The position numbers and the translations under genes were made by a program. A model generated the notes under the pieces. The model was not told the origin of the DNA. It saw only the letters and a program-made list of their open reading frames with translations, and made no database searches. Below are positions 1-64,000 of a stretch of 64,000 nt of DNA, one piece after another. Each line of letters begins with the position of its first letter. The first letter of the stretch is position 1. This stretch comes from Candidatus Gottesmanbacteria bacterium (GTDB lineage Bacteria > Patescibacteriota > Microgenomatia > UBA10105 > UBA927), in contig CAVQFA010000003.1 of assembly GCA_963711735.1 (NCBI GenBank), forward strand, positions 210,971-274,970, in the 5' to 3' direction.

Positions 1-347
1 CCCGTCGGTGTCCGTCCCCACTTTCCTGAGGAAATAAGGTAGTCATACACTTTATTATTGCCTTCAAACGCATATAACCGTTGGTTCGTAAGGTCAATTT
101 CAATACGCTTGTCCGCACGGTACGCACCTAGCACATCGGATGAGTATGCAAACGGCGGAGGATTATAAAGAGAGCTTATGGACCTGCCGTGAAACACCCC
201 GCTCACGCTTGAAGGATCATAGAGTCCCGTGAGTGTAGACGGATCTATGGGTTTTTGACCGGAAAATTGGTAGGGAAGGAAGATGATACCGACGTACATT
301 CCGAGACACAGAGATACGATGGCAAAAAAAAGTTTTTTTGCTGACAT
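1..347 (-). CDS. L,D-transpeptidase catalytic-domain protein (YkuD-like), 5' partial at window edge
   Basis: Reverse-strand translation from the ATG (complement of 345-347) gives MSAKKLFFAIVSLCLG...IEIDLTNQRLYAFEGNNKVYDYLISSGKWGRTPTG, an N-terminal signal/TM segment plus the conserved start of the YkuD L,D-transpeptidase domain. The ORF runs off the window edge. Confidence 0.5.
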   Translation of the reverse strand, partial: MSAKKLFFAIVSLCLGMYVGIIFLPYQFSGQKPIDPSTLTGLYDPSSVSGVFHGRSISSLYNPPPFAYSSDVLGAYRADKRIEIDLTNQRLYAFEGNNKVYDYLISSGKWGRTPT

Positions 348-459
348 AATACCAATGTAAAGGAATGCAATACGTTTGACAATTGGAAATATACAATGCT
401 GAATAATTGAGATTGGTGGCGTTATAAAATCATGATATAATTCGTTCGTTCATTGATAT

Positions 460-753
460 TCCCCTGTAGCTCAATGGTAGAGCGGCTTCCTGTCAAAATG
501 GCAGCGCTTAGCAGTAATGCTATGTGTAAAATCGGGCTAATTCGGGGAACTCCCGCACCAGACGGTGTAGGATTATCCCGAGCTAAATTCCGAAGCATGC
601 TGAGGATTAGTCCTGAGCAAAGCTGAAGGATAAATGTGTAGAGACTATATACCCGATCCGCCCTGGGCGGAATGAGATAGTCCGGACCATTCAGTAATGA
701 GTGGATTAACTGTAAGAAGAAGGTTGTAGGTTCGAATCCTACCGGGGGAGCCA
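460..753 (+). tRNA. tRNA-Asn (anticodon GUU) interrupted by a group I intron; exons ~460-493 and ~713-753 (CCA encoded)
   Basis: Cloverleaf read by hand. Acceptor stem tcccctg/cggggga (one G-U pair), D stem gctc/gagc, T arm gtagg-ttcgaat-cctac, variable loop aggtt. The anticodon loop reconstitutes as cu-GUU-aa only if ~219 nt between ctgt|...|taa are removed. The 5' exon resembles the E. coli tRNA-Asn 5' half. Confidence 0.7.
494..712 (+). ncRNA. group I self-splicing intron within tRNA-Asn anticodon loop (~219 nt, no ORF)
   Basis: The 5' exon ends in U, which pairs as U-G with an internal guide 'gcag' (~501-504) to form P1. The intron ends in omega-G (ctg|). It contains matches to the conserved group I R element (gtgtAGAGACUAtat, ~640-655) and S element (gAGAUAGUCCggacc, ~674-688) that form P7. 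Confidence 0.65.
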
Positions 754-801
754 TTTGGCACTTAGTATACCAAGTTTAGCCTCATTTAAAGATGAGAACT
801 T

Positions 802-1791
802 ATGATGAAAATTATTAAACCTACTAAACTTCAAAAAGGCGACACTGTAGGAGTTGTTGCAACCTCCTTTCCGTTCCCAAAAGACGAAACTAGCGATTAT
901 TTTCTCCAATATAAAAAAGGTGTTCGAGAATTGGAGAGTATGGGTTTTAAAGTTAAAGAAGGCAAGAATTTACGGAAATCAAAGTGGTGGTTTGCAGGTA
1001 CACCTGAAGAGAGAGCGTCAGACATCAACTTAATGTTTGCTGATCCTGAAATAAAAGCGATTATTGTTCATGACGGTGGGCAGTCTGCTATAGCGATATT
1101 AGAACACATTGATTATCAACTCGTTAAGGCAAATCCTAAACCATTCATTGGATTTAGCGATATAACAAATATTCACTGCGCCTTATTTACAAAAACGGGA
1201 TTAGTTGGATTCCATGGACCACTGTTAACTTATGGTTTAGGAAGGGTTTGGGAAAAATATCTACCTAATAAAATTAAGGAAGGAAAGGATCAACTTTTCA
1301 AAACACTTACCTCAAATGACATATTGGGAAAAATAAACCCACTTACTCAATGGGAATCTTGGAGAGATGGAACAGTTACGGGGCAACTTTTTGGTGGAAA
1401 TTTAAGCATGTTGTCTTCTTTGGTTGGCACTACATACTTTCCCAAGGTAGAAGATTTAAGAGGATCAGTATTGTTTTGGGAAACCGACAACACACCATCT
1501 TATCGTATTGAAAGAGGTTTGTATCAATTAAAATATGCAGGAATTTTGGATGTTATTTCAGGAATGCTGATTGGAAAATTGCCTGGAATTAAAAGAACGG
1601 CTTGGGAAGGATTAGAAGAACCAACGCCAAAGCAAATAGTTATGGAAATTTTGAAAAATTACAGTTTCCCGATATTAAGTGGGATTGATTTTGGTCACGA
1701 GACAGTTGATATCCCTATGCCAATTGGACTGGAAGCAAGAGTGGATTCAACGAATCTTAGTTTGGAAATATTAGAGTCTGCTGTTGTTTAA
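802..1791 (+). CDS. ldcA: LD-carboxypeptidase (peptidase S66, LdcA-like)
   Basis: 329 aa; GFSDITNIHCALF...HGPLL motif arrangement typical of S66 muramoyl-tetrapeptide carboxypeptidases. AT-rich codon usage. Confidence 0.65.
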   Translation: MMKIIKPTKLQKGDTVGVVATSFPFPKDETSDYFLQYKKGVRELESMGFKVKEGKNLRKSKWWFAGTPEERASDINLMFADPEIKAIIVHDGGQSAIAILEHIDYQLVKANPKPFIGFSDITNIHCALFTKTGLVGFHGPLLTYGLGRVWEKYLPNKIKEGKDQLFKTLTSNDILGKINPLTQWESWRDGTVTGQLFGGNLSMLSSLVGTTYFPKVEDLRGSVLFWETDNTPSYRIERGLYQLKYAGILDVISGMLIGKLPGIKRTAWEGLEEPTPKQIVMEILKNYSFPILSGIDFGHETVDIPMPIGLEARVDSTNLSLEILESAVV

Positions 1792-1936
1792 CTTTTTCTA
1801 TTTCCTCTCTGATTTGAGCTACAAGCATAAAGTCAGAGAAAGCCTTGATAATACAAGCTAATTGCGTGGTTATATTAGAGTTGCGATCCTCGAGCTAGAA
1901 TTTTTTAGCCTCAAATTTCGTCATTTTTTCCGTGAC

Positions 1937-1957
1937 CACGGATGGACAATCGAACCT
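1937..1957 (+). repeat. 21-nt 'motif B' copy 1 (cacggatggacaatcgaacct)
   Basis: Shares cacggatggacNNtcgaacct with 4052-4073. Contains a T-loop-like GGTTCGAAC / TCGAACC segment with loose similarity to the tRNA-Asn 3' half. Confidence 0.4.
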
Positions 1958-1992
1958 GACCGGTTGTAACAAGGCTATAGCGGTGATACCAT

Positions 1993-2304
1993 ATGAATAT
2001 GGATTCATATAGTTGTTGTACACCGGCGAAACAGGAATTTAATCATGTGACTTCGTTATCGTCACTTTTAAAGCTCGTGGGAGAGGCAAGTAGATTGAAA
2101 ATCCTCTGTATTCTTCGACAGGGCCAGCATTGTGTATGCGAAATAGAAAAACATGTTGACCAGTCACAAAGTTTAATCTCACATCACTTAAAGGATTTAA
2201 AAGGAGCAGAGCTGGTGATCGATGAAAAGAAGGGGTTGTGGGCTTACTATTCATTAACTGATAAAGGTAAAGAAATTACCGATATTTTGTTTCAAATCAA
2301 ATAA
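1993..2304 (+). CDS. arsR: ArsR/SmtB-family metalloregulatory transcriptional repressor
   Basis: 103 aa wHTH; LKILCILRQGQHCVCEIEKHV...SHHLKDLKGAELV; the Cys pair sits in the metal-sensing position. Confidence 0.7.
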   Translation: MNMDSYSCCTPAKQEFNHVTSLSSLLKLVGEASRLKILCILRQGQHCVCEIEKHVDQSQSLISHHLKDLKGAELVIDEKKGLWAYYSLTDKGKEITDILFQIK

Positions 2305-2307
2305 CGT

Positions 2308-2994
2308 ATGCAGAAATTATTAATAGAGTGGAAATACTTTGATAAAGGTGGTGTGACTTGTAAACGCTGCTCTCAGACCGGGAGCAACTTGGGTGATGTC
2401 ATAAAACAAGTCAAAAATGAGTACGCCTCAAAAGGAATTGAGATTGAGTATAAAGAAACCAAACTTCCCGAAAGTCGGATGTCAGAATCCAATCGGGTGA
2501 TTATTAACGGGAAGCTTCTTGAAAACTTAATTCCTGATGCTCAGGTTGGAGAAAACCATTGTGATTCCTGTTCAGATTTAATAGATGATCCATCAGGATG
2601 CAACTGCCGGACAGTCAAACTGGGCGACGATATATATGAAGCAATTCCCGCTGAACTTATACGTCAAGCTATTACTAATTCATTAAATACAGAACGGAAA
2701 ACTATGAATATCCAAGTCTTAGGTTCAGGTTGTGCAACATGCAAGAAGTTATATGAACTCACTCAAGAAGCGGTAAAACAACTCAAACTCGATGAGAAAG
2801 TGGAGTATATTACCGATGTTTCCAAGATTGTAGAAATGGGTGTAATGTCCAGTCCAGTTCTAGCTATTAATGGACAACCTGTAATGGTTGGATTCGTCCC
2901 TGATGTAGAAAAGATAAAGAGTCTTTTGACAACGGAAGCTAAAGCTCCTGAAGTTAAAAAATCAGAATGCAGCTGTGGAGGTGGTTGTTGCTAA
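2308..2994 (+). CDS. DUF2703-like N-domain fused to thioredoxin-fold 'redox-active disulfide protein 2' domain
   Basis: N-terminal CxxC (VTCKRCSQ) DUF2703-like region. C-terminal segment LGSGCATCKK...SSPVLAINGQPVMVG matches the small thioredoxin-like family often found in ars operons. Confidence 0.5.
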   Translation: MQKLLIEWKYFDKGGVTCKRCSQTGSNLGDVIKQVKNEYASKGIEIEYKETKLPESRMSESNRVIINGKLLENLIPDAQVGENHCDSCSDLIDDPSGCNCRTVKLGDDIYEAIPAELIRQAITNSLNTERKTMNIQVLGSGCATCKKLYELTQEAVKQLKLDEKVEYITDVSKIVEMGVMSSPVLAINGQPVMVGFVPDVEKIKSLLTTEAKAPEVKKSECSCGGGCC

Positions 2995-2995
2995 T

Positions 2996-3976
2996 ATGGA
3001 CATATTCTTTCCCGTTCAACAGCTCGCTGACCAAGTAACCTACGGATTACTTAATATAGATAAGACAAGCTACTTAGGGAGTGCGGTTAACTTCTTTATT
3101 TACGATTCAATCAAGATCGGAATATTGCTTGTCGTCATCAACTATGTGATGGCGATAACCCGATATTACTTTCCGATGGAGAAAGTCAGGGATTTGCTTA
3201 CGAAACGAAGATGGTTCGGTTTGGATTACCTGTTTGCCGCACTCCTCGGGGTTATCACGCCGTTTTGTTCCTGTTCTTCAATTCCCTTGTTTATCGGATT
3301 CCTGAGTGCCGGTATTCCTCTGGGGATAACATTCGCATTTCTTATCAGCTCACCGCTTATCAATGAATCATCACTTTTTCTGTTTCCGGCAATGTTCGGA
3401 ATGAAAATTACGATTCTCTACAATCTGGTGGGAATCGGCGTGAGCATCCTGGGTGGGATGTTGATTCAGCGATTAGGCATGGAAAAGTATGTTGAGTCGT
3501 CACTTTTGCAGTTTAAAAATAGACGGCAGATTATAGCAGAACAGGGTGGTAATGAACCGTTACTCAAAGAGCGATTAAAACTATGGTGGGAGGATGGAAT
3601 GGGTATTACTAAGAAAGTCTATCCATACGTTTTACTTGGTGTTGGTGTAGGAGCCATCATACATGGTTTTGTCCCGCAATCACTGATTGAACAATATCTC
3701 GGTATGCGTACCTGGTGGTCAGTGCCTGTTGCAACACTTCTGGGAGTGCCACTTTATGCTAATTCAGTGAGCGTTATCCCTGTCATGCAAGCCTTAGTCG
3801 GAAAAGGAGTGCCAATTGGAACCGCCCTGGCTTTTATGACGGCAACCGTAACTCTTTCTATTCCTGAAGCTCTTATTCTAAAAAAGGCGATGAAATTTCC
3901 ATTGATGCTAACATTTTTCGGAATAACGACTGTCGGAATCATGATAATGGGATATATATTTAATTGGATGTATTAA
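2996..3976 (+). CDS. arsP: DUF318/ArsP-family permease (putative organoarsenical efflux permease)
   Basis: Polytopic membrane protein with TPFCSCSSIP, the hallmark TPFcSCS motif of ArsP. The start is probably the ATG 1 nt after the upstream stop; the ORF track starts it at 2975. Confidence 0.6.
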   Translation: MDIFFPVQQLADQVTYGLLNIDKTSYLGSAVNFFIYDSIKIGILLVVINYVMAITRYYFPMEKVRDLLTKRRWFGLDYLFAALLGVITPFCSCSSIPLFIGFLSAGIPLGITFAFLISSPLINESSLFLFPAMFGMKITILYNLVGIGVSILGGMLIQRLGMEKYVESSLLQFKNRRQIIAEQGGNEPLLKERLKLWWEDGMGITKKVYPYVLLGVGVGAIIHGFVPQSLIEQYLGMRTWWSVPVATLLGVPLYANSVSVIPVMQALVGKGVPIGTALAFMTATVTLSIPEALILKKAMKFPLMLTFFGITTVGIMIMGYIFNWMY

Positions 3977-3992
3977 ATAATAGCTTGGTAAT

Positions 3993-4021
3993 AGGCTCTA
4001 ACGTTGTACATCCCGCGGAGC
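3993..4021 (+). repeat. 29-nt intergenic repeat family 'motif A' (AGGCTCTAACGTYGTMCATCCCKYGGAGC), copy 1
   Basis: Near-identical copies at 3993-4021, 4943-4971 and 6261-6289, a partial at ~9582-9602, and a degenerate tail at ~1883-1895. Each lies just 3' of a plus-strand gene. Confidence 0.6.
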
Positions 4022-4051
4022 AAGTTATTCTGACGATCTAAACTTCAGTAG

Positions 4052-4073
4052 CACGGATGGACGGTTCGAACCT
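4052..4073 (+). repeat. 'motif B' copy 2 (cacggatggacggttcgaacct)
   Basis: Lies 31 nt after motif A copy 1. The 8-nt core gtacatcc in motif A is nearly complementary to ggatggac in motif B. Confidence 0.4.
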
Positions 4074-4156
4074 ATACCATACTTTATTCGTTTTTCTTCA
4101 AAACCTCGATTTATATACTTATAAATAATATACTTATACTTAGATAAAAGGAATTT

Positions 4157-4951
4157 ATGGATATTAATAGTATTATTGATAGTGCAAAAAAACAGGTGGA
4201 TACTGTTAAAAATCAGGAAGTTAATCCTGATAAAACAGCTAGTTTTATTAAATCAGGAGCATCAATTATTTCTGGCTACGGCATTTTGAAGACAATTCGG
4301 TTTTCTGTAATCGCAATTATTGTTTTAATAATATTTATATATAAAGGGCTTCCAATATATATTGGTGGAGGGGCCATTTTGTTTTTATTAGTATTTTCTG
4401 CTCTTCAGTTAATCTCTTTCAAAAGAATACGTTCAGTAAGCCTAGATGAGAAAACAAACACACGCAATCCTATTACCATTGGAACTGATGAAAAGGTAAT
4501 AAACTATATTGTTGGAATTATGAGATCCGGTTTAGGTTTAAGAGGTGTTGAGATTTTGGGTGCCGGAAAGATTAATAATCCAGAAAACGCAATACTTATT
4601 ACAGACAATCAGGTAATTTTTATTGTTGTTCCTGTAGAAGGAGCTGATAAATTAATTTCAGGGACAGATATTGCTATGTGGCAATGGTTGTTATCTAAAA
4701 ATAATATTGAGGAGAAATTAAAGAATCTACTCGCATCAAATTCCTTATCACAAATTGTAAATATGCATCAGGGAAATTTTTCTATGCCCCTAAATCAGCT
4801 AAATGTTAAAATAGGAAGCGGGATTACTCAATCAATTTGTTTTTCTTCGGGAGATAAGAAAGTCTGTTATTCGGTTCGAGATAAAAACGACCTAGAAAAA
4901 GCGAAAATGATATTCACTAATTATTTAGTCAATAAATTAAATAGGCTCTAA
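4157..4951 (+). CDS. hypothetical membrane protein (TM hairpin plus soluble domain), very AT-rich
   Basis: 264-aa ORF preceded by aaaggaa RBS. Two adjacent TM helices (aa ~50-90). No family recognised. Confidence 0.45.
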   Translation: MDINSIIDSAKKQVDTVKNQEVNPDKTASFIKSGASIISGYGILKTIRFSVIAIIVLIIFIYKGLPIYIGGGAILFLLVFSALQLISFKRIRSVSLDEKTNTRNPITIGTDEKVINYIVGIMRSGLGLRGVEILGAGKINNPENAILITDNQVIFIVVPVEGADKLISGTDIAMWQWLLSKNNIEEKLKNLLASNSLSQIVNMHQGNFSMPLNQLNVKIGSGITQSICFSSGDKKVCYSVRDKNDLEKAKMIFTNYLVNKLNRL

Positions 4952-4971
4952 CGTCGTCCATCCCTCGGAGC
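4943..4971 (+). repeat. motif A copy 2 (contains the stop codon of the 4157-4951 gene)
   Basis: aggctctaacgtcgtccatccctcggagc; the upstream CDS ends ...agg ctc taa inside the repeat. Confidence 0.6.
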
Positions 4972-4977
4972 TTAAAT

Positions 4978-5736
4978 TTACGTTGTAATAGGACGGGCTT
5001 TTTCCCACTGACCTTCGAAGTATTCTGATAATGCCCTGGAAAGATTACGACTGTGAATTTTTAGGGCGACACGGTTTTCGGGATTTTTGGTATCACTTAC
5101 AGACAGCAGTGCTGTGTTTTCATCAGCAACAACGATGTGGAATCCTTCCCCTTGACTATGGCGTACTTCAAGTCCCATACGTATCCACCGGCTTAAGATA
5201 GCTTTATTCGTTTCGTCATATTTGTGAACGATAAACCTGATCCGGACACCACGCTCGATACAATCACGATTGACAAGAAGGGTTTCTTCCGGAACGGCTT
5301 CACCAAGAGAAATGATCAGAATCTCAGTCTTGGCAGACTCGGCAAGTGACACATACACGCGAAATAGGTCATCCTTGCCGCCCAATAGGTCTATTCGAGT
5401 GTCATCGATTTTCGGTTCAGAGGGTAACTCTGTAAGAATTTCTGACTTGATACTCTCCAGCTCGGCAATTCTATTTTTGACAAACGACGTAAATGCTATT
5501 GATGGGGAGACAGCGGCAAACGCTTTCGGACGGTTTACCGTAAGGGTAATCAGATGCTCTTTTTTTAATTTCTCAAGAATGCGGTAAAGGGCGTTCGGGT
5601 ATACCCTCATCATGTCTGACAGGGTGCGGACGGAGAGAGGACCTTTTTTCAGCAAAGCGAGATAAGCCTGGGTTTCCTGCGGTGACAATCCCAAGCTGAT
5701 AAGGCGTTCTTTTGAAACGCGACTGTATATGTCCAT
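4978..5736 (-). CDS. TrmB-family transcriptional regulator
   Basis: 252 aa; N-terminal wHTH LSPQETQAYLALLKKGPLSVRTLSDMMRVYPNALYRILEKL typical of TrmB sugar-responsive regulators. Confidence 0.65.
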   Translation of the reverse strand: MDIYSRVSKERLISLGLSPQETQAYLALLKKGPLSVRTLSDMMRVYPNALYRILEKLKKEHLITLTVNRPKAFAAVSPSIAFTSFVKNRIAELESIKSEILTELPSEPKIDDTRIDLLGGKDDLFRVYVSLAESAKTEILIISLGEAVPEETLLVNRDCIERGVRIRFIVHKYDETNKAILSRWIRMGLEVRHSQGEGFHIVVADENTALLSVSDTKNPENRVALKIHSRNLSRALSEYFEGQWEKARPITT

Positions 5737-5743
5737 TCACCAT

Positions 5744-5764
5744 ATTTTAACATATAAATGTTAA
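5744..5764 (-). promoter_or_regulatory. extended -10 (TATATGTTAAAAT, read on minus strand) 7 nt upstream of TrmB ATG, overlapping the 7-4-7 palindrome TTAACAT-N4-ATGTTAA: leaderless promoter plus candidate operator
   Basis: Palindrome ttaacatataaatgttaa at 5747-5764 in the divergent region. The same 13-nt TATATGTTAAAAT block precedes the 9622-9840 gene at the same 7-nt spacing. Confidence 0.35.
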
Positions 5765-5796
5765 AAATGCATCCGTCTTGGTATAATCGTCTCCAT

Positions 5797-6222
5797 ATGA
5801 CAGAACAAGACCGATCACTCACGCCTGTACAAAGGCTATACATCCAGCGTGAAGATGCTGTTTCAAAGTTAGAGGCAGGTGATGGAGAAGTATTTAATGC
5901 ATATCTAGCCGATTTAACCCTGGAGCTTAACAAAGAGATGCGGTTGGTATCCGGTCCAGAAGGCGGTAATGTAGAAGCAGCCTGGTTAGTCTCATACAGC
6001 ACATCGACGTTAGCAGCTTTATATCTTGCAGATACGCGTACCGCACTGGAACGGGGTGTTACTCCAATCTGGCTTGATCTGGCGGCCGTTAATTTCATGA
6101 TCATGGATGACTATCGGGGGTTTCAGGTTCTTTTCGATGGATATCTTGAGCTGAAGAAAGAGGCAAATGAAAAGGGTATAAGGGGAATCGACACGATGAA
6201 ATTTCTGCCTATAGCGAAGTAG
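5797..6222 (+). CDS. hypothetical protein (start uncertain; ORF track starts at 5758)
   Basis: Protein-like composition versus an R/S-rich antisense ORF. TATAAT at 5782-5787 lies 9 nt before the ATG at 5797. Confidence 0.35.
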   Translation: MTEQDRSLTPVQRLYIQREDAVSKLEAGDGEVFNAYLADLTLELNKEMRLVSGPEGGNVEAAWLVSYSTSTLAALYLADTRTALERGVTPIWLDLAAVNFMIMDDYRGFQVLFDGYLELKKEANEKGIRGIDTMKFLPIAK

Positions 6223-6260
6223 ACAGGTGAAAGCAGAGAGTCAAGGACCGGTGAAGAAGT

Positions 6261-6289
6261 AGGCTCTAACGTCGTACATCCCGTGGAGC
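6261..6289 (+). repeat. motif A copy 3
   Basis: aggctctaacgtcgtacatcccgtggagc, 39 nt after the stop of the 5797-6222 gene. Confidence 0.6.
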
Positions 6290-6309
6290 AAGTTTGATAT
6301 AATATACAA

Positions 6310-6741
6310 ATGAAATCCAAATCTTTAATTGTTTTGGTAATTCTTGTAGCAGGAGGATTGGGTTATTATCTATTCTCTTCAAAGAAGCCGGTGAATACAC
6401 CAATTCCTTTGCCTTCTGTTACACCCGTCCCAACAATTGGGGAAATTGTTTCACCAACTACTTATCCTGATACCAAATCTGCAATTCAGGAAATTCTGGC
6501 GGAAAAATATAAAAGACCCATATCTGAAGTGAATGTTACAGTCGGGAAAGAACAACCAGGGTATGCCGCAGGCAGTGTTTTGTTCGGGAATGGCGGACCG
6601 AGTGAAGGCGGTATGTGGCTGGCTGTTTCAGGTAATGGATGGCAGGTCGTTTGGGACGGTAATGGGAACGTTGACTGCAATAAAATGCGTCAGGAATATG
6701 GTTTTCCGGATACCATTCTCAAGCCGGACTTTTGTAATTAA
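6310..6741 (+). CDS. hypothetical secreted/membrane-anchored small protein
   Basis: 143 aa with N-terminal signal-anchor. TGaTATAAT extended -10 ends 6 nt before the ATG, indicating a leaderless transcript. Confidence 0.45.
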   Translation: MKSKSLIVLVILVAGGLGYYLFSSKKPVNTPIPLPSVTPVPTIGEIVSPTTYPDTKSAIQEILAEKYKRPISEVNVTVGKEQPGYAAGSVLFGNGGPSEGGMWLAVSGNGWQVVWDGNGNVDCNKMRQEYGFPDTILKPDFCN

Positions 6742-6795
6742 TTGCCGGTACAAAAATCATTCCGCCCTGCGGGCAAAATTTAGTATAATCTGGAT

Positions 6796-7101
6796 ATGTC
6801 TAGGAATCCCATTATAAATGCCCTCAGCGCGTCAGCATACATATTCCTCGGTGTCACGGTTATGACCTTCGTGACACAGCCTTTAAGGAACAAACCTGAC
6901 ACTTTTTTTGCTCCGATCGCAGTTCTATCGCTTTTGACATTGTCCGTTGCAGTAATGGCATTTCTGTTTTTTTATCAACCGATGCTGCTTTTTATTGAAG
7001 GGAAGAAGAAAGACGCGGTAAACCTATTTGTTAAAACCGTCGGCATCTTCGCAGCTCTTACAGCTGTGGTTTTGATTCTGCTTTTTTCCGGTATAATCTA
7101 G
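6796..7101 (+). CDS. small integral membrane protein (3 TM)
   Basis: 101-aa ORF, hydrophobic helices. Confidence 0.3.
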   Translation: MSRNPIINALSASAYIFLGVTVMTFVTQPLRNKPDTFFAPIAVLSLLTLSVAVMAFLFFYQPMLLFIEGKKKDAVNLFVKTVGIFAALTAVVLILLFSGII

Positions 7102-7174
7102 ATTTAGAGTTATTTGTCAGACCCATTCGTTAATAGGTTATATAATCGTATACACTGCACCGGTATGATCCTTT

Positions 7175-8407
7175 ATGTTTTCAGTTAAAAAAATTTCAGT
7201 AATAATTTCCATCCTTTTTTTTACCGTTTTCTTGTTTTCAGCATCTACTATAGTTCAGGCACAGGAAAAGCGCGATAAAACAGTTGTTGCGGTATTTGTC
7301 CGAGAAGGATGTACCCACTGCAAAAGTGAGGAAGAATTTTTGACAAATCTTTCAAACAGACTCAGGACCTTTACTCCGGAATTTCACCGTTTAGAAAATC
7401 CGGATGATCATACGCTGTGGGTTGACCTCACAACCACTCTTCAAATTGCAAAAGTCACTCCGATTACGGTTATCGGAAACACGTATCTCGTAGGTTTTGA
7501 CGATGCAAAAACTACGGGGAATGACATTATAAAGCTCATTTCCGAAGCACAAAAATCCGGAATCCAGACAGATTTGAAAAGTACTCATTTGAAAGAAGCA
7601 GGACAACAAAGCAGTGTCTGTCCGGAAGACGGAAGTGTTCCGTGTGTCGTAAATCCAAAACCCTCGTATATCGTATCGCTCCCGATACTGGGAAAAGTCG
7701 ATTCGGGAAAATATCCCCTGTTTATTCTCTCGGCAATGCTCGGGTTTTTTGACGGATTTAACCCCTGCGCCATGTGGGTACTTGTCACGTTCCTCATTAT
7801 ATTAATCGAAATCGGAAACCGTAAAAAAATGATTATCTTTGCAGGAACATTTATCCTGGCAGAAGCGCTGATGTATACCCTTATTCTGACCGTCTGGTAT
7901 AAAACCTGGGATTTTGTCAGGCTGGATACGCTCGTTACCCCGGTTGTAGGAATAGTCTCAATCATCGGCGGGTTATTTTTCCTGAGAGAATGGCATAAAA
8001 AGGAGCTCGTCTGCAAAGTGACCGATGTTAAGGAGCGGTCCCGGACAACCCAGAAAATACAACAACTGGCAACCGGCAAGTTTACCGTCATAACATTTAT
8101 AGGGATTCTGGGAATTGCCTTTTCCGTTAACATCATTGAGTTTGCGTGCTCCATCGGGATTCCCCAGGCTTTCACCAAGATACTGCAGCTGAATAATCTT
8201 CCGCTTCCGCAATGGCTGTTGATGATTGCCACATATATTTTCTTTTACATGATCGATGATTTGATAGTGTTTGGTTTGGCGTTATGGGGCGCTGATCACC
8301 TCGGGCTCACTACGAAATACAGCAAACTGTCCAATCTGGCAGGAGGCATTGTTATGGTCATTCTTGGAATACTTCTCATTTTTAGATCGCAGCTGTTGTT
8401 ATTCTGA
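7175..8407 (+). CDS. thioredoxin/glutaredoxin-like domain fused to CcdA/DsbD-type transmembrane thiol-disulfide transporter
   Basis: Signal peptide, then CTHCK (CxxC) thioredoxin-fold segment. The membrane domain carries the conserved Cys pair (FNPCAMW ... FACSIGIP) of CcdA/DsbD-family proteins. Confidence 0.55.
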   Translation: MFSVKKISVIISILFFTVFLFSASTIVQAQEKRDKTVVAVFVREGCTHCKSEEEFLTNLSNRLRTFTPEFHRLENPDDHTLWVDLTTTLQIAKVTPITVIGNTYLVGFDDAKTTGNDIIKLISEAQKSGIQTDLKSTHLKEAGQQSSVCPEDGSVPCVVNPKPSYIVSLPILGKVDSGKYPLFILSAMLGFFDGFNPCAMWVLVTFLIILIEIGNRKKMIIFAGTFILAEALMYTLILTVWYKTWDFVRLDTLVTPVVGIVSIIGGLFFLREWHKKELVCKVTDVKERSRTTQKIQQLATGKFTVITFIGILGIAFSVNIIEFACSIGIPQAFTKILQLNNLPLPQWLLMIATYIFFYMIDDLIVFGLALWGADHLGLTTKYSKLSNLAGGIVMVILGILLIFRSQLLLF

Positions 8408-8449
8408 AGGCGGGGAGACATTTTTTGGTATGATAGAAATGAGGCGAAA

Positions 8450-8827
8450 ATGAACATATCAAATTACTTAGCGCAGTTGTGGGGAATCACTATTGTCGTA
8501 GTGTCTTTTGTTCTCCTCATAAAGCCCATACTTCTAAAAAGACTTTTTGCTGATGTGGAAAACGGCGCAATACTGTTTTTTTTGGGTATAGTTACATTTG
8601 CAACAGGCCTCGCAATGGTGCTCGTACATAATCTCTGGGTACCGGATTGGCGGGTGAGTATTACAATACTCGGATGGCTTACGTTGTTAAAAGGTCTGGA
8701 TCTTCTGTTTCTGCCGGAACGCATGAAAAAAAGATGGCCAATAATGAAAAATTGGCAGTGGCTCCTGATATTCACAATTTTACTTTTAAGCGGTTTGGTT
8801 CTTACCTATTTGGGATTTACTGCATAA
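8450..8827 (+). CDS. membrane protein, paralog 1 of tandem pair
   Basis: 125 aa; shares ...HN(L/I)WV(P/V)DWRV(S/A)ITILGW(L/V)TLLKG... with the 9145-9519 product. Confidence 0.5.
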   Translation: MNISNYLAQLWGITIVVVSFVLLIKPILLKRLFADVENGAILFFLGIVTFATGLAMVLVHNLWVPDWRVSITILGWLTLLKGLDLLFLPERMKKRWPIMKNWQWLLIFTILLLSGLVLTYLGFTA

Positions 8828-8945
8828 TCGCATTTCACCTGCCCGGATTCAAATTCCTACTCTTTTTTGTATTTCAGGAGTTTAAAATATATAGGCTTGC
8901 TTCGTTTAAATTGTTATCGGCAGGATCGTATAGTATAGTAATACT

Positions 8946-9140
8946 ATGAACATTCCAAAGTTTATTATCGGGATTTTACTGATTATTCCCGGCGCTTTTA
9001 TGATTGCGGACGGAGTAATGATGATGCTTGGTAATAACCAGATTTTCTTTGATGGGGTAAACTACAAATTTGAATTTGTGGTGGGTTACGCCCTGATTAT
9101 TCTCGGTGCTTCAAATATAGATTCCAAAAAGGGTAGTTAA
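8946..9140 (+). CDS. small membrane protein (2 TM)
   Basis: 64-aa hydrophobic ORF between the two paralogs. Confidence 0.3.
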   Translation: MNIPKFIIGILLIIPGAFMIADGVMMMLGNNQIFFDGVNYKFEFVVGYALIILGASNIDSKKGS

Positions 9141-9144
9141 TGAT

Positions 9145-9519
9145 ATGGAAATTTCGATCTATCTCGCAAAGTTTTGGGGCAGCCTGTTCATAATTCTTGG
9201 CCTCATGTCCATCGGGGCAAAAATGCTGGGGAGAATTATAGAATATACGGAAGACAAAACCATTACCATCTCAACGGGATATATAACCTTCCTTTTGGGA
9301 TTAATTACCGTGACGCTCCACAATATTTGGGTTGTTGATTGGAGAGTGGCTATCACTATTTTAGGGTGGGTCACATTATTAAAGGGAATTGAAAAAATCG
9401 GATTTCCTGATCGCGTTCATAAAAAAGCCGGGATGTTTAAAGGCGGGCAGATGGTTTGGGGATTCGTGATTTTTCTGATCGGCGCATTTTATTTCTGGAT
9501 AAGTCTGATACTCCGATAA
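9145..9519 (+). CDS. membrane protein, paralog 2 of tandem pair
   Basis: 124 aa, ~40% identical to the 8450-8827 product by eye. Confidence 0.5.
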   Translation: MEISIYLAKFWGSLFIILGLMSIGAKMLGRIIEYTEDKTITISTGYITFLLGLITVTLHNIWVVDWRVAITILGWVTLLKGIEKIGFPDRVHKKAGMFKGGQMVWGFVIFLIGAFYFWISLILR

Positions 9520-9581
9520 AATTTTTCTAAACATTCCGTAACTACAGACCAGGAAATTTAAGCGATTTATAATTGATTCTG

Positions 9582-9602
9582 ACATCGTGTATCCCGCGGA
9601 GC
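9582..9602 (+). repeat. motif A partial copy (3' two-thirds only)
   Basis: acatcgtgtatcccgcggagc, downstream of the 9145-9519 gene. Confidence 0.4.
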
Positions 9603-9621
9603 CGAATATCATTGGCTGACT

Positions 9622-9840
9622 TTACCCTCCGGATTTGAGGTCGTGTTCCACTCTGACAGTGAGGTTCGATTTAATACCGGACAGTGCCGGTAAAAGATGG
9701 TTCAGGACCTGTTCAGCGGTCATCCTGAATGTCCTGTTGCGCGCCGATATCTTTAACCATCCGTCCTTATCGCGGAAATAGCGTTCCGTAAAGTTTTTCG
9801 TTCCGATAAAAATAGTATAGCTGTCATTGGTAAATTTCAT
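9622..9840 (-). CDS. hypothetical small protein (72 aa)
   Basis: ORF preceded on its strand by TATATGTTAAAAT (9848-9860), the same leaderless-type promoter block as TrmB. Confidence 0.4.
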   Translation of the reverse strand: MKFTNDSYTIFIGTKNFTERYFRDKDGWLKISARNRTFRMTAEQVLNHLLPALSGIKSNLTVRVEHDLKSGG

Positions 9841-9941
9841 TATTACGATTTTAACATATACGTTCTCACTTCATTCACGAGGGGAGCAAATAAATTATAT
9901 GCTGTTACAACAATCCGTTTTGTATGTGATAAAATTGAATA

Positions 9942-10253
9942 TTGATGACAATCCCAAGAAACATTAACCTATCGATAAATTATCAGGAAGGCTCCGTTGT
10001 CAGTAAAGAGATAGTAAATAAACCCACGGGCACAATTACTCTTTTTGCACTTGATAAAGGTCAGGGATTAAGCGAGCATACAGCTCCTTATGATGCATTA
10101 GTGGTGGTTACGGAAGGTTTAGCTGAAATAATCGTTTCAGGAGAAAAAAATGAAGTCAAAACCGGTGAAATGTTGCTTATACCTGTAAAAGCCCCACACT
10201 CCCTCAAAGCAACCCAATCATTCAAAATGATGTTAATTATGATGAAATCATAA
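9942..10253 (+). CDS. cupin-domain protein
   Basis: 103 aa; GLSEHTAPYDALVVVTEGLAEI ... MLLIPVKAPHSL typical small cupin barrel. Confidence 0.5.
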   Translation: MMTIPRNINLSINYQEGSVVSKEIVNKPTGTITLFALDKGQGLSEHTAPYDALVVVTEGLAEIIVSGEKNEVKTGEMLLIPVKAPHSLKATQSFKMMLIMMKS

Positions 10254-10264
10254 GGAGGATATTT

Positions 10265-10810
10265 ATGAAAAAACCAACTCAGGATTTAAATGAAGAGCAC
10301 GGCGGTATCATGCTCATGCTTAACATTATGGGAAAAGTTGCCCGGAAACTGAGAAACGGAGAAGATGTCCCGAAAGAGCACCTCGGGAAAATCGTTGAAT
10401 TTTTACGGAACTTTGCAGATAAATGCCATCACGGGAAAGAAGAAGATATATTGTTTCCTGAACTTGTTAAAGACCCATCTAACACGAAAACCGTCAACGA
10501 ATTATTAGGTGAGCACAAAACCGGCCGGGATTATATCCGCGGAATAGCTGATTCCGTTGAAAAATATGAGAAAGGCAATTCCGACGCTTTTCACATAGCC
10601 GTAAACGCAGAAGGATACATCCGGCTACTGACAGAACATATCAAAAAAGAAAACATCAACCTTTTTCCGAAAGCCGATAAGGAACTTTCCGAAAAACAGC
10701 AGGATAATATAGCTGAACGTTTTGAAATATTGGAAAAAGATGTTATCGGAGAGGGGAAGCATGAGGAATATCACGGATGGCTGAAAGAATTAAAACAGAT
10801 TTATACATAA
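10265..10810 (+). CDS. hemerythrin-like HHE cation-binding domain protein
   Basis: 181 aa; EEHGGIMLML...CHHGKEEDILFPEL...GEHKTGRDYIRGI...TEHIKKENINLFP, a His/Glu ligand pattern. AAGGAGG RBS. Confidence 0.6.
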   Translation: MKKPTQDLNEEHGGIMLMLNIMGKVARKLRNGEDVPKEHLGKIVEFLRNFADKCHHGKEEDILFPELVKDPSNTKTVNELLGEHKTGRDYIRGIADSVEKYEKGNSDAFHIAVNAEGYIRLLTEHIKKENINLFPKADKELSEKQQDNIAERFEILEKDVIGEGKHEEYHGWLKELKQIYT

Positions 10811-10892
10811 AATAAGGTTTTTTGATTTAGATATATTACATATACCGATAATTTGCATTACCGGGATGAGAAGCGTATATTTAAGGCGGAAT

Positions 10893-11414
10893 ATGGAAAA
10901 TGAAAATAAAAAACAGGGGAATGATTCCGAAAGCACGAAGGGTGTTTCAACAGCTACAAAATTGAGATATAGCCACAAATTCCGGTTATGGTTTATCGGA
11001 ATTCTTCTGGTAATTGTAGCAATTCTTTTTATATTTTTTGCAAAACTCAGAGTAGCACTGGTTATCGCATTTATAGCACTCCTTGCAGCATTCGGCCTGG
11101 AAGCAACAAAGAATGACTTTGATCTGAAAAAACTTATAGAAACAAAATCATTCCAGGATTCCAAGGTTGCCCGGGATGAACTGGGAAACGTTAAGACAAA
11201 CGATTTAGGCCAGATTTTATTTGATAAGCTTGGAAATGTGACAACAGACAAAACCACCGGGAAAAAAGCAGATGAGTACAATTGTGATGATTTTAAAACT
11301 CAACCGGAAGCCCAGGCATTTTTCCTGAAAGTCGGAGGCGTAGGAAATGATGTGAACCGCCTCGACGGTAATAAAGACGGTGTTGCGTGTCAGAGTTTAC
11401 CCAGAGGGAAGTAA
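10893..11414 (+). CDS. membrane-anchored Excalibur calcium-binding domain protein
   Basis: C-terminal CDDFKTQPEAQAFF...DGNKDGVACQSL matches the Excalibur (DxDxDGxxCE-like) domain; N-terminal TM anchor. Start chosen at MENENKK, which has an RBS. Confidence 0.55.
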   Translation: MENENKKQGNDSESTKGVSTATKLRYSHKFRLWFIGILLVIVAILFIFFAKLRVALVIAFIALLAAFGLEATKNDFDLKKLIETKSFQDSKVARDELGNVKTNDLGQILFDKLGNVTTDKTTGKKADEYNCDDFKTQPEAQAFFLKVGGVGNDVNRLDGNKDGVACQSLPRGK

Positions 11415-11535
11415 AATACTCCTATTCGTTTTTTTCCGACAAAGACGTTCCCACATTATTCTCATGCAGGTTTTTTTATAATAAACGAAAATTAATGCAC
11501 AGAAACCGTTAAAGCACGGAGAAAGGATTTCCTGT

Positions 11536-12057
11536 ATGAAAAGTTCACCCGGGGATATTATTTATGAACGCATCCTGGATGCGCCACGGGAACGTGTTTG
11601 GAAAGCGTGGACAGATCCGGAGATGATTAAAAAATGGTGGGGCCCCAAAAACTTTACCGCACCGGAGGTGTACGTAGATTTGCGCAAAGGAGGCTCTTAC
11701 CTCTATTGTATGCGCGGATCACCGGCTCCCGGTGCACCTGTCCGGGATTTCTGGAGTGCCGGTTCCTATCGTGAGATAGTGCCGATGGAAAAGTTGGTTG
11801 TAACGGATACGTTTTCTGATGAACACGGCAATATAGTAGATCCCCTAAAATACGGAATGAGTAAAGACTATCCCAAGGAAGCGGTAGTCACCATACTGTT
11901 CGAAGACGTAAACGGAAAAACAAAACTATCCATTATATACGCCAAACCTTTATCTGACGCGGCGTATGAAGCGATGGTAAAAAGCGGGATGGATGAGGGA
12001 TGGAATCAGTCCCTGGATAAATTAGAAGATAGCTTATCAAATCCACAATCCATATAA
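11536..12057 (+). CDS. SRPBCC superfamily (Aha1/AHSA1-like) protein
   Basis: 173 aa; ERILDAPRERVWKAWTDPEMIKKWWGP signature. Confidence 0.6.
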   Translation: MKSSPGDIIYERILDAPRERVWKAWTDPEMIKKWWGPKNFTAPEVYVDLRKGGSYLYCMRGSPAPGAPVRDFWSAGSYREIVPMEKLVVTDTFSDEHGNIVDPLKYGMSKDYPKEAVVTILFEDVNGKTKLSIIYAKPLSDAAYEAMVKSGMDEGWNQSLDKLEDSLSNPQSI

Positions 12058-12084
12058 TACCAAGGGTATGAAAATACGGACAGT

Positions 12085-12441
12085 ATGAAATCATTTACCA
12101 GTGTTGAAGAATATATCAGAAGTGCACCCGGGGAAATTCAGGACAAGCTTAAAATTCTGAGAACCGTCATCAGGGAAACCATTCCGAAAGCTAAGGAAAA
12201 AATAAGCTACGGTATGCCGTATTACAGTTATAATGGGCGTCTTGCATATTTTCGGCTTCAAGCCAACCATATCGGTCTTTACATTCCACCTCCGGTTATA
12301 AGAGAACATAAAAAAGAGCTGCATAAGTACGGAACTTCAACGGCAACCGTCCGTTTCCCTCTGGACGACAAACTTCCGGTCGCGCTTATAAAAAAACTCG
12401 TTAAATCACGAATGAAAAAGAACGACGAAGCAAAACGGTGA
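12085..12441 (+). CDS. DUF1801 (YdhG-like) domain protein
   Basis: 118 aa; ISYGMPYYSYNGRLAYFRLQANHIGLY. Confidence 0.5.
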   Translation: MKSFTSVEEYIRSAPGEIQDKLKILRTVIRETIPKAKEKISYGMPYYSYNGRLAYFRLQANHIGLYIPPPVIREHKKELHKYGTSTATVRFPLDDKLPVALIKKLVKSRMKKNDEAKR

Positions 12442-12502
12442 TTTTAGGTGAAGCATATTTTCTCATCTTATTCTCATAATATTTATCGTATTATCCGCTC
12501 AT

Positions 12503-12991
12503 ATGGATAATACAGATAATTCAAACAACAGTACAAATTCAGGTAATTACGGAAAAAGGCCACTCTGGCAATGGATCGCTATATATGCCGTCATTGCCGT
12601 GGTCGTATACGGACTCGTGTATTACTTTATCCTTGCAAGAGGCAGCGGGTCTACTTCCGGTCAGGTAACTCAAAGTCCACCGGCAATTTCACAATCGGTT
12701 ACACCCGGGTCAACCCGGCAATCCGAAAATGCCGTTTCCCTGACTGCTGAAGGATTTTCACCGTCAACACTCACGATAAAGGCAGGTTCAACGGTGACGT
12801 GGACAAATAATAGCGGCAGCGATGCGACGGTTAACTCAGATCCTCACCCAATTCATACCAATTACCCTCCTCTCAATTTAGGGAGCTTCTCTGACGGAGG
12901 AACACTCTCACTGGTTTTTGATAAAGCGGGGACATACGGTTACCACAACCACCTCAACCCAAGTCAAAAAGGAACGGTTATTGTACAGTAA
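12503..12991 (+). CDS. membrane-anchored cupredoxin-like domain protein
   Basis: 162 aa; TM anchor then TIKAGSTVTWTNNSG...GTYGYHNHLNP...GTVIV, the plastocyanin/EfeO-like beta-sandwich pattern. TATTAT lies 8 nt before the ATG. Confidence 0.5.
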   Translation: MDNTDNSNNSTNSGNYGKRPLWQWIAIYAVIAVVVYGLVYYFILARGSGSTSGQVTQSPPAISQSVTPGSTRQSENAVSLTAEGFSPSTLTIKAGSTVTWTNNSGSDATVNSDPHPIHTNYPPLNLGSFSDGGTLSLVFDKAGTYGYHNHLNPSQKGTVIVQ

Positions 12992-13035
12992 ATAGCGGCT
13001 GCTTTTTTCTTGACTTGGTTTTGTATAATAACCGT

Positions 13036-13449
13036 ATGTGGACATGCTCTACGTGCGGCAGAATATTCCAAAAAACAAACCAACCTCACAGTTGTCATAC
13101 GGTTCCCTTAGAACAACACTTCAAAAATAAAGAATACGCAAAAGAAATATTTGAATACCTGGTAAAAGAAATTAACGGAAAGGTCGGTAAAAGCAGGATA
13201 ATATCTCTTCCCTGCTGTATTCATTTGTTCGGAAAATATGATTTTCTGGCTGTTTTACCCGGGAAAGACGGTTTGGAAATCAGGTTTTCACTGGATCGGA
13301 TACTGGATAGCTCCAGGTTAAAGCAAAGTGTTCCGGTATCATCGAAATTTTTTAAAAACTGTATTGATTTGCACACACAAGAAGAATTGGACCAAGAATG
13401 CATCGGTTGGTTAAAGCAGGCGTATTATCCGAAAGACAAACGAGTATAA
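13036..13449 (+). CDS. hypothetical Cys-rich protein (possible zinc ribbon N-terminus)
   Basis: CSTCGRIF...HSCH; TGTATAAT box ends 6 nt before the ATG at 13036. The ORF track starts at a TTG at 13015. Confidence 0.4.
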   Translation: MWTCSTCGRIFQKTNQPHSCHTVPLEQHFKNKEYAKEIFEYLVKEINGKVGKSRIISLPCCIHLFGKYDFLAVLPGKDGLEIRFSLDRILDSSRLKQSVPVSSKFFKNCIDLHTQEELDQECIGWLKQAYYPKDKRV

Positions 13450-13509
13450 TTTTTAATTCCTGTTTCTTATTTCCTCACACAAATTCCACGCATGTATGAT
13501 AAATGCTAA

Positions 13510-13890
13510 TTAATAAAAAACACGCTCTTTTCCGGACGGCACAAACCGTATGGATAAAGAATTGACACAATGTCTGACGTTCGTATGGGTGTAGTGCTCA
13601 TTTTCAAATACGTGTCCCAGATGGGCATTACAATGTGCACATACTATTTCCGTTCTCAGCTTGTCGGGATCCGGGATTCGGTTGACTGCATCGGGAAAAT
13701 TTTCATCGAAAGCCGGCCAACCGCACCCGGCATCGAATTTACTTTTTGATGAAAAAAGCGGGAAGTTGCACCGCCTGCAGATAAACACACCTCCTTTGAA
13801 GAAATTATCATATTCTCCGGTAAAAGGTGTTTCTGTGCCCTTACGTTCAATTATTCTTTTTTCATCGTCAGTTAACGGATTAAACCGCAT
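13510..13890 (-). CDS. msrB: peptide-methionine (R)-S-oxide reductase MsrB
   Basis: 126 aa; two CxxC pairs (CRRCNFPLF ... CAHCNAHLGHVF) and the GCGWPAF motif diagnostic of SelR/MsrB. Confidence 0.85.
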   Translation of the reverse strand: MRFNPLTDDEKRIIERKGTETPFTGEYDNFFKGGVFICRRCNFPLFSSKSKFDAGCGWPAFDENFPDAVNRIPDPDKLRTEIVCAHCNAHLGHVFENEHYTHTNVRHCVNSLSIRFVPSGKERVFY

Positions 13891-13943
13891 ACGATGTGAT
13901 GTATATCATTTTTTGCATGAGACTGAGCTGAGTCTGTTTATTT

Positions 13944-15485
13944 TTATACAAAACCGGGAAAAAAGTCGGTTTTAATTCTCCCTTTATTGACCCCGAGACT
14001 TTTCAGCAGATTTTCCGTGGCAGATACCATAGCGTGAGGACCGGAAATATAAAACATTCTTTGTTGATAATCAGGAACTAAGTGCGGGATGTTATGTATA
14101 TCAAAATGTCCGGACACACTGGTTAGGTGATATACCACTCTGAGACCTATTTGAGACCCGGCTTGGGTAAATAAATCACGGTAAACAATTTCGGATGCAT
14201 TTTTATTGGAGTATAGGAGTATCATATCTCGTTTTTGATTTGAGTCTAACAGGTATTTGATCATGCTTCGGAATGGTGTGATACCGATTCCACCGGCAAT
14301 AAACACGATTTTTTCCCTTGGATTTTCGGGAAGAGTGAAATCTCCCGACAATTGAGATGCAATAATTGTAGGAGCATCAACAGACCGAAGCGCTTTTTTG
14401 TAACTGCTGCTGTTTGGAGGGAATTTTATGGTAATCCGGAGTTCCTTTTCCGTCGGTGAAGAAGCGAGAGTAAAATACCGGCGGGTACCACGACTATCGG
14501 AATTACGGTGTGCAAGAGTCCATTCCATATATTGTCCCGGGAGGTAAAAAGTTTTTTTACCCGGTGAAAAAATAAAATCAAACGTGTCAGGAGCAATTTG
14601 TATTTTTTGTTTCAGCCGTAACATCAGTTTTTGTTTCGGACTTACAATATAAGAAAAGATATTACCGATAACGAGTGCTTGTTCCGGTGTAAAGTATAAC
14701 GTTCCGATATGGATCTGGGGAACAAAAAGAAATCCTACCAAGGAACCAAATACAAATTGGAGATTTTTACTGGTTGGGTTGGTTAGCGGTTCAGTCAGCA
14801 TAATACCGGCAAAGAAAAGGAGCGGAGAACTGAGGATGAGGTTATTTATGATAAGAAAAAGGTTATTTCCGCGTAAAAGTCCGAAACCCAAAGAGAGAAA
14901 GAAGACCATAAAGAGGAAACCGTTGACCATATCCTGACGACGAATTTTTCTGATAATCAGAAGTGATCCGATGGCAACAGGGAGAGCCATATAGGCAGTA
15001 CCAATCCACCAGGAGGCAGAAGCATTTAAACCAAGAGCACTCAAAACTACTGCAATTGCGGCAGGATTAAACAGGTGTTTATTCCCTATTGCCAGGATAT
15101 ATTTTGACGCGGTGGCAAGCAATGCAACCCAAAAAAGGAAACTTAAACCACCAGGAGAACTCACCGGGGTCACTATAAGTCCTAAGATAAGCGAGGTGAT
15201 GTAAACCGATTCGACATTCGTGGGAGCATGAAATACTTTGGCAAACACGTCATTGCTGATTTTACATACAAGGAGAATAAACCCTATGGAAAAAAGAAGC
15301 GCAACCGGGCTGAAGGGCAACAAATTGAAACTGGCGAGCACAACCGCAATACCGGAAAAGAAGATGAGAACATTCAGAACCAACCGGTACATGGTGATCT
15401 GATTTAGAAAACTATCGATGGCATCAGTTATTTTTGACCACATACTTCTCAAAGCCGGGGGTAAACGTTGCAATTCCTTTATCAT
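13944..15485 (-). CDS. RnfD/NqrB-like membrane domain fused to C-terminal FNR-like FAD/NAD(P)-binding oxidoreductase domain
   Basis: 513 aa; N-terminal polytopic region with the HLFNPAA motif of the NQR2/RnfD/RnfE family. C-terminal RRYFTLASSP (FAD) and FIAGGIGITPF (NAD) ferredoxin-reductase motifs. The true start may be an internal Met, since the ORF overlaps ApbE by 20-60 nt. Confidence 0.6.
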   Translation of the reverse strand: MIKELQRLPPALRSMWSKITDAIDSFLNQITMYRLVLNVLIFFSGIAVVLASFNLLPFSPVALLFSIGFILLVCKISNDVFAKVFHAPTNVESVYITSLILGLIVTPVSSPGGLSFLFWVALLATASKYILAIGNKHLFNPAAIAVVLSALGLNASASWWIGTAYMALPVAIGSLLIIRKIRRQDMVNGFLFMVFFLSLGFGLLRGNNLFLIINNLILSSPLLFFAGIMLTEPLTNPTSKNLQFVFGSLVGFLFVPQIHIGTLYFTPEQALVIGNIFSYIVSPKQKLMLRLKQKIQIAPDTFDFIFSPGKKTFYLPGQYMEWTLAHRNSDSRGTRRYFTLASSPTEKELRITIKFPPNSSSYKKALRSVDAPTIIASQLSGDFTLPENPREKIVFIAGGIGITPFRSMIKYLLDSNQKRDMILLYSNKNASEIVYRDLFTQAGSQIGLRVVYHLTSVSGHFDIHNIPHLVPDYQQRMFYISGPHAMVSATENLLKSLGVNKGRIKTDFFPGFV

Positions 15486-16176
15486 CTATAGAGTATGCAT
15501 CAAATCCCCTGAGGGATGCAATAAACCCAACGCCTTTTTCTCTCATGGCAAAAGCAGCTGTTGCAAAACGGTCGGCTTCAAAAACATTCGGACCGATAAC
15601 TGTTAGGCTTACAATTTCATTAATCGGCGTATGAGGATGAAAAGGATCATAAATATGCTGACCGCGAACGGACGTTCCGGATGTGGCAATTCCCTGGTTT
15701 CCTATAGTTACAATTTTGATATTCTGATATCGGTTAAACGGACTCCGAATACCGATTACCCATGGTTTCTGTTGTGAGTTATATCCTTTTACCTGTATAT
15801 CACCTCCGGCATCAACGTAGTAATCGGTAAATCCCATTCTATCAATACGTTTTGTGGCGTTGTATATTGCATAACCTTTTACTATCCCGGAAGGATCAGT
15901 AAAACCGTCAGGACGGCAAATATTAAAATAGCCGTGCGTACGTATCTTTGTCTCTTCGGCCTTTTTCATTACGTATTTCATTTGGGGACTTAACCCGGCA
16001 TGTGTGATTTTTCCGCGGTTAAAAAGAGAAATTTCGCTGTTTTTTTTATACGTACTGAATTGAGCATCTATAGCTTTGAAATAATCAAAAATTTTATCTA
16101 TATCAGTCCCGGAAACCCGGGAGCTGGTAATCTCGACAGTAATCGGCATGCCCATTAACAGACGTTGCTGTTTCAT
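15424..16176 (-). CDS. apbE: FAD:protein FMN transferase (ApbE family)
   Basis: 250 aa; MGMPITVEI...FSTYKKNSEISLFNRG...GIATSGTSVRGQHIYDP typical ApbE. Confidence 0.8.
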   Translation of the reverse strand: MKQQRLLMGMPITVEITSSRVSGTDIDKIFDYFKAIDAQFSTYKKNSEISLFNRGKITHAGLSPQMKYVMKKAEETKIRTHGYFNICRPDGFTDPSGIVKGYAIYNATKRIDRMGFTDYYVDAGGDIQVKGYNSQQKPWVIGIRSPFNRYQNIKIVTIGNQGIATSGTSVRGQHIYDPFHPHTPINEIVSLTVIGPNVFEADRFATAAFAMREKGVGFIASLRGFDAYSIDDKGIATFTPGFEKYVVKNN

Positions 16177-16181
16177 ACGCT

Positions 16182-16631
16182 TTATTTTTTTGCTTTATCC
16201 AGTGCAGACTGCAGGGAATTTACAAAAGCCCGGCTTGTATCAGTCGCTCCGGAGACAATATCAACAGAAGCATTTTGAATCTGAATAGCTTCGGACTGAA
16301 GAACCGGTAATGCATATGTGTTGATCGCAATGGAGCGGTTGCGGTCGTTGGGATACTGAAGGATTGTAATGTCAGCTAATTTTCCGTTTTGAATAACCGC
16401 AGCAACCTGTATATTCCCATAATAAGCGTCAGCAACATCTCCGTTATACGTACCATTGTTATACCCTGTAGATGTCGTGGGATTAGGAATAGTCGTTATG
16501 TTGTTGCCGGAATCGGGATTGAGTGTGGGTGCTGGGTTAGATACCGGGGAAGAAACGGAATCTTTACGTGTGACAAAACTGTAAAAGAGAAATGAAAGAA
16601 TAACTACAGCAGAAAGAATATATTTTTTCAT
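16182..16631 (-). CDS. membrane-anchored FMN-binding domain protein (likely ApbE substrate)
   Basis: 149 aa; signal-anchor plus FMN_bind motif ...VDIVSGATDTSRAF (flavinylated Thr in the S/TGAT context). Confidence 0.65.
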   Translation of the reverse strand: MKKYILSAVVILSFLFYSFVTRKDSVSSPVSNPAPTLNPDSGNNITTIPNPTTSTGYNNGTYNGDVADAYYGNIQVAAVIQNGKLADITILQYPNDRNRSIAINTYALPVLQSEAIQIQNASVDIVSGATDTSRAFVNSLQSALDKAKK

Positions 16632-16772
16632 AATTATTGAGATAACTGATGTAAAGTCTAATAGAGCAGCCTGAATTTAAACTGAAATATACCTGTGAAA
16701 CATGCTTATGTATACCCTGGGGAAAATAAACCCTTTTTCATCAGCTAATATTCAGAAAACAACTGGTACACT

Positions 16773-17849
16773 ATGAATACCTTGAAAAGACGTGTGTATA
16801 TTATTTTTATTTTTGCTGTGTGTGTTGCCGTTGGAGCTATTGCCTATGCCCGAATGCCGCGAAATACGAAATTCACACAAAGAAATTCCTCTGCTGAATC
16901 AATAAATTACGGTGGACCGGCGAATGAACCCAATACTCTATCAATTGCATACATGCGTACGCAGGAATACCCGGGAAGCGACATTGTTATAGAACAAACC
17001 TTACCTGACGGTTCAAACTACAGCAGATACATCGCATCGTACAAGTCTGATGGATTAAAGATTTATGCACTGTTAACCGTTCCGCAAGGGAGTCCGCCAT
17101 CCGGCGGCTGGCCGGTAATCATATTTAATCATGGCTATATTCCCCCTGAACAATACAGGACAACAGAAAGATACCTTGCATATACCGACGCATTCTCGAG
17201 AAACGGGTATATAGTTTTTAAATCCGATTACCGGGGACACGGCAATTCTGAAGGGGAGCCTGATTATCCCGAATATTCACCATCCTACACAATCGATATT
17301 CTTAATGCTATTTCTTCAATTAAAAGATATAAAGGAGCTGATCCGAATAGAATCGGCATGTGGGGCCATTCAATGGGCGGAACAATTACATTCAGATCTT
17401 TAGTTGTTTCAAAAGATATCAAAGCAGCAGAAATCTGGGCAGGCGTTGTCGGGACATTCCGGGACCTTGCTGAGAATCATCACGGGAGATATACCAACAG
17501 ACCTCACCCGTCACCACAACCGGGAGAACCCACTAGACGTCCTGACAGAAGGGCACTCATGGCTCAACAATACGGAGATATAAATACAAACCCGCAGTTT
17601 TGGGCGTCAATTGACCCGATGACCTACATCAAGGATATTATTGCTCCAATTCAGATACAGCATGGTACAGAAGACGAGGAAGTACCGTATGTTTTAAGCC
17701 AAAAACTGGATACGGCATTAAAAAATGCCGGTAAAACGGTTACATTTTATTCGTATGAAAGGGATAACCACAATCTCTCAGACAATCTGAATACGGCTTT
17801 GGATCGTTCAGTAGAGTTTTTTGACAAGTATTTGAAAAACGGAAACTGA
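16773..17849 (+). CDS. alpha/beta-hydrolase, prolyl oligopeptidase (S9) family, secreted; paralog 1
   Basis: 358 aa; signal peptide, GHSMGG nucleophile elbow. ~60% identical to the 21958-23028 product. Confidence 0.65.
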   Translation: MNTLKRRVYIIFIFAVCVAVGAIAYARMPRNTKFTQRNSSAESINYGGPANEPNTLSIAYMRTQEYPGSDIVIEQTLPDGSNYSRYIASYKSDGLKIYALLTVPQGSPPSGGWPVIIFNHGYIPPEQYRTTERYLAYTDAFSRNGYIVFKSDYRGHGNSEGEPDYPEYSPSYTIDILNAISSIKRYKGADPNRIGMWGHSMGGTITFRSLVVSKDIKAAEIWAGVVGTFRDLAENHHGRYTNRPHPSPQPGEPTRRPDRRALMAQQYGDINTNPQFWASIDPMTYIKDIIAPIQIQHGTEDEEVPYVLSQKLDTALKNAGKTVTFYSYERDNHNLSDNLNTALDRSVEFFDKYLKNGN

Positions 17850-17910
17850 TTGCATATGCTCGCGAGACTCAGCTTGCCATCCGGATAAAATATTTATATA
17901 CTGCAGTCGT

Positions 17911-18321
17911 ATGCTGCAGGGATTTAAGCAATTTATATTGAAAGGTAATGTCGTCGATCTGGCTGTGGGCATTGTCATAGGTGTTGCGTTCGGGAATGTC
18001 GTATCGGCACTCGTTAAGGATCTCATAACACCGTTTATCGCCGCAATCGGCGGAAATCCCAATTTTTCCTCGATATATTTTACGATCAACAGGAGCAAAT
18101 TCATGATAGGGGATTTTCTGAACGCTTTGATATCATTTCTGATCAATGCGGCCGTTATGTATTTTTTTGTGGTTCTACCCATGAATAAGCTGATTTCCTT
18201 AACCAGGAAACAAAAACCGGTTGATCCGACGACCAAAAAATGCCCTGAATGTTTAAGCGTTATTCCCATTGATGCCAAACGATGTGCGTACTGCACCTCA
18301 GTCCAACATCCTTCGAAATAA
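17911..18321 (+). CDS. mscL: large-conductance mechanosensitive channel MscL with C-terminal zinc-ribbon
   Basis: 136 aa; FKQFILKGNVVDLAVGIVIGVAFGNVV canonical MscL TM1; C-terminal CPEC...CAYC. Confidence 0.85.
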   Translation: MLQGFKQFILKGNVVDLAVGIVIGVAFGNVVSALVKDLITPFIAAIGGNPNFSSIYFTINRSKFMIGDFLNALISFLINAAVMYFFVVLPMNKLISLTRKQKPVDPTTKKCPECLSVIPIDAKRCAYCTSVQHPSK

Positions 18322-18427
18322 ACTTCATAATCCGGATTTCAGACCTGTTGATATAAAAAATATTCATGTTACGGACACAAAGAACCTGTATATTGCAATA
18401 TATGCAATACATACAACTAATTGCTAA

Positions 18428-18456
18428 TTGACAAATAGGTGTAATGTGTGTACTAT
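18428..18456 (+). promoter_or_regulatory. sigma70-type promoter TTGACA-17-TACTAT
   Basis: Consensus -35 with exact 17-nt spacer to a -10 box, ~28 nt upstream of the 18484 start. Confidence 0.4.
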
Positions 18457-18483
18457 GTATATAGGGTCTGAAAGAAGATCGGT

Positions 18484-18780
18484 ATGATTCAAAAAAATAC
18501 TTTTACAAAAAAAGATTTAAAACACAGACTTACTGCTTTTATTGAACCGGATCTCGTTAAACGGGCAAAAGTCCGGGGAGCACTGGAAGGACTCACAATA
18601 TCCCAGATAGTAGAAAAAGCACTGGATGCATACGCACCGAAGTTAGAAAAGGGTAAAGATAAGCAAATAAACGTTCGATTTTCTACCTACCACGCAATTA
18701 ACGCACCGATTTCTGAAATAAGCATGAAACAGATTGAAATGGTTCCGAAACACACCAAGGCGCTGGTAGTGCCCCGATAA
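18484..18780 (+). CDS. putative ribbon-helix-helix (Arc/MetJ/CopG-like) DNA-binding protein with C-terminal extension
   Basis: 98 aa; N-terminal RLTAFIEPDLVKRAKVRGALEGLTISQIVEKALDAY fits a beta-alpha-alpha RHH pattern. No adjacent toxin-like partner. Confidence 0.35.
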   Translation: MIQKNTFTKKDLKHRLTAFIEPDLVKRAKVRGALEGLTISQIVEKALDAYAPKLEKGKDKQINVRFSTYHAINAPISEISMKQIEMVPKHTKALVVPR

Positions 18781-18789
18781 TTTAAAAGT

Positions 18790-18822
18790 AACAGATTTAC
18801 AGGCAAAAATCTGTTTAAATCC
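18790..18822 (+). terminator. hairpin (9-bp stem aacagattt/aaatctgtt) with short T tract after the 18484 gene
   Basis: Inverted repeat read directly; the U-tract is weak (tttaaat). Confidence 0.3.
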
Positions 18823-18984
18823 GATTATAGGTTTTATGCCAAGCTTGAGATATAGATAGCCCAACCTAACATATAATTTCTATCTTTTTTAAGCTTCAAC
18901 ATATTACAACTTCTCATTTAGACAGATTTTTGAACGTAATTATTCTTAGCAAAGATAAGCAGACGTTCGTTCATAGGCAAATAT

Positions 18985-19614
18985 ATGTTACAACCGTTTC
19001 AATCATTATATGTACGTCATAATGCAGATTTACCAATACCGGATGACGGAGAGAATAAAGATACTCATTATGCCTCAAAAAAGCTCTATACACAGAGCCA
19101 AGTAGATGCTTTACGAAAAGATCGGAACGATGGTTTTTCATCTCAGGCAAAAGAAATAGAAGAAGAGAGTCAGATAGCAGGTAAACAAAAAAGAATGGAC
19201 AACAGAACTGTCGCAAATTTAGTCAGAAAATCAAACAGAATATTGGTAAGTATATCCTCGCATGCTTTTCCTATAGATCTTTTTCCGGACACCATTAATG
19301 TTGAAGAGGGAAGAATCACGATAATAAACCGCCATCTGTTTTCTTCCGAAGTACACAGTATTGATATAAGAGATATTTCGAACATATTTATTAACACTTC
19401 GATCATTTTTTCACAATTGGTAATCATTTCCAGAACTTTTGAAGATAATGAAATCAGAATGAAAAATCTGAAAACCGGGGAAGCAGTATTTATCCGGAGA
19501 ATTATTGAGGGTTTAAGGATTTTCGAAAATAAACGCATAGATACATCAGGTTTTACAAAAGAAGAACTTATACGTAAACTCGAGCAATTAAGTACGACAG
19601 ATATAGTGACGTAA
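18985..19614 (+). CDS. hypothetical protein
   Basis: 209-aa ORF. The C-terminal half is loosely reminiscent of bacterial PH (DUF304-like) domains; low confidence. Confidence 0.3.
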   Translation: MLQPFQSLYVRHNADLPIPDDGENKDTHYASKKLYTQSQVDALRKDRNDGFSSQAKEIEEESQIAGKQKRMDNRTVANLVRKSNRILVSISSHAFPIDLFPDTINVEEGRITIINRHLFSSEVHSIDIRDISNIFINTSIIFSQLVIISRTFEDNEIRMKNLKTGEAVFIRRIIEGLRIFENKRIDTSGFTKEELIRKLEQLSTTDIVT

Positions 19615-19636
19615 CATTGAACGGAGGTGAAGATAC

Positions 19637-20035
19637 ATGGCAGAAATTGTAAAAGAAACGGTAACTACCCAAAATGACAACACTAAAACCGTAGAAGTTC
19701 CTCCTGTGGTTAAACTCGCAACCAGTTCTCAGACAATAGAATATTTAGTCTATTTCTTTTTTGGAGCGCTGGAAATACTCCTGGCATTCCGTCTTATTCT
19801 TAAGCTGACGGGAGCAAGCATGTCAAGCGCATTCGTGGGATTAATCTACGGATTAACCGGCGTTTTTATCCTACCTTTTGAAGGAATATTCCGCAGGGGA
19901 TTTGCACAGGGTGTAGAAACAACGTCAATTTTTGAGCCGTCAACACTGGTTGCAATCATTGTGTACAGTGTTTTGGCTTGGGGAATAGTAAAACTTATCC
20001 GGGTACTATCCGGTGAACAACAGCAAACAGATTAA
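19637..20035 (+). CDS. YggT-family membrane protein
   Basis: 132 aa; EYLVYFFFGALEILLAFRLILKLTG...GLIYGLTGVFILPFEG. Confidence 0.55.
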   Translation: MAEIVKETVTTQNDNTKTVEVPPVVKLATSSQTIEYLVYFFFGALEILLAFRLILKLTGASMSSAFVGLIYGLTGVFILPFEGIFRRGFAQGVETTSIFEPSTLVAIIVYSVLAWGIVKLIRVLSGEQQQTD

Positions 20036-20087
20036 CATGTTTGTTGTTGTTGGTTTGAGGAAAAGTTTATGAAGGGAAGTGAGAAAT

Positions 20088-20234
20088 ATGGGACTTTTGG
20101 ATATCATTATACTCGTGTTAATTATTGCATGGTTGGGAGGATTTTCTCTCGGAATCGGAGGGGGGATAATACATTTACTGCTTGTTATTGCGGTGATTGT
20201 TCTTGTTGCCCGTCTTTTGGGTGTGCGTGTGTAA
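20088..20234 (+). CDS. small membrane protein, lmo0937-like family (48 aa), missed by the >=60 aa ORF track
   Basis: MGLLDIIILVLIIAWLGGFSLGIGGGIIHLLLVIAVIVLVARLLGVRV, preceded by a GGAAG/GAG RBS. Confidence 0.5.
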   Translation: MGLLDIIILVLIIAWLGGFSLGIGGGIIHLLLVIAVIVLVARLLGVRV

Positions 20235-20265
20235 TACCTGTTTTTTGTTAAGGAGGTGAACATAT

Positions 20266-20409
20266 ATGAATCTTTCTTTTTCTAATTTAAGCCCGTTGGC
20301 ATCATTGGTATTCGGTATATTAATCCTGATATTCCCGAAATTCCTGAATTATCTCATTGCCGTATATCTTATCCTTGTCGGTATTATCGGACTCGGAATA
20401 CTGCGATAA
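20266..20409 (+). CDS. small membrane protein, DUF3096-like (47 aa), missed by the ORF track
   Basis: MNLSFSNLSPLASLVFGILILIFPKFLNYLIAVYLILVGIIGLGILR, preceded by a perfect AGGAGGTG RBS. Confidence 0.45.
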   Translation: MNLSFSNLSPLASLVFGILILIFPKFLNYLIAVYLILVGIIGLGILR

Positions 20410-20485
20410 TATAAATTCGGAGTAATACATGGCAGGTGACAGGAAATAATTATATTCCGTCTACGGAGTAATCCTATAGTAGTTG

Positions 20486-20514
20486 TTGACTATTTTCTTC
20501 TTATCTGTTATATT
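20486..20514 (+). promoter_or_regulatory. sigma70-type promoter TTGACT-17-TATATT driving a ~175-nt structured leader of the DEAD-box helicase
   Basis: Exact 17-nt spacer. Immediately downstream is an 8-bp hairpin (20524-20548, agcagatg/catctgct). Confidence 0.4.
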
Positions 20515-20693
20515 GCATGAATCAGCAGATGAAAGAAATGCATCTGCTTAATTTGAAAAACCGTTATCAGAGACGTTAGATAAAGATAGCCGCATAAAGC
20601 TTCATATTTTTTATTGAACCCCTATCTTGTCCTTCTCAATTTAACACCTATTAATTTAAGCAGTTTCATTTCTTTTATCTGAAGCAGTATTTT

Positions 20694-21878
20694 ATGAGAC
20701 CATACTACCATCCAAAACGAACGTTTAACCGTCATGCGGTACACACAAGCGGACACGCCGACGGGTCCGTTCTTGCAGCAATCCGCGCTTCCACCCGGGA
20801 GTCTCAAAAAACCCAGGCAGTAACAGATGAAGTATATAAACCGGTGCATAGTTTCAGCGATTTTTCCATCTCGCAAACACTGCTTGGAAATATAAACACG
20901 AAAGGATACCTTATTCCGACTCCCATACAGGATGAGGCTATACCGCTCATTCTTTCAGGGCGTGACCTTGTCGGTGTTGCCAATACTGGTACCGGTAAAA
21001 CGGGCGCGTTTCTCATACCAATGATAGAAAAAATATCCCGGGACAGAAACCAGAGGGTACTTATCGTTACGCCCACACGCGAGCTTGCCCTCCAGATAGG
21101 AGAAGAGCTCCGGGGATTCGGGAGAGGTCTCGGGATACGTTACGCCATGATTATCGGTGGGGCAAGCGCCTGGCGTCAGAGACAGGATATCCGTGCCGGG
21201 GCTCACGTCGTCATCGGTACACCCGGAAGGCTCAAGGACCTCATCCGCGAAAAAATTCTCTCGATGTCGCAATTCCGTAATGTCATATTGGATGAAGCAG
21301 ACCGTATGGTAGATATCGGTTTTATACATGATATTACATATTTCATTTCACTTCTTCCGAAAGAGCGTCAGTCACTGTTTTTTTCGGCGACCATATCAGG
21401 GAAAACATCGCTTATCCTTTCGGATTTCGTGAAGGACCCGGTGACGGTTTCGGTTAAAAAACACGATACGGTTCGCGGGATTTCACAGAACATCATTGAA
21501 GTTGCCCGCGGCAAGGAAAAGATTGATCACCTGCATGATCTTCTTGTCCGAAAAGAATTTGATAAAGTGCTTATTTTCGGCAGAACCAAATGGGGAGTCG
21601 AGCGGCTTGCCAATGAGCTTATTGCCCGCGGATTTAAAGCAGCTGCAATTCACGGTAACAAACGTCAGAGCCAGCGCCAGCATACACTGGATCAGTTTAA
21701 ACGGGACGAAATTCAGATACTATTGGCAACAGATGTAGCATCACGGGGATTGGATATACATAACGTCAGTCATGTCATAAATTACGATATACCCCAGACG
21801 TATGATGATTATATTCACCGCATCGGGAGAACCGGAAGAGCAAACAAAACAGGTATTGCGCTCACGTTTGTTGGTTAA
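20694..21878 (+). CDS. DEAD-box ATP-dependent RNA helicase
   Basis: 394 aa; Q motif (FSDFSI...PTPIQ), motif I AxTGTGKT, DEAD (ILDEAD), SAT, HRIGRTGR all present. Confidence 0.85.
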   Translation: MRPYYHPKRTFNRHAVHTSGHADGSVLAAIRASTRESQKTQAVTDEVYKPVHSFSDFSISQTLLGNINTKGYLIPTPIQDEAIPLILSGRDLVGVANTGTGKTGAFLIPMIEKISRDRNQRVLIVTPTRELALQIGEELRGFGRGLGIRYAMIIGGASAWRQRQDIRAGAHVVIGTPGRLKDLIREKILSMSQFRNVILDEADRMVDIGFIHDITYFISLLPKERQSLFFSATISGKTSLILSDFVKDPVTVSVKKHDTVRGISQNIIEVARGKEKIDHLHDLLVRKEFDKVLIFGRTKWGVERLANELIARGFKAAAIHGNKRQSQRQHTLDQFKRDEIQILLATDVASRGLDIHNVSHVINYDIPQTYDDYIHRIGRTGRANKTGIALTFVG

Positions 21879-21957
21879 TTCGTTTTATTTCCCCGTACAG
21901 AACCCCTCCGGCATGCAGGTTTATCATCTTGTTTTCATAATAGGCAGTATATAGTGT

Positions 21958-23028
21958 ATGTATCATATGGGTAAATTACTGAAAATATCGGTAATAGCGT
22001 GCATTGTAATCGTGATATCGGCATTCGGATACCGTATGGTAGGAAATGGTATATCCGGAAATTCTGCACAAAAAGACACACGGGGAATTTCATCACCGGT
22101 GACTTCCGCAACTGTCTATCCTCTCAGTATAGAAGCTATGCGCACCCGAATATTCCGGGGCAGTGATATCACGATCGAAAAAACCTTATCTCCCGGATCT
22201 AATTACAATCAATACATTGTTTCCTATGTATCAGACGGTCTTAAAATTTACGGACTGCTGACTGTACCCGGAGGTAAAATACCCCCTTCAGGGTGGCCGG
22301 TTATTATATTTAACCACGGATATATACCACCGCAGGTATACAGAACTACGGAGCGTTACGTAGCATACGTAGACAGTTTAGCCAGGAGCGGGTATATCGT
22401 TTTTAAACCGGATTACCGCGGAAACGGCAGTTCTCAGGGACAACCGGAAGGAGCTTATTATTCACCCGCATATACAACGGATGTTTTGAATGCAGTTGCC
22501 TCCATCAAGCGTTTCGGAGATGCTGATCCCAATAAAATCGGCATGTGGGGTCATTCAATGGGGGGGAATATAACTCTCCGCAGCGTAGTCGTATCCCGTG
22601 ACATAAAAGTTGCCGTCATATGGGGAGGAGTCGTCGGATCGTACGAAGACCTCATGAATAACTGGCAGCGGAATGTTACCTACCGCCCGCCGCCCGAGGA
22701 ACTGGCGCTTCGCAACAGAAATCGTGAAAATTTTATAAAACAATACGGTACGCCGGAGACTAATCCGAACTTCTGGCATTCCGTAGATCCGACCTATTTT
22801 ATCCCGGATATTACTGCACCAATACAGCTTCATCATGGTTTGTCCGATGAGGAAGTACCCGCAGCGTTTTCACAGTCCCTGTATGAGAAGCTGAAAAGTT
22901 CCGGAAAAACAGCGGAATATTTTTCTTATCCCGGTGCGGATCATAATATATCCGGATCACCGTTTTCCGTTGCCATGAATCGGACAATAACATTTTTCAA
23001 CACATATCTGAAGGGAGAAAAACCCTGA
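21958..23028 (+). CDS. alpha/beta-hydrolase S9-family peptidase, secreted; paralog 2
   Basis: 356 aa; GWPVIIFNHGYIPP...YRTTERY...GYIVFKPDYRG...IGMWGHSMGG shared with the 16773-17849 product. Confidence 0.65.
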   Translation: MYHMGKLLKISVIACIVIVISAFGYRMVGNGISGNSAQKDTRGISSPVTSATVYPLSIEAMRTRIFRGSDITIEKTLSPGSNYNQYIVSYVSDGLKIYGLLTVPGGKIPPSGWPVIIFNHGYIPPQVYRTTERYVAYVDSLARSGYIVFKPDYRGNGSSQGQPEGAYYSPAYTTDVLNAVASIKRFGDADPNKIGMWGHSMGGNITLRSVVVSRDIKVAVIWGGVVGSYEDLMNNWQRNVTYRPPPEELALRNRNRENFIKQYGTPETNPNFWHSVDPTYFIPDITAPIQLHHGLSDEEVPAAFSQSLYEKLKSSGKTAEYFSYPGADHNISGSPFSVAMNRTITFFNTYLKGEKP

Positions 23029-23049
23029 AAGAATTGTTTAATGATTTAT

Positions 23050-23628
23050 TTATAGGAGTTTGAGAACCTTCCACCAATTGTTTATATATTCGGCACGTCT
23101 GTTCTGATAGGAAAGGTAATACGCGTGCTCCCACACATCAAGTCCGATAAGCGGTGTATGTCCCAAAGTATACGGAGAATCCTGATTGGGGAGAGAATAT
23201 ATTTCCAGTTCGTTATGGCTATCTTCCGTAAGCCATGCCCATCCGCTGCCGAAATGATTGACGGCAGTATCGGTAAACAGTTTTTTGAACGAATCGACTG
23301 ATCCGAAATGACCGTTTATTTTTTTTATTAACTGAAGATCAGGTGTTTTGAGAGACCCCATAACAGACCAGAAAAACGTATGGTTGACGTGACCGCCCGC
23401 ATTATTACGGATTCCTATTCTGTCTTTTTCGTCAACGGAAAGAGATTTGATGTTTTTCAACATATCTTCCGGCTTCATTGATTCCAATTTCGGATATTTC
23501 TTCAGTATTACATTCAGTTTGTCTATGTATGCCTGGTGATGTTTGGTATAGTGGATTTCCATTGTCTTTGCATCAACGTACGGTTCCAATGCGTCAAACT
23601 GAAACGGCAGTTTTGGTAAAGTAATCAT
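23050..23628 (-). CDS. sodA: Fe/Mn superoxide dismutase
   Basis: Start at MITLPKLPF, which has an AAGGAGGT RBS. HYTKHHQAYIDKLN and DVWEHAYYL metal-ligand motifs. Confidence 0.9.
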   Translation of the reverse strand: MITLPKLPFQFDALEPYVDAKTMEIHYTKHHQAYIDKLNVILKKYPKLESMKPEDMLKNIKSLSVDEKDRIGIRNNAGGHVNHTFFWSVMGSLKTPDLQLIKKINGHFGSVDSFKKLFTDTAVNHFGSGWAWLTEDSHNELEIYSLPNQDSPYTLGHTPLIGLDVWEHAYYLSYQNRRAEYINNWWKVLKLL

Positions 23629-23783
23629 AAATACCTCCTTTAGAAAAATTTGAGAACAACGTAGTATAGAATATCCGATATGAGAGGAATATGAGAAGCT
23701 GAACGAAGATAAAAGGATTATGAAAATCCTTGGAAATAACACTCTCATTTTATTCTCATAATTTTTCCACTATAATACGCACC

Positions 23784-24464
23784 ATGCAGATACTCATTAT
23801 CGAGGATGAAAATAAGATAGCCAATTTTCTCCGGCGCGGACTTCTGGAGGAAAGTTATGCTGTTGATATCGCATCAGACGGAGAGGATGCTTTGTATAAA
23901 TTTGATATCAATGAATACGACCTTATCGTTCTGGATCTGATGATTCCCAAAGTTGACGGCATCCAGGTATGCCGGACAATACGGCAGAAAAATCCCCATA
24001 TACCGATTCTCATGCTGACGGCAAAAGACGCTGTTGAGGATAAGGTGGCGGGACTTGATGCCGGTGCGGATGATTACGTGACAAAACCATTTTCATTTAC
24101 GGAATTGAGCGCCCGGATAAGGGCACTCCTCCGGAGAGGCAACAAATCCGATCCGGTACTTCTCGCTATTGATGATCTGACTTTAAATCCCGCAACCCAC
24201 ATCGCAATAAGAGGTACTACGTCCATAACGTTAACGTCCCGCGAATATGCTCTTCTGGAATATTTCATGAGAAATCAGAACGTCGTTCTCACCAAGTCGC
24301 AACTATTGGAGCATGTGTGGGATTATAATTATGACGGCCTGTCGAATATCGTAGAGACATATGTTAAATACCTCCGCCAGAAAATCAGCGTCAGTTCTAA
24401 AAGCAAGGATCTTATACATACCCTTCGGGGATCGGGATATATCATGAAGGTGGAAGATGTATAA
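23784..24464 (+). CDS. OmpR-family response regulator (two-component system 1)
   Basis: MQILIIEDE...DLMIPKVDG receiver domain; C-terminal winged-helix (LTSREYALLEYFMRN). TATAAT ends 7 nt before the ATG, indicating a leaderless transcript. Confidence 0.85.
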   Translation: MQILIIEDENKIANFLRRGLLEESYAVDIASDGEDALYKFDINEYDLIVLDLMIPKVDGIQVCRTIRQKNPHIPILMLTAKDAVEDKVAGLDAGADDYVTKPFSFTELSARIRALLRRGNKSDPVLLAIDDLTLNPATHIAIRGTTSITLTSREYALLEYFMRNQNVVLTKSQLLEHVWDYNYDGLSNIVETYVKYLRQKISVSSKSKDLIHTLRGSGYIMKVEDV

Positions 24465-25479
24465 ACGCGCAAGAATTAAGCTGACCATCATTTATTCTCT
24501 CATCTTTTTTGTACTCTTTTGGATCATGAGTTTAGGGTTATGTATGTGGTTCTCCCAGTCATTGGGAACAGGATACATAACTGAAGTGAAACAAAGACAT
24601 CTTCGTACGTCGTTTCCTGAAGAATTCGGCTCGCAAAATACCGTAGTGGTTCAGATTGCAGGAAGTGTGGCATACGAGGAGTTACGGAATATAATCCTCA
24701 TACTCAACGGTATATTGATTATTGTTGTACCTTCTTTGGGATGGTTATTGACAGGAAGTACATTACGTCCTATCGAAATAGCAGGTGACCTGCAAAGACA
24801 ATTTGTATCGGATGCTTCGCATGAAATGCGGACACCGTTGTCTATTATGCGGGGCGAAATGGATGTGGCACTCGCGAAGAGCCGGACGGCAATGGAGTAT
24901 AAGAAGACAATTGTAAGCTCCAAAGAAGAAGTAGAACGACTGTCGAGATTGATCGAAAATCTCATATTTTTAGCACGGGGTGATCAGGGTAGGCAATACA
25001 TAAAATTTCAGGATATAGACATTACGGACCTCATCAGTTCAATAGTAAGTAAATTCAATTTAAAGATCAGTGAAAAAAAGCTCAAAGTGACATTTGTACC
25101 TCCCGACGAAGAAATAATCGTAAAAGGACAAACGTCCATGATGTGGACGCTTTTCTCAAATATCATCGATAACGCCGTAAAATATTCCTTTAACAAAGGT
25201 ATTGTCCGGATTGCCATAATCCGCTCCGATCATTACGCAGTTATATCAGTCAAAGACTCAGGAATAGGAATAAGCAGGGAAGATCAGGAAAAAATATTTA
25301 ACCGGTTTTATCGGGGAGATCCTTCACGGTCAACAACAAAAGGGTACGGATTGGGTTTGGCGATAGTCAGGTCTATAGTAGCCCTCCATAAAGGGAAAAT
25401 TGCCGTCCATTCAACACCCGGCAACGGTACAACGTTTACCGTCTATTTGCCTTATACCAGAAATAATTCTTTTTCATAA
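24457..25479 (+). CDS. sensor histidine kinase (TCS 1)
   Basis: 2 TM; H-box SDASHEMRTPL; N, G1 (DSGIGI), G2 (GYGLGLAIV) boxes. Overlaps the response-regulator stop by 8 nt. Confidence 0.8.
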   Translation: MYKRARIKLTIIYSLIFFVLFWIMSLGLCMWFSQSLGTGYITEVKQRHLRTSFPEEFGSQNTVVVQIAGSVAYEELRNIILILNGILIIVVPSLGWLLTGSTLRPIEIAGDLQRQFVSDASHEMRTPLSIMRGEMDVALAKSRTAMEYKKTIVSSKEEVERLSRLIENLIFLARGDQGRQYIKFQDIDITDLISSIVSKFNLKISEKKLKVTFVPPDEEIIVKGQTSMMWTLFSNIIDNAVKYSFNKGIVRIAIIRSDHYAVISVKDSGIGISREDQEKIFNRFYRGDPSRSTTKGYGLGLAIVRSIVALHKGKIAVHSTPGNGTTFTVYLPYTRNNSFS

Positions 25480-25570
25480 TTCTCCCACCTCATTTTCATA
25501 CAGATTTCCTATAATATCCGTGTTTGTTACAAAAGAACCATTAGATTTTCAGAAATAATAAGGAGACATT

Positions 25571-26020
25571 ATGCAGACAGTCAATTTTTCTCTTCCTGAT
25601 CAGAACGGAAACATGCATACACTGTCGGATTATAAAGGCAAGTGGGTTATCGTCTATTTTTATCCTAAAGACGATACGCCGGGTTGCACCCGGGAAGCAT
25701 GTGGTTTTCGTGATGTGAGTTTGGTATTTAAAGAAAAAAACGCAGTCATTCTCGGAATATCAAAAGACAGTGTGGCATCACATAAAAAATTCGCCGAAAA
25801 ATACCATCTGAACTTTCCGATATTATCGGACACTGAGAAAAAAATTATCCGGGCGTATCACGCCTGGGGCGAGAAAAAATTCTTAGGAAAAACTTTCGAA
25901 GGGACTATCAGAATAAGCTATCTTATCAACCCGGAAGGAAAAATACAGAAAGAGTATCCGCACGTAAACCCTCTCACTCATGCAGAGGAAATTCTTACCG
26001 ATATAAAAACGTTAAAATGA
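25571..26020 (+). CDS. bcp: thiol peroxidase Bcp (peroxiredoxin Q)
   Basis: 149 aa; FYPKDDTPGCTREACGFRD active site. Confidence 0.85.
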   Translation: MQTVNFSLPDQNGNMHTLSDYKGKWVIVYFYPKDDTPGCTREACGFRDVSLVFKEKNAVILGISKDSVASHKKFAEKYHLNFPILSDTEKKIIRAYHAWGEKKFLGKTFEGTIRISYLINPEGKIQKEYPHVNPLTHAEEILTDIKTLK

Positions 26021-26133
26021 ATCTCCCATAGCATTTTCATCACAATCTCATGGGTGATATTGTAAGATGCATTCATCAGAAAATGAGCGTATTTTGGGAA
26101 GCATTTACGCAGTATTCAGAAAGGAGAGTATAT

Positions 26134-26316
26134 ATGGAATTACATGATCATAAAGGAGATTCAATGGTAGTTTGGGTATGGCATGAAGGAGAATGGCATA
26201 AAGTCATACTGACCGGTGATCATGGCGTTGAAGACGAAGAAGATGTAGATCAGCTCATGTCACAGGAGCAATTCTTTCAGATGGCGCGGAATAATGCGAA
26301 AAAAACCGTCAACTAA
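26134..26316 (+). CDS. hypothetical small acidic protein (60 aa)
   Basis: AAAGGAGAG RBS 7 nt before the ATG at 26134; the ORF track extends it to 26050. Confidence 0.3.
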   Translation: MELHDHKGDSMVVWVWHEGEWHKVILTGDHGVEDEEDVDQLMSQEQFFQMARNNAKKTVN

Positions 26317-26491
26317 TTTTTTGTTTTCTCACTTTTCTCATAACACTTTTATTTTCATATCACGGTATTTTCATAATCAATGCACTACACTGACTCCACT
26401 GACAGCTGTCAGATTTTGAGCAGAGTGAAAGGGGGTACAGCCAATGTAAAAAGATTCCTTTCTTACCACACCAGTTCAGCCTTAAAAAGTG

Positions 26492-26530
26492 AAACGGGAG
26501 GCACGGTCAGCCCCGTTTTACTTTTTTTCT
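26492..26530 (+). terminator. rho-independent terminator hairpin (aaacggg...cccgttt) followed by T tract; possibly bidirectional
   Basis: GC-rich stem with a tacttttttt run. Lies in a 315-nt ORF-poor spacer that also carries the perfect 14-bp palindrome CTGACAGCTGTCAG (~26397-26410). Confidence 0.45.
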
Positions 26531-26631
26531 CCGGTAAACTTCACGGATATCAACACTCACTCACACCTACATGTAATATTGAATGAACTGTTGTATCAGA
26601 CAGAATGCATTCGTACGGATATATTTGTATA

Positions 26632-27891
26632 TTAGAGAGTCGGGATCGGAGTCTCAGACGGAGGTGGCAGTGGGGTATCTGTCACGGTAGTTACCGGTGT
26701 TGATGACGGTGTGGCTGAGGCAGAATCGGTTGCTTCGGGTGAGGGTGTGAGTAAGGCAATGCCTCCTTCTGTGGCTACAGGATGCTTGTTAAATGCACCA
26801 ACAGCTTTTCCGGGAATAATATGAATTTGTTTAGCGAGTAACCCTCCCTCAATCGGTTCCCCGACACATGCAACGCGCATACCTACAGAAAAAGCCGATC
26901 CCGGGAGTCCGTTTTTCGAAGTGATAACGGTATTTACATTGTAAAATACCGTATAAATTCTATCCCTTTGTATCAGGTGTGCAATAGTCAGGGTTCCCTC
27001 AGCAACACCCGTAATTACTCCGGACAGCGCATGTCGTTTGAGTGTTGCTGTGGATGTTGCCTCCCTGGCAGTAAATTTTTTCAAATTCCGGTAGACACCT
27101 GATGCGCTGCTGCTGGTGCTCTCCGATGCAAGCAATTCCTTCATTTTTAGAGTCCCTATTTTTTTCGGATTCTCTGATACCTTCTTTGTTTCAAGAAATT
27201 TTTTGACTACCGTATTTGTTTTAACGGCAGGAGTTACGGATATCTGTTTATTCTGTTTCACTGTTGGCGTCGACTTGGTTTTCGGCTCACCTATCCCGGG
27301 ATTGGATTTCAGAGCATTTGAAGTACCGGATTCTGTCTTTTTGGCTTGTCCTGGTGCGATATTTGATTTACCTAAAACATCAGATTCTCCGCTTATCGAA
27401 ATTCCGTTGCTTCCGTCGATACTGAAAGTCTCACTTTTTTCTTCTCCGGAGGAAGATATGGCAGTTATCCTGACCAGGCCACCATTATTTCCGACCAGCA
27501 CGGTACTCTCGAATTTTCCGTCCGGACCGCTGTCGGTGATTGATTCGTCGGAATCGGAATATACCATAACAGTAGTCTCGGGAAGTGTGCGGCCGCTTAC
27601 TAAGATTTCCCCGTTAATAGCCGCAACAGTAGCCCTGGGACTGTCTATGGTCAGGTAAAACGGCATGGGAGTTGTAGAACGCCTAAGAGCTTCCCGTAAA
27701 TTTTGTTCATTTCTCTCGCGCACAAGAAAAACCGTCATATAGGAGACAAGGACAACAAGAACAAGGAGGATGACGGTGAGGGGGAAATTCGTACCCGGGG
27801 TGCGGGATTTTTTTTCAGTTTTTACCACCGGTTCAACCGGTTCCGGTGGAGGCTGATTTGTGCTTACATCGGGAGTTGATTGCATATCCAT
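26632..27891 (-). CDS. membrane-anchored Ser/Thr/Pro-rich surface protein, unknown function
   Basis: 419 aa; N-terminal TM anchor, central beta-rich region, S/T/P-rich low-complexity stretches including a PT-rich C-terminus. Confidence 0.45.
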   Translation of the reverse strand: MDMQSTPDVSTNQPPPEPVEPVVKTEKKSRTPGTNFPLTVILLVLVVLVSYMTVFLVRERNEQNLREALRRSTTPMPFYLTIDSPRATVAAINGEILVSGRTLPETTVMVYSDSDESITDSGPDGKFESTVLVGNNGGLVRITAISSSGEEKSETFSIDGSNGISISGESDVLGKSNIAPGQAKKTESGTSNALKSNPGIGEPKTKSTPTVKQNKQISVTPAVKTNTVVKKFLETKKVSENPKKIGTLKMKELLASESTSSSASGVYRNLKKFTAREATSTATLKRHALSGVITGVAEGTLTIAHLIQRDRIYTVFYNVNTVITSKNGLPGSAFSVGMRVACVGEPIEGGLLAKQIHIIPGKAVGAFNKHPVATEGGIALLTPSPEATDSASATPSSTPVTTVTDTPLPPPSETPIPTL

Positions 27892-28063
27892 ATGTCTGTC
27901 TTATGTATTCATTATACACAACACAAAAAATATTGCACCGTGAAACAAGGAATATACGGAGTATTTCATTACATATTTTATAAATCATGACGGTATATTT
28001 TCCGGAGAGTGCCATATGTTGTATGAAATGCTATTCTGATACAGGAAATCGGTCATGTCTTGA

Positions 28064-28645
28064 AACACACCGGAAATATTACGTAGGATAAGGGTATATG
28101 GAACAAAATACTATTTCGGATACGGTGCTTTAAAAAACAGAAAAATTGTTAAAGAAATTATCGGAAGGGATCCCGGTGCCGGACGCAGTGCGATTTTACG
28201 CGGATACCAGCTCGGGTATCAGAGCCTAAACCAAATACCGCCAAAAGTAGCAGAAGAATTACGAAAAATCTGGGGAGATACTTTCCGGGCATATACGCTC
28301 GTTAAAGGGAGCGGTGTCGTTTCCGGAACCGTATGGGAGCTCTCTGAAGCGGAGTTTGTTAAGATTCAGCAGTGGAATTTCGTCGGTGAGTGGAGAGAAA
28401 CTTCTTCAGCCACGGTGATTTTAGATAACAATACGGAACTTACCGTAGATTTGGATCTCATACCGAAAAGTCAGAGGATCGAAGGAATTATCATCGATGG
28501 CATAGAAGGTATTCCTAACCCGATTCTCGAAGGGAAAAAGAAATTTGACGAATATGAGAAGGAAGAACAGGATGAAGTAGAAAAAGCGAGAATATTACTG
28601 GAGAATTTATCAAAACCCCGTGACGACACCCAGCTTCATGTGTGA
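28064..28645 (+). pseudogene. gamma-glutamyl cyclotransferase-like (GGCT/AIG2-like) gene lacking an in-frame canonical start (possible frameshift near 28098)
   Basis: The frame-2 ORF encodes ...VYGTKYYFGYGAL...ILRGYQLGYQSL, a YxxYGSL-type N-terminal motif, but the only nearby ATG (28098) is in another frame. Confidence 0.3.
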
Positions 28646-28802
28646 GAAGACATCCGGACTGGTAATAATTCCTTCATTTTTCAGAAAAATCGATGAATTT
28701 GGTATCATTGGATAGAAAATCATTCGTTTATGGCTAAACTACCAAAAGATATCATTACACATCTGGAAAAGACGGAAGGAGCTTCGTAGGAAAGGTGATT
28801 TC

Positions 28803-29717
28803 GTGCAGGCAGATATTATACGAAAGAAAATTGAAACGAAAGGATACACGATTGCAGATACGGTTGATGTCCAATCTACACATATTTACAGAAATGAGTC
28901 AGAAAAACAGAATGAGCTTCAGGAGACACGTATTGCCATTTTTGGTTCCGGAGAATTATCCTCAGTCGGCCGCAGTATCCATGAGCACCTTATACATGCA
29001 TACCACGCGCCGGTACATATCACTCTGTTGCCTACACCCGCGGGATATGAAGATAATCCATTCAACTGGTACAGAAAACTTTCCAGATCACTGAAAACCG
29101 GTTTACATAATTATGCACCCGAGGTAACTATATGTAAGGCATTACGAAGTGACGGGGATGAGAGTACGAATTCTCATGAGATTCTCAAACCTCTTCTTGA
29201 CGCCGATTATATCCACACCGGTGCGGGAAGCCCGACGTACGCTGTCCGGCATCTGAAAAATTCTCTTGCCCTTACATATCTCAAACAAAGAATCGATGCG
29301 CATATTCCCACTTCGATCGCTTCAGCTGCGTCTATTGCATTCGGAAAAGTAGTACTTCCCGTGTATGAGCTGTATTTTGCAGGTGAAGATTTGCATTGGG
29401 ATGAAGGATTGGATTTCTTTTCAAGGTGGGGGTTAAATCTGTCATTTATCACTCATTTTAATAATACCGAAGGAGGCAGGGATGTTGATACCCGTTATGC
29501 GTATATGGGTAAACGGAGATTTACAAAACTTCTTGATATAATACCTCTCAGGACCAATTTAGTAGGAATAGATGAACATACTGCACTTATTATTAATCTT
29601 ACGACAATGAAGGGGTACGTTATGGGGAAAGGGAATATTACACTCATCACATCTGACGTTGACGGAAAAAAAATTTCCCCGGGATATACATTCGATTTAT
29701 CCATATTTTCCGAGTAA
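28803..29717 (+). CDS. peptidase S51-like (cyanophycinase/PepE-like) protein with N-terminal CysRS-C-terminal-like helical segment
   Basis: From TRIAIFGSGELSSVGRS... on it matches S51/class I glutamine amidotransferase-like peptidases. The first ~35 aa, plus ~20 in-frame codons upstream, read KELRRKGDFVQADIIRKKIETKGYTIADTVDVQ, the KDF-x2-AD-x-IR...G-x3-DT pattern of the CysS/YqeB C-terminal domain. GTG or an upstream non-ATG start. Confidence 0.5.
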   Translation: MQADIIRKKIETKGYTIADTVDVQSTHIYRNESEKQNELQETRIAIFGSGELSSVGRSIHEHLIHAYHAPVHITLLPTPAGYEDNPFNWYRKLSRSLKTGLHNYAPEVTICKALRSDGDESTNSHEILKPLLDADYIHTGAGSPTYAVRHLKNSLALTYLKQRIDAHIPTSIASAASIAFGKVVLPVYELYFAGEDLHWDEGLDFFSRWGLNLSFITHFNNTEGGRDVDTRYAYMGKRRFTKLLDIIPLRTNLVGIDEHTALIINLTTMKGYVMGKGNITLITSDVDGKKISPGYTFDLSIFSE

Positions 29718-29775
29718 ATATTACCAAGGTAATGGAACGTGTAATATATCACGACACAATGCAGAATAAGAATAT

Positions 29776-30399
29776 ATGAAAAGACTATTTTTAACATCCA
29801 GCGTCAATCTTGTTGCAGAGGATATTATCAGACATATACCGAATGCAAAGGGGATGAAGTTGGCATTCATAAGCACCGCATCGGAAGGGGAAAAGGGAGA
29901 TAAGATATGGTTGAATGAAGACAGACAAGCCCTTGTTAATGCACGATTTGACGTATTTGACTACACAGTTACCGGTAAAAAGAGAGATAGAATTAAACAG
30001 GATTTATATAGCGCTGATGTGATATTTTTTTCCGGTGGAAATACATTTTATCTTCTGGAAAAAATTCAGCAAAGTGATTGCATGGAAGTAATCCGTACGT
30101 TTATTAATAAGGGAAAAATCTACATCGGTTCCAGCGCAGGATCCGTCATTGCCGGTCCTGATATTTATCCAGCCAAAAGACTGGATAATGCATCCAAAGC
30201 TCCGAATATCAAAGGATATGAAGGTTTCGGATTTGTAAATTTTGTTGTATTCCCGCATTGGGGAAGCAGGGAATTTAAAAATCTTTATCTTAAACAGCGT
30301 TTCTCTCACGCATATACTGAAAATCATGCGATTATTCTTCTAACAAATTATCAATACGTTTTGGCAGAAGATGATATGTACAAAATTATTACCGTTTAG
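29776..30399 (+). CDS. peptidase S51 (dipeptidase E-like)
   Basis: 207 aa; KLAFISTASEG...FFSGGNTFYLL...IGSSAGSVIAGP, with the Ser nucleophile. Confidence 0.65.
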   Translation: MKRLFLTSSVNLVAEDIIRHIPNAKGMKLAFISTASEGEKGDKIWLNEDRQALVNARFDVFDYTVTGKKRDRIKQDLYSADVIFFSGGNTFYLLEKIQQSDCMEVIRTFINKGKIYIGSSAGSVIAGPDIYPAKRLDNASKAPNIKGYEGFGFVNFVVFPHWGSREFKNLYLKQRFSHAYTENHAIILLTNYQYVLAEDDMYKIITV

Positions 30400-31031
30400 C
30401 TTGCCATTATTTCTTCAAAAGAGTTTTTATCAGAGATATAACAATAATGCTTTTTAAATTGCAGGATTTTTTTCTTAACCAGTTTATTTACTTCCAGGGT
30501 TACCGTCTCCCGCGATAGACCGCAAAGGCATGCAATATCCCGATGCGTGAGAGGTAAATCGATTCGGACGGATTTGTCAGACTGAATTTTCCCGAACCGG
30601 CGGTATAAGACCTGAAGCGTTGTTACGACTTTTTCCTTCGCAGAACCGAAAAACAACGACTCGGAACTGCTGAGGAGCCCGTTTACTCCGCGGAAAATCC
30701 TATTGGTAACGCCGTAAAGCTCATCAGGGTGCGTTTTGAGATAGTTTAAAACCACATCCAAAGGCGCTTTTATAAGCCGCACATCAGTATATGCCTGGAA
30801 ATTATAGATATTTTCAATATTTCCGATTGCTGAAATCATCGGAAAAAATGCTTTTTCACTCAGGATGCTCAGAGTCAACTCCCGCCCGTCTTTGCTTGAC
30901 ATGTACATCCGGATGAAACCACTTTGTATATAAAATACTTCCCGTGGGGTATCAAACGCCGGGATTATAGTGCTATTTTTGGTATAGTTGAGAGATCTGT
31001 AACGGTTGAATATATCGGTAATGTCTTTCAT
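30396..31031 (-). CDS. Crp/Fnr-family transcriptional regulator
   Basis: 211 aa; N-terminal cNMP-binding beta-barrel and C-terminal HTH RDIACLCGLSRETVTLEVNKLVKKKI. Confidence 0.75.
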   Translation of the reverse strand: MKDITDIFNRYRSLNYTKNSTIIPAFDTPREVFYIQSGFIRMYMSSKDGRELTLSILSEKAFFPMISAIGNIENIYNFQAYTDVRLIKAPLDVVLNYLKTHPDELYGVTNRIFRGVNGLLSSSESLFFGSAKEKVVTTLQVLYRRFGKIQSDKSVRIDLPLTHRDIACLCGLSRETVTLEVNKLVKKKILQFKKHYCYISDKNSFEEIMAS

Positions 31032-31065
31032 TTATATTTATATATGATATCTTTCACAAAATATA

Positions 31066-31081
31066 TGTAATATGTATTACA
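31066..31081. promoter_or_regulatory. CRP/FNR-type palindromic site TGTAA-N6-TTACA, 35 nt upstream of the crp/fnr-family gene
   Basis: tgtaatatgtattaca read directly; fits TGTGA-N6-TCACA geometry with symmetric substitutions. Confidence 0.35.
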
Positions 31082-31384
31082 TTTTATTCAGATTGGGCAC
31101 GACATCTCATCTGTTGTACACATTACTGCAGATTACACCCTGTTTATTATATAAATACGTAATATGTATATACCTGTCATTCATCTCAGCACGGATTATA
31201 TCAAATACAGAAAGAGAAGGAGTTATATTGATGAATATATCCGGATGGCGCTTGCGGAATCTGTTAATGAGTCTAAGAAGAAAACCGGATTCACTAAAAA
31301 ATAAACAAGTCTATGTACAATATTATTCGGGATTTTATTACCATTATTCTTTATAATCCGGATCTCCGGAAGTAACACCCAAAA

Positions 31385-31882
31385 TCACGTATTCATCAGC
31401 CAAACCGAGAAGTTGAGGATTGATGCGAATGTTACCCAGAGAAGGTATGGAATAAGGGTATAAGACGCCCATTTGTCGATTTTACGAAACGCAATAATAA
31501 CTGAAGCAATCAAACCCCAGAGAATGCATATAACCACAAAAGCCAACCCAAGCTCTTTCATCCCGAAAAATACGATTGACCAGAGTGAGTTAAATACCAG
31601 TTGAATACAAAACAGATATACCGCATGTTTGACATTTCGTTTACTCATGCCGTGTCGGTATACCCGGTATAACGATATGCCCATGACGGTATAGAGGGTA
31701 AGCCAAACAGGTCCGAATATGAACGGGGGAGGATTGAACCACGGTTTGGCAAGTGATGCGTACCACGTAGGAATTTCTTTCATGGTAAATGCGGATCCGA
31801 TGACTCCTGCAAGCTGGCAGAGGAGTATGGATCCGATAACGGGAATAATTTCAACGGTTTGTTTGGAAGCGTTATTTTTCAT
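31385..31882 (-). CDS. tspO: TspO/MBR tryptophan-rich sensory protein
   Basis: 165 aa; LAKPWFNPPPFIFGPVWLTLYTVMGISLYRV hallmark. Confidence 0.85.
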   Translation of the reverse strand: MKNNASKQTVEIIPVIGSILLCQLAGVIGSAFTMKEIPTWYASLAKPWFNPPPFIFGPVWLTLYTVMGISLYRVYRHGMSKRNVKHAVYLFCIQLVFNSLWSIVFFGMKELGLAFVVICILWGLIASVIIAFRKIDKWASYTLIPYLLWVTFASILNFSVWLMNT

Positions 31883-31944
31883 AAGATACGTTCGGTATCT
31901 CTTTTATACGAATTGTATTACGTTCAGTATAATATGAGACCGTA

Positions 31945-32787
31945 TTATAAATAAAGCAGGATAATACCCAAAAGTGCACAGAACATTCCAAGTATTTTTT
32001 GAGGTACGCGCTTTGTTTCGTGCAAGAATAGAATTCCGAATACAACCGGTGTCAGAAGAGAAAAACTCTTATAGATAGGAACGCTGACGGAGACATTCGT
32101 GTGTTTCAGTACCGCAAGGACGATGGCAAACGATACTGTTGCCATAAGGGAAACGAGTACTATTTTCACGCTGTGTTTCTTCAATAGATCCTGTGCATCA
32201 GGTATAAATCCCTTTCTGCTGACAAAAACGCTTCCGACTAAAAGGTCGTTGATAAACACATACGTATACGGGGAAAAATCCCGGAGGATGACTTTATCCA
32301 GAACACTTGCCATTGCACCGAAGAGTGTTGCCAGGAGTGCAAATATAACTCCGGATGACAGGATAAATGACATTTTTTCAAATACAACAATAAAACCGCC
32401 TACACAGATCAGTGCAAGGCCTGCATATGACAGGACCGTCAGATGTTCGCCAAGAAATGCAATACCTGCAATAGCTATAAAAACAATATTTAATCTGTCG
32501 ATTATGCTGACAAGAGACACATCAGTATTCTGTAAAGCTCTGAATGTAAAGGTAACGAAAAGTGCATACGAAATGACAGAGAATCCAATGAGGATCCAAT
32601 ATGCCGGAGAGGTAGAAATTTGGAAATTGATGAACAGAAGAGGAATGGCAAAAACGGCTCCGATAAGCTGGGTAACCGTCGTAAGAGTCGTTGACCTGTT
32701 GCCGTTGACGGCAAGTGTTTTATATACAACACGTATAATGCCGTTTAAAAATCCCGCTATAAAAAGAAGAATGAAAGTCAGAAGCAT
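31945..32787 (-). CDS. EamA/DMT-family transporter
   Basis: 280 aa, 10 TM, two EamA-like repeats. Confidence 0.55.
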   Translation of the reverse strand: MLLTFILLFIAGFLNGIIRVVYKTLAVNGNRSTTLTTVTQLIGAVFAIPLLFINFQISTSPAYWILIGFSVISYALFVTFTFRALQNTDVSLVSIIDRLNIVFIAIAGIAFLGEHLTVLSYAGLALICVGGFIVVFEKMSFILSSGVIFALLATLFGAMASVLDKVILRDFSPYTYVFINDLLVGSVFVSRKGFIPDAQDLLKKHSVKIVLVSLMATVSFAIVLAVLKHTNVSVSVPIYKSFSLLTPVVFGILFLHETKRVPQKILGMFCALLGIILLYL

Positions 32788-32859
32788 ATACTGATTTTAT
32801 GGTATAGGTACGGAACACTCAATTGCCAACTTTCATATCTGTTGATATGATAGAGACCT

Positions 32860-33546
32860 ATGGAAATTTTTCAGACAATCTTCGATTACGTCATGCACCT
32901 TGATACAAACCTTGCCCAGCTTGTTATCCAATACGGAGTCCTCACGTACGGAATTCTATTCATGATCATATTTGCAGAGACCGGCTTTGTGGTGACCCCA
33001 TTTCTGCCGGGCGATTCACTTCTGTTTGCAGCCGGTGCAATTGCCGCTATCGGATCGCTAAACCTTTGGTTTATCCTTGCGCTTTTTGGAATCGCTGCAA
33101 TCGGAGGGGATACCGTCAACTACTGGATCGGGCATTTCTTCGGACGGAAGATCGTTGATAATCCGAAAATTCCGTTTATCAATCAGGAGCATATCGACAA
33201 AACAGAGGCATTTTATAAAAAGCACGGTGGGAAGACGATTATGATCGCCCGTTTTGTGCCTATTGTCCGGACATTTGCACCGTTTGTTGCAGGCGTGGGA
33301 ACTATGGATTACAAAAAATTCATTCTGTATAACGTTATTGGCGGACTTCTATGGACAACCATTTTTACTTCAGGGGGATATTTTTTTGGCAATATCCCTT
33401 TTGTAAAAGAAAATTTCCATTACGTTATATTTGCCATTATTTTTCTTTCTCTCATACCTGTGATATATGAATACATTCAGAATAAAAAACACACCAACGT
33501 CCCTCGTATACCGCAGAAAGAACTTAAAAATATCGTAAACGAGTAA
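32860..33546 (+). CDS. DedA-family membrane protein
   Basis: 228 aa; FVVTPFLPGDSLLFAAGAIAA ... GRKIV ... IARFVPIVRTFAPFVAG signature. Confidence 0.8.
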   Translation: MEIFQTIFDYVMHLDTNLAQLVIQYGVLTYGILFMIIFAETGFVVTPFLPGDSLLFAAGAIAAIGSLNLWFILALFGIAAIGGDTVNYWIGHFFGRKIVDNPKIPFINQEHIDKTEAFYKKHGGKTIMIARFVPIVRTFAPFVAGVGTMDYKKFILYNVIGGLLWTTIFTSGGYFFGNIPFVKENFHYVIFAIIFLSLIPVIYEYIQNKKHTNVPRIPQKELKNIVNE

Positions 33547-33616
33547 TTTTTTTCCCGTATAGAGACTATTCCGCTTACTCTTCCCGTGATTTAGTCTTTA
33601 TGATAGGATCGATACA

Positions 33617-34678
33617 ATGATCAAATCGCTGCAGTCGCTCCGGTTTGTCGCAGCATGCGCCATATTCCTGCATCACCTCGCATATCTCGAACAAGCCGAC
33701 CGCTTTGCGTTTCTCTATACGGATTATTTTTCGAAATGGTATTTCGGTGTCAGCTTCTTTTTTGTTTTATCCGGTTTTGTCCTGTCTATTTCCGATAGTT
33801 CGCAATGGACACATTCGAAATTTTTCCGATTTTTTCGAAACAGAATACTACGGTTCTACCCCATACACATAGCCACATTTGTTGCATCTTTACCGCTTGT
33901 GTATAGGTTCAGCACTCCGTCTGCAGCAATGTGGATAGCCAATCTCAGTCTTCTCCAGAGTTTTGTACCGAATATTCTTTTCTATTTCAGTTTCAATTCG
34001 GTATCCTGGTTTCTGTCGGACCTGCTGTTTTTTTCTTTCTGTTTTCCTGTTTTGATATACGTATATACCAAAATGCGAATACCGGAAATGCTGAAAGTAG
34101 CCATATACGGTGGCGTGATAGGTACCTATATGTATATATACGGATTGCACTACGGTCAGACTCAGAATATTCACTGGTTTTTCTATATATCCCCGTTTTG
34201 GCGGATCATCGATTTTGTAAGCGGAATGGTTTTTGGATTTCTGTATCTGCAGACAAAAAAATATGCCGGAATACTGTCATACCGTTCAGGAACTCTGCTT
34301 GAAATATGCAGCGTTTTCCTGTTTATACTCGCTGTGGTGTATGCATACCGCATACCTCTTAGGTATCAATACGCGGTGTATTACGTTCCGGTACTAAGTG
34401 TTGTCGTATATGTTTTTGCACTATCCAAAGGTGCATTGTCTAAAATTATGGAACACACATTTCTCGTGAAGCTCGGAAACATTGGTTTTGGATTCATCAT
34501 GTCCCAATCACTGTTAATTTGGTACGGACGTACCGTAACTCAGGAACGTTTGTACATGCATCCGATAATTTCCACATTATTACTTTTCATTCTGTCTTTA
34601 GGTGCGGGGATGCTTCTTACCACCATTTCAACAAACATAAAAAATAAATCAGATATGATAGGGAAATATAACATATGA
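33617..34678 (+). CDS. acyltransferase family 3 (membrane O-acyltransferase)
   Basis: 353 aa; N-terminal LRFVAACAIFLHH with catalytic His, ~10 TM. Confidence 0.6.
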   Translation: MIKSLQSLRFVAACAIFLHHLAYLEQADRFAFLYTDYFSKWYFGVSFFFVLSGFVLSISDSSQWTHSKFFRFFRNRILRFYPIHIATFVASLPLVYRFSTPSAAMWIANLSLLQSFVPNILFYFSFNSVSWFLSDLLFFSFCFPVLIYVYTKMRIPEMLKVAIYGGVIGTYMYIYGLHYGQTQNIHWFFYISPFWRIIDFVSGMVFGFLYLQTKKYAGILSYRSGTLLEICSVFLFILAVVYAYRIPLRYQYAVYYVPVLSVVVYVFALSKGALSKIMEHTFLVKLGNIGFGFIMSQSLLIWYGRTVTQERLYMHPIISTLLLFILSLGAGMLLTTISTNIKNKSDMIGKYNI

Positions 34679-36123
34679 AAACCGGAGTCAGATTTTTTCT
34701 GTTTGCGGGTATGCTTTTTATTCTTATCTTCCTTCATCTGACGGTAAAAAATATTCTTCCGAATGTGTATTTTCAGGAGATGGTAGTTTTCCCGTGGCTT
34801 GTCCATTCCGGATTACAACTCTACAAAGACGTTATTATAACGTATCCGCCCGGTTTACCAAACATTTTGCTTCCTTTATATCGTTTATCCGGATTTACGT
34901 TTGATTCTCTCTCTAACATACAGACCGGATTTCTCATCCTGACGGATATTTTGCTTTTTATCATATCATATAAGCTTTTCCGGTCGGTTATCCGAGCCGT
35001 GTGTGTAATCCTTTTTTATATCCTCTGGTATCCCATAACAGAGGGATACGTTTTCTGGTTTGAGACGGCATGCAACCCTTTTCTTCTTGTCAGTCTGTAT
35101 TTCTTTATCCGGTATATTGGCAATGACAGGAAATCAATTCTGATAAGCGGACTTGCAATGGCACTCGTTCTGGTCATAAAACAGACCTTTCTGTGGGTAT
35201 ATGTTCTGATGGTTTTATTCGTGATTGTCAGGGGAATATTGTTAAGAAGTAAATCGTTACTGAAAGATACAGTGTATATATTGATATTTCCGGTTATAAG
35301 CATGATTGCCGTGAGTGTACATATGGTACTGAACGGTTTGTTTCGGGAATATTGGTACTGGACAATCATATTTCCGCTTACAAATCTATCCCACAATGCT
35401 AAATTTATCCTTATACCAACTATGTATGAGATTCGTCAGTTTATTCCTGCGTATGCATTGATTGTAATATCTATAACGCTGATGATATGGGGGAGATATA
35501 AGGGAAGGAAAGCGGAAGTATGTGCATGGATTATGTTTGTTCTGGGATCTGCTTGTACCGTTTTACCCAGGTGGGGATATTTCCATCTCCAATCCTCAGT
35601 ACTCCTCCTGTCATTGGGTACCGGGTATATGTACCAAGAAATATCATCTGTCACCAGAAGCAGAATCCTCACAGGAATAATAATCTGTATGGTACTGTAT
35701 ACCGGTTTGCTCACCTATCAAAGTCAAAAACACTTCTATCTCGACCGGATGCCGAAAATTCTTTCATATAATAAAAGCGAAAGCGAGGCTGTCCGGGTGT
35801 TTCTTTCAAAACATATCGGGGAGAAAGATTTTTTCAGTTTTGAAAATATGTTTCTTGTCTATTTTATAATGAACCGGAAACCGTCAGTAATTCCATGGAT
35901 TCAATTTCTTCCGGCAATGGATGATGCAGATATTCAAAAAACTCTTACGGGTGTTTTGGAAAAAAAGAAACCCCCGTATGTTGTTTATCAGCCGACAATA
36001 AGAGGAAAGACGATCGGGTCGGATACTATTCCTGATATTATACAATCGTATATTGCGTCTCACTACCGGACGAGCGATATGACGCTTTCCAATCCTCCCA
36101 CGTACATTCTTATCAGAAAATAA
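34675..36123 (+). CDS. large polytopic membrane protein (possible GT-C-type glycosyltransferase)
   Basis: 482 aa, >=10 TM and a C-terminal soluble domain; translationally coupled (ATGA) to the acyltransferase. Confidence 0.4.
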   Translation: MKTGVRFFLFAGMLFILIFLHLTVKNILPNVYFQEMVVFPWLVHSGLQLYKDVIITYPPGLPNILLPLYRLSGFTFDSLSNIQTGFLILTDILLFIISYKLFRSVIRAVCVILFYILWYPITEGYVFWFETACNPFLLVSLYFFIRYIGNDRKSILISGLAMALVLVIKQTFLWVYVLMVLFVIVRGILLRSKSLLKDTVYILIFPVISMIAVSVHMVLNGLFREYWYWTIIFPLTNLSHNAKFILIPTMYEIRQFIPAYALIVISITLMIWGRYKGRKAEVCAWIMFVLGSACTVLPRWGYFHLQSSVLLLSLGTGYMYQEISSVTRSRILTGIIICMVLYTGLLTYQSQKHFYLDRMPKILSYNKSESEAVRVFLSKHIGEKDFFSFENMFLVYFIMNRKPSVIPWIQFLPAMDDADIQKTLTGVLEKKKPPYVVYQPTIRGKTIGSDTIPDIIQSYIASHYRTSDMTLSNPPTYILIRK

Positions 36124-36195
36124 CACTGATTCTTATGAGCACAAATATTTCTGCAAATCCAAGGAAGATGGGTATATAATCAACTTTACGAATCT

Positions 36196-37572
36196 ATGAA
36201 GAACTTTTTTTCTTCGCCGCTTACGTACATTCCCGGATTACTTGCCGTTGCAGCAGTTCTGATTGCGTCCGTCATCGTGAACTACAATATGGGATTTTAT
36301 AGCGTATCCCATTCGGAGATGTACATACCGTTTTTTTTGGGGTCTGCGTCGTTTTTGTACAAAATTTCTTATTACCCGATCATAGACCTGTATTACCGGG
36401 CCAGGGATCTGGCAAATTTGGTTGATATTTTTGATACCTATTTTCTCGTCTGGAGTGCGCGATTTGGGATACCGCACTTTCTTTCCGGCTCTTATTACCT
36501 TCTTTTACTTCCGACCGTTGGCATTCCGATTCTGTTTTCAAAGAAAAATTTCGGAAACCGCGGGTTCTGGATTGCCGTACTTTTTACAATTGCATTTCTT
36601 ACAAGCCCCGCTGTGTTTCTCTCCGGTATGTACTTCCGTCCGTCGAAAATACTTGTTACCCTGGGAGCAAGTATCGGTATGATGCTTTTTTATCGTGCGG
36701 GAAGGGCACAGAGTTCTGGAACACGACTTTCCGCGCTTCTCGGAATTACCGCATTTTTCCTTGTTTTCGGGATGGGTATCAGTGATGAAATAGGGCTTGC
36801 GTTCGGCGCAATTGGAACACTATATAGCATTACGTTGTATGTACTTAAACGGAACGCAAAAACAATGTTTGTTATGACAGGATGCATTGCCGGCGTTGCT
36901 TTTCTGTGGGCATACCGCAGTTATATCGGACCGTACATTGTACATGCGGTCACAGGTTTGTCTCCGGTCATATGGGGAATTGAAGATTTATCATTTGGCA
37001 ATCCGGATGGTATTATTCAGGGGGTACAGCTTCTTTTGCGCTGGATTCAGTTGTTTTTCGGAACTATTCCGACAGAGTTTATTATCATACCATTTGCTGT
37101 CTGTTGGTTTTTGTCAGCCCTGATGATATCGTCTTCACGGCGGCTGACTGTGCGTTCTGCACTCCTTTCCCTTTGTTATCTTACCGTGATAATCGGAATT
37201 TCCTTTGCTCTTGTTTATGTTATGCTTCTGCGTCACCCGGTGATTGCCTGGCGTGAATATACGCTTCTGTATTATCCTATACCGCTCTACGGTCTGTACT
37301 ATATCCTTTTGCTTTTCGTATCGCTGAGCGTATCCAAAAAATTTTCACAAACGCTGCCGATAATAATTGTTTTATGCTGCATATGGATAAGTGCAAACAT
37401 GTTTGCACTTCCGTCTCACTACCGGACACTCCTGGATCCGGAAACAAAAACGTCTGTGTATTACAGGTATACGGAAAAGATGATAGATGCACTGAAGCAT
37501 CCGAACATACCGATAGAATCATATAAACTCGAGCATATACAAGCAGTACAGGCAATACGTAATCGTCTCTGA
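36196..37572 (+). CDS. large polytopic membrane protein (possible GT-C-type glycosyltransferase/polymerase)
   Basis: 458 aa, ~12 TM, no recognisable motif. Confidence 0.4.
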   Translation: MKNFFSSPLTYIPGLLAVAAVLIASVIVNYNMGFYSVSHSEMYIPFFLGSASFLYKISYYPIIDLYYRARDLANLVDIFDTYFLVWSARFGIPHFLSGSYYLLLLPTVGIPILFSKKNFGNRGFWIAVLFTIAFLTSPAVFLSGMYFRPSKILVTLGASIGMMLFYRAGRAQSSGTRLSALLGITAFFLVFGMGISDEIGLAFGAIGTLYSITLYVLKRNAKTMFVMTGCIAGVAFLWAYRSYIGPYIVHAVTGLSPVIWGIEDLSFGNPDGIIQGVQLLLRWIQLFFGTIPTEFIIIPFAVCWFLSALMISSSRRLTVRSALLSLCYLTVIIGISFALVYVMLLRHPVIAWREYTLLYYPIPLYGLYYILLLFVSLSVSKKFSQTLPIIIVLCCIWISANMFALPSHYRTLLDPETKTSVYYRYTEKMIDALKHPNIPIESYKLEHIQAVQAIRNRL

Positions 37573-37591
37573 TCGGTACATTTTTTACAGA

Positions 37592-38269
37592 ATGAAATCA
37601 CCCGTTGCTTCCCATTTCGACACACTCGCATCTTCCTATGATGAAGGGAAATTACGGAATTCATACTATTATTCGTCGCTTATTTCCTTATTGCGCCGCT
37701 ATATCCCGTACAATAGGTCGGTTTTGGAAATTGGCTGCGGAACCGGGGAATTACTGTCACACCTGAACCCGTCAAAAGGTGTCGGAATCGATATCAGCGA
37801 GAATATGATTGCCAAGGCACGGAAAAAATATACGGGAAAGAATATGACATTCCGTGTTGTATCTATAGAAAAGTACAGCAGTCGAATACCATTCGACACG
37901 ATATTTATGGCAGACGTGATAGAACATCTTACCGATCCCGTGTGTGCTTTTGCATCGGTTGAAAAACTTATGAAAAAACACACGACATTCGTCATTACAA
38001 TGGCAAACCCCATATGGGAACCGGTACTCATGTTTGCAGAGAAACTCCATTTGAAGATGCCGGAAGGACCGCACAATCGTATAGCATATGCCGACATCAA
38101 CAGACTCTGCCGTGTTAATGATATGCATATAATTCACCATTCCTATTCAACGCTCTGTCCTGTAAATCTGGGGATTGTTTCATCCGCATTGAACAACTAC
38201 TGTGAACCTTTCCTCCGGAGATTTGCATTTATCGAATTTTTCATAATCAAAAAAGGAAAAATCATGTAA
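37592..38269 (+). CDS. class I SAM-dependent methyltransferase
   Basis: 225 aa; VLEIGCGTGEL motif I and DTIFMADVIEHL post-II. Confidence 0.65.
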   Translation: MKSPVASHFDTLASSYDEGKLRNSYYYSSLISLLRRYIPYNRSVLEIGCGTGELLSHLNPSKGVGIDISENMIAKARKKYTGKNMTFRVVSIEKYSSRIPFDTIFMADVIEHLTDPVCAFASVEKLMKKHTTFVITMANPIWEPVLMFAEKLHLKMPEGPHNRIAYADINRLCRVNDMHIIHHSYSTLCPVNLGIVSSALNNYCEPFLRRFAFIEFFIIKKGKIM

Positions 38270-38336
38270 ACATGTCAAATACTTTGTAATGATCCGTGGT
38301 TTCAAGCAGCAGAAAAATATGTAATAATAGCCGGAT

Positions 38337-39267
38337 ATGAATCGGACAGAGGTTTATAAGGTATTTACTGCTCTGGTTTTATTTCCTGCGTTGTGTTTCT
38401 GTATTTTTTTACTTCTCTATACCGTTTCAAAAGCAGACGCAAACACCAATTCAATCATCAGCCCGTTGTCATCCACTGCTCTTATTCCGACACCTTCCGA
38501 AAAGCCGAATAAAGAAGAGCTTTCCGCGTCAGTTGAGAAAGCTTTGGAAGGAACGAAAGGAACATACAGTATCGTAGTTAATAATCTGAAAACCGGAGAA
38601 GCATACATGCGCGATGAACACCGCGTATATGAACCGGGCAGTTTATACAAAATATGGATTATGGCTGCTGTATATGATGCGATAGACAAAGGTAAACTGA
38701 AAGAAGAGAAAATTCTTACTCAGGATGTGCAGACTCTGAATGATGAGTTTCAGATATCAAGCGAATCAGCTGAACTTACCGAAGGGACAATATCAATGAG
38801 TGTTGCTGATGCCATATCGCAGATGATAACTATCTCCCATAATTATGCGGCACTTCTTCTTTCACAGGCCGTCGGACTTTCAAATGTAACCGCGTTTTTA
38901 CTGTCACACGGACTGAACGAATCATTTATCGGACAGCCCCCAAAAGTAAGTGCATATGACATTGCCTTCGTTTCTGGAGAAACTGTATAAAGGCGAGCTT
39001 GGTACCCCGGCGCATACCGGTCAAATGATTGAGGTGATGAAAAAACAGACGATCAACCATAAGATTCCTAAGTATCTGCCGCAAGGTACCTTTATTGCCC
39101 ATAAAACAGGAGAAATCGGACCATATTCGCATGACGCCGGAATAGTATACGGAAGAAACGGTGATTATATTATTGTTGTATTGTCCGAAAGCGAATTTCC
39201 ATCCGGCGCTGAAGAGAGGATAGCGGCAGTATCGAAAGCCGTTTACGATGTTTTTGAAGGGAAGTAA
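38337..39267 (+). pseudogene. class A beta-lactamase-like serine hydrolase, disrupted near 38935-38990 (track: +1 frameshift; ORFs 38337-38990 and 38950-39267)
   Basis: ORF1 carries SxxK (GSLYKIWIMAAVY) and an SDN-like (ISHNYAALLL) motif plus LNE. ORF2 carries TLP...LEKLYKGEL and KTG (FIAHKTGEIGPYSHD). Together they give ~310 aa, a full class A fold split at a C-run. Confidence 0.55.
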
Positions 39268-39383
39268 ATTACTAAGTTTATTTTTTAAGCAAACTATCGG
39301 CTCGCTTTAAAAAAAGATAAACAAATTACATACATACCGCTTATTTTCAGGTATTTTTCAGATTCCGGAGTATAATATACCTC

Positions 39384-40058
39384 ATGAGAATCCTCGTTAT
39401 AGAAGATGAACACCGGATAGCTAATTCCATACAAAAGGGGCTTATACAGGAACGGTATGCCGTGGATATCTCGTACGAAGGGAAAGACGGATACGATAAG
39501 GCATCCGTCGAGGAGTATGACTGTATTATTCTTGACCTTATGCTTCCGGGCATGAACGGTTTGGAGATTCTCCGAACCCTCCGTACAGAAGGCAACCATA
39601 CACCAATTCTTATCCTCACGGCTAAGGGACAAACGGGGGATAAGGTATCCGGTTTGAACACGGGTGCTGATGACTATCTCACAAAACCATTTTCGTTCGA
39701 AGAGCTTCTTGCACGGATTCGGGCCCTAATCAGACGCCCGAAAACATCAATTGGTACAATACTCACAGTCGGCGATTTGATGCTCAATACACAAACATAC
39801 GAAGTTTCTTTTAAAGGGAATGCGGTGCAGCTTTCCGGTAAAGAATACGCACTTCTTGAATATATGATGCGGAACACCGGAAGGATTCTGACAAAAGAAC
39901 AGCTTATCGCGCATGTATGGAATTATGACGCCGACATACTGCCTAATACTGTAGAAGTGTACATGAAAAATTTACGCTCGAAAATTGGTATATATACAAC
40001 CGGAAAAGCACCTCTCATTCAGACAATCCGGGGGTTCGGATATAAGATCGGAACATAA
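39384..40058 (+). CDS. OmpR-family response regulator (TCS 2, paralog of 23784-24464)
   Basis: MRILVIEDEHRIAN...; TATAAT at 39371-39376 ends 7 nt before the ATG. Confidence 0.85.
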   Translation: MRILVIEDEHRIANSIQKGLIQERYAVDISYEGKDGYDKASVEEYDCIILDLMLPGMNGLEILRTLRTEGNHTPILILTAKGQTGDKVSGLNTGADDYLTKPFSFEELLARIRALIRRPKTSIGTILTVGDLMLNTQTYEVSFKGNAVQLSGKEYALLEYMMRNTGRILTKEQLIAHVWNYDADILPNTVEVYMKNLRSKIGIYTTGKAPLIQTIRGFGYKIGT

Positions 40059-40061
40059 TGT

Positions 40062-41099
40062 ATGTTTACACGCGCACGAATTAAATTAACCGCATGGTAT
40101 CTACTCATCATTATGTTTGTGAGCGTTTCCTTCAGCTGGGTTATCTATCAGGCTATCACCCATGAAGTTGAAAGATTTGCTGAAACTCAAAAATTGCGTA
40201 TAGAACGGCGGTTAAGAGAGAGCGTTCATCCTCAAGGCGAATTTTCCCAACCGATAGCACCATCTCAAATACCTGTTATGGATCCGGAGCTTGTGGAAGA
40301 GACGAAAAGCAGATTTCTCATGACTCTCATTATTATAAACGGGAGTATCTTCCTGTTTTCCGGAGGTTTAGGGTATATTCTGGCCGGCAGAACCCTTAAA
40401 CCGATACAGGATATGCTCGACGAACAAAATCAGTTTATATCGGATGCATCGCACGAGCTGAGAACTCCTCTTACGTCTATCAGAAGCGCAATAGAGGTGA
40501 ATTTAAGGGATAAAAATATGACACTCAGCGACGCAAAAACCCTGCTTACCGAAAACATGGAGGAAGTACAAAAACTTCAAAATCTTTCCGATGCGCTTCT
40601 TACTCTTGCTCAATATAAAATTTCAAACGGAAACGTTCAAATGCACAAACTTGCTCTCCATGAAGTTTTGGTAAAGGCTTTGAAACGGGTCGAACCGATG
40701 GCAAAGAAAAAAAATATTACGTTACAAAAATCAATAGAAGAGACAGAGATAAAAGGAAACCCTGACAGTTTATGTGATATGTTCGTCATACTTCTGGATA
40801 ATGCCATAAAGTACAGTTTTTCGGATATGAAAGTTACAGTAAGCCAGAAGAATACAAACGGCAATGTCACAATAATTGTGAAAGATACGGGTATCGGTAT
40901 CGGTCCGAAGGATCTGCCGCACATATTCGATCGTTTCTACAGGGCAGACAGCGCGAGATCCAAATCAGGGGAAGGCGGATACGGACTGGGATTGTCCATT
41001 GCTAAAAATATCGTGAAAATGCATTCGGGCGTTATGGATGTTAAGAGCAAGGAAAAGAAAGGATCAACGTTTACCGTTACATTTCCCAAAACCGTATAA
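40062..41099 (+). CDS. sensor histidine kinase (TCS 2)
   Basis: 345 aa; 2 TM with ~55-aa periplasmic loop; H-box SDASHELRTPL; G boxes DTGIGI / GYGLGLSIA. Confidence 0.8.
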   Translation: MFTRARIKLTAWYLLIIMFVSVSFSWVIYQAITHEVERFAETQKLRIERRLRESVHPQGEFSQPIAPSQIPVMDPELVEETKSRFLMTLIIINGSIFLFSGGLGYILAGRTLKPIQDMLDEQNQFISDASHELRTPLTSIRSAIEVNLRDKNMTLSDAKTLLTENMEEVQKLQNLSDALLTLAQYKISNGNVQMHKLALHEVLVKALKRVEPMAKKKNITLQKSIEETEIKGNPDSLCDMFVILLDNAIKYSFSDMKVTVSQKNTNGNVTIIVKDTGIGIGPKDLPHIFDRFYRADSARSKSGEGGYGLGLSIAKNIVKMHSGVMDVKSKEKKGSTFTVTFPKTV

Positions 41100-41154
41100 A
41101 ACATCAATTTTTCAGGTTATTTTCAGTTTTCATGAGTATAAAGAAAGGAACAAT

Positions 41155-42467
41155 ATGAAAATACAGTCAATTATTGCTGTTCCAGTAGAGAGATTTAAAA
41201 AACTGGCACTCTTCCAGAAAATACTTCTTATCGCAGTCCTTGTCGGACTGGGATGGTTTACCTATACCAAAGTGTTTACAAATAAATCCGCATCTGTTGC
41301 GTACCAGACGGCAACAGCCCAGAAAGGCACCCTTATTGTCACGGTTGCCGGATCTGGACAAGTAAGTTCTGTAAACAGTGAATCCAGTGACTACGCAAGC
41401 TTCCGGTGTAGTCAAAAGCGTGAACGTAAAGGATCAGGATATGGTTCAGGGTGGGCAGGTTGTTGCCGAATTAACGCTTGATTTACTCGGACAACAGCGG
41501 TATACCCAGGCACTTGCCTCCTACCAAAGCGCGCAGAATTCCTTAGCGAGCGCGAAAGCGAATCTCTATACCACGCAGTCTGATATGCTTAACAATTGGA
41601 AAATGTATTATGACACGGCCACAAATTCAACGTACCAAAACAGTGACGGATCTCCGAATACGGACAAACGGGCTCTTGTTGACTTTGTGACACTGCAAAA
41701 CGATTGGCTTGCATCAGAAGCGAAATATAAAATAGCACTCGCGCAGGTGACTCAGTCACAAACGGCTTTGTCGTCATCCTGGATTTCACTTCAGCAGGCA
41801 TCGCCGCTCATATATGCTCCGATTTCCGGTAAAGTATCGGGATTTTCTCTGCAACCGGGAACCGTGCTTTTGTCTTCATCGACATCAAGTACAACTTCAG
41901 TTTCAAATACAAAAGTAGCAAATATTGAAACAAACGCAAACCCGCTTGGTGACCGTGAATTTAACGGAAATTGATGTTCCGAAAGTAACAATCGGTGATA
42001 AGACGACTGTAACATTTGATGCTTTAAGCGGAAAGACGTTTGCCGGAAAAGTAATCAGTATAGATACTGTCGGAACTGTCACATCAGGGGTTACGAATTA
42101 TCCGGCAGTTATTGCACTGGATACGGCAAACACCCAAATACTTCCGAATATGTCTGCAACAGCAAATATTATCACCGCAACCAAAGATAATGTTATGTTG
42201 ATTCCCTCAAGCGCGGTGCAGACACAAAACGACGTGTCAGCGGTGCGTGTGATGAAAAACGGGAAAGTCAGTGAAGTGACGGTTGAAATAGGATTATCCT
42301 CAGATACGCAAACGGAAATCGTATCGGGCATAACCGAAGGTGATACGGTGGTTTCAAGCGTAACTCAGTCAACCGGCAGCTCTACGTCTCAAACAGGCCA
42401 ATCTCCTTTTGGGATATTTGGCGGCGGTCAAAGAGGCGGAAACCAAATTCGAATTCCAAGAGATTAG
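41155..42467 (+). pseudogene. HlyD/MacA-family periplasmic adaptor (membrane fusion protein) split over three reading frames by two +1 frameshifts (~41385 and ~41935)
   Basis: ORF A (MKIQSI... TM anchor, GTLIVTVAGSGQV). ORF B (ASGVVKSVNVKDQDMVQGGQVVAELT lipoyl-like hairpin, coiled-coil, IYAPISGKV). ORF C (LVTVNLTEIDVPKVTIGDKTTVTFDALSGKTFAGKVISI beta-barrel/MP domain). Frames run 1 then 2 then 0. Confidence 0.55.
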
Positions 42468-42482
42468 TTTCCATATTTATGT

Positions 42483-43187
42483 ATGATACAAATATCTCAC
42501 GTTACCAAAATATACAAAACAGAAGCAGGAGAAACCAAGGCTGTCGATGACATTTCATTTGAAATAACGAAGGGTGAATTCGTCGCCATTATGGGTCCGT
42601 CAGGATCCGGCAAGTCAACCCTCATGCATATTTTAGGTGCACTAGATACTCCGACAAGCGGCACATATTTTCTGGATAAGGAAAATGTATCGAAACTGAC
42701 GGATGATGAACTAGCTGATATACGGAACAGAAAAATCGGATTTATCTTTCAGGCGTACAATCTTCTTCCCCGTTTAACGACGCTCAAAAACGTCATGCTT
42801 CCTATGGCGTATGCCGGAATACCCAGGGAAGAACGGGAGGAGAAAGCCCGGAAGTATCTGGAAATGGTCGGTCTCGGAGACAGGATGTTTCATACATCCA
42901 ACCAGCTTTCCGGCGGACAACAGCAGCGTGTCGCCATAGCACGGGGACTTGTTATGAATCCTTCGATTTTGCTTGCTGATGAACCGACGGGAAACATCGC
43001 AACTAATCAGGCAGAAGAGATAATGGAAATTTTTATGAAGCTGAATTCCGAGGGACATACGATTGTCATGATTACACACGAACCTGATGTGGCTGAACAT
43101 GCCAAACGCATTATATTTATCCGGGACGGAAAAATTATCAATGATAAAAAAAACGGTAAAAAATTTGTACACAAAAAGTTTTATTAG
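42483..43187 (+). CDS. MacB/LolD-type ABC transporter ATP-binding protein
   Basis: 234 aa; Walker [10 protein letters not shown], signature [15 protein letters not shown], Walker [11 protein letters not shown]. Confidence 0.85.
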
Positions 43188-43189
43188 CT

Positions 43190-44413
43190 ATGGAACTTTC
43201 AGAAATTATCAGCGAATCATTAGGAACATTGACGCTCAATAAAATGCGTACGGGTTTGGCAGTCCTTGGAATTATTATCGGTATAGGAAGCGTCATCGCC
43301 CTTATTTCTCTCGGACAATCGAGCCAGAAATCAATTGAAAATCAAATACAGTCACTCGGGGCAAATCTTCTGACTGTTACGCCATCGCGTCAGTCATCCG
43401 GAGCCGTACGGGGTGCACTCGGGGGAGGAACAACATTGACGCTTGATGACGCGAAAGCACTTTCAACGTCACCTGAAATGACACTCATTCAGAGTGTTTC
43501 TCCTGAGTATCAGGGAAGGGCTCAGGTAACCGCAGGGGGTAATAACACAAATACGCAGATTATCGGAGTATATCCTCAATATGCTCAGATCCGGAAAGTC
43601 ACTCTGGCAAGCGGAGTATTTATCACACAGGCGGATGTAGAAACAATCCGGAAAGTTGCTGTTCTCGGATCACAATCTGCCATAGATCTTTTCGGTGAAG
43701 GAGTAAATGCAGTAGGGCAGACTATCCGTATCAACAAGCAGGTGCTAACGGTTGTGGGAGTGGCCGTTAGTAAAGGGGGATCGGGATTTAATAATACCGA
43801 TGATTCGATTTATGTACCCCTGACGACAGCGCAGAAACAACTTTTCGGTGCGGATTACCTTTCATCTATAGCCGTTGAGGCAAAGAGCCAGGATGTGATG
43901 ACCGCGGCGCAAAACCAGATCGGTTACTTACTTCTCGCACGTCACAAACTAACGGATCCCACGCAGGCGGATTTTATGATTCTGTCGCAAAGCGACATTT
44001 TAAGCACGGTAAATCAGGTTACAAATACATTCACAATGCTCCTCGGAGGAATTGCCGCAATTTCACTTCTCGTAGGCGGAATAGGCATTATGAATATCAT
44101 GCTTGTGACTGTCACTGAGAGGACTCGTGAAATCGGACTACGAAAGGCACTCGGAGCGAAGAAAAAGACAATAATAACCCAGTTTCTCATTGAATCAATC
44201 ATCCTTACGTTTACAGGAGGAATTTTCGGGATGCTTTTCGGTATAGGGGTTTCTTTTATACTTACAAAAATTATGAGCGTTCCTTTTACCCTCTCTGTGA
44301 TGTCCATATTTCTTGCCATAGGAGTATCGGGAGCTATAGGGATAGTATTCGGATGGTATCCTGCACAAAAAGCGGCAAATTTACAACCGATTGAAGCATT
44401 GAGATACGAGTAG
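43190..44413 (+). CDS. ABC transporter permease, FtsX/MacB-type (4 TM plus large extracytoplasmic domain)
   Basis: 407 aa; N-terminal TM, ~220-aa periplasmic domain, C-terminal FtsX-like 3-TM bundle ending ...YPAQKAANLQPIEALRYE. Confidence 0.8.
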   Translation: MELSEIISESLGTLTLNKMRTGLAVLGIIIGIGSVIALISLGQSSQKSIENQIQSLGANLLTVTPSRQSSGAVRGALGGGTTLTLDDAKALSTSPEMTLIQSVSPEYQGRAQVTAGGNNTNTQIIGVYPQYAQIRKVTLASGVFITQADVETIRKVAVLGSQSAIDLFGEGVNAVGQTIRINKQVLTVVGVAVSKGGSGFNNTDDSIYVPLTTAQKQLFGADYLSSIAVEAKSQDVMTAAQNQIGYLLLARHKLTDPTQADFMILSQSDILSTVNQVTNTFTMLLGGIAAISLLVGGIGIMNIMLVTVTERTREIGLRKALGAKKKTIITQFLIESIILTFTGGIFGMLFGIGVSFILTKIMSVPFTLSVMSIFLAIGVSGAIGIVFGWYPAQKAANLQPIEALRYE

Positions 44414-44496
44414 TTAAAAAAAATAAAAAACTTTTCTGTATAAGAAAATATATAAATACATAAGAATTGAAGAATTCAGAAAAGGAGGTGAATAAT

Positions 44497-44940
44497 ATGA
44501 AACAGTCTATGATAATAATAATCGTAGCTATACTGATAGTCGGGGCAGGTATGTTTTACGGAGGTATGAAATACCAGGAGAATAAAAGTTTTCAACCGGG
44601 CGGACAATTTTTAGGTCGTCAGGGAATGAGAAACGGAAACGGATTTCCCGGAGGTGGTTTAAACCGGAACGGATTTCGGCCAATATCAGGGGAAATTATA
44701 ACAAGCGATAACACGTCCGTTACGGTCAAGCTGGCAGACGGTTCGAGTAAGATAGTTCTCCTTACGGATAAAACATCCATCAATAAAGCCGCAACAGCAA
44801 GTGCAAGTGATTTAAAGGCAGGAGAGACGATCGCGGTGTTTGGCGCGGAGAATACAGACGGAAGTGTTACAGCCCAAAATATTCAACTCAATCCCATTTC
44901 CCGCATGACAGTAAATCCGACAGGAAATCAACCTCAATAA
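44497..44940 (+). CDS. hypothetical secreted Gly/Asn-rich protein
   Basis: AAGGAGGTG RBS before the ATG at 44497; signal-anchor; downstream of the efflux genes. Confidence 0.4.
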   Translation: MKQSMIIIIVAILIVGAGMFYGGMKYQENKSFQPGGQFLGRQGMRNGNGFPGGGLNRNGFRPISGEIITSDNTSVTVKLADGSSKIVLLTDKTSINKAATASASDLKAGETIAVFGAENTDGSVTAQNIQLNPISRMTVNPTGNQPQ

Positions 44941-45024
44941 GAAACAGATGCCCGTTTCGGTACGCGTGCATTTGGAGGGATTTTTTTCCTGTGGTAGAAT
45001 AAACAAAACAACAAAGGAGGGTCT

Positions 45025-45594
45025 ATGAAAACAACAGTGTCCGAGACACAGAAGAATCTTCTGCGCGCTTTTGCAGGGGAATCACAGGCAAGGAATAAAT
45101 ATACCGTATATGCAAAAGTCGCCCGGAAAGACAATCTGGAATGGATTGCACGCGTATTTGAGGAAACTGCAGATAACGAACGGGCACACGCAGAGGAACT
45201 TTTTGAGATGATCAACGTTCCGTTGTCATTTGTAAGTAATTTAAATATTCATCCGTATGCCAAAACTTCGGATAATCTCAAAGTTGCAGCCGAAGGGGAG
45301 AAGTACGAGTGGACAACGATGTATCCTGATTTTGAAAGAATCGCCGCTCAGGAAAAAGCATTCGAACCGGCAAGACTTTTCGGAAACCTGAAGAAGGTTG
45401 AAGAAAGGCACGAAGAGCGGTACATCATTATCGCAAAAAAACTTGACAGCAATACGCTCTATAACAGCGATACCATTCTTGAATGGAAATGCGTTAACTG
45501 CGGGTTTATATACAAAGGTAAAGCACCGCCCGCAAAGTGTCCCGTATGCCTTAAACCGTCGACATGGTACATGCCGCTTGGTTTGGTACGGTAA
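45025..45594 (+). CDS. rbr: rubrerythrin (ferritin-like diiron domain plus C-terminal rubredoxin-like CxxC x2)
   Basis: 189 aa; ExxH diiron ligands (NERAHAEEL ...), C-terminal CVNCGF...CPVC. Confidence 0.85.
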   Translation: MKTTVSETQKNLLRAFAGESQARNKYTVYAKVARKDNLEWIARVFEETADNERAHAEELFEMINVPLSFVSNLNIHPYAKTSDNLKVAAEGEKYEWTTMYPDFERIAAQEKAFEPARLFGNLKKVEERHEERYIIIAKKLDSNTLYNSDTILEWKCVNCGFIYKGKAPPAKCPVCLKPSTWYMPLGLVR

Positions 45595-45598
45595 ACTT

Positions 45599-47029
45599 TC
45601 AGCGACTTCTTCTGAAGAGGAAATGGGTCGTTGTAAATACAGGACGGGCAATACCCCGGAAAAACCGAGACATAAACAGCGTAATAAGTTCTTTATACCC
45701 TATTCTCGGTAAAAGCTTCATAAGCACGGAAGGCCGAAGGTAAAATTTTCGAAGTGCGGTTTTTTGGAGACGTTCCAACCGGCTCTTGGTTACATCTTTA
45801 CACGATATGATTACCGTAGAACAGTCATGTGTATTCCAGTCAATGTTTCTGAACTTTCTTTTTCCAAGCCAGCGTGCAAATGCCGCGGAGCCGGGATACG
45901 GAGTAAAAATATTAAACCACGCCCGGTCAAACGGGTAATGTAGCGCAAAATTAATCGTATCCAGAATCGTTTTTCGTGTATCTCCGGGTAGACCTAAAAT
46001 GAAAAATCCGTACGATTCTATTTTTTCCCGACGGAGGTTTTTAAGAACTCCCGGTACTACGGAAAGGCGAAGATGCTTGTTAACCGTGTCGAGAATCTTC
46101 TGATTTCCCGACTCGATACCGAGTCCCACCGCGTAACACCCTGATTGTTTCATTGCATGCAGAAGAGGCGGTGTCAGTCTGTCTATACGGACACCGTTAG
46201 GGCACTGCCACGGAAGATTGATACGCTTTTTCATAAACACTTCGCATATTTTCATTGCACGGTTCGGATCCATGGTGAAATTGTCATCGGATATATGCAA
46301 CTCTTTCACTTTATACGTTTTTTTGAGAAGCATGATCTCTCTGATAATATTTTCAGCGCTTCTATAACGGATTTGGTGTTTCCAGGTAACACCTGAAGCG
46401 CAAAATGAACACTGATACGGACATCCGCGGGTAGTGAGTATCGGAGCAATAGGGAACCCTTTGGCAGGCTCCAAAATCGGTACGATGCGGTATGCGTCCG
46501 GAGGCATAAGATCCCAGGCCGGAAAGGGAAGGCTGTCAAGATCGCCGATTAACACCCGCGGATGATTTATCTGAAACGTTGTGCTTCCGGTTGGCCGGAA
46601 TACAAGCCCGTCAATGGTTTGAAATGCATGTCCGGATGATGCAAGCACATCTGCAAGCTCCAGAAGTGTCTGTTCTCCCTCACCGATAACACCGAAATCT
46701 GCACGGAGATCGTCACATACATCTATTGGTGCGGCGGATACCTGTGTCCCGCCTATAACAATAGGCAGATGAGGATAGGCTGATTTAATATGCCGTATCA
46801 TCTGTTTTGCCAGAACATGTCCGCGTGTGAGTACCGAAATACCAACGAGATTTGGTTTTTCTTTATCAATTTCTGCGACAAAATCACTGTACGTTGCATT
46901 TCTGAGTGTTCCGTCATAGAGAGATACAGAGTGCCCATGAACTCTCAGGTATGACGCGAGATACCCAAGTCCCAGGGGAGGATGTATAACGTGCGCATCA
47001 TAATTCGGGTACAGAAGGGTTACTTTCAT
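45599..47029 (-). CDS. B12-binding-domain radical SAM enzyme
   Basis: 476 aa; N-terminal cobalamin-binding Rossmann-like region (MKVTLLYPNYD...LGLGYLASYL) and radical SAM CxxxCxxC (RGCPYQCSFCASG). Confidence 0.8.
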   Translation of the reverse strand: MKVTLLYPNYDAHVIHPPLGLGYLASYLRVHGHSVSLYDGTLRNATYSDFVAEIDKEKPNLVGISVLTRGHVLAKQMIRHIKSAYPHLPIVIGGTQVSAAPIDVCDDLRADFGVIGEGEQTLLELADVLASSGHAFQTIDGLVFRPTGSTTFQINHPRVLIGDLDSLPFPAWDLMPPDAYRIVPILEPAKGFPIAPILTTRGCPYQCSFCASGVTWKHQIRYRSAENIIREIMLLKKTYKVKELHISDDNFTMDPNRAMKICEVFMKKRINLPWQCPNGVRIDRLTPPLLHAMKQSGCYAVGLGIESGNQKILDTVNKHLRLSVVPGVLKNLRREKIESYGFFILGLPGDTRKTILDTINFALHYPFDRAWFNIFTPYPGSAAFARWLGKRKFRNIDWNTHDCSTVIISCKDVTKSRLERLQKTALRKFYLRPSVLMKLLPRIGYKELITLFMSRFFRGIARPVFTTTHFLFRRSR

Positions 47030-47106
47030 AAAAAACGTTTTTACACTATACTCTCTACTGTCGGTATTTCAGCACAAAGGGAATAATACAGTGTATTGGA
47101 ATTCGT

Positions 47107-47445
47107 ATGATAAAATCAAACCCATATCAAAAATCACCGTTTGCAGAATACTTCAACCAACTAAGCGAGGTGGATAAATCATTTAAAGATACGAAAGAAT
47201 ACGGATCCATATTGATACTGACGCTGGTTGAAGAAGTTGGTGAAATGGCGCGTGCGTACCTTGCTGAACACGGAAGAAAAAGAACGAATATTGCCGCACA
47301 GAGGGATGAAACATATGAACAGGAACTTGGTGATATTCTTGTTGCCATCATGCGTTTTGCCAGGGCAAAAAATATCAATCTTCATGAACGCATTCTCTAT
47401 ACTATAGAAAAAATCCGGAAACGCCAGACAGATCCGAAAGAATGA
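47107..47445 (+). CDS. MazG-like nucleotide pyrophosphohydrolase domain protein
   Basis: 112 aa; EEVGEMARA ... EQELGDILV, the EExxE ... ExxD metal-binding helices. Confidence 0.6.
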   Translation: MIKSNPYQKSPFAEYFNQLSEVDKSFKDTKEYGSILILTLVEEVGEMARAYLAEHGRKRTNIAAQRDETYEQELGDILVAIMRFARAKNINLHERILYTIEKIRKRQTDPKE

Positions 47446-47468
47446 TTGCCGGAAATTGGTTCCCGTCT

Positions 47469-48023
47469 TTATCTTTTCGGACAATTCGGCCAGGCGGACA
47501 ATCCGTCTGTTGAAATTTTAAACGCAGCGGTTTTGATTGCTTCCTCGGGATGAAACCTCAAGTCCGGATCGGTATCTGCATTCATGCGCATTCGGGTTGA
47601 CCGCCATGTGCCCGGAGAAAATTGGTATAAACCGCCATATAATCCGTTGATTGCACCCGGACGGAGATTGGATTCGCATACCGCGATGAGCCATAGCTTT
47701 GTCCGTTCAACACTATAGTGATTGGCGTAGTTGGTAAACCACTCATCCAGCTGTCCGGACGATACAGGTATGGGTGTCGGAGTCGGCGTTGGTGTGGACG
47801 AAGGTATCGGAGACGGAGTGGGTGTTGTTGTCGGAGTCGGTATGAGTGTAGGAGTTGGTGTAGGAACAGCTGTGGGGGTAGGCGTGGGCGGTGCAATGAT
47901 AAGCGGGATTTTGCCCAGAGACGTTTGATTGCCAAGCATGAGAAGCATTGCAAGGGGCGGGAAAAGAACCCGTCCCGTCATCGTTAAAACATGTTGTGCG
48001 AGTGATTCCATAAACTTAAGCAT
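47469..48023 (-). CDS. secreted transglycosylase-like (Rpf-like) domain protein with Pro/Thr-rich linker
   Basis: 184 aa; C-terminal ...AVCESNLRPGAINGLYGGLYQFSPGTW matches the Rpf/transglycosylase-like domain; central (PT)n linker. The start may be an internal Met at ~47981. Confidence 0.6.
   Translation of the reverse strand: MLKFMESLAQHVLTMTGRVLFPPLAMLLMLGNQTSLGKIPLIIAPPTPTPTAVPTPTPTLIPTPTTTPTPSPIPSSTPTPTPTPIPVSSGQLDEWFTNYANHYSVERTKLWLIAVCESNLRPGAINGLYGGLYQFSPGTWRSTRMRMNADTDPDLRFHPEEAIKTAAFKISTDGLSAWPNCPKR
47738..47891 (-). repeat. codon-level tandem repeat encoding the (Pro-Thr)n linker
   Basis: ggtgt(t/g)gg(a/c)g... periodicity. Explains the spurious overlapping plus-strand GVGVGV and minus-strand RLR-rich ORFs. 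Confidence 0.5.
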
Positions 48024-48075
48024 TATACTATAAATTCACATACAGGTTCTGACATGCGGTATAATTCTTGGTATT

Positions 48076-48643
48076 ATGATGCTTCTTCATGTCTGTTGTG
48101 CTGATTGCATGCTGAAGACTGTTGATTCATTGCAAAAAGAATATCCTGAAGCATCCGAAGAAATACATCTTTACTTCTATAATCCCAACATCCATCCTCA
48201 ATCGGAATTTACCGCAAGACAGCTTGCGCTTGCCCATGTTGCACAAAAATTATCACTGCAGCTTATTATTGCCAATTGGACACCGAAGGATTATTTTGAA
48301 GCGCTATCTCTCTTGACAGAAAGAAGAAAGAACGAATTCTTCCCTGCGTTGTCCGAAGTGCTGGACTCTCCGTCTCACAAAAACTTTTTCATACGCCCTG
48401 GAAAACGGATATGCTTCTGTTTCATCAACACTTCTTTCCAGCAAATATATGCATAAAGAAGCGGTGATAACAATTGGTGAGTCCTTATCCAGAAAGACAG
48501 GATTACCGTTTGTCGTTCCTATAAAAATTGAACAGACGCTTCATACAGCCGGTTTTTATAAACAGAATTATTGCGGTTGCGCATATTCTCTTATCGATCG
48601 GTTGGAAGCGAAGAATGATATCGGAAAAGAAATATTTGCCTGA
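48076..48643 (+). pseudogene. queH: epoxyqueuosine reductase QueH-like (DUF208) gene split by +1 frameshift near 48445-48455 (ORFs 48076-48456 and 48449-48643)
   Basis: ORF1 begins MMLLHVCCADC (LLHVCCAPC-type motif) ...YFYNPNIHP. ORF2 ends ...FYKQNYCGCAYS, the C-terminal CGC motif. The combined ~190 aa looks short for the family. Confidence 0.5.
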
Positions 48644-48652
48644 GCCAGATGC

Positions 48653-49702
48653 TTACAGAATGAGCATGGCGTCCCCGAAACTGTAGAAACGGTATCTCTT
48701 TTTTATTGCTTCCCCGTATGCACGAAGTACATTTTCCCGTCCGACATATGCTGAAACGAGAACGATGAGTGATGATTTAGGGAGATGGAAATTCGTGAGC
48801 ATTCCGTCAATTACCCGGAATGTGAATCCCGGAGTTATGTATGTGTTTATGTAACCGTCAAACACCTTTACACGTCCGTAGTTTTGTAACGCAACTCCTT
48901 CGAGTGTCCGCACGCTTGTTGTTCCGATTGCAATCACACGTCTGTTTTCGTGTTTCGCTTTATGTATTTCGTCCGCAGCTCCGTTTGAAATCGAAACCCA
49001 TTCGCTATGAAGCGTATGCCCGTCAATGTTTTGAGTTTTAATCGGCAGAAATGTTCCGAGTCCGACGTGGAGCGTAATTTCAACAATGTGCACGCCAAGA
49101 CGTGTCAGTTGTTTCCGGATGTTTGCCGTGAGATGAAATCCTGCAGTAGGTGCAGCAACCGATCCGACGATTTTTGCGTATGACGTTTGGTATAATTTTT
49201 CATCCGGTTCACTCTTGATATACGGAGGTACCGGCACATGACCATAACGGTTTGCAAGCGTGATTACATCGTCCCTCCCCATGTCAAATGTTGCATATGC
49301 GGTACCGTCAGGATGAGATTCTCTGATGCGTGCCTGAAAAGTGTCTGATATCCTGACGCACACACCTTTTTTCAGTTTTTTACCGGGTTTACCTAAAACC
49401 AGCCATGTATCTTTATCAACAGGGCGGACAAGAAATAGTTCAACATGTTTATTTTGCGGAGACGGTACGTCAATAGTCCCGAATAAACGCGCTTTAAATA
49501 CTTTGGTATTATTAAGGACAATACAATCACCTGATTTAAAAAACGACGGGAGATCGGAAACGTGAGCATGACGGATTTTACCGGTTGATTTCGAATACAC
49601 CAATAATCTGGCTGATTCCCGCGGGATTGCCGGAATCTGGGCAATACTATCAACAGGTAAATCATAATCAAACAGTGATACGGGTGTGCTCATGAAGTGC
49701 AT
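48653..49702 (-). CDS. queA: S-adenosylmethionine:tRNA ribosyltransferase-isomerase QueA
   Basis: 349 aa; FDYDLP...IAQ.P...R..SRLLV and conserved core, typical QueA. Confidence 0.85.
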   Translation of the reverse strand: MHFMSTPVSLFDYDLPVDSIAQIPAIPRESARLLVYSKSTGKIRHAHVSDLPSFFKSGDCIVLNNTKVFKARLFGTIDVPSPQNKHVELFLVRPVDKDTWLVLGKPGKKLKKGVCVRISDTFQARIRESHPDGTAYATFDMGRDDVITLANRYGHVPVPPYIKSEPDEKLYQTSYAKIVGSVAAPTAGFHLTANIRKQLTRLGVHIVEITLHVGLGTFLPIKTQNIDGHTLHSEWVSISNGAADEIHKAKHENRRVIAIGTTSVRTLEGVALQNYGRVKVFDGYINTYITPGFTFRVIDGMLTNFHLPKSSLIVLVSAYVGRENVLRAYGEAIKKRYRFYSFGDAMLIL

Positions 49703-49781
49703 TATACCCTAGTTTTTATCAATTACAGTGTCATATTTTACTCAAAGACAGACCGGGTATTGTATCTGTATAATTAACCGT

Positions 49782-50525
49782 ATGAATGAATTATCTGCAA
49801 TTGTCCTATCAACCTTTATCGTAAGCCTGGGTTCTCTGGTGGGAATTGTTACTGTTGCCGTCAATACGGAAAAACTCAATAAAATACTGTTGTTTCTCGT
49901 TTCACTGTCAACGGGTGCGATGCTGGGAGGTGCGTTTTTCCATCTTTTACCGGAAGCATCGGAGATGTTGAAAGGGGATATGCTGTATGGGATAGTATTG
50001 TTTGCCTTTGTCCTTTTTTTCTTCATCGAAAAATTATTTCACTGGAGGCATTGTCATAAAGGAGAATGTGACGTGCACACATTCGGAGTTATGAATCTTG
50101 TGGGTGATTCAATCCATAACTTTGTTGACGGACTTATTCTGGCTGCGGCTTATTTGACAGATTTTCGTCTCGGACTTGTCACAACCCTTGCAATCGGGTT
50201 TCATGAAATTCCGCAGGAAATAGGTGACTTTGGTGTTCTTCTGTATGCCGGGTACACTAAAAAGAAAGCAATGATTCTGAATTTTCTTGTTGCGCTTACA
50301 GCAGTTTTAGGAGGTATTGTCGGGTTTTTTGCATCAGAGTCGGTAAGCGGATTTACACCATACCTTCTTCCGTTTGCAGCCGGTGGATTTATTTATGTGG
50401 CAGCATCCGATATGATGCCGGAGATACGCAAGGAAAAAAGCCTGAAAAAATCACTGATTTCTTTCGGTATAGTCATTGCCGGAATTATCCTCATGCTGAT
50501 GCTTCGGTTAGTAGGCGGTGAGTAA
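49782..50525 (+). CDS. ZIP-family divalent metal transporter (ZupT-like)
   Basis: HNFVDGLILAAAY and GFHEIPQEIGDF signature. TATAAT at 49769-49774 ends 7 nt before the ATG; the ORF track starts it at 49728. Confidence 0.8.
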   Translation: MNELSAIVLSTFIVSLGSLVGIVTVAVNTEKLNKILLFLVSLSTGAMLGGAFFHLLPEASEMLKGDMLYGIVLFAFVLFFFIEKLFHWRHCHKGECDVHTFGVMNLVGDSIHNFVDGLILAAAYLTDFRLGLVTTLAIGFHEIPQEIGDFGVLLYAGYTKKKAMILNFLVALTAVLGGIVGFFASESVSGFTPYLLPFAAGGFIYVAASDMMPEIRKEKSLKKSLISFGIVIAGIILMLMLRLVGGE

Positions 50526-50544
50526 ACATTCTTACGCTATACTA

Positions 50545-51399
50545 CTATTTCGTGAATAACAGATTTGTATACGTATTTTTTTCACAGAAACGCAAAATTC
50601 CTTCAGGTGTTATAGATTCAAGCTGTTTATCCTTTTCGTTTATTCTGAGTATGCGAAACCCATTCTGTTTTACGGTACGTAAAAATCCGTGCGGGGAACA
50701 TCCGCCCGCGGAAATTGCATCCGGTGAAAATTCGCAAAAAATGGTAAGGTGCTGTATGTGCTTTATGAAATGAGTCATACCTTTAAACGCCAGAGACTCT
50801 GCTCCTTCCATATCCATTTTTATAATCTGAGGTGTACGGTTTATTTTCACAAAAGTATCAATGGTAACAGTAGGGACCGTAATTGTTTTCCATTCTTGGT
50901 TGGGCGGACAGAGTGTGTGATTTCCTTTATGTTCACCGCATACATAAAATTTTGCAGTACCGTTTTTCTTTGATACTGCCATAGGAACAACAACGATATT
51001 CGGTATATTGTTTGAAGTGATATTTTTTTGGAGCAACCGTACGTTTTCCGGTTCCGGTTCAAATGCATACACACGTCCGCGTGTACCTACGAGAGACGAA
51101 AACAAAACCGTATAGTATCCGATATTTGCACCGATGTCATAGATGCACATTCCCGGTTTTACCATGCGCTTTACGACACTTGTCTCATATGGCTCAAGCA
51201 GAGAATATTTCCAGAGTAAACCGGCAACGAGTCTATCCGGAGTCCGGACATACATTTTTGCACCATGAATATTAAGGGGAATGTCATGATTAAAAAATGT
51301 CAGACGGTTAATTTGCCGTGCAACCATACGGAAATATTGCGAACCCGCAAGACGTCTCAAAAGTACCTGTTCGATAACGGAAGAAAGCATGGGTTTCAT
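50545..51399 (-). CDS. FkbM-family methyltransferase
   Basis: 284 aa; IYDIGANIGYYTVLFS, the FkbM motif. Confidence 0.6.
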   Translation of the reverse strand: MKPMLSSVIEQVLLRRLAGSQYFRMVARQINRLTFFNHDIPLNIHGAKMYVRTPDRLVAGLLWKYSLLEPYETSVVKRMVKPGMCIYDIGANIGYYTVLFSSLVGTRGRVYAFEPEPENVRLLQKNITSNNIPNIVVVPMAVSKKNGTAKFYVCGEHKGNHTLCPPNQEWKTITVPTVTIDTFVKINRTPQIIKMDMEGAESLAFKGMTHFIKHIQHLTIFCEFSPDAISAGGCSPHGFLRTVKQNGFRILRINEKDKQLESITPEGILRFCEKNTYTNLLFTK

Positions 51400-51408
51400 T
51401 TAAATAAT

Positions 51409-52839
51409 TCAGGAAAACTTCATTCGCCGTATTGCAAACCAAATCATTTTCAGGCACTGCCATCCGTGATAAAACCTGCTGATATTCGTCGTACCATAGA
51501 CCCGCGGATAATACCTAAGAGGTATTTCTATTATTTTCAGATTGGCAAGCGTTGATCCGAATATAAGATCAAAATCACCGAACGGATCGACGTCGTTCCA
51601 TCTTTTGGATGACAAAAGAGAGTGTATTTTTTCATACTCTTTTCTGAATAATGCTTTGGTACCGCAGAGAGTATCGGATATATGCTGATTTAATATCCAC
51701 GTAAACATCACACTGAAGAATTTATTACCGATTTTATTGACAAACCTCATAGAATCTTTTTCAAGCGGATACACAAGACGGGTTCCCTGAACGAATTCTC
51801 CTTTGCCTGTACGGAGGGCAAGATATACCTTAACTAAGTCTTCGGGTGTTATGGAAAGGTCAGCATCCAAAATCATAAGGATGTCACCGTGTGCTTTAGT
51901 GAACCCCTTGAGAACAGCATCTTTTTTACCGATTCCCGAACCCTGATCTATACACCGTATATGTATGCGGTTTTTATACTTTCGCATGACCCTTTCTATC
52001 TCAGTTTTTGTGTTGTCTTCAGAGTGACCCTCGACAAAAATCAGTTCCGTTGAGGATCCGAGTTTAGGCATTCTGCGAACGATATCTTCGATCGTCCCTT
52101 CTTCATTTCTTGCGGGTATGATGACGGAAACTGAGTATTCCGCATCTGTCGATATATTAGGTTTTTGCCGGATAACAAAGGAATGCAACAGACAAAGAGA
52201 TCTCACTACCGGAAGTTTTGAAATATATGTATTTAATAATGGTGAAAGTACCGGAATATACAAAGGAAATAAGACATGAGAATCTTCTTTAATGATTTCA
52301 AAATCCGCAAGATCAAGCAGGTTTCTGATATCAACGGGAGTCAGCCAGTTTTGAGGAGGTTGCGGCATTTTTAATTTCAAAAATTGAAGAAACGTAAATA
52401 TCGGTTCCCACAGATAGTTGTAGTGGGATATGATAATGCGCGTTTGTCCGTTTGAAACTTTTTTCAATTCCTCAAAGGCCTGCTGCACGTCCTCAAAATC
52501 ACCGATTATATCCGACATGACTATATACTCAAACGGTTCATTGAGAGGCATTTGCTGCGCATCTCCTGTGATGAATGCGTATTTCGGATGGCGCATGCGG
52601 GCAATGCGGGTCATGTTGGAGGATATATCAATACCCACGCCATGTCTTGGTAATAAGCCGGATAAGAGATCACCGATACCGGAGCCGACAGCAAGAACAT
52701 TCGCTTTATCCGGAACTAACCGGCGGAACAAGCGGAGCACTTCTTTGTGGTAATACCGGTTTTTTTCTGTCCACCCTGCTCTTTCGGACGCCACACCGTC
52801 ATAGAACAATTTTATTGTTTGAGTTTTACCGGAGATCAT
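51409..52839 (-). CDS. bifunctional class I SAM-methyltransferase / family-2 glycosyltransferase fusion
   Basis: 476 aa; N-terminal VLAVGSGIGDL methyltransferase. C-terminal GT2: VSVIIPARNEEGTI ... DADLS (DxD). Confidence 0.65.
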   Translation of the reverse strand: MISGKTQTIKLFYDGVASERAGWTEKNRYYHKEVLRLFRRLVPDKANVLAVGSGIGDLLSGLLPRHGVGIDISSNMTRIARMRHPKYAFITGDAQQMPLNEPFEYIVMSDIIGDFEDVQQAFEELKKVSNGQTRIIISHYNYLWEPIFTFLQFLKLKMPQPPQNWLTPVDIRNLLDLADFEIIKEDSHVLFPLYIPVLSPLLNTYISKLPVVRSLCLLHSFVIRQKPNISTDAEYSVSVIIPARNEEGTIEDIVRRMPKLGSSTELIFVEGHSEDNTKTEIERVMRKYKNRIHIRCIDQGSGIGKKDAVLKGFTKAHGDILMILDADLSITPEDLVKVYLALRTGKGEFVQGTRLVYPLEKDSMRFVNKIGNKFFSVMFTWILNQHISDTLCGTKALFRKEYEKIHSLLSSKRWNDVDPFGDFDLIFGSTLANLKIIEIPLRYYPRVYGTTNISRFYHGWQCLKMIWFAIRRMKFS

Positions 52840-53777
52840 AGAGACTTGGCATGTTTTTCATACCATACTATAGTACGCCTGAGTCCTTCCCGGAAACTGA
52901 TAAGGGGCTGAAAATTAATTTCTTTCTTTATCTTTGATATATCCAGGATGCGGCGTGGTTGTCCGTTGGGTTTACCGGTATCCCATACGATTTTTCCGTG
53001 GTAACCCATGTATTTTGCTATTGTTTCGGTAAGATTTTTTATAGAAATTTCCTGACCGCTTCCTACGTTAATGGGATCCGGCTTATCATATAATTTTGTT
53101 GCCCGTACAATTGCACGTGCGGCATCCTCTGCATAGATAAATTCCCTTGTGGGTGTACCGTCACCCCAGATGGTAACGCTTGGAGCGTTGGATTGTCTTG
53201 CTTCATACATTTTTCTGATAATCGCCGGTATAACATGGGACTCTTCCGGATTAAAATTATCACCAGGTCCGTACAGATTTACAAGGAGAAGGTAAATGGA
53301 ATGAAAATTGAACTGCCGTCGATATGCTTCTGATCCGACAAGAAGAATTTTTTTGGCAAGACCATACGGCGCATTTGTTTCTTCGGGGTACCCAAGCCAA
53401 AAGTTTTCTTCTTTAAACGGGATAGGAGTATATTTAGGGTATCCGCAAATGGTGCCTATGATGACAAGTTTCCCGACCTTGGCTTTCATAGATTCATGTA
53501 GTACGTTTATGCCCATTTTCAGATTATCGTAGAAAAGTGTAGCCGGATATTTCAGATTTTTCCCGATACCTCCGACATTTCCTGCTGCATGAATGACGAT
53601 ATCCGCACCTTTCAAGAGTTTCCGACATGAAAGTTCACTCCGAAGGTCGCATGTTTTTGACCTCGGGATCACGATATCCTGTTTTTTTGCTCCTGAGCGG
53701 ATAAGTTCGAGAATAATGTATTTTCCGAGAAATCCGCCGCCGCCGGTGACAATAATGCGTTTCCCTTTAAGATTCAT
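52836..53777 (-). CDS. fcl: GDP-L-fucose synthase (GDP-4-keto-6-deoxy-D-mannose 3,5-epimerase/4-reductase)
   Basis: 313 aa; N-terminal GGGGFLG NAD(P) fold, YGLAK catalytic YxxxK, overall collinear with Fcl/WcaG. Confidence 0.8.
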   Translation of the reverse strand: MNLKGKRIIVTGGGGFLGKYIILELIRSGAKKQDIVIPRSKTCDLRSELSCRKLLKGADIVIHAAGNVGGIGKNLKYPATLFYDNLKMGINVLHESMKAKVGKLVIIGTICGYPKYTPIPFKEENFWLGYPEETNAPYGLAKKILLVGSEAYRRQFNFHSIYLLLVNLYGPGDNFNPEESHVIPAIIRKMYEARQSNAPSVTIWGDGTPTREFIYAEDAARAIVRATKLYDKPDPINVGSGQEISIKNLTETIAKYMGYHGKIVWDTGKPNGQPRRILDISKIKKEINFQPLISFREGLRRTIVWYEKHAKSL

Positions 53778-53849
53778 AGTTTGTAGTTGTGTATAGGCTG
53801 TATGTGTATCTCAAAAACGCTCATGAACAAAAGAGACGTTAATACCCAC

Positions 53850-54006
53850 GTAACTTGAATTTGTATCTCAAGTTACTCAGTATATACCCAACTAATCAGC
53901 TTTTTCACTTAAGAAAGTTGCAAACCTGAGTAAGTTGGGTATATGTGCTGGTAGTATAATACATCCAACATAAGGTTGGTAATACACATGGAAGTTGTGT
54001 ATTACC
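53850..54006. promoter_or_regulatory. structured divergent promoter region: 9-bp hairpin (53850-53876), interleaved inverted repeats (tatacccaact/agttgggtata, 53883-53943), -10 TATAAT (53955-53960) and perfect 11-bp hairpin (53978-54006) 10 nt before the AmmeMemoRadiSam rSAM start
   Basis: All repeats read directly from the sequence between the divergent fcl and radical-SAM genes. Confidence 0.3.
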
Positions 54007-54016
54007 GCCTTCTTCA

Positions 54017-55078
54017 ATGAAAAAAGCAATATTGTATAAAACTATAGAAAACAATACCGTCGGGTGTACAGCCTGCTCGTGGTACTGCAAAATAAAGGAC
54101 GGATCATTTGGTATCTGTAAAACCCGGACAAACAAAGCAGGCATTCTGTATTCTCTCGTTTACGGAAAAACTACCGGGCTTGCAATTGATCCGGTTGAAA
54201 AGAAACCTCTCTATCATTTTTTACCCGGAAGCAGATTTCTGTCTTTTGGGACAGTCGGATGTAATTTCGGGTGTCTGTTCTGCCAAAATGACTGGATGAC
54301 ACAGACGATTAAAGAAAAGTTTAAAAGCCATGGTTCTGAATTTACAATTGACAGATTAATTACGGAAATTGATGCCCATTCCAAAGCGATGCAACCGAAA
54401 GAAATAGTTGAAATTGCAATTCAAAACGGAGTAGATGGTATAGCATATACGTACAATGAGCCCGCCATATTTGCGGAATTTGCCCATGACACGGCAAAGT
54501 TAGCCAAAAAAAGAGGGCTGAAAAATATTTTTGTTTCCAACGGATACGAATCAAAGGAAACGTTTCTTTATATGAAAAATTATATAGACGCAATCAATAT
54601 TGATCTGAAAAGCAACAGACCCGAATTTTACCGAATCATATGCAAAGCAGATATTAAACCCGTGAAAGAGAACGTTGCGAGATGGTATAAAGAGGGAATA
54701 GAAACAGAAGTGACGACACTTATCATTCCCGGGCATAATGACAACGATGAAGAGCTAAGACAGATCGCTGAATTTCTCGTTTCCGTTTCTCCTCACATAC
54801 CATGGCATATATCAGCATTCCATCCGGCGTATAAAATGACGGATGTACCGCAAACTCCCTATAAAACACTTGAATCTGCTTATGCAACAGGAAAAAAGGC
54901 CGGTCTGCATTATGTATATGTAGGAAACGTTACGGATGACCGGTATTCGGATACAAAGTGTCCGACATGCGGCTCACTTCTTGTTGCACGAACCGGATAT
55001 AATACCGAGGTTATGAAATTGGATACACAAAATGCCGAGTGTAAAAATTGCAGGGAAAAAATATACGGTGTGTATTAA
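54017..55078 (+). CDS. AmmeMemoRadiSam system radical SAM enzyme
   Basis: 353 aa; N-terminal Cys cluster (CTACSWYC...CKTR) plus CNFGCLFCQNDW radical-SAM motif; collinear with the PFL-activase-like AmmeMemoSam_rS family. Confidence 0.75.
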   Translation: MKKAILYKTIENNTVGCTACSWYCKIKDGSFGICKTRTNKAGILYSLVYGKTTGLAIDPVEKKPLYHFLPGSRFLSFGTVGCNFGCLFCQNDWMTQTIKEKFKSHGSEFTIDRLITEIDAHSKAMQPKEIVEIAIQNGVDGIAYTYNEPAIFAEFAHDTAKLAKKRGLKNIFVSNGYESKETFLYMKNYIDAINIDLKSNRPEFYRIICKADIKPVKENVARWYKEGIETEVTTLIIPGHNDNDEELRQIAEFLVSVSPHIPWHISAFHPAYKMTDVPQTPYKTLESAYATGKKAGLHYVYVGNVTDDRYSDTKCPTCGSLLVARTGYNTEVMKLDTQNAECKNCREKIYGVY

Positions 55079-55089
55079 TTACTAGCACT

Positions 55090-55899
55090 ATGACTCATAC
55101 TCCACAAATCCGAAAACCGTCAGTTGCGGGAAGTTTTTATCCTGATATTCCGGACGAGCTTAACGGTATGTTGGAGACATTATTTACAAAAACCGGGAAC
55201 AAAACGAAAGGCAGAAAGGTGAAAGCGCTGATAGTTCCCCATGCAGGATATATCTATTCAGGACAAACGGCAGCCTGGGGGTATAAACAATTGCAGGTAA
55301 ACAATATTTACGAAACAAAAAAAGTCAGGCCGCATTTCGTACTCATAGGTCCGTCACATAATTATTATTTTAATAACATCGTTTCCAACAGTTTTGCATA
55401 TTGGGAAACACCGCTGGGAAAAATTACACACAGCATGACGGATACCCAAATGTTCCCGGCCAATAACGAAGCATTTATTCCGGAGCATTGTCTTGAAGTG
55501 CAGATACCGTTTTTGCAATACACCGTGAAAGATTTTTCGATTTCCTGTTTATTAACAGGAACAAACGTTAACAAAACAATCATTGCAGAGCAGCTCGCAC
55601 ACTATTATTCATCATCTGTTTTTATCATATCAACTGACCTTTCCCATTATCTGCCGGAGAGTGAAGCGCTCGTTATTGATAAAAAAACAATCAATGCTAT
55701 TCTCTCCGGAGACGGAGAATATTTTCAAACCTGCGATAACGCCGCTTGCGGGGGGAACGGAATCTGCATTCTTATGGAAATAGCAGAAAAAAATCAGTGG
55801 AAACCGGTGCTTCTGTATTACGATACATCGGCAACCGCTTCCGGAGACACGGAAAGAGCAGTAGGATACGCTGCGATAGTATATTTTGCAGATAACTAA
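55090..55899 (+). CDS. AmmeMemoRadiSam system protein B (MEMO1 family)
   Basis: Start at MTHTPQIRKP just after the rSAM stop; VAGSFYP...LIVPHAGYIYSGQTAAWGY...DLSHY typical MEMO1/AmmeMemoSam_B. Confidence 0.75.
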   Translation: MTHTPQIRKPSVAGSFYPDIPDELNGMLETLFTKTGNKTKGRKVKALIVPHAGYIYSGQTAAWGYKQLQVNNIYETKKVRPHFVLIGPSHNYYFNNIVSNSFAYWETPLGKITHSMTDTQMFPANNEAFIPEHCLEVQIPFLQYTVKDFSISCLLTGTNVNKTIIAEQLAHYYSSSVFIISTDLSHYLPESEALVIDKKTINAILSGDGEYFQTCDNAACGGNGICILMEIAEKNQWKPVLLYYDTSATASGDTERAVGYAAIVYFADN

Positions 55900-55902
55900 A
55901 CT

Positions 55903-56436
55903 ATGAAATCTAATGAAGATATTGCGCTTGAGACAATACGGAATTTTCTGATAAACGGCAATACTCCCGTCTACAGTGAATCGGATTTTGATGAAAAACA
56001 AAAAAGAAAAAAGGCGTGTTTTGTGACGGTATATGTGGACGGTAAATTGCGCGGATGTATCGGAAATGCCGAGCCTGTCGGTCCGTTATGGAAATCGATA
56101 ACGGAGAATGCGGTTGCGGCAATAACATCCGATACGCGTTTTGACCAAATTACCAAGGAGGAGTTAGCCCGTTTAACAGTGGAAGTATCGGTGTTGTCTC
56201 CGATGATGCCGTTTAAACCAAAAAATTCAAAAGAACTCCTCTGGTATCTTCAGAGTAAAAAACCCGGCCTGGTAATTCAGAAAGGTTATAACAGGGCATT
56301 GTTTCTGCCTCAAGTCTGGGAACAGTTACCGAATGCAAAAAATTTCCTGGCAAACCTTTGCTTCAAAGCCGGTCTCCCGGATGATGCCTGGAAAGAAAAC
56401 GGAATGCACTTTATGACATTTGTGAAAGAAGAATAG
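55903..56436 (+). CDS. AmmeMemoRadiSam system protein A (AMMECR1 domain)
   Basis: 177 aa; KKACFVTVYVDGKLRGCIGN AMMECR1 signature. Confidence 0.75.
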   Translation: MKSNEDIALETIRNFLINGNTPVYSESDFDEKQKRKKACFVTVYVDGKLRGCIGNAEPVGPLWKSITENAVAAITSDTRFDQITKEELARLTVEVSVLSPMMPFKPKNSKELLWYLQSKKPGLVIQKGYNRALFLPQVWEQLPNAKNFLANLCFKAGLPDDAWKENGMHFMTFVKEE

Positions 56437-56517
56437 TCATCTGATAATTATCCATGTACGTATAGATGTGTATATTTCTCCTCGTGAATAATTACTAATA
56501 CCCCGTATAATAAAGAT

Positions 56518-57459
56518 ATGCTTCTCTGGTTATCGATTTTTATTCTCTTTGTCATAATTCTTCTTATAGCAGCGGATATTTTTGTATCCACTACTGTCAG
56601 AATTTCTCACAGGCTCAGACTGTCGCCCCTGGTGATAGGAACGACGATTGTGGCAATCGGTACGTCTCTGCCTGAGCTTGCTGTTTCCGGTGTAGCCACG
56701 TTCCGCGGTGACAACGGGTTGGCAATCGGAAATATTATCGGATCAAATATTACCAATATATTTTTCATTCTGGCAGTGGGAATACTGATTGGTTCCATCA
56801 GGATCGGAACGACCAAAACCCAGAAAAATACATTGATTTTACTGATTGCTTCTATGTTGTTTTTTATCGTCGGGCGGATTTTACCGTATCCTATAACGGG
56901 TATTCTCATGGTTGGACTTGCGGTTTTTTTTACTTATGAAGAATACCGTTGGGGTGTAGAAGGAAGACTCCATGAAGATCATGCCCGCCTTTTGAAACGT
57001 CATATTGAACAACCAATGAATTTTATATTCTGGATTAAATTCACAGCATCTCTTTTGGGTATTATTGCCGGGGGAATTGCTGTTGTTTTTGCGAGTGAAC
57101 GTATATCCAGACTAAGCGGATTATCCATGACAATTTTAGGTCTCAGTCTGACAGCGCTAGCTACATCATTGCCTGAATTATTTACAACAATTGTCAGCAG
57201 CATAAAAAAAGAAGATAAAATGGTTATCGGTAATATACTCGGCAGTAACATTTATAATCTTCTGTTTATCGGCGGATTGGTGGATATAACCGCCGGCTCA
57301 TATGTCATAACCGCAAAAGAATGGTTCATCTTTATTGTTTCCTCTCTGTTTCTTCTTATCGTTGTTACATGCTGGCGCGGAAAAGTGGTCCCGAAATGGG
57401 CAGGATGTATATTACTGATTTTTTATATTCTGTATCTTTATATGATTAATTTGTCATAA
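56518..57459 (+). CDS. Ca2+/Na+ antiporter (CaCA/YrbG family)
   Basis: 313 aa; two alpha-repeats with GTSLPELAVS and ATSLPELFTT. Confidence 0.8.
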   Translation: MLLWLSIFILFVIILLIAADIFVSTTVRISHRLRLSPLVIGTTIVAIGTSLPELAVSGVATFRGDNGLAIGNIIGSNITNIFFILAVGILIGSIRIGTTKTQKNTLILLIASMLFFIVGRILPYPITGILMVGLAVFFTYEEYRWGVEGRLHEDHARLLKRHIEQPMNFIFWIKFTASLLGIIAGGIAVVFASERISRLSGLSMTILGLSLTALATSLPELFTTIVSSIKKEDKMVIGNILGSNIYNLLFIGGLVDITAGSYVITAKEWFIFIVSSLFLLIVVTCWRGKVVPKWAGCILLIFYILYLYMINLS

Positions 57460-57461
57460 TT

Positions 57462-60012
57462 ATGGATACGAATAATTCCACATCATCCGGTCGGGGTATA
57501 ACGTCACAACAAGCAGGAATTCTTCTGAAACAGAATGGTCCGAACGAACTGCCGTCGCAAAAAGATCGTGGTCTTCTGCACACAATACGGAGCGTCATCA
57601 AGGAACCGATGTTTATGATTCTTGTGGCTGCCGGCGTAATATATCTTATTTTGGGGGAAATACAGGATGCTCTTCTTCTTTCATCTTTTATTGTTTTTGT
57701 CCTTGGCGTCACTATCTATCAGGAAAGGAAAACCGAACGTGCTGTTGCAGCTCTCAGAAAATTGTCCAGTCCGAGAGCAACTGTCATACGGGATGGGAAA
57801 GAAGTACGGATTCCTTCCCGTGAAATTGTTCCGGGAGATACGGTAATCGTAAAAACCGGGGACAGAATTCCTGCAGACGGGTATTGTACGAATGCGGATA
57901 ATTTTCTCGTTGACGAATCAGTGCTCACCGGAGAATCATTACCGGTCGGAAAACGGGTATGGGAAGATCAGGATTCGGACAAACATCTGCGGCCGGGAGG
58001 AGAGAATCAGCCGCTTCTCTGGGCAGGAACATTGGTAAATCAGGGACGCGCGGAATTGACGGTTACGGCAACAGGTACACGGAGTGTAATGGGTAAAATC
58101 GGTGTTTCACTCGGAACAATAGAGGATGAAGAAACACTTCTCCGTAAGGAAATCCAAAGACTCGTGAAAATATTCGTTGTCATCGGAGCTGTGCTTTGTC
58201 TGAGTATCGTTCTCTACTGGGCTTTTTTCCGTGAATCATTGCTTGCGGGAATTTTGGCCGGACTTACGCTTTCCATGTCCATGCTGCCGGAGGAGTTTCC
58301 GGTAGTGCTGACGATATTTTTTACGCTCGGTGCCTGGAGACTCGCGAAAAAAAACGTCCTTGTACGGAAAACGGCAATTATTGAAACCCTGGGGGCTGCC
58401 ACAACGCTTTGTGTTGATAAAACAGGAACGATTACAGCAAACACTTTAACGCTAGATTTCATATTTATGAAAGGACAGCGTATACCCCTTACCGCAAAGA
58501 TGATACCTTCGGATGCTAAGGACGTATTGCATACCGCTCGCTTAGCAAGTGCTTTAAATCCTTCGGGATCTCTTGAAAAGACCATCAAAAATGAGACGGA
58601 TAAACGATTTCCCCGATTGGGCAAAAGATCACGTCGGTTGGACGAAGGTGAAAGAATATCCGATGACGAAGGAATTTCGTGCTGTTGTTTCATTGTGGCA
58701 AAATCCCACAGGAGTAATTATTGGGACAGCAAAAGGAGCACCTGAAGTTATCGCACGATTATCCGGATCACAAGCGGACAAAGATGAATACACAATGAAT
58801 GTAGAGAAACTTGCGGATGAAGGGTATAGAATGCTAGCTGTTGCATCGTGTGAATTAGGCGTTAAGGTAGTACCTGAAAAACTGGAACAACTTCCGTTTA
58901 GGATCCTCGGAATACTTGCCTTTTCAGATCCAGTGCGGGAAGGGGTACATGATGCGTTACAGGAATGTTACAAAGCAGGTATACGCATAATTATGATGAC
59001 AGGTGATTATCCGGGAACTGCAAAAAGCGTCGGCAGGCGTATAGGTTTGGCACATTTTCAAAATAGTTGCGAAGGGGAGTTGCTGGAAAAACTTACGCCT
59101 TTTCAGCTTAAGGAGAAAGTGAAAGAGGTCAATATTTTTGCACGTATCCTTCCTGATCAGAAACTTCTCATCGTCAATGCTCTTAAATCCAATGGTGAGA
59201 TAGTGGCGATGACCGGTGACGGGGTCAACGACGCACCGGCACTCAAATCCGCACATATCGGTATTTCCATGGGTGCCCGCGGGACGGATGTGGCACGGGA
59301 AGCGTCGGATATGGTACTCGTCAATGACGACTTTACATCTATCGTAGGGGCAGTTAAAACCGGGAGAAAGATATATGACAATATCAAAAAAGCAATGGCG
59401 TATATATTTGCAGTGCATATTCCGATTGCCGGTATGGCTGTTGTCCCTGTTATTCTCGGAATGCCGGTGGTTTTATTACCTGCTCATATAGCATTTCTTG
59501 AACTTATCATTGACCCAACATGTTCGACGGTGTTTGAGGCAGAGCACGCGGAAGACGATGTTATGCATAGGCAACCGAGAATTCTGGGGACTTCTGTTTT
59601 ATCCAAACCGATTGCAATGATAAGTTTTCTTCAGGGACTGAGTGTTTTTATTATTTCCTTTGCTGTCCTTCTCGTAGCTTTATCACTTCATAGGACACCG
59701 GATGAAGCACGTACACTTACATTTATCACGATGGTGACGGGAAATCTCGGATTGATTGTATCCAATTTATCATGGAAAAAAACATGGATATCAATTCTCA
59801 TTCACGCAACGCCGGCACTGCGTATTGTTCTTATTATCGTCATTACATCTTTTGCTGCGATTCTGGTAGTACCATGGATTCGGGATATTTTTCACTTCTC
59901 GCTTCCGTCTGGTATATCTCTCCTTATGGCAATCGGAGCGGGATCATGCAGCTTAATATGGTTTGAGGTGTTAAAAACCATACAGCATAAAACGAAGATC
60001 CTTCCGATATAA
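57462..60012 (+). pseudogene. PMCA/SERCA-like Ca2+-type P-type ATPase split by +1 frameshift in a C homopolymer at ~58607-58610 (ORFs 57462-58745 and 58573-60012)
   Basis: N-terminal cation-ATPase N domain, TGES-like actuator region, DKTGTIT in ORF1. KGAPE, MTGDYPGTA, MTGDGVNDAPALK and C-terminal TM helices in ORF2. The frames join at gatttCCCCgattgg: a C3 run restores ...RFPDWAKDHVGW.... Confidence 0.6.
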
Positions 60013-60111
60013 ATTTCCTGCACAATAGTGTGCGAAACGGAAAAATTTCCGGTTGTACGGGTATGGAATAAATGAATTTTCCCCGATATATAATTTCAGC
60101 AGTTTGAAAGA

Positions 60112-62670
60112 TTAAATTTTATGAGCACGATGAGAATAAAACAGTGTTTTCACCACTTCTACGTTTATTAAATATACTACAACGATACCGGCGAGGATTA
60201 CCATCGTTGCAACCGGCAGCGGCGTAAATCCGAATATTTTCCCCAATTGTGTGCGGGGTATGATCCAGCCTATACATACGACACATACAGTGGATAACCA
60301 GAGCCAGATACTGGCATTACTTTTTAGAATAGGTGTAAATCTCGTCCTGATAATATGGATGACAAATGTTTGTGTAGCTAAGGATTCCATAAACCAACCG
60401 GTTTGAAATGCCGACGGTTGATTCTGATAAAGGAAATAGAGAACGGCATACGATGCAAAATCGTATATTGAGCTTATGGGTCCGAATGACAACATGAAAG
60501 TGCGTATGAATTTAATATCCCATTTCTTCGGTGACTTGGTATATTCGCGGTCTACGTTATCGGTAGGAATCGCAATCTGCGACAGATCATAGAGAAAATT
60601 ATTCAGAAGTATCTGGAGAGGAAGCATGGGTAAAAACGGGATAAAAATGACCGCACCAAGGACGCTGAACATATTACCGAAATTAGACGATAAACCCATC
60701 ATTATATACTTCATCGTATTTCCGAACGTTTTTCTTCCTTCTATAACTCCCCCTGCCAGTTCATCCAGACTTTTATGTGTAAGAATAAGATCAGCTGATT
60801 CTTTGGCGACATCTACGGCATTGGTCACGGATATACCGACATCCGCCGCAACTAAAGGCGAAGCATCATTGATACCGTCACCCAAGTATCCGACCGTATG
60901 TCCGCCGGTTTTCAGAGCCCGTATGATGCGGGTTTTTTGCTGTGGTGAACACCGGGCAAAAATAGTGGTATCCGTAACTTTTCTGGACAGGGCTTCATCC
61001 GTCAGACTGTCAATCTCATGTCCCAAAAGCATGCCTTTCACCGTAATACCGACATCTCTACAGATTTTCCGCGTCACGAGTTCGTTATCACCGGTTATCA
61101 CTTTCAGTTCTATGCCAAGTTCTTCAAGTTGATCAAGCGCCTGACGGGTTCCTTCTTTCGGGGGGTCCAAAAAGGCAACAAATCCCATTAATTCCATATC
61201 GTTCTCGTCGTTTTTCGTATACGTATGTCTCGCAGAATGGACATTTTTGACGGCTACGGCAAGCACACGGAATCCTTCCTGACTGAGTTGTTTATATACA
61301 TCCAGAGCTTTCAGGCGTATATCATTCCCTAAAATCCGGGCAGAACTTTTGTCATCCATATACGTAGAACAGGAATTCATGATTTCTTCCGGTGCGCCTT
61401 TGGTTATCATGGTTTGCGTGTCCTTAGGATCGGCAACAACAACGGACATTTTTTTCCTCACAAAGTCATACGGCACTTCATCAATTTTCGAGTAAGACGT
61501 AATATCGATTTTTTTATATGTACGGACAGCATCATCCAGCGGATTGGATATCCCGCTTTCAAAAGAGCTATTCAGATATGCAAAAAGGAGAACATCAGGA
61601 GAATTTTTCTTAGCAATGTCAATGTACCGGACGAGTTTGATTTTTGCTTCAGTTAACGTACCGGTTTTATCAGTAGCGAGTGTATCCATGCTGCCCAGAG
61701 AGGGGATTGCGGTCAATTTCTTTACAATAACCCCTTTCTTTGCCATATTTACCGAACCGCGGCTCATGGTAACCGTCATAATCATGGGGAGAAATTCCGG
61801 TGCAAGACCTACAGCTACGGCAATGGCAAACATAAAAGATTCTACGATATCATGACGTACCAATGTCGCTGTAAAGAAAATTATCAAAACTAAACCCATG
61901 ATGATGCGGAGGATGAAATAGCTGAATCCGGTGACACCTTTTGTAAAATCGTTATCTTCTGATTTTTCCTGCAGACTTTGTGCCAGCTTGCCAAACTGTG
62001 TAGAACTGCCGGTGACGATTACTACTGCCCGGGCTTGCCCTGTGACGATACTGGTTCCTGCAAACAGGATGTTTGATAACGTGGTTATATCTGCGGTTTT
62101 AGAATCTATGACAGACGAGTTTTTTTCTGCAGGAAACGATTCGCCTGACAGCGTGGATTCATTGACAAAGCAATCCTTTGCTTCCAGAATACGAGCATCT
62201 GCGGGTACTAAATCACCCGAGTTAAGTTCAACTATATCACCGGGAACCACATCTTCCCGGAGAATATCCATGGATATACCGTTTCTGATGACCGTTGTGA
62301 GGGTTGCAGTGCTGTTTTTTAACTTTTCTGCCGCCCGGTTTGCTTTGTATTCCTGAAAAAAGTTGAGAACCGCACTTAATAGAACCATCAGGATGATAAT
62401 AACGGCGTTTGCCGATTCTCTCAGGAAAAATGAGATGACGGAAACGATTATCAGAAGAAGTACGATCGGATTTTTAAACGAATGAAGGAATTGAATGACT
62501 ATGTGGAGTTCAACCTGGTCTGCAATTTTATTTTTTCCGTACTGTACTATTCGTTTTTTTGCCTCTTTTTGCGATAAACCTGAATTCGCGGATTGAAGTT
62601 TACGCATAGCATGCTCTGATACCATCCCGGCATACGTGATAATTGTTTCCTGTGTAGTTTGCGGAGTCAT
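60112..62670 (-). CDS. P-type ATPase, MgtA-like (Mg2+-importing type)
   Basis: 852 aa; DKTGTLT, TGDN, GDGINDASPL; the LAPEFLPMIMTVTMSRGSVNMAKKGVIVKKL region matches the MgtA/MgtB TM4-phosphorylation-domain linker. Confidence 0.65.
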   Translation of the reverse strand: MTPQTTQETIITYAGMVSEHAMRKLQSANSGLSQKEAKKRIVQYGKNKIADQVELHIVIQFLHSFKNPIVLLLIIVSVISFFLRESANAVIIILMVLLSAVLNFFQEYKANRAAEKLKNSTATLTTVIRNGISMDILREDVVPGDIVELNSGDLVPADARILEAKDCFVNESTLSGESFPAEKNSSVIDSKTADITTLSNILFAGTSIVTGQARAVVIVTGSSTQFGKLAQSLQEKSEDNDFTKGVTGFSYFILRIIMGLVLIIFFTATLVRHDIVESFMFAIAVAVGLAPEFLPMIMTVTMSRGSVNMAKKGVIVKKLTAIPSLGSMDTLATDKTGTLTEAKIKLVRYIDIAKKNSPDVLLFAYLNSSFESGISNPLDDAVRTYKKIDITSYSKIDEVPYDFVRKKMSVVVADPKDTQTMITKGAPEEIMNSCSTYMDDKSSARILGNDIRLKALDVYKQLSQEGFRVLAVAVKNVHSARHTYTKNDENDMELMGFVAFLDPPKEGTRQALDQLEELGIELKVITGDNELVTRKICRDVGITVKGMLLGHEIDSLTDEALSRKVTDTTIFARCSPQQKTRIIRALKTGGHTVGYLGDGINDASPLVAADVGISVTNAVDVAKESADLILTHKSLDELAGGVIEGRKTFGNTMKYIMMGLSSNFGNMFSVLGAVIFIPFLPMLPLQILLNNFLYDLSQIAIPTDNVDREYTKSPKKWDIKFIRTFMLSFGPISSIYDFASYAVLYFLYQNQPSAFQTGWFMESLATQTFVIHIIRTRFTPILKSNASIWLWLSTVCVVCIGWIIPRTQLGKIFGFTPLPVATMVILAGIVVVYLINVEVVKTLFYSHRAHKI

Positions 62671-62828
62671 ACTTTTTCCGGAATTTTTATAACATTACAC
62701 TGTCTATATCTTCCCTTGATACTGCCTTATCCATAATATCCATCTGTTCAGTTGTCGGGGAATATATCGCGGGATCCCTATCTAAACTATATACCAATTC
62801 CATAGTATGACGCGAGGTCTCGGGAGAT

Positions 62829-63953
62829 TCATTTATTTATGACTTTCATTCCGGATTGTGCTGATATATTATTCGGATCAATTGCGAGACTTTGCGCAAA
62901 CATGCTCCTTGCCATGTCAATTTTTCCGATTGCAATATAGATAATGCCTATATTTGCAAGAACATCCGGGTTATTGGGCTGTATTTTTTTTACCTCATCT
63001 AATTCCCTGAGTGAAGCCTCATAGTTTTTGTCTTCATAATCCATTCCTGCAAGAGCCATGCGCGATTGCCAAAGACGCGGATTATATGAAAGCGCTTTCT
63101 GATACATACGTTTTGCTTCATTTCTGTTTCCTTCTGCTATGTAAATATTTCCTAAATTGTGATACGCATCGGGATAATTAGGTTTTAAGGCAATTGCGAG
63201 TTTAAACTCCTCAATTGCTTTTTTATTATCACCGTGGCGTCCGTAGTAATCGCCGAGGTTGTTATGCGTTTTCGGATCCGATGGTGCTGTTTTGCCAAGC
63301 GCAAGCCACATGGTATCCGATGTACGCCAGTCGTTATTCCTGATAACCGTACGCGTAAGGAGTCCCCCTATGACGCATACAAACAGAAAAACAGTCAGAT
63401 ATTTATTTCGAAATTTGGAAGGGAAAGAGAAAAAAAGTAAAACACTCACAACGGACAGACCTGCAATACCCAGGTATACGTACCGTTCTGCTACAACCCA
63501 CGCAAGCGGTAAAGGAGTGAGTGACGGAAGAAGAGGTGTAAAAAAAAGCATCAGATAGAAAAATAGCGTACGCTTTTTCCGATATGCTATGAAACATGCA
63601 ACACAGAATAAAAGAAATACGACCAACTGAACGGTGTATATAGTCCAACCCTGAAACAATTCGGATTGGTAAAAAGATAAGTTTACAGGAAATACAAAAA
63701 GCGTAAGATATGTTATTATGGCAACGGGTATTTGGAGCGCGGAGTTATACAAGCCCCCGCCTGTATAATAGTCAGTTTCGAGAGCGTGTAACCGCGAGAA
63801 TACGTATTGGAATCCGAAAAAACAAATCCATGCTATGCTGATGCCCGCATACGGAATGATCCGTCGCCAATGTTGACGCAAATTTCCCATACAGAATTCA
63901 TAAAGGGGGAACAGAAGAAACAGTGGAAGTGATTTTTCTGACGATATAATCAT
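62829..63953 (-). CDS. membrane protein with C-terminal TPR repeats
   Basis: 374 aa; ~6 N-terminal TM helices, then >=5 TPR units (AIEEFKLAIALKPNYPDAYHNLGNIY...). Confidence 0.55.
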   Translation of the reverse strand: MIISSEKSLPLFLLFPLYEFCMGNLRQHWRRIIPYAGISIAWICFFGFQYVFSRLHALETDYYTGGGLYNSALQIPVAIITYLTLFVFPVNLSFYQSELFQGWTIYTVQLVVFLLFCVACFIAYRKKRTLFFYLMLFFTPLLPSLTPLPLAWVVAERYVYLGIAGLSVVSVLLFFSFPSKFRNKYLTVFLFVCVIGGLLTRTVIRNNDWRTSDTMWLALGKTAPSDPKTHNNLGDYYGRHGDNKKAIEEFKLAIALKPNYPDAYHNLGNIYIAEGNRNEAKRMYQKALSYNPRLWQSRMALAGMDYEDKNYEASLRELDEVKKIQPNNPDVLANIGIIYIAIGKIDMARSMFAQSLAIDPNNISAQSGMKVINK

Positions 63954-64000
63954 ATAAGTATAAGAAATTACGGAGTATACATATGCAGTACGGTTATTGA

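Follow-up and report, generated by a model that had tools for sequence, protein, structure and literature searches.

We are highly confident that positions 460-753 of the window (the whole 64-kb stretch of Candidatus Gottesmanbacteria DNA analyzed here) hold a tRNA-Asn(GUU) gene whose anticodon is split between U35 and U36 by a group I intron of 219 nt that has no endonuclease ORF. An intron at this position of tRNA-Asn(GUU) represents an already known class, which entered a catalogue in 2020 and for which self-splicing was demonstrated in 2025-26, and the window copy is an ordinary member of it.

Exons and boundaries of the split gene

When positions 460-493 are joined to positions 713-753 the resulting sequence is recognized by ARAGORN as a 75-nt tRNA-Asn(gtt) with a normal cloverleaf, a 7-nt anticodon loop CUGUUAA, G73, and an encoded CCA. 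The 5′ exon (TCCCCTG-TA-GCTC-AATGGTA-GAGC-G-GCTTC-CTGT, with the RNA ending ...CCUGU at 493) contributes the 5′ strand of the acceptor stem, the D arm, the 5′ strand of the anticodon stem, and the loop residues C32, U33, G34, and U35. The 3′ exon (TAA-GAAGA-AGGTT-GTAGG-TTCGAAT-CCTAC-CGGGGGA-G-CCA, with the RNA starting UAAGAAG) contributes U36, A37, and A38, the 3′ strand of the anticodon stem, a 5-nt variable loop, the T arm, the 3′ strand of the acceptor stem, G73, and CCA. The splice junction is U493|U713 and so falls between anticodon nucleotides 35 and 36.

The boundaries were examined by enumerating all pairs that place a U at position -1 and a G at the intron end. Within this enumeration the pair 493/712 alone produces a tRNA of normal length. 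Two other pairs were rejected for their abnormal lengths, one giving a parse of 73 nt in which the anticodon has 2 nt, the other an 81-nt tRNA-Phe(aaa). G712 is also the sole G with which the anticodon loop regains its 7 nt. The excised RNA would end ...AACUG.

Annotated phage tRNAs were used as the reference for tRNA identity, and no intron-less tRNA-Asn, from a related genome or otherwise, is present among the tRNAs from the at least 120 pattern-matched loci that were fetched (see below). The best full-length matches of the spliced sequence to these phage tRNAs are tRNA-Asn, at 79-83% identity and 100% query coverage; 23 of the 25 best full-length matches are labelled tRNA-Asn in the phage records and the remaining 2 are unannotated. 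The acceptor end U1-A72/G73 is common to all 27 bacterial tRNA-Asn exon sets. The molecule left after intron removal combines a cloverleaf carrying GUU with an Asn-like body and G73, and we assign it to tRNA-Asn(GUU) on these features.

The 5′ end of the tRNA is preceded, at a distance of ~19 nt, by a possible extended -10 element, TGaTATAAT. This element is not listed by a promoter consensus scan, its -35 hexamer being poor, and the scan instead lists a weaker TTGAGA-18-CATGAT at 407-436.

Architecture of the intron

Within a 401-nt stretch (400-800) the Rfam Intron_gpI model (RF00028) matches positions 479-704 with 55.8 bits, relative to a gathering score of 50, at an E-value of 1.1e-13 and over model positions 1-253 of 253. 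Whole-window Rfam scans at gathering and E-value thresholds returned no intron match, which reflects the action of speed filters and not absence of the element. The folding energy of the intron corresponds to z = -4.7, and equally good folds were obtained in 0 of 200 shuffles. The score, the U.G wobble in P1, the omega-G, and a P3-P8 core whose helices other than P7 covary together identify the intron as a member of RF00028. The individual elements are collected in Table 1.

Table 1. Features of the split tRNA-Asn gene and its group I intron, in window coordinates
Feature	Position	Strand	Detail or basis
Possible extended -10 element TGaTATAAT	433..441	+	TG 433-434, TATAAT 436-441; read from sequence
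5′ exon	460..493	+	tRNA-Asn positions 1-35; ARAGORN on spliced sequence
Group I intron, no endonuclease ORF	494..712	+	Rfam RF00028
P1	490-494/500-504	+	C490-G504, U491-A503, G492-C502, U493.G501 (5′ splice-site wobble), C494-G500
P2 hairpin	509-513/518-522	+	GNRA tetraloop L2 = G514 U515 A516 A517
P3	531-536/652-657	+	Covariation
P4	541-547/576-582	+	Covariation
J4/5	A548 A549	+	A549 invariant
P5	551-553/570-572	+	Covariation
Distal P5 extension hairpin	555-559/564-568	+	MFE fold only
P6	C583-G636 and 589-591/628-630	+	Covariation
P6a/P6b lineage-specific extension	594-624	+	34-nt insertion relative to Rfam model
J6/7 and P7 5′ strand, 'R' element AGAGACUA (640-647)	640..648	+	G641, bulged A642, G643-U648
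P8 hairpin	658-662/666-670	+	Covariation
J8/7 end and P7 3′ strand, 'S' element AGAUAGUCC	675..683	+	Complementarity read from sequence
P9 hairpin	687-693/698-704	+	GNRA tetraloop L9 = G694 U695 A696 A697
Omega-G, last intron nucleotide, sets 3′ splice site	712	+	G then UAA in 27/27
3′ exon	713..753	+	tRNA-Asn positions 36-76; ARAGORN on spliced sequence
Spurious 110-aa antisense ORF over whole split tRNA gene	422..754	-	Mechanical ORF listing

P1 is closed by a loop of 5 nt (A495-U499), which is followed by the internal guide sequence G500-G504. The 'gcag' portion of the guide (501-504) pairs with C490, U491, G492, and U493. P7 is a 6-bp helix (643-648/677-682) to which G641-C683 is added across the bulged A642. 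By analogy with the Tetrahymena G264-C311 pair, of which C682-G643 is presumably the counterpart, we infer that C682 and G643 would form the guanosine-binding pair.

Relatives of the intron and covariation of its helices

Relatives were sought with a pattern that combines the P7 strands with the tRNA T arm (GAGACTA N15-45 ATAGTC N31-61 GGTTCRANTCC) and that matches the window once and 100 window shuffles not at all. A scan of one genome per species with this pattern recovered at least 120 loci. Among the matches listed, at least 31 are tRNA-Asn(GTT) loci in which the junction is again CTGT|TAA and the intron measures 180-423 nt, and at least 8 further tRNA-Asn genes contain introns of ~500-560 nt at the same 35/36 junction; complete tRNA-Asn examples in species genomes number at least 39. 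The matches listed also include ~16 or more tRNA-Asp(GTC) loci with an intron at 35/36 and at least 7 unparsed loci that are tRNA-Tyr-like at 35/36 (a long-variable-arm 5′ half ending GACTGT), and other listed loci have CAT, CCT, or TCT anticodons.

The window intron was aligned with 26 short tRNA-Asn introns using plain MAFFT, fitted to no structure (alignment A1). Across the 53 proposed pairs, 86.8% of the cells in this alignment are paired, as against 65.2% after shuffling and 34-50% in slid controls. The covariation score is 0.57, as against 0.17 after shuffling (with the observed value reached in 0 of 500 shuffles) and 0.09-0.18 in slid controls.

At the level of individual helices, both sides change in all five pairs of P2, whose loop has an invariant G514 and A517 and an A516 conserved to at least 90%, and in all seven pairs of P9, where G694, A696, and A697 are conserved to at least 90%. 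Compensatory changes are seen in five of the six P3 pairs, with G536-C652 invariant, and both-side changes occur in five of seven pairs of P4 and two of three pairs of P5. All four P6 pairs covary, namely C583-G636 (CG in 17 sequences and GC in 10) and the three distal pairs. P8 has both-side changes in all five pairs with only 70% of cells paired, this being a length-variable hairpin that MAFFT aligns poorly. The U.G at the 5′ splice site is present in 27/27 sequences, and the adjoining P1 extension pair 494/500 covaries (CG 12, AU 5, GC 5, UA 2). Also invariant in the alignment are CUGU, GCAG(C), the G...A of L2, A549, AGAGACUA, AUAGUCC, and the omega-G with the following UAA, although the invariance of P7 is imposed by the search pattern and its conservation is no independent evidence.

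The covariation extends to the exons. Compensatory changes occur in all five pairs of the anticodon stem that is formed across the intron. The four inner pairs (28-42 to 31-39) covary and are always paired in the 27 sequences. Compensatory changes are also seen in the outermost pair, 27-43, which is not formed in 14 of the 27, including the window (G485/A720). A pairing between tRNA position 31 and C505 was considered and rejected because C505 is invariant and position 31 is variable.

The nearest introns among the fetched loci are those of L005 (78% over 327 nt) and then of L090 and L103; the nearest tRNA-Asn exons belong to Gottesmanbacteria MAGs, specifically L090 (96%) and L103 (90%). Within alignment A1 the P6a/P6b extension is closely shared by L005 alone, and L059 has an insert of different sequence at the same place.

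Most of this architecture had been anticipated by the sequence-only reading, which proposed a tRNA-Asn(GUU) gene with an intron of ~219 nt between ctgt and taa, a U at the 5′ splice site paired to a 'gcag' guide, a terminal omega-G, P7-forming R and S elements, and a 75-nt mature tRNA. The intron proves to be exactly 219 nt long (494-712) on the evidence of the ARAGORN parse of the spliced sequence, its group I identity is borne out by the Infernal-type Rfam comparison, and the guide pairing, the omega-G, the complementarity of the R and S elements in a 6-bp P7, and the 75-nt product are all as proposed. The P1-P9 fold can be drawn with all of its core helices, and all of these but P7 covary in the alignment.

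The same features bear on whether the locus is instead a decaying relic, in which the intron no longer splices, the interrupted gene survives as a pseudogene, and the genome has an intact tRNA-Asn gene at another site. The 64-kb window is only part of a contig of at least 567 kb, and so a second tRNA-Asn copy outside it is possible, and P10 is weak (see below). Nevertheless, all the core helices are intact, every family-invariant position has been kept, the Rfam score exceeds the gathering threshold, and the exons still form a normal cloverleaf with CCA. Decay is on this evidence very improbable, and we continue to regard 460-753 as an intact tRNA-Asn gene with a group I intron.

Proposed splicing pathway

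We infer that the window copy would splice by the standard two-step group I pathway. A precursor, possibly transcribed from the TGaTATAAT element at 433-441, would fold to give the P1-P9 core of the intron, and this compact fold is probably clamped by contacts made by the L2 and L9 GNRA tetraloops. Free guanosine, bound in P7, would attack after U493. The terminal G712 would then occupy the same site, allowing the freed 3′-OH of U493 to attack after G712. This second step would ligate U35 to U36 and restore the anticodon loop CUGUUAA, and the 75-nt tRNA-Asn would be obtained after end-processing.

It is probably the anticodon stem of the tRNA (486-489/716-719), and not P10, that would keep the two exons aligned. 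With the 3′ exon UAA, P10 could comprise at most U713.G500 and A714-U499, involving positions that are unconserved in the alignment, and it was rejected as a determinant. Because P10 is limited to 2 bp and is unconserved, the anticodon stem is the likelier exon-holding device. The exons of the Anabaena pre-tRNA intron are reportedly also held by the anticodon stem.

Comparison with other bacterial tRNA introns

The classical bacterial hosts of group I introns are tRNA-Leu(UAA), interrupted at 34/35, and tRNA-fMet, interrupted at 33/34, both of cyanobacteria, tRNA-Arg(CCU), interrupted at 36/37, and tRNA-Ile(CAU) (Azoarcus). The window intron resembles these introns in being a compact, ORF-less ribozyme located in the anticodon loop, in forming P1 from loop nucleotides, and in having GNRA tetraloops at L2 and L9. 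Its J6/7-P7 sequence, GUGUAGAGACUA, is one that we take to be identical to that of Azoarcus, and loci with the classical CAU and CCU/UCU anticodons are found among the matches listed for the P7 pattern of the window. The window intron differs from the classical introns in its host tRNA and in the phosphodiester that is interrupted within the loop. Its GCAG guide is specific for CUGU, the loop sequence found in those tRNAs for Asn, Asp, and Tyr that have G34 and U35.

The hallmark of group I subgroup IA in the Michel-Westhof definition is the presence of extra P7.1/P7.2 pairings adjoining P7/P3. In the window intron 3 nt separate the 5′ strand of P7 from the 3′ strand of P3, and 0 nt separate the 3′ strand of P3 from P8, leaving no room for P7.1/P7.2. 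Judged by its GNRA L2/L9 loops and J6/7-P7 sequence, the window intron looks IC3-like, whereas covariance models assigned 25 of the 28 published introns at 35/36 to subgroup IA (PMC13011429).

The sequence-only reading knew of no described tRNA-Asn(GUU) case and considered the 35/36 site to be atypical. Both views have to be revised. The site was already listed in the tFind catalogue under the name 'Asn.4Ug' (Williams 2020, as cited in PMC13011429), and Williams 2020 (tFind; bioRxiv 10.1101/2020.01.27.920355) describes a widening of the known interrupted-tRNA types from 4 to 21. More recently, Nakagawa, Amikura, Omae, and Suzuki (bioRxiv 10.1101/2025.07.03.662931; mSystems 2026, PMC13011429) surveyed 95 complete Patescibacteria genomes and identified group I introns at 35/36 in 15 tRNA-Asn(GUU) and 3 tRNA-Asp(GUC) genes. 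[quoted passage not shown] One tRNA-Asn and one tRNA-Asp example were shown to self-splice precisely in vitro, with sequencing of the product (PMC13011429). The spliced tRNA-Asn homologue came from GCA_016700035.1 and its sequenced product contains the 35/36 junction; exon ligation was blocked in an omega-G-to-C control (PMC13011429). The introns in this survey range from 184 to 894 nt, with a mean of 257, and most have no endonuclease gene, HNH enzymes being encoded in four tRNA-Asn introns (PMC13011429).

The window intron has the same host tRNA, anticodon, insertion point, U at position -1, omega-G, and size class as these Asn.4Ug/Patescibacteria 35/36 introns. Like most of the Patescibacteria examples it has no endonuclease gene, and it is likewise missed or mis-typed by tRNA finders. 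It is inserted at 35/36 in a host from the Patescibacteria, a group in which the class is enriched without being exclusive to it. We note the P6a/P6b extension and see no essential difference from the class. The exact sequence of the window intron was not found in the searched part of the PMC13011429 supplement.

If both boundaries are shifted by two bases, the gene can be read as a tRNA-Thr(UGU) with an intron at 33/34. ARAGORN and tFind give this assignment to many such genes (PMC13011429), and a brute-force parse also allows the Thr(tgt) reading in several homologous loci. However, the shifted window intron would end at C710, which is not a G, and so fails the filter for a U at -1 and an omega-G, and U491 is paired with A503 inside P1 rather than with a G. 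Moreover, the tRNA body matches annotated tRNA-Asn, the U1-A72/G73 end is that common to bacterial tRNA-Asn exons, and the junction in the sequenced homologue product is at 35/36 (PMC13011429). The Thr(UGU) assignment is almost certainly wrong, and tRNA-Asn(GUU) split at 35/36 is the reading we retain.

Endonuclease ORFs and intron mobility

The ORF listing contains no homing-endonuclease ORF within 494-712, as the sequence-only reading had stated. The ORFs that overlap the intron are a 57-aa frame, which begins upstream of the tRNA and reaches the intron by way of the 5′ exon, and antisense frames that are not confined to the intron. ORFs are, however, present in related introns. Of the genomes represented among the fetched loci, that of L036 is the closest by protein similarity (52-72% identity for several genes), and its tRNA-Asn intron is 517 nt long with a 124-aa ORF that runs from the P1 loop into the core. 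HNH-like ORFs of 104-125 aa occur in the tRNA-Asn introns of L036, L038, L041, L061, L077, L107, and L112, and the start of the L061 ORF, read directly, is likewise in the P1 loop. Truncated ORF remnants are found in the tRNA-Asn introns of L099 and L015. The full Pfam HNH profile is matched in three of the intron ORFs at 17 bits, which is below the cut-off of 21.4, and the HNH assignment agrees with that made for tRNA-Asn intron ORFs in PMC13011429.

The HNH-ORF-bearing introns have the same tRNA, insertion site, and core sequence family as the window intron. They differ from it in their length of ~500-560 nt and in the ORF within the P1 loop (L036, L061), the corresponding loop in the window being just 5 nt. 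Since relatives carry P1-loop HNH-like ORFs or their decayed remnants, sequence comparison points to a history of homing or mobility in the tRNA-Asn intron family, of which the window copy would be an ORF-less form. The earlier description of the window intron as a vertically stable ribozyme is, given these relatives, possible and not established. No tRNA is present next to the LD-carboxypeptidase homologues in the three contexts inspected (87%, 85%, and 78% identity), and the neighborhood of the gene is unconserved.

Genomic context and consequences for annotation

The tRNA-Asn gene is adjoined by an LD-carboxypeptidase gene at 802-1791, for which P0001 is a 100% match. The named LD-carboxypeptidase homologues (51-74% identity) are all from the Patescibacteria group, Pacebacteria, Gottesmanbacteria, Dojkabacteria, or Woesebacteria. 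The proteins of the window, which has a G+C content of ~41%, have their best matches among the fetched loci on Patescibacteria contigs, within a locus set that is biased towards that phylum. Together with the nearest tRNA-Asn exons, these matches suggest a Patescibacteria genome of Microgenomates-like type as the source of the window. Gene calls for the P0001 locus include a 110-aa gene on the minus strand, which lacks a Pfam hit and is located 50 bases upstream of P0001, and this called gene corresponds to the spurious antisense ORF that covers the split tRNA gene (Table 1).

ARAGORN run without its intron option detects no tRNA in any part of the window's 64 kb. When run with this option (-i), which the sequence-only reading had put forward as a check, it recovers the locus at 460-753 and misjudges both its type and its intron site, reporting tRNA-Asp(gtc) i(37,206); no other tRNA is found in the window in either mode. 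The call implies a tRNA-Asp(GUC) whose intron of 206 nt would lie at 37/38, the canonical position. This reading has practically no chance of being correct, in that its 5′ splice site would follow A496 and not a G-paired U, its mature RNA would be 88 nt long, its boundaries disregard the P1 and omega-G that are invariant in 27 sequences, and ARAGORN makes the same 37/38 error for a validated Asn 35/36 gene (Table 1 of PMC13011429). More generally, standard tools have been found to overlook or mis-type 35/36 genes, the ARAGORN 'Asp (GUC) 37/38' error included (PMC13011429). We therefore keep to tRNA-Asn(GUU) as the identity of the gene.

Were this the sole tRNA-Asn gene of a reduced Patescibacteria genome, every decoding of asparagine codons would depend on a guanosine/Mg2+-dependent self-splicing step after transcription. 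The intron might then conceivably be a GTP-pool-responsive, RNA-level throttle on translation, as opposed to a neutral passenger. The idea is mentioned by Nakagawa et al. as no more than speculation (PMC13011429), and we consider it improbable.

The tRNA-Asn genes split at 35/36 matter chiefly for annotation, being missed or mis-typed by standard tools. As a consequence of such misidentification, a genome with a split gene of this kind would score as having no tRNA-Asn and would receive a lower completeness estimate. The window copy adds one ORF-less member to a catalogued and experimentally validated class.

Archaeal-labelled loci

The usual intron of archaeal tRNA genes is of the bulge-helix-bulge type, and our limited literature search found no earlier account of group I introns in such genes. 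Among the matches listed from the one-genome-per-species scan (at least 120 loci, denoted by L numbers), four loci in bins assigned to DPANN archaea of the Woesearchaeota, Pacearchaeota and Nanoarchaeota (L061, L004, L015 and L107) carry a tRNA-Asn(GTT) gene with the same group I intron as the window, between anticodon nucleotides 35 and 36. An HNH-like ORF in the intron is intact in L061 and L107 and truncated in L015. The L061 intron scores 97.2 bits against Intron_gpI in an Rfam scan, and the tRNA exons at this locus look archaeal: they have a G1-C72 pair and do not encode the CCA end. The same 8.9-kb contig bears an MCM helicase gene about 4 kb from the split tRNA gene.

This contig may be a chimeric assembly. 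Mis-binning, the explanation given for a single Pacearchaeota case in the tFind paper (Williams 2020, bioRxiv 10.1101/2020.01.27.920355), is disfavoured for L061 by the MCM gene on its contig.

Features of the window and of related loci
Feature	Location	Strand	Basis
Split tRNA-Asn(GTT) gene	L061:64-644	minus	
MCM helicase with archaeal MCM winged-helix domain	L061:4805-6805		domain content
Antisense ORF, 110 aa, spanning the whole split tRNA gene	window 422-754	minus	
Split tRNA gene with HNH-like ORF	L036, ~620 nt	minus	

Other phyla and endonuclease ORFs

Introns at the 35/36 site of tRNA-Asn are also found, among the matches listed, in metagenome-assembled genomes (MAGs) labelled Omnitrophota (L001, L021, L035, L055, L097), Limnocylindria (L060, L096), Planctomycetia (L079), Gemmatimonadales (L104), and Gammaproteobacteria or Pseudomonadales (L018, L026, L028, L106). 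A published survey of complete genomes places introns at this site in Patescibacteria, Cyanobacteriota, Nitrospirota, Bacillota_A, Bipolaricaulota and Pseudomonadota (Nakagawa et al., mSystems 2026, PMC13011429); several of the MAG phylum labels, which are the depositors' own and are taken as given, thus fall beyond its list.

Five further tRNA-Asn introns among the matches listed (L036, L038, L041, L077, L112) contain an HNH-like ORF of 104-125 aa. Read directly from the sequence, the L036 ORF starts in the P1 loop and ends in the P6 region; its reading frame takes in the guide sequence as well as P2 and P3-P5. Truncated remnants are present in L099, as in L015, and together the intact and truncated ORFs have the look of different points in the acquisition and decay of an endonuclease.

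Annotation and detection

At the locus of P0001, a protein that matches at 100% the LD-carboxypeptidase next to the split tRNA gene of the window, a 110-aa minus-strand gene with no Pfam match has been called 50 bases upstream of P0001. It corresponds to the antisense ORF of the window, so a hypothetical protein has probably been annotated in place of the split tRNA-Asn gene. Intron_gpI was detected at 55.8 bits in a 401-nt Rfam scan and was missed by scans of the whole window (1-64000) at both gathering and E-value thresholds; further structured RNAs in the window could escape such scans likewise. Just downstream of the LD-carboxypeptidase gene, window 1990-3976 encodes an HTH_5/HxlR-type regulator, a DUF2703-thioredoxin fusion and an ArsP-family permease, a cluster that resembles an arsenic or redox-stress module.

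Candidate tRNA-Tyr relatives

Seven loci among the matches listed (L014, L033, L037, L070, L108, L118, L119) have a tRNA 5' half with a long variable arm, ending in GACTGT and followed by an intron, an arrangement consistent with tRNA-Tyr(GUA) split at 35/36 by a related intron. A single guide logic, the pairing of GCAG with CUGU, would suit Asn, Asp and Tyr tRNAs.
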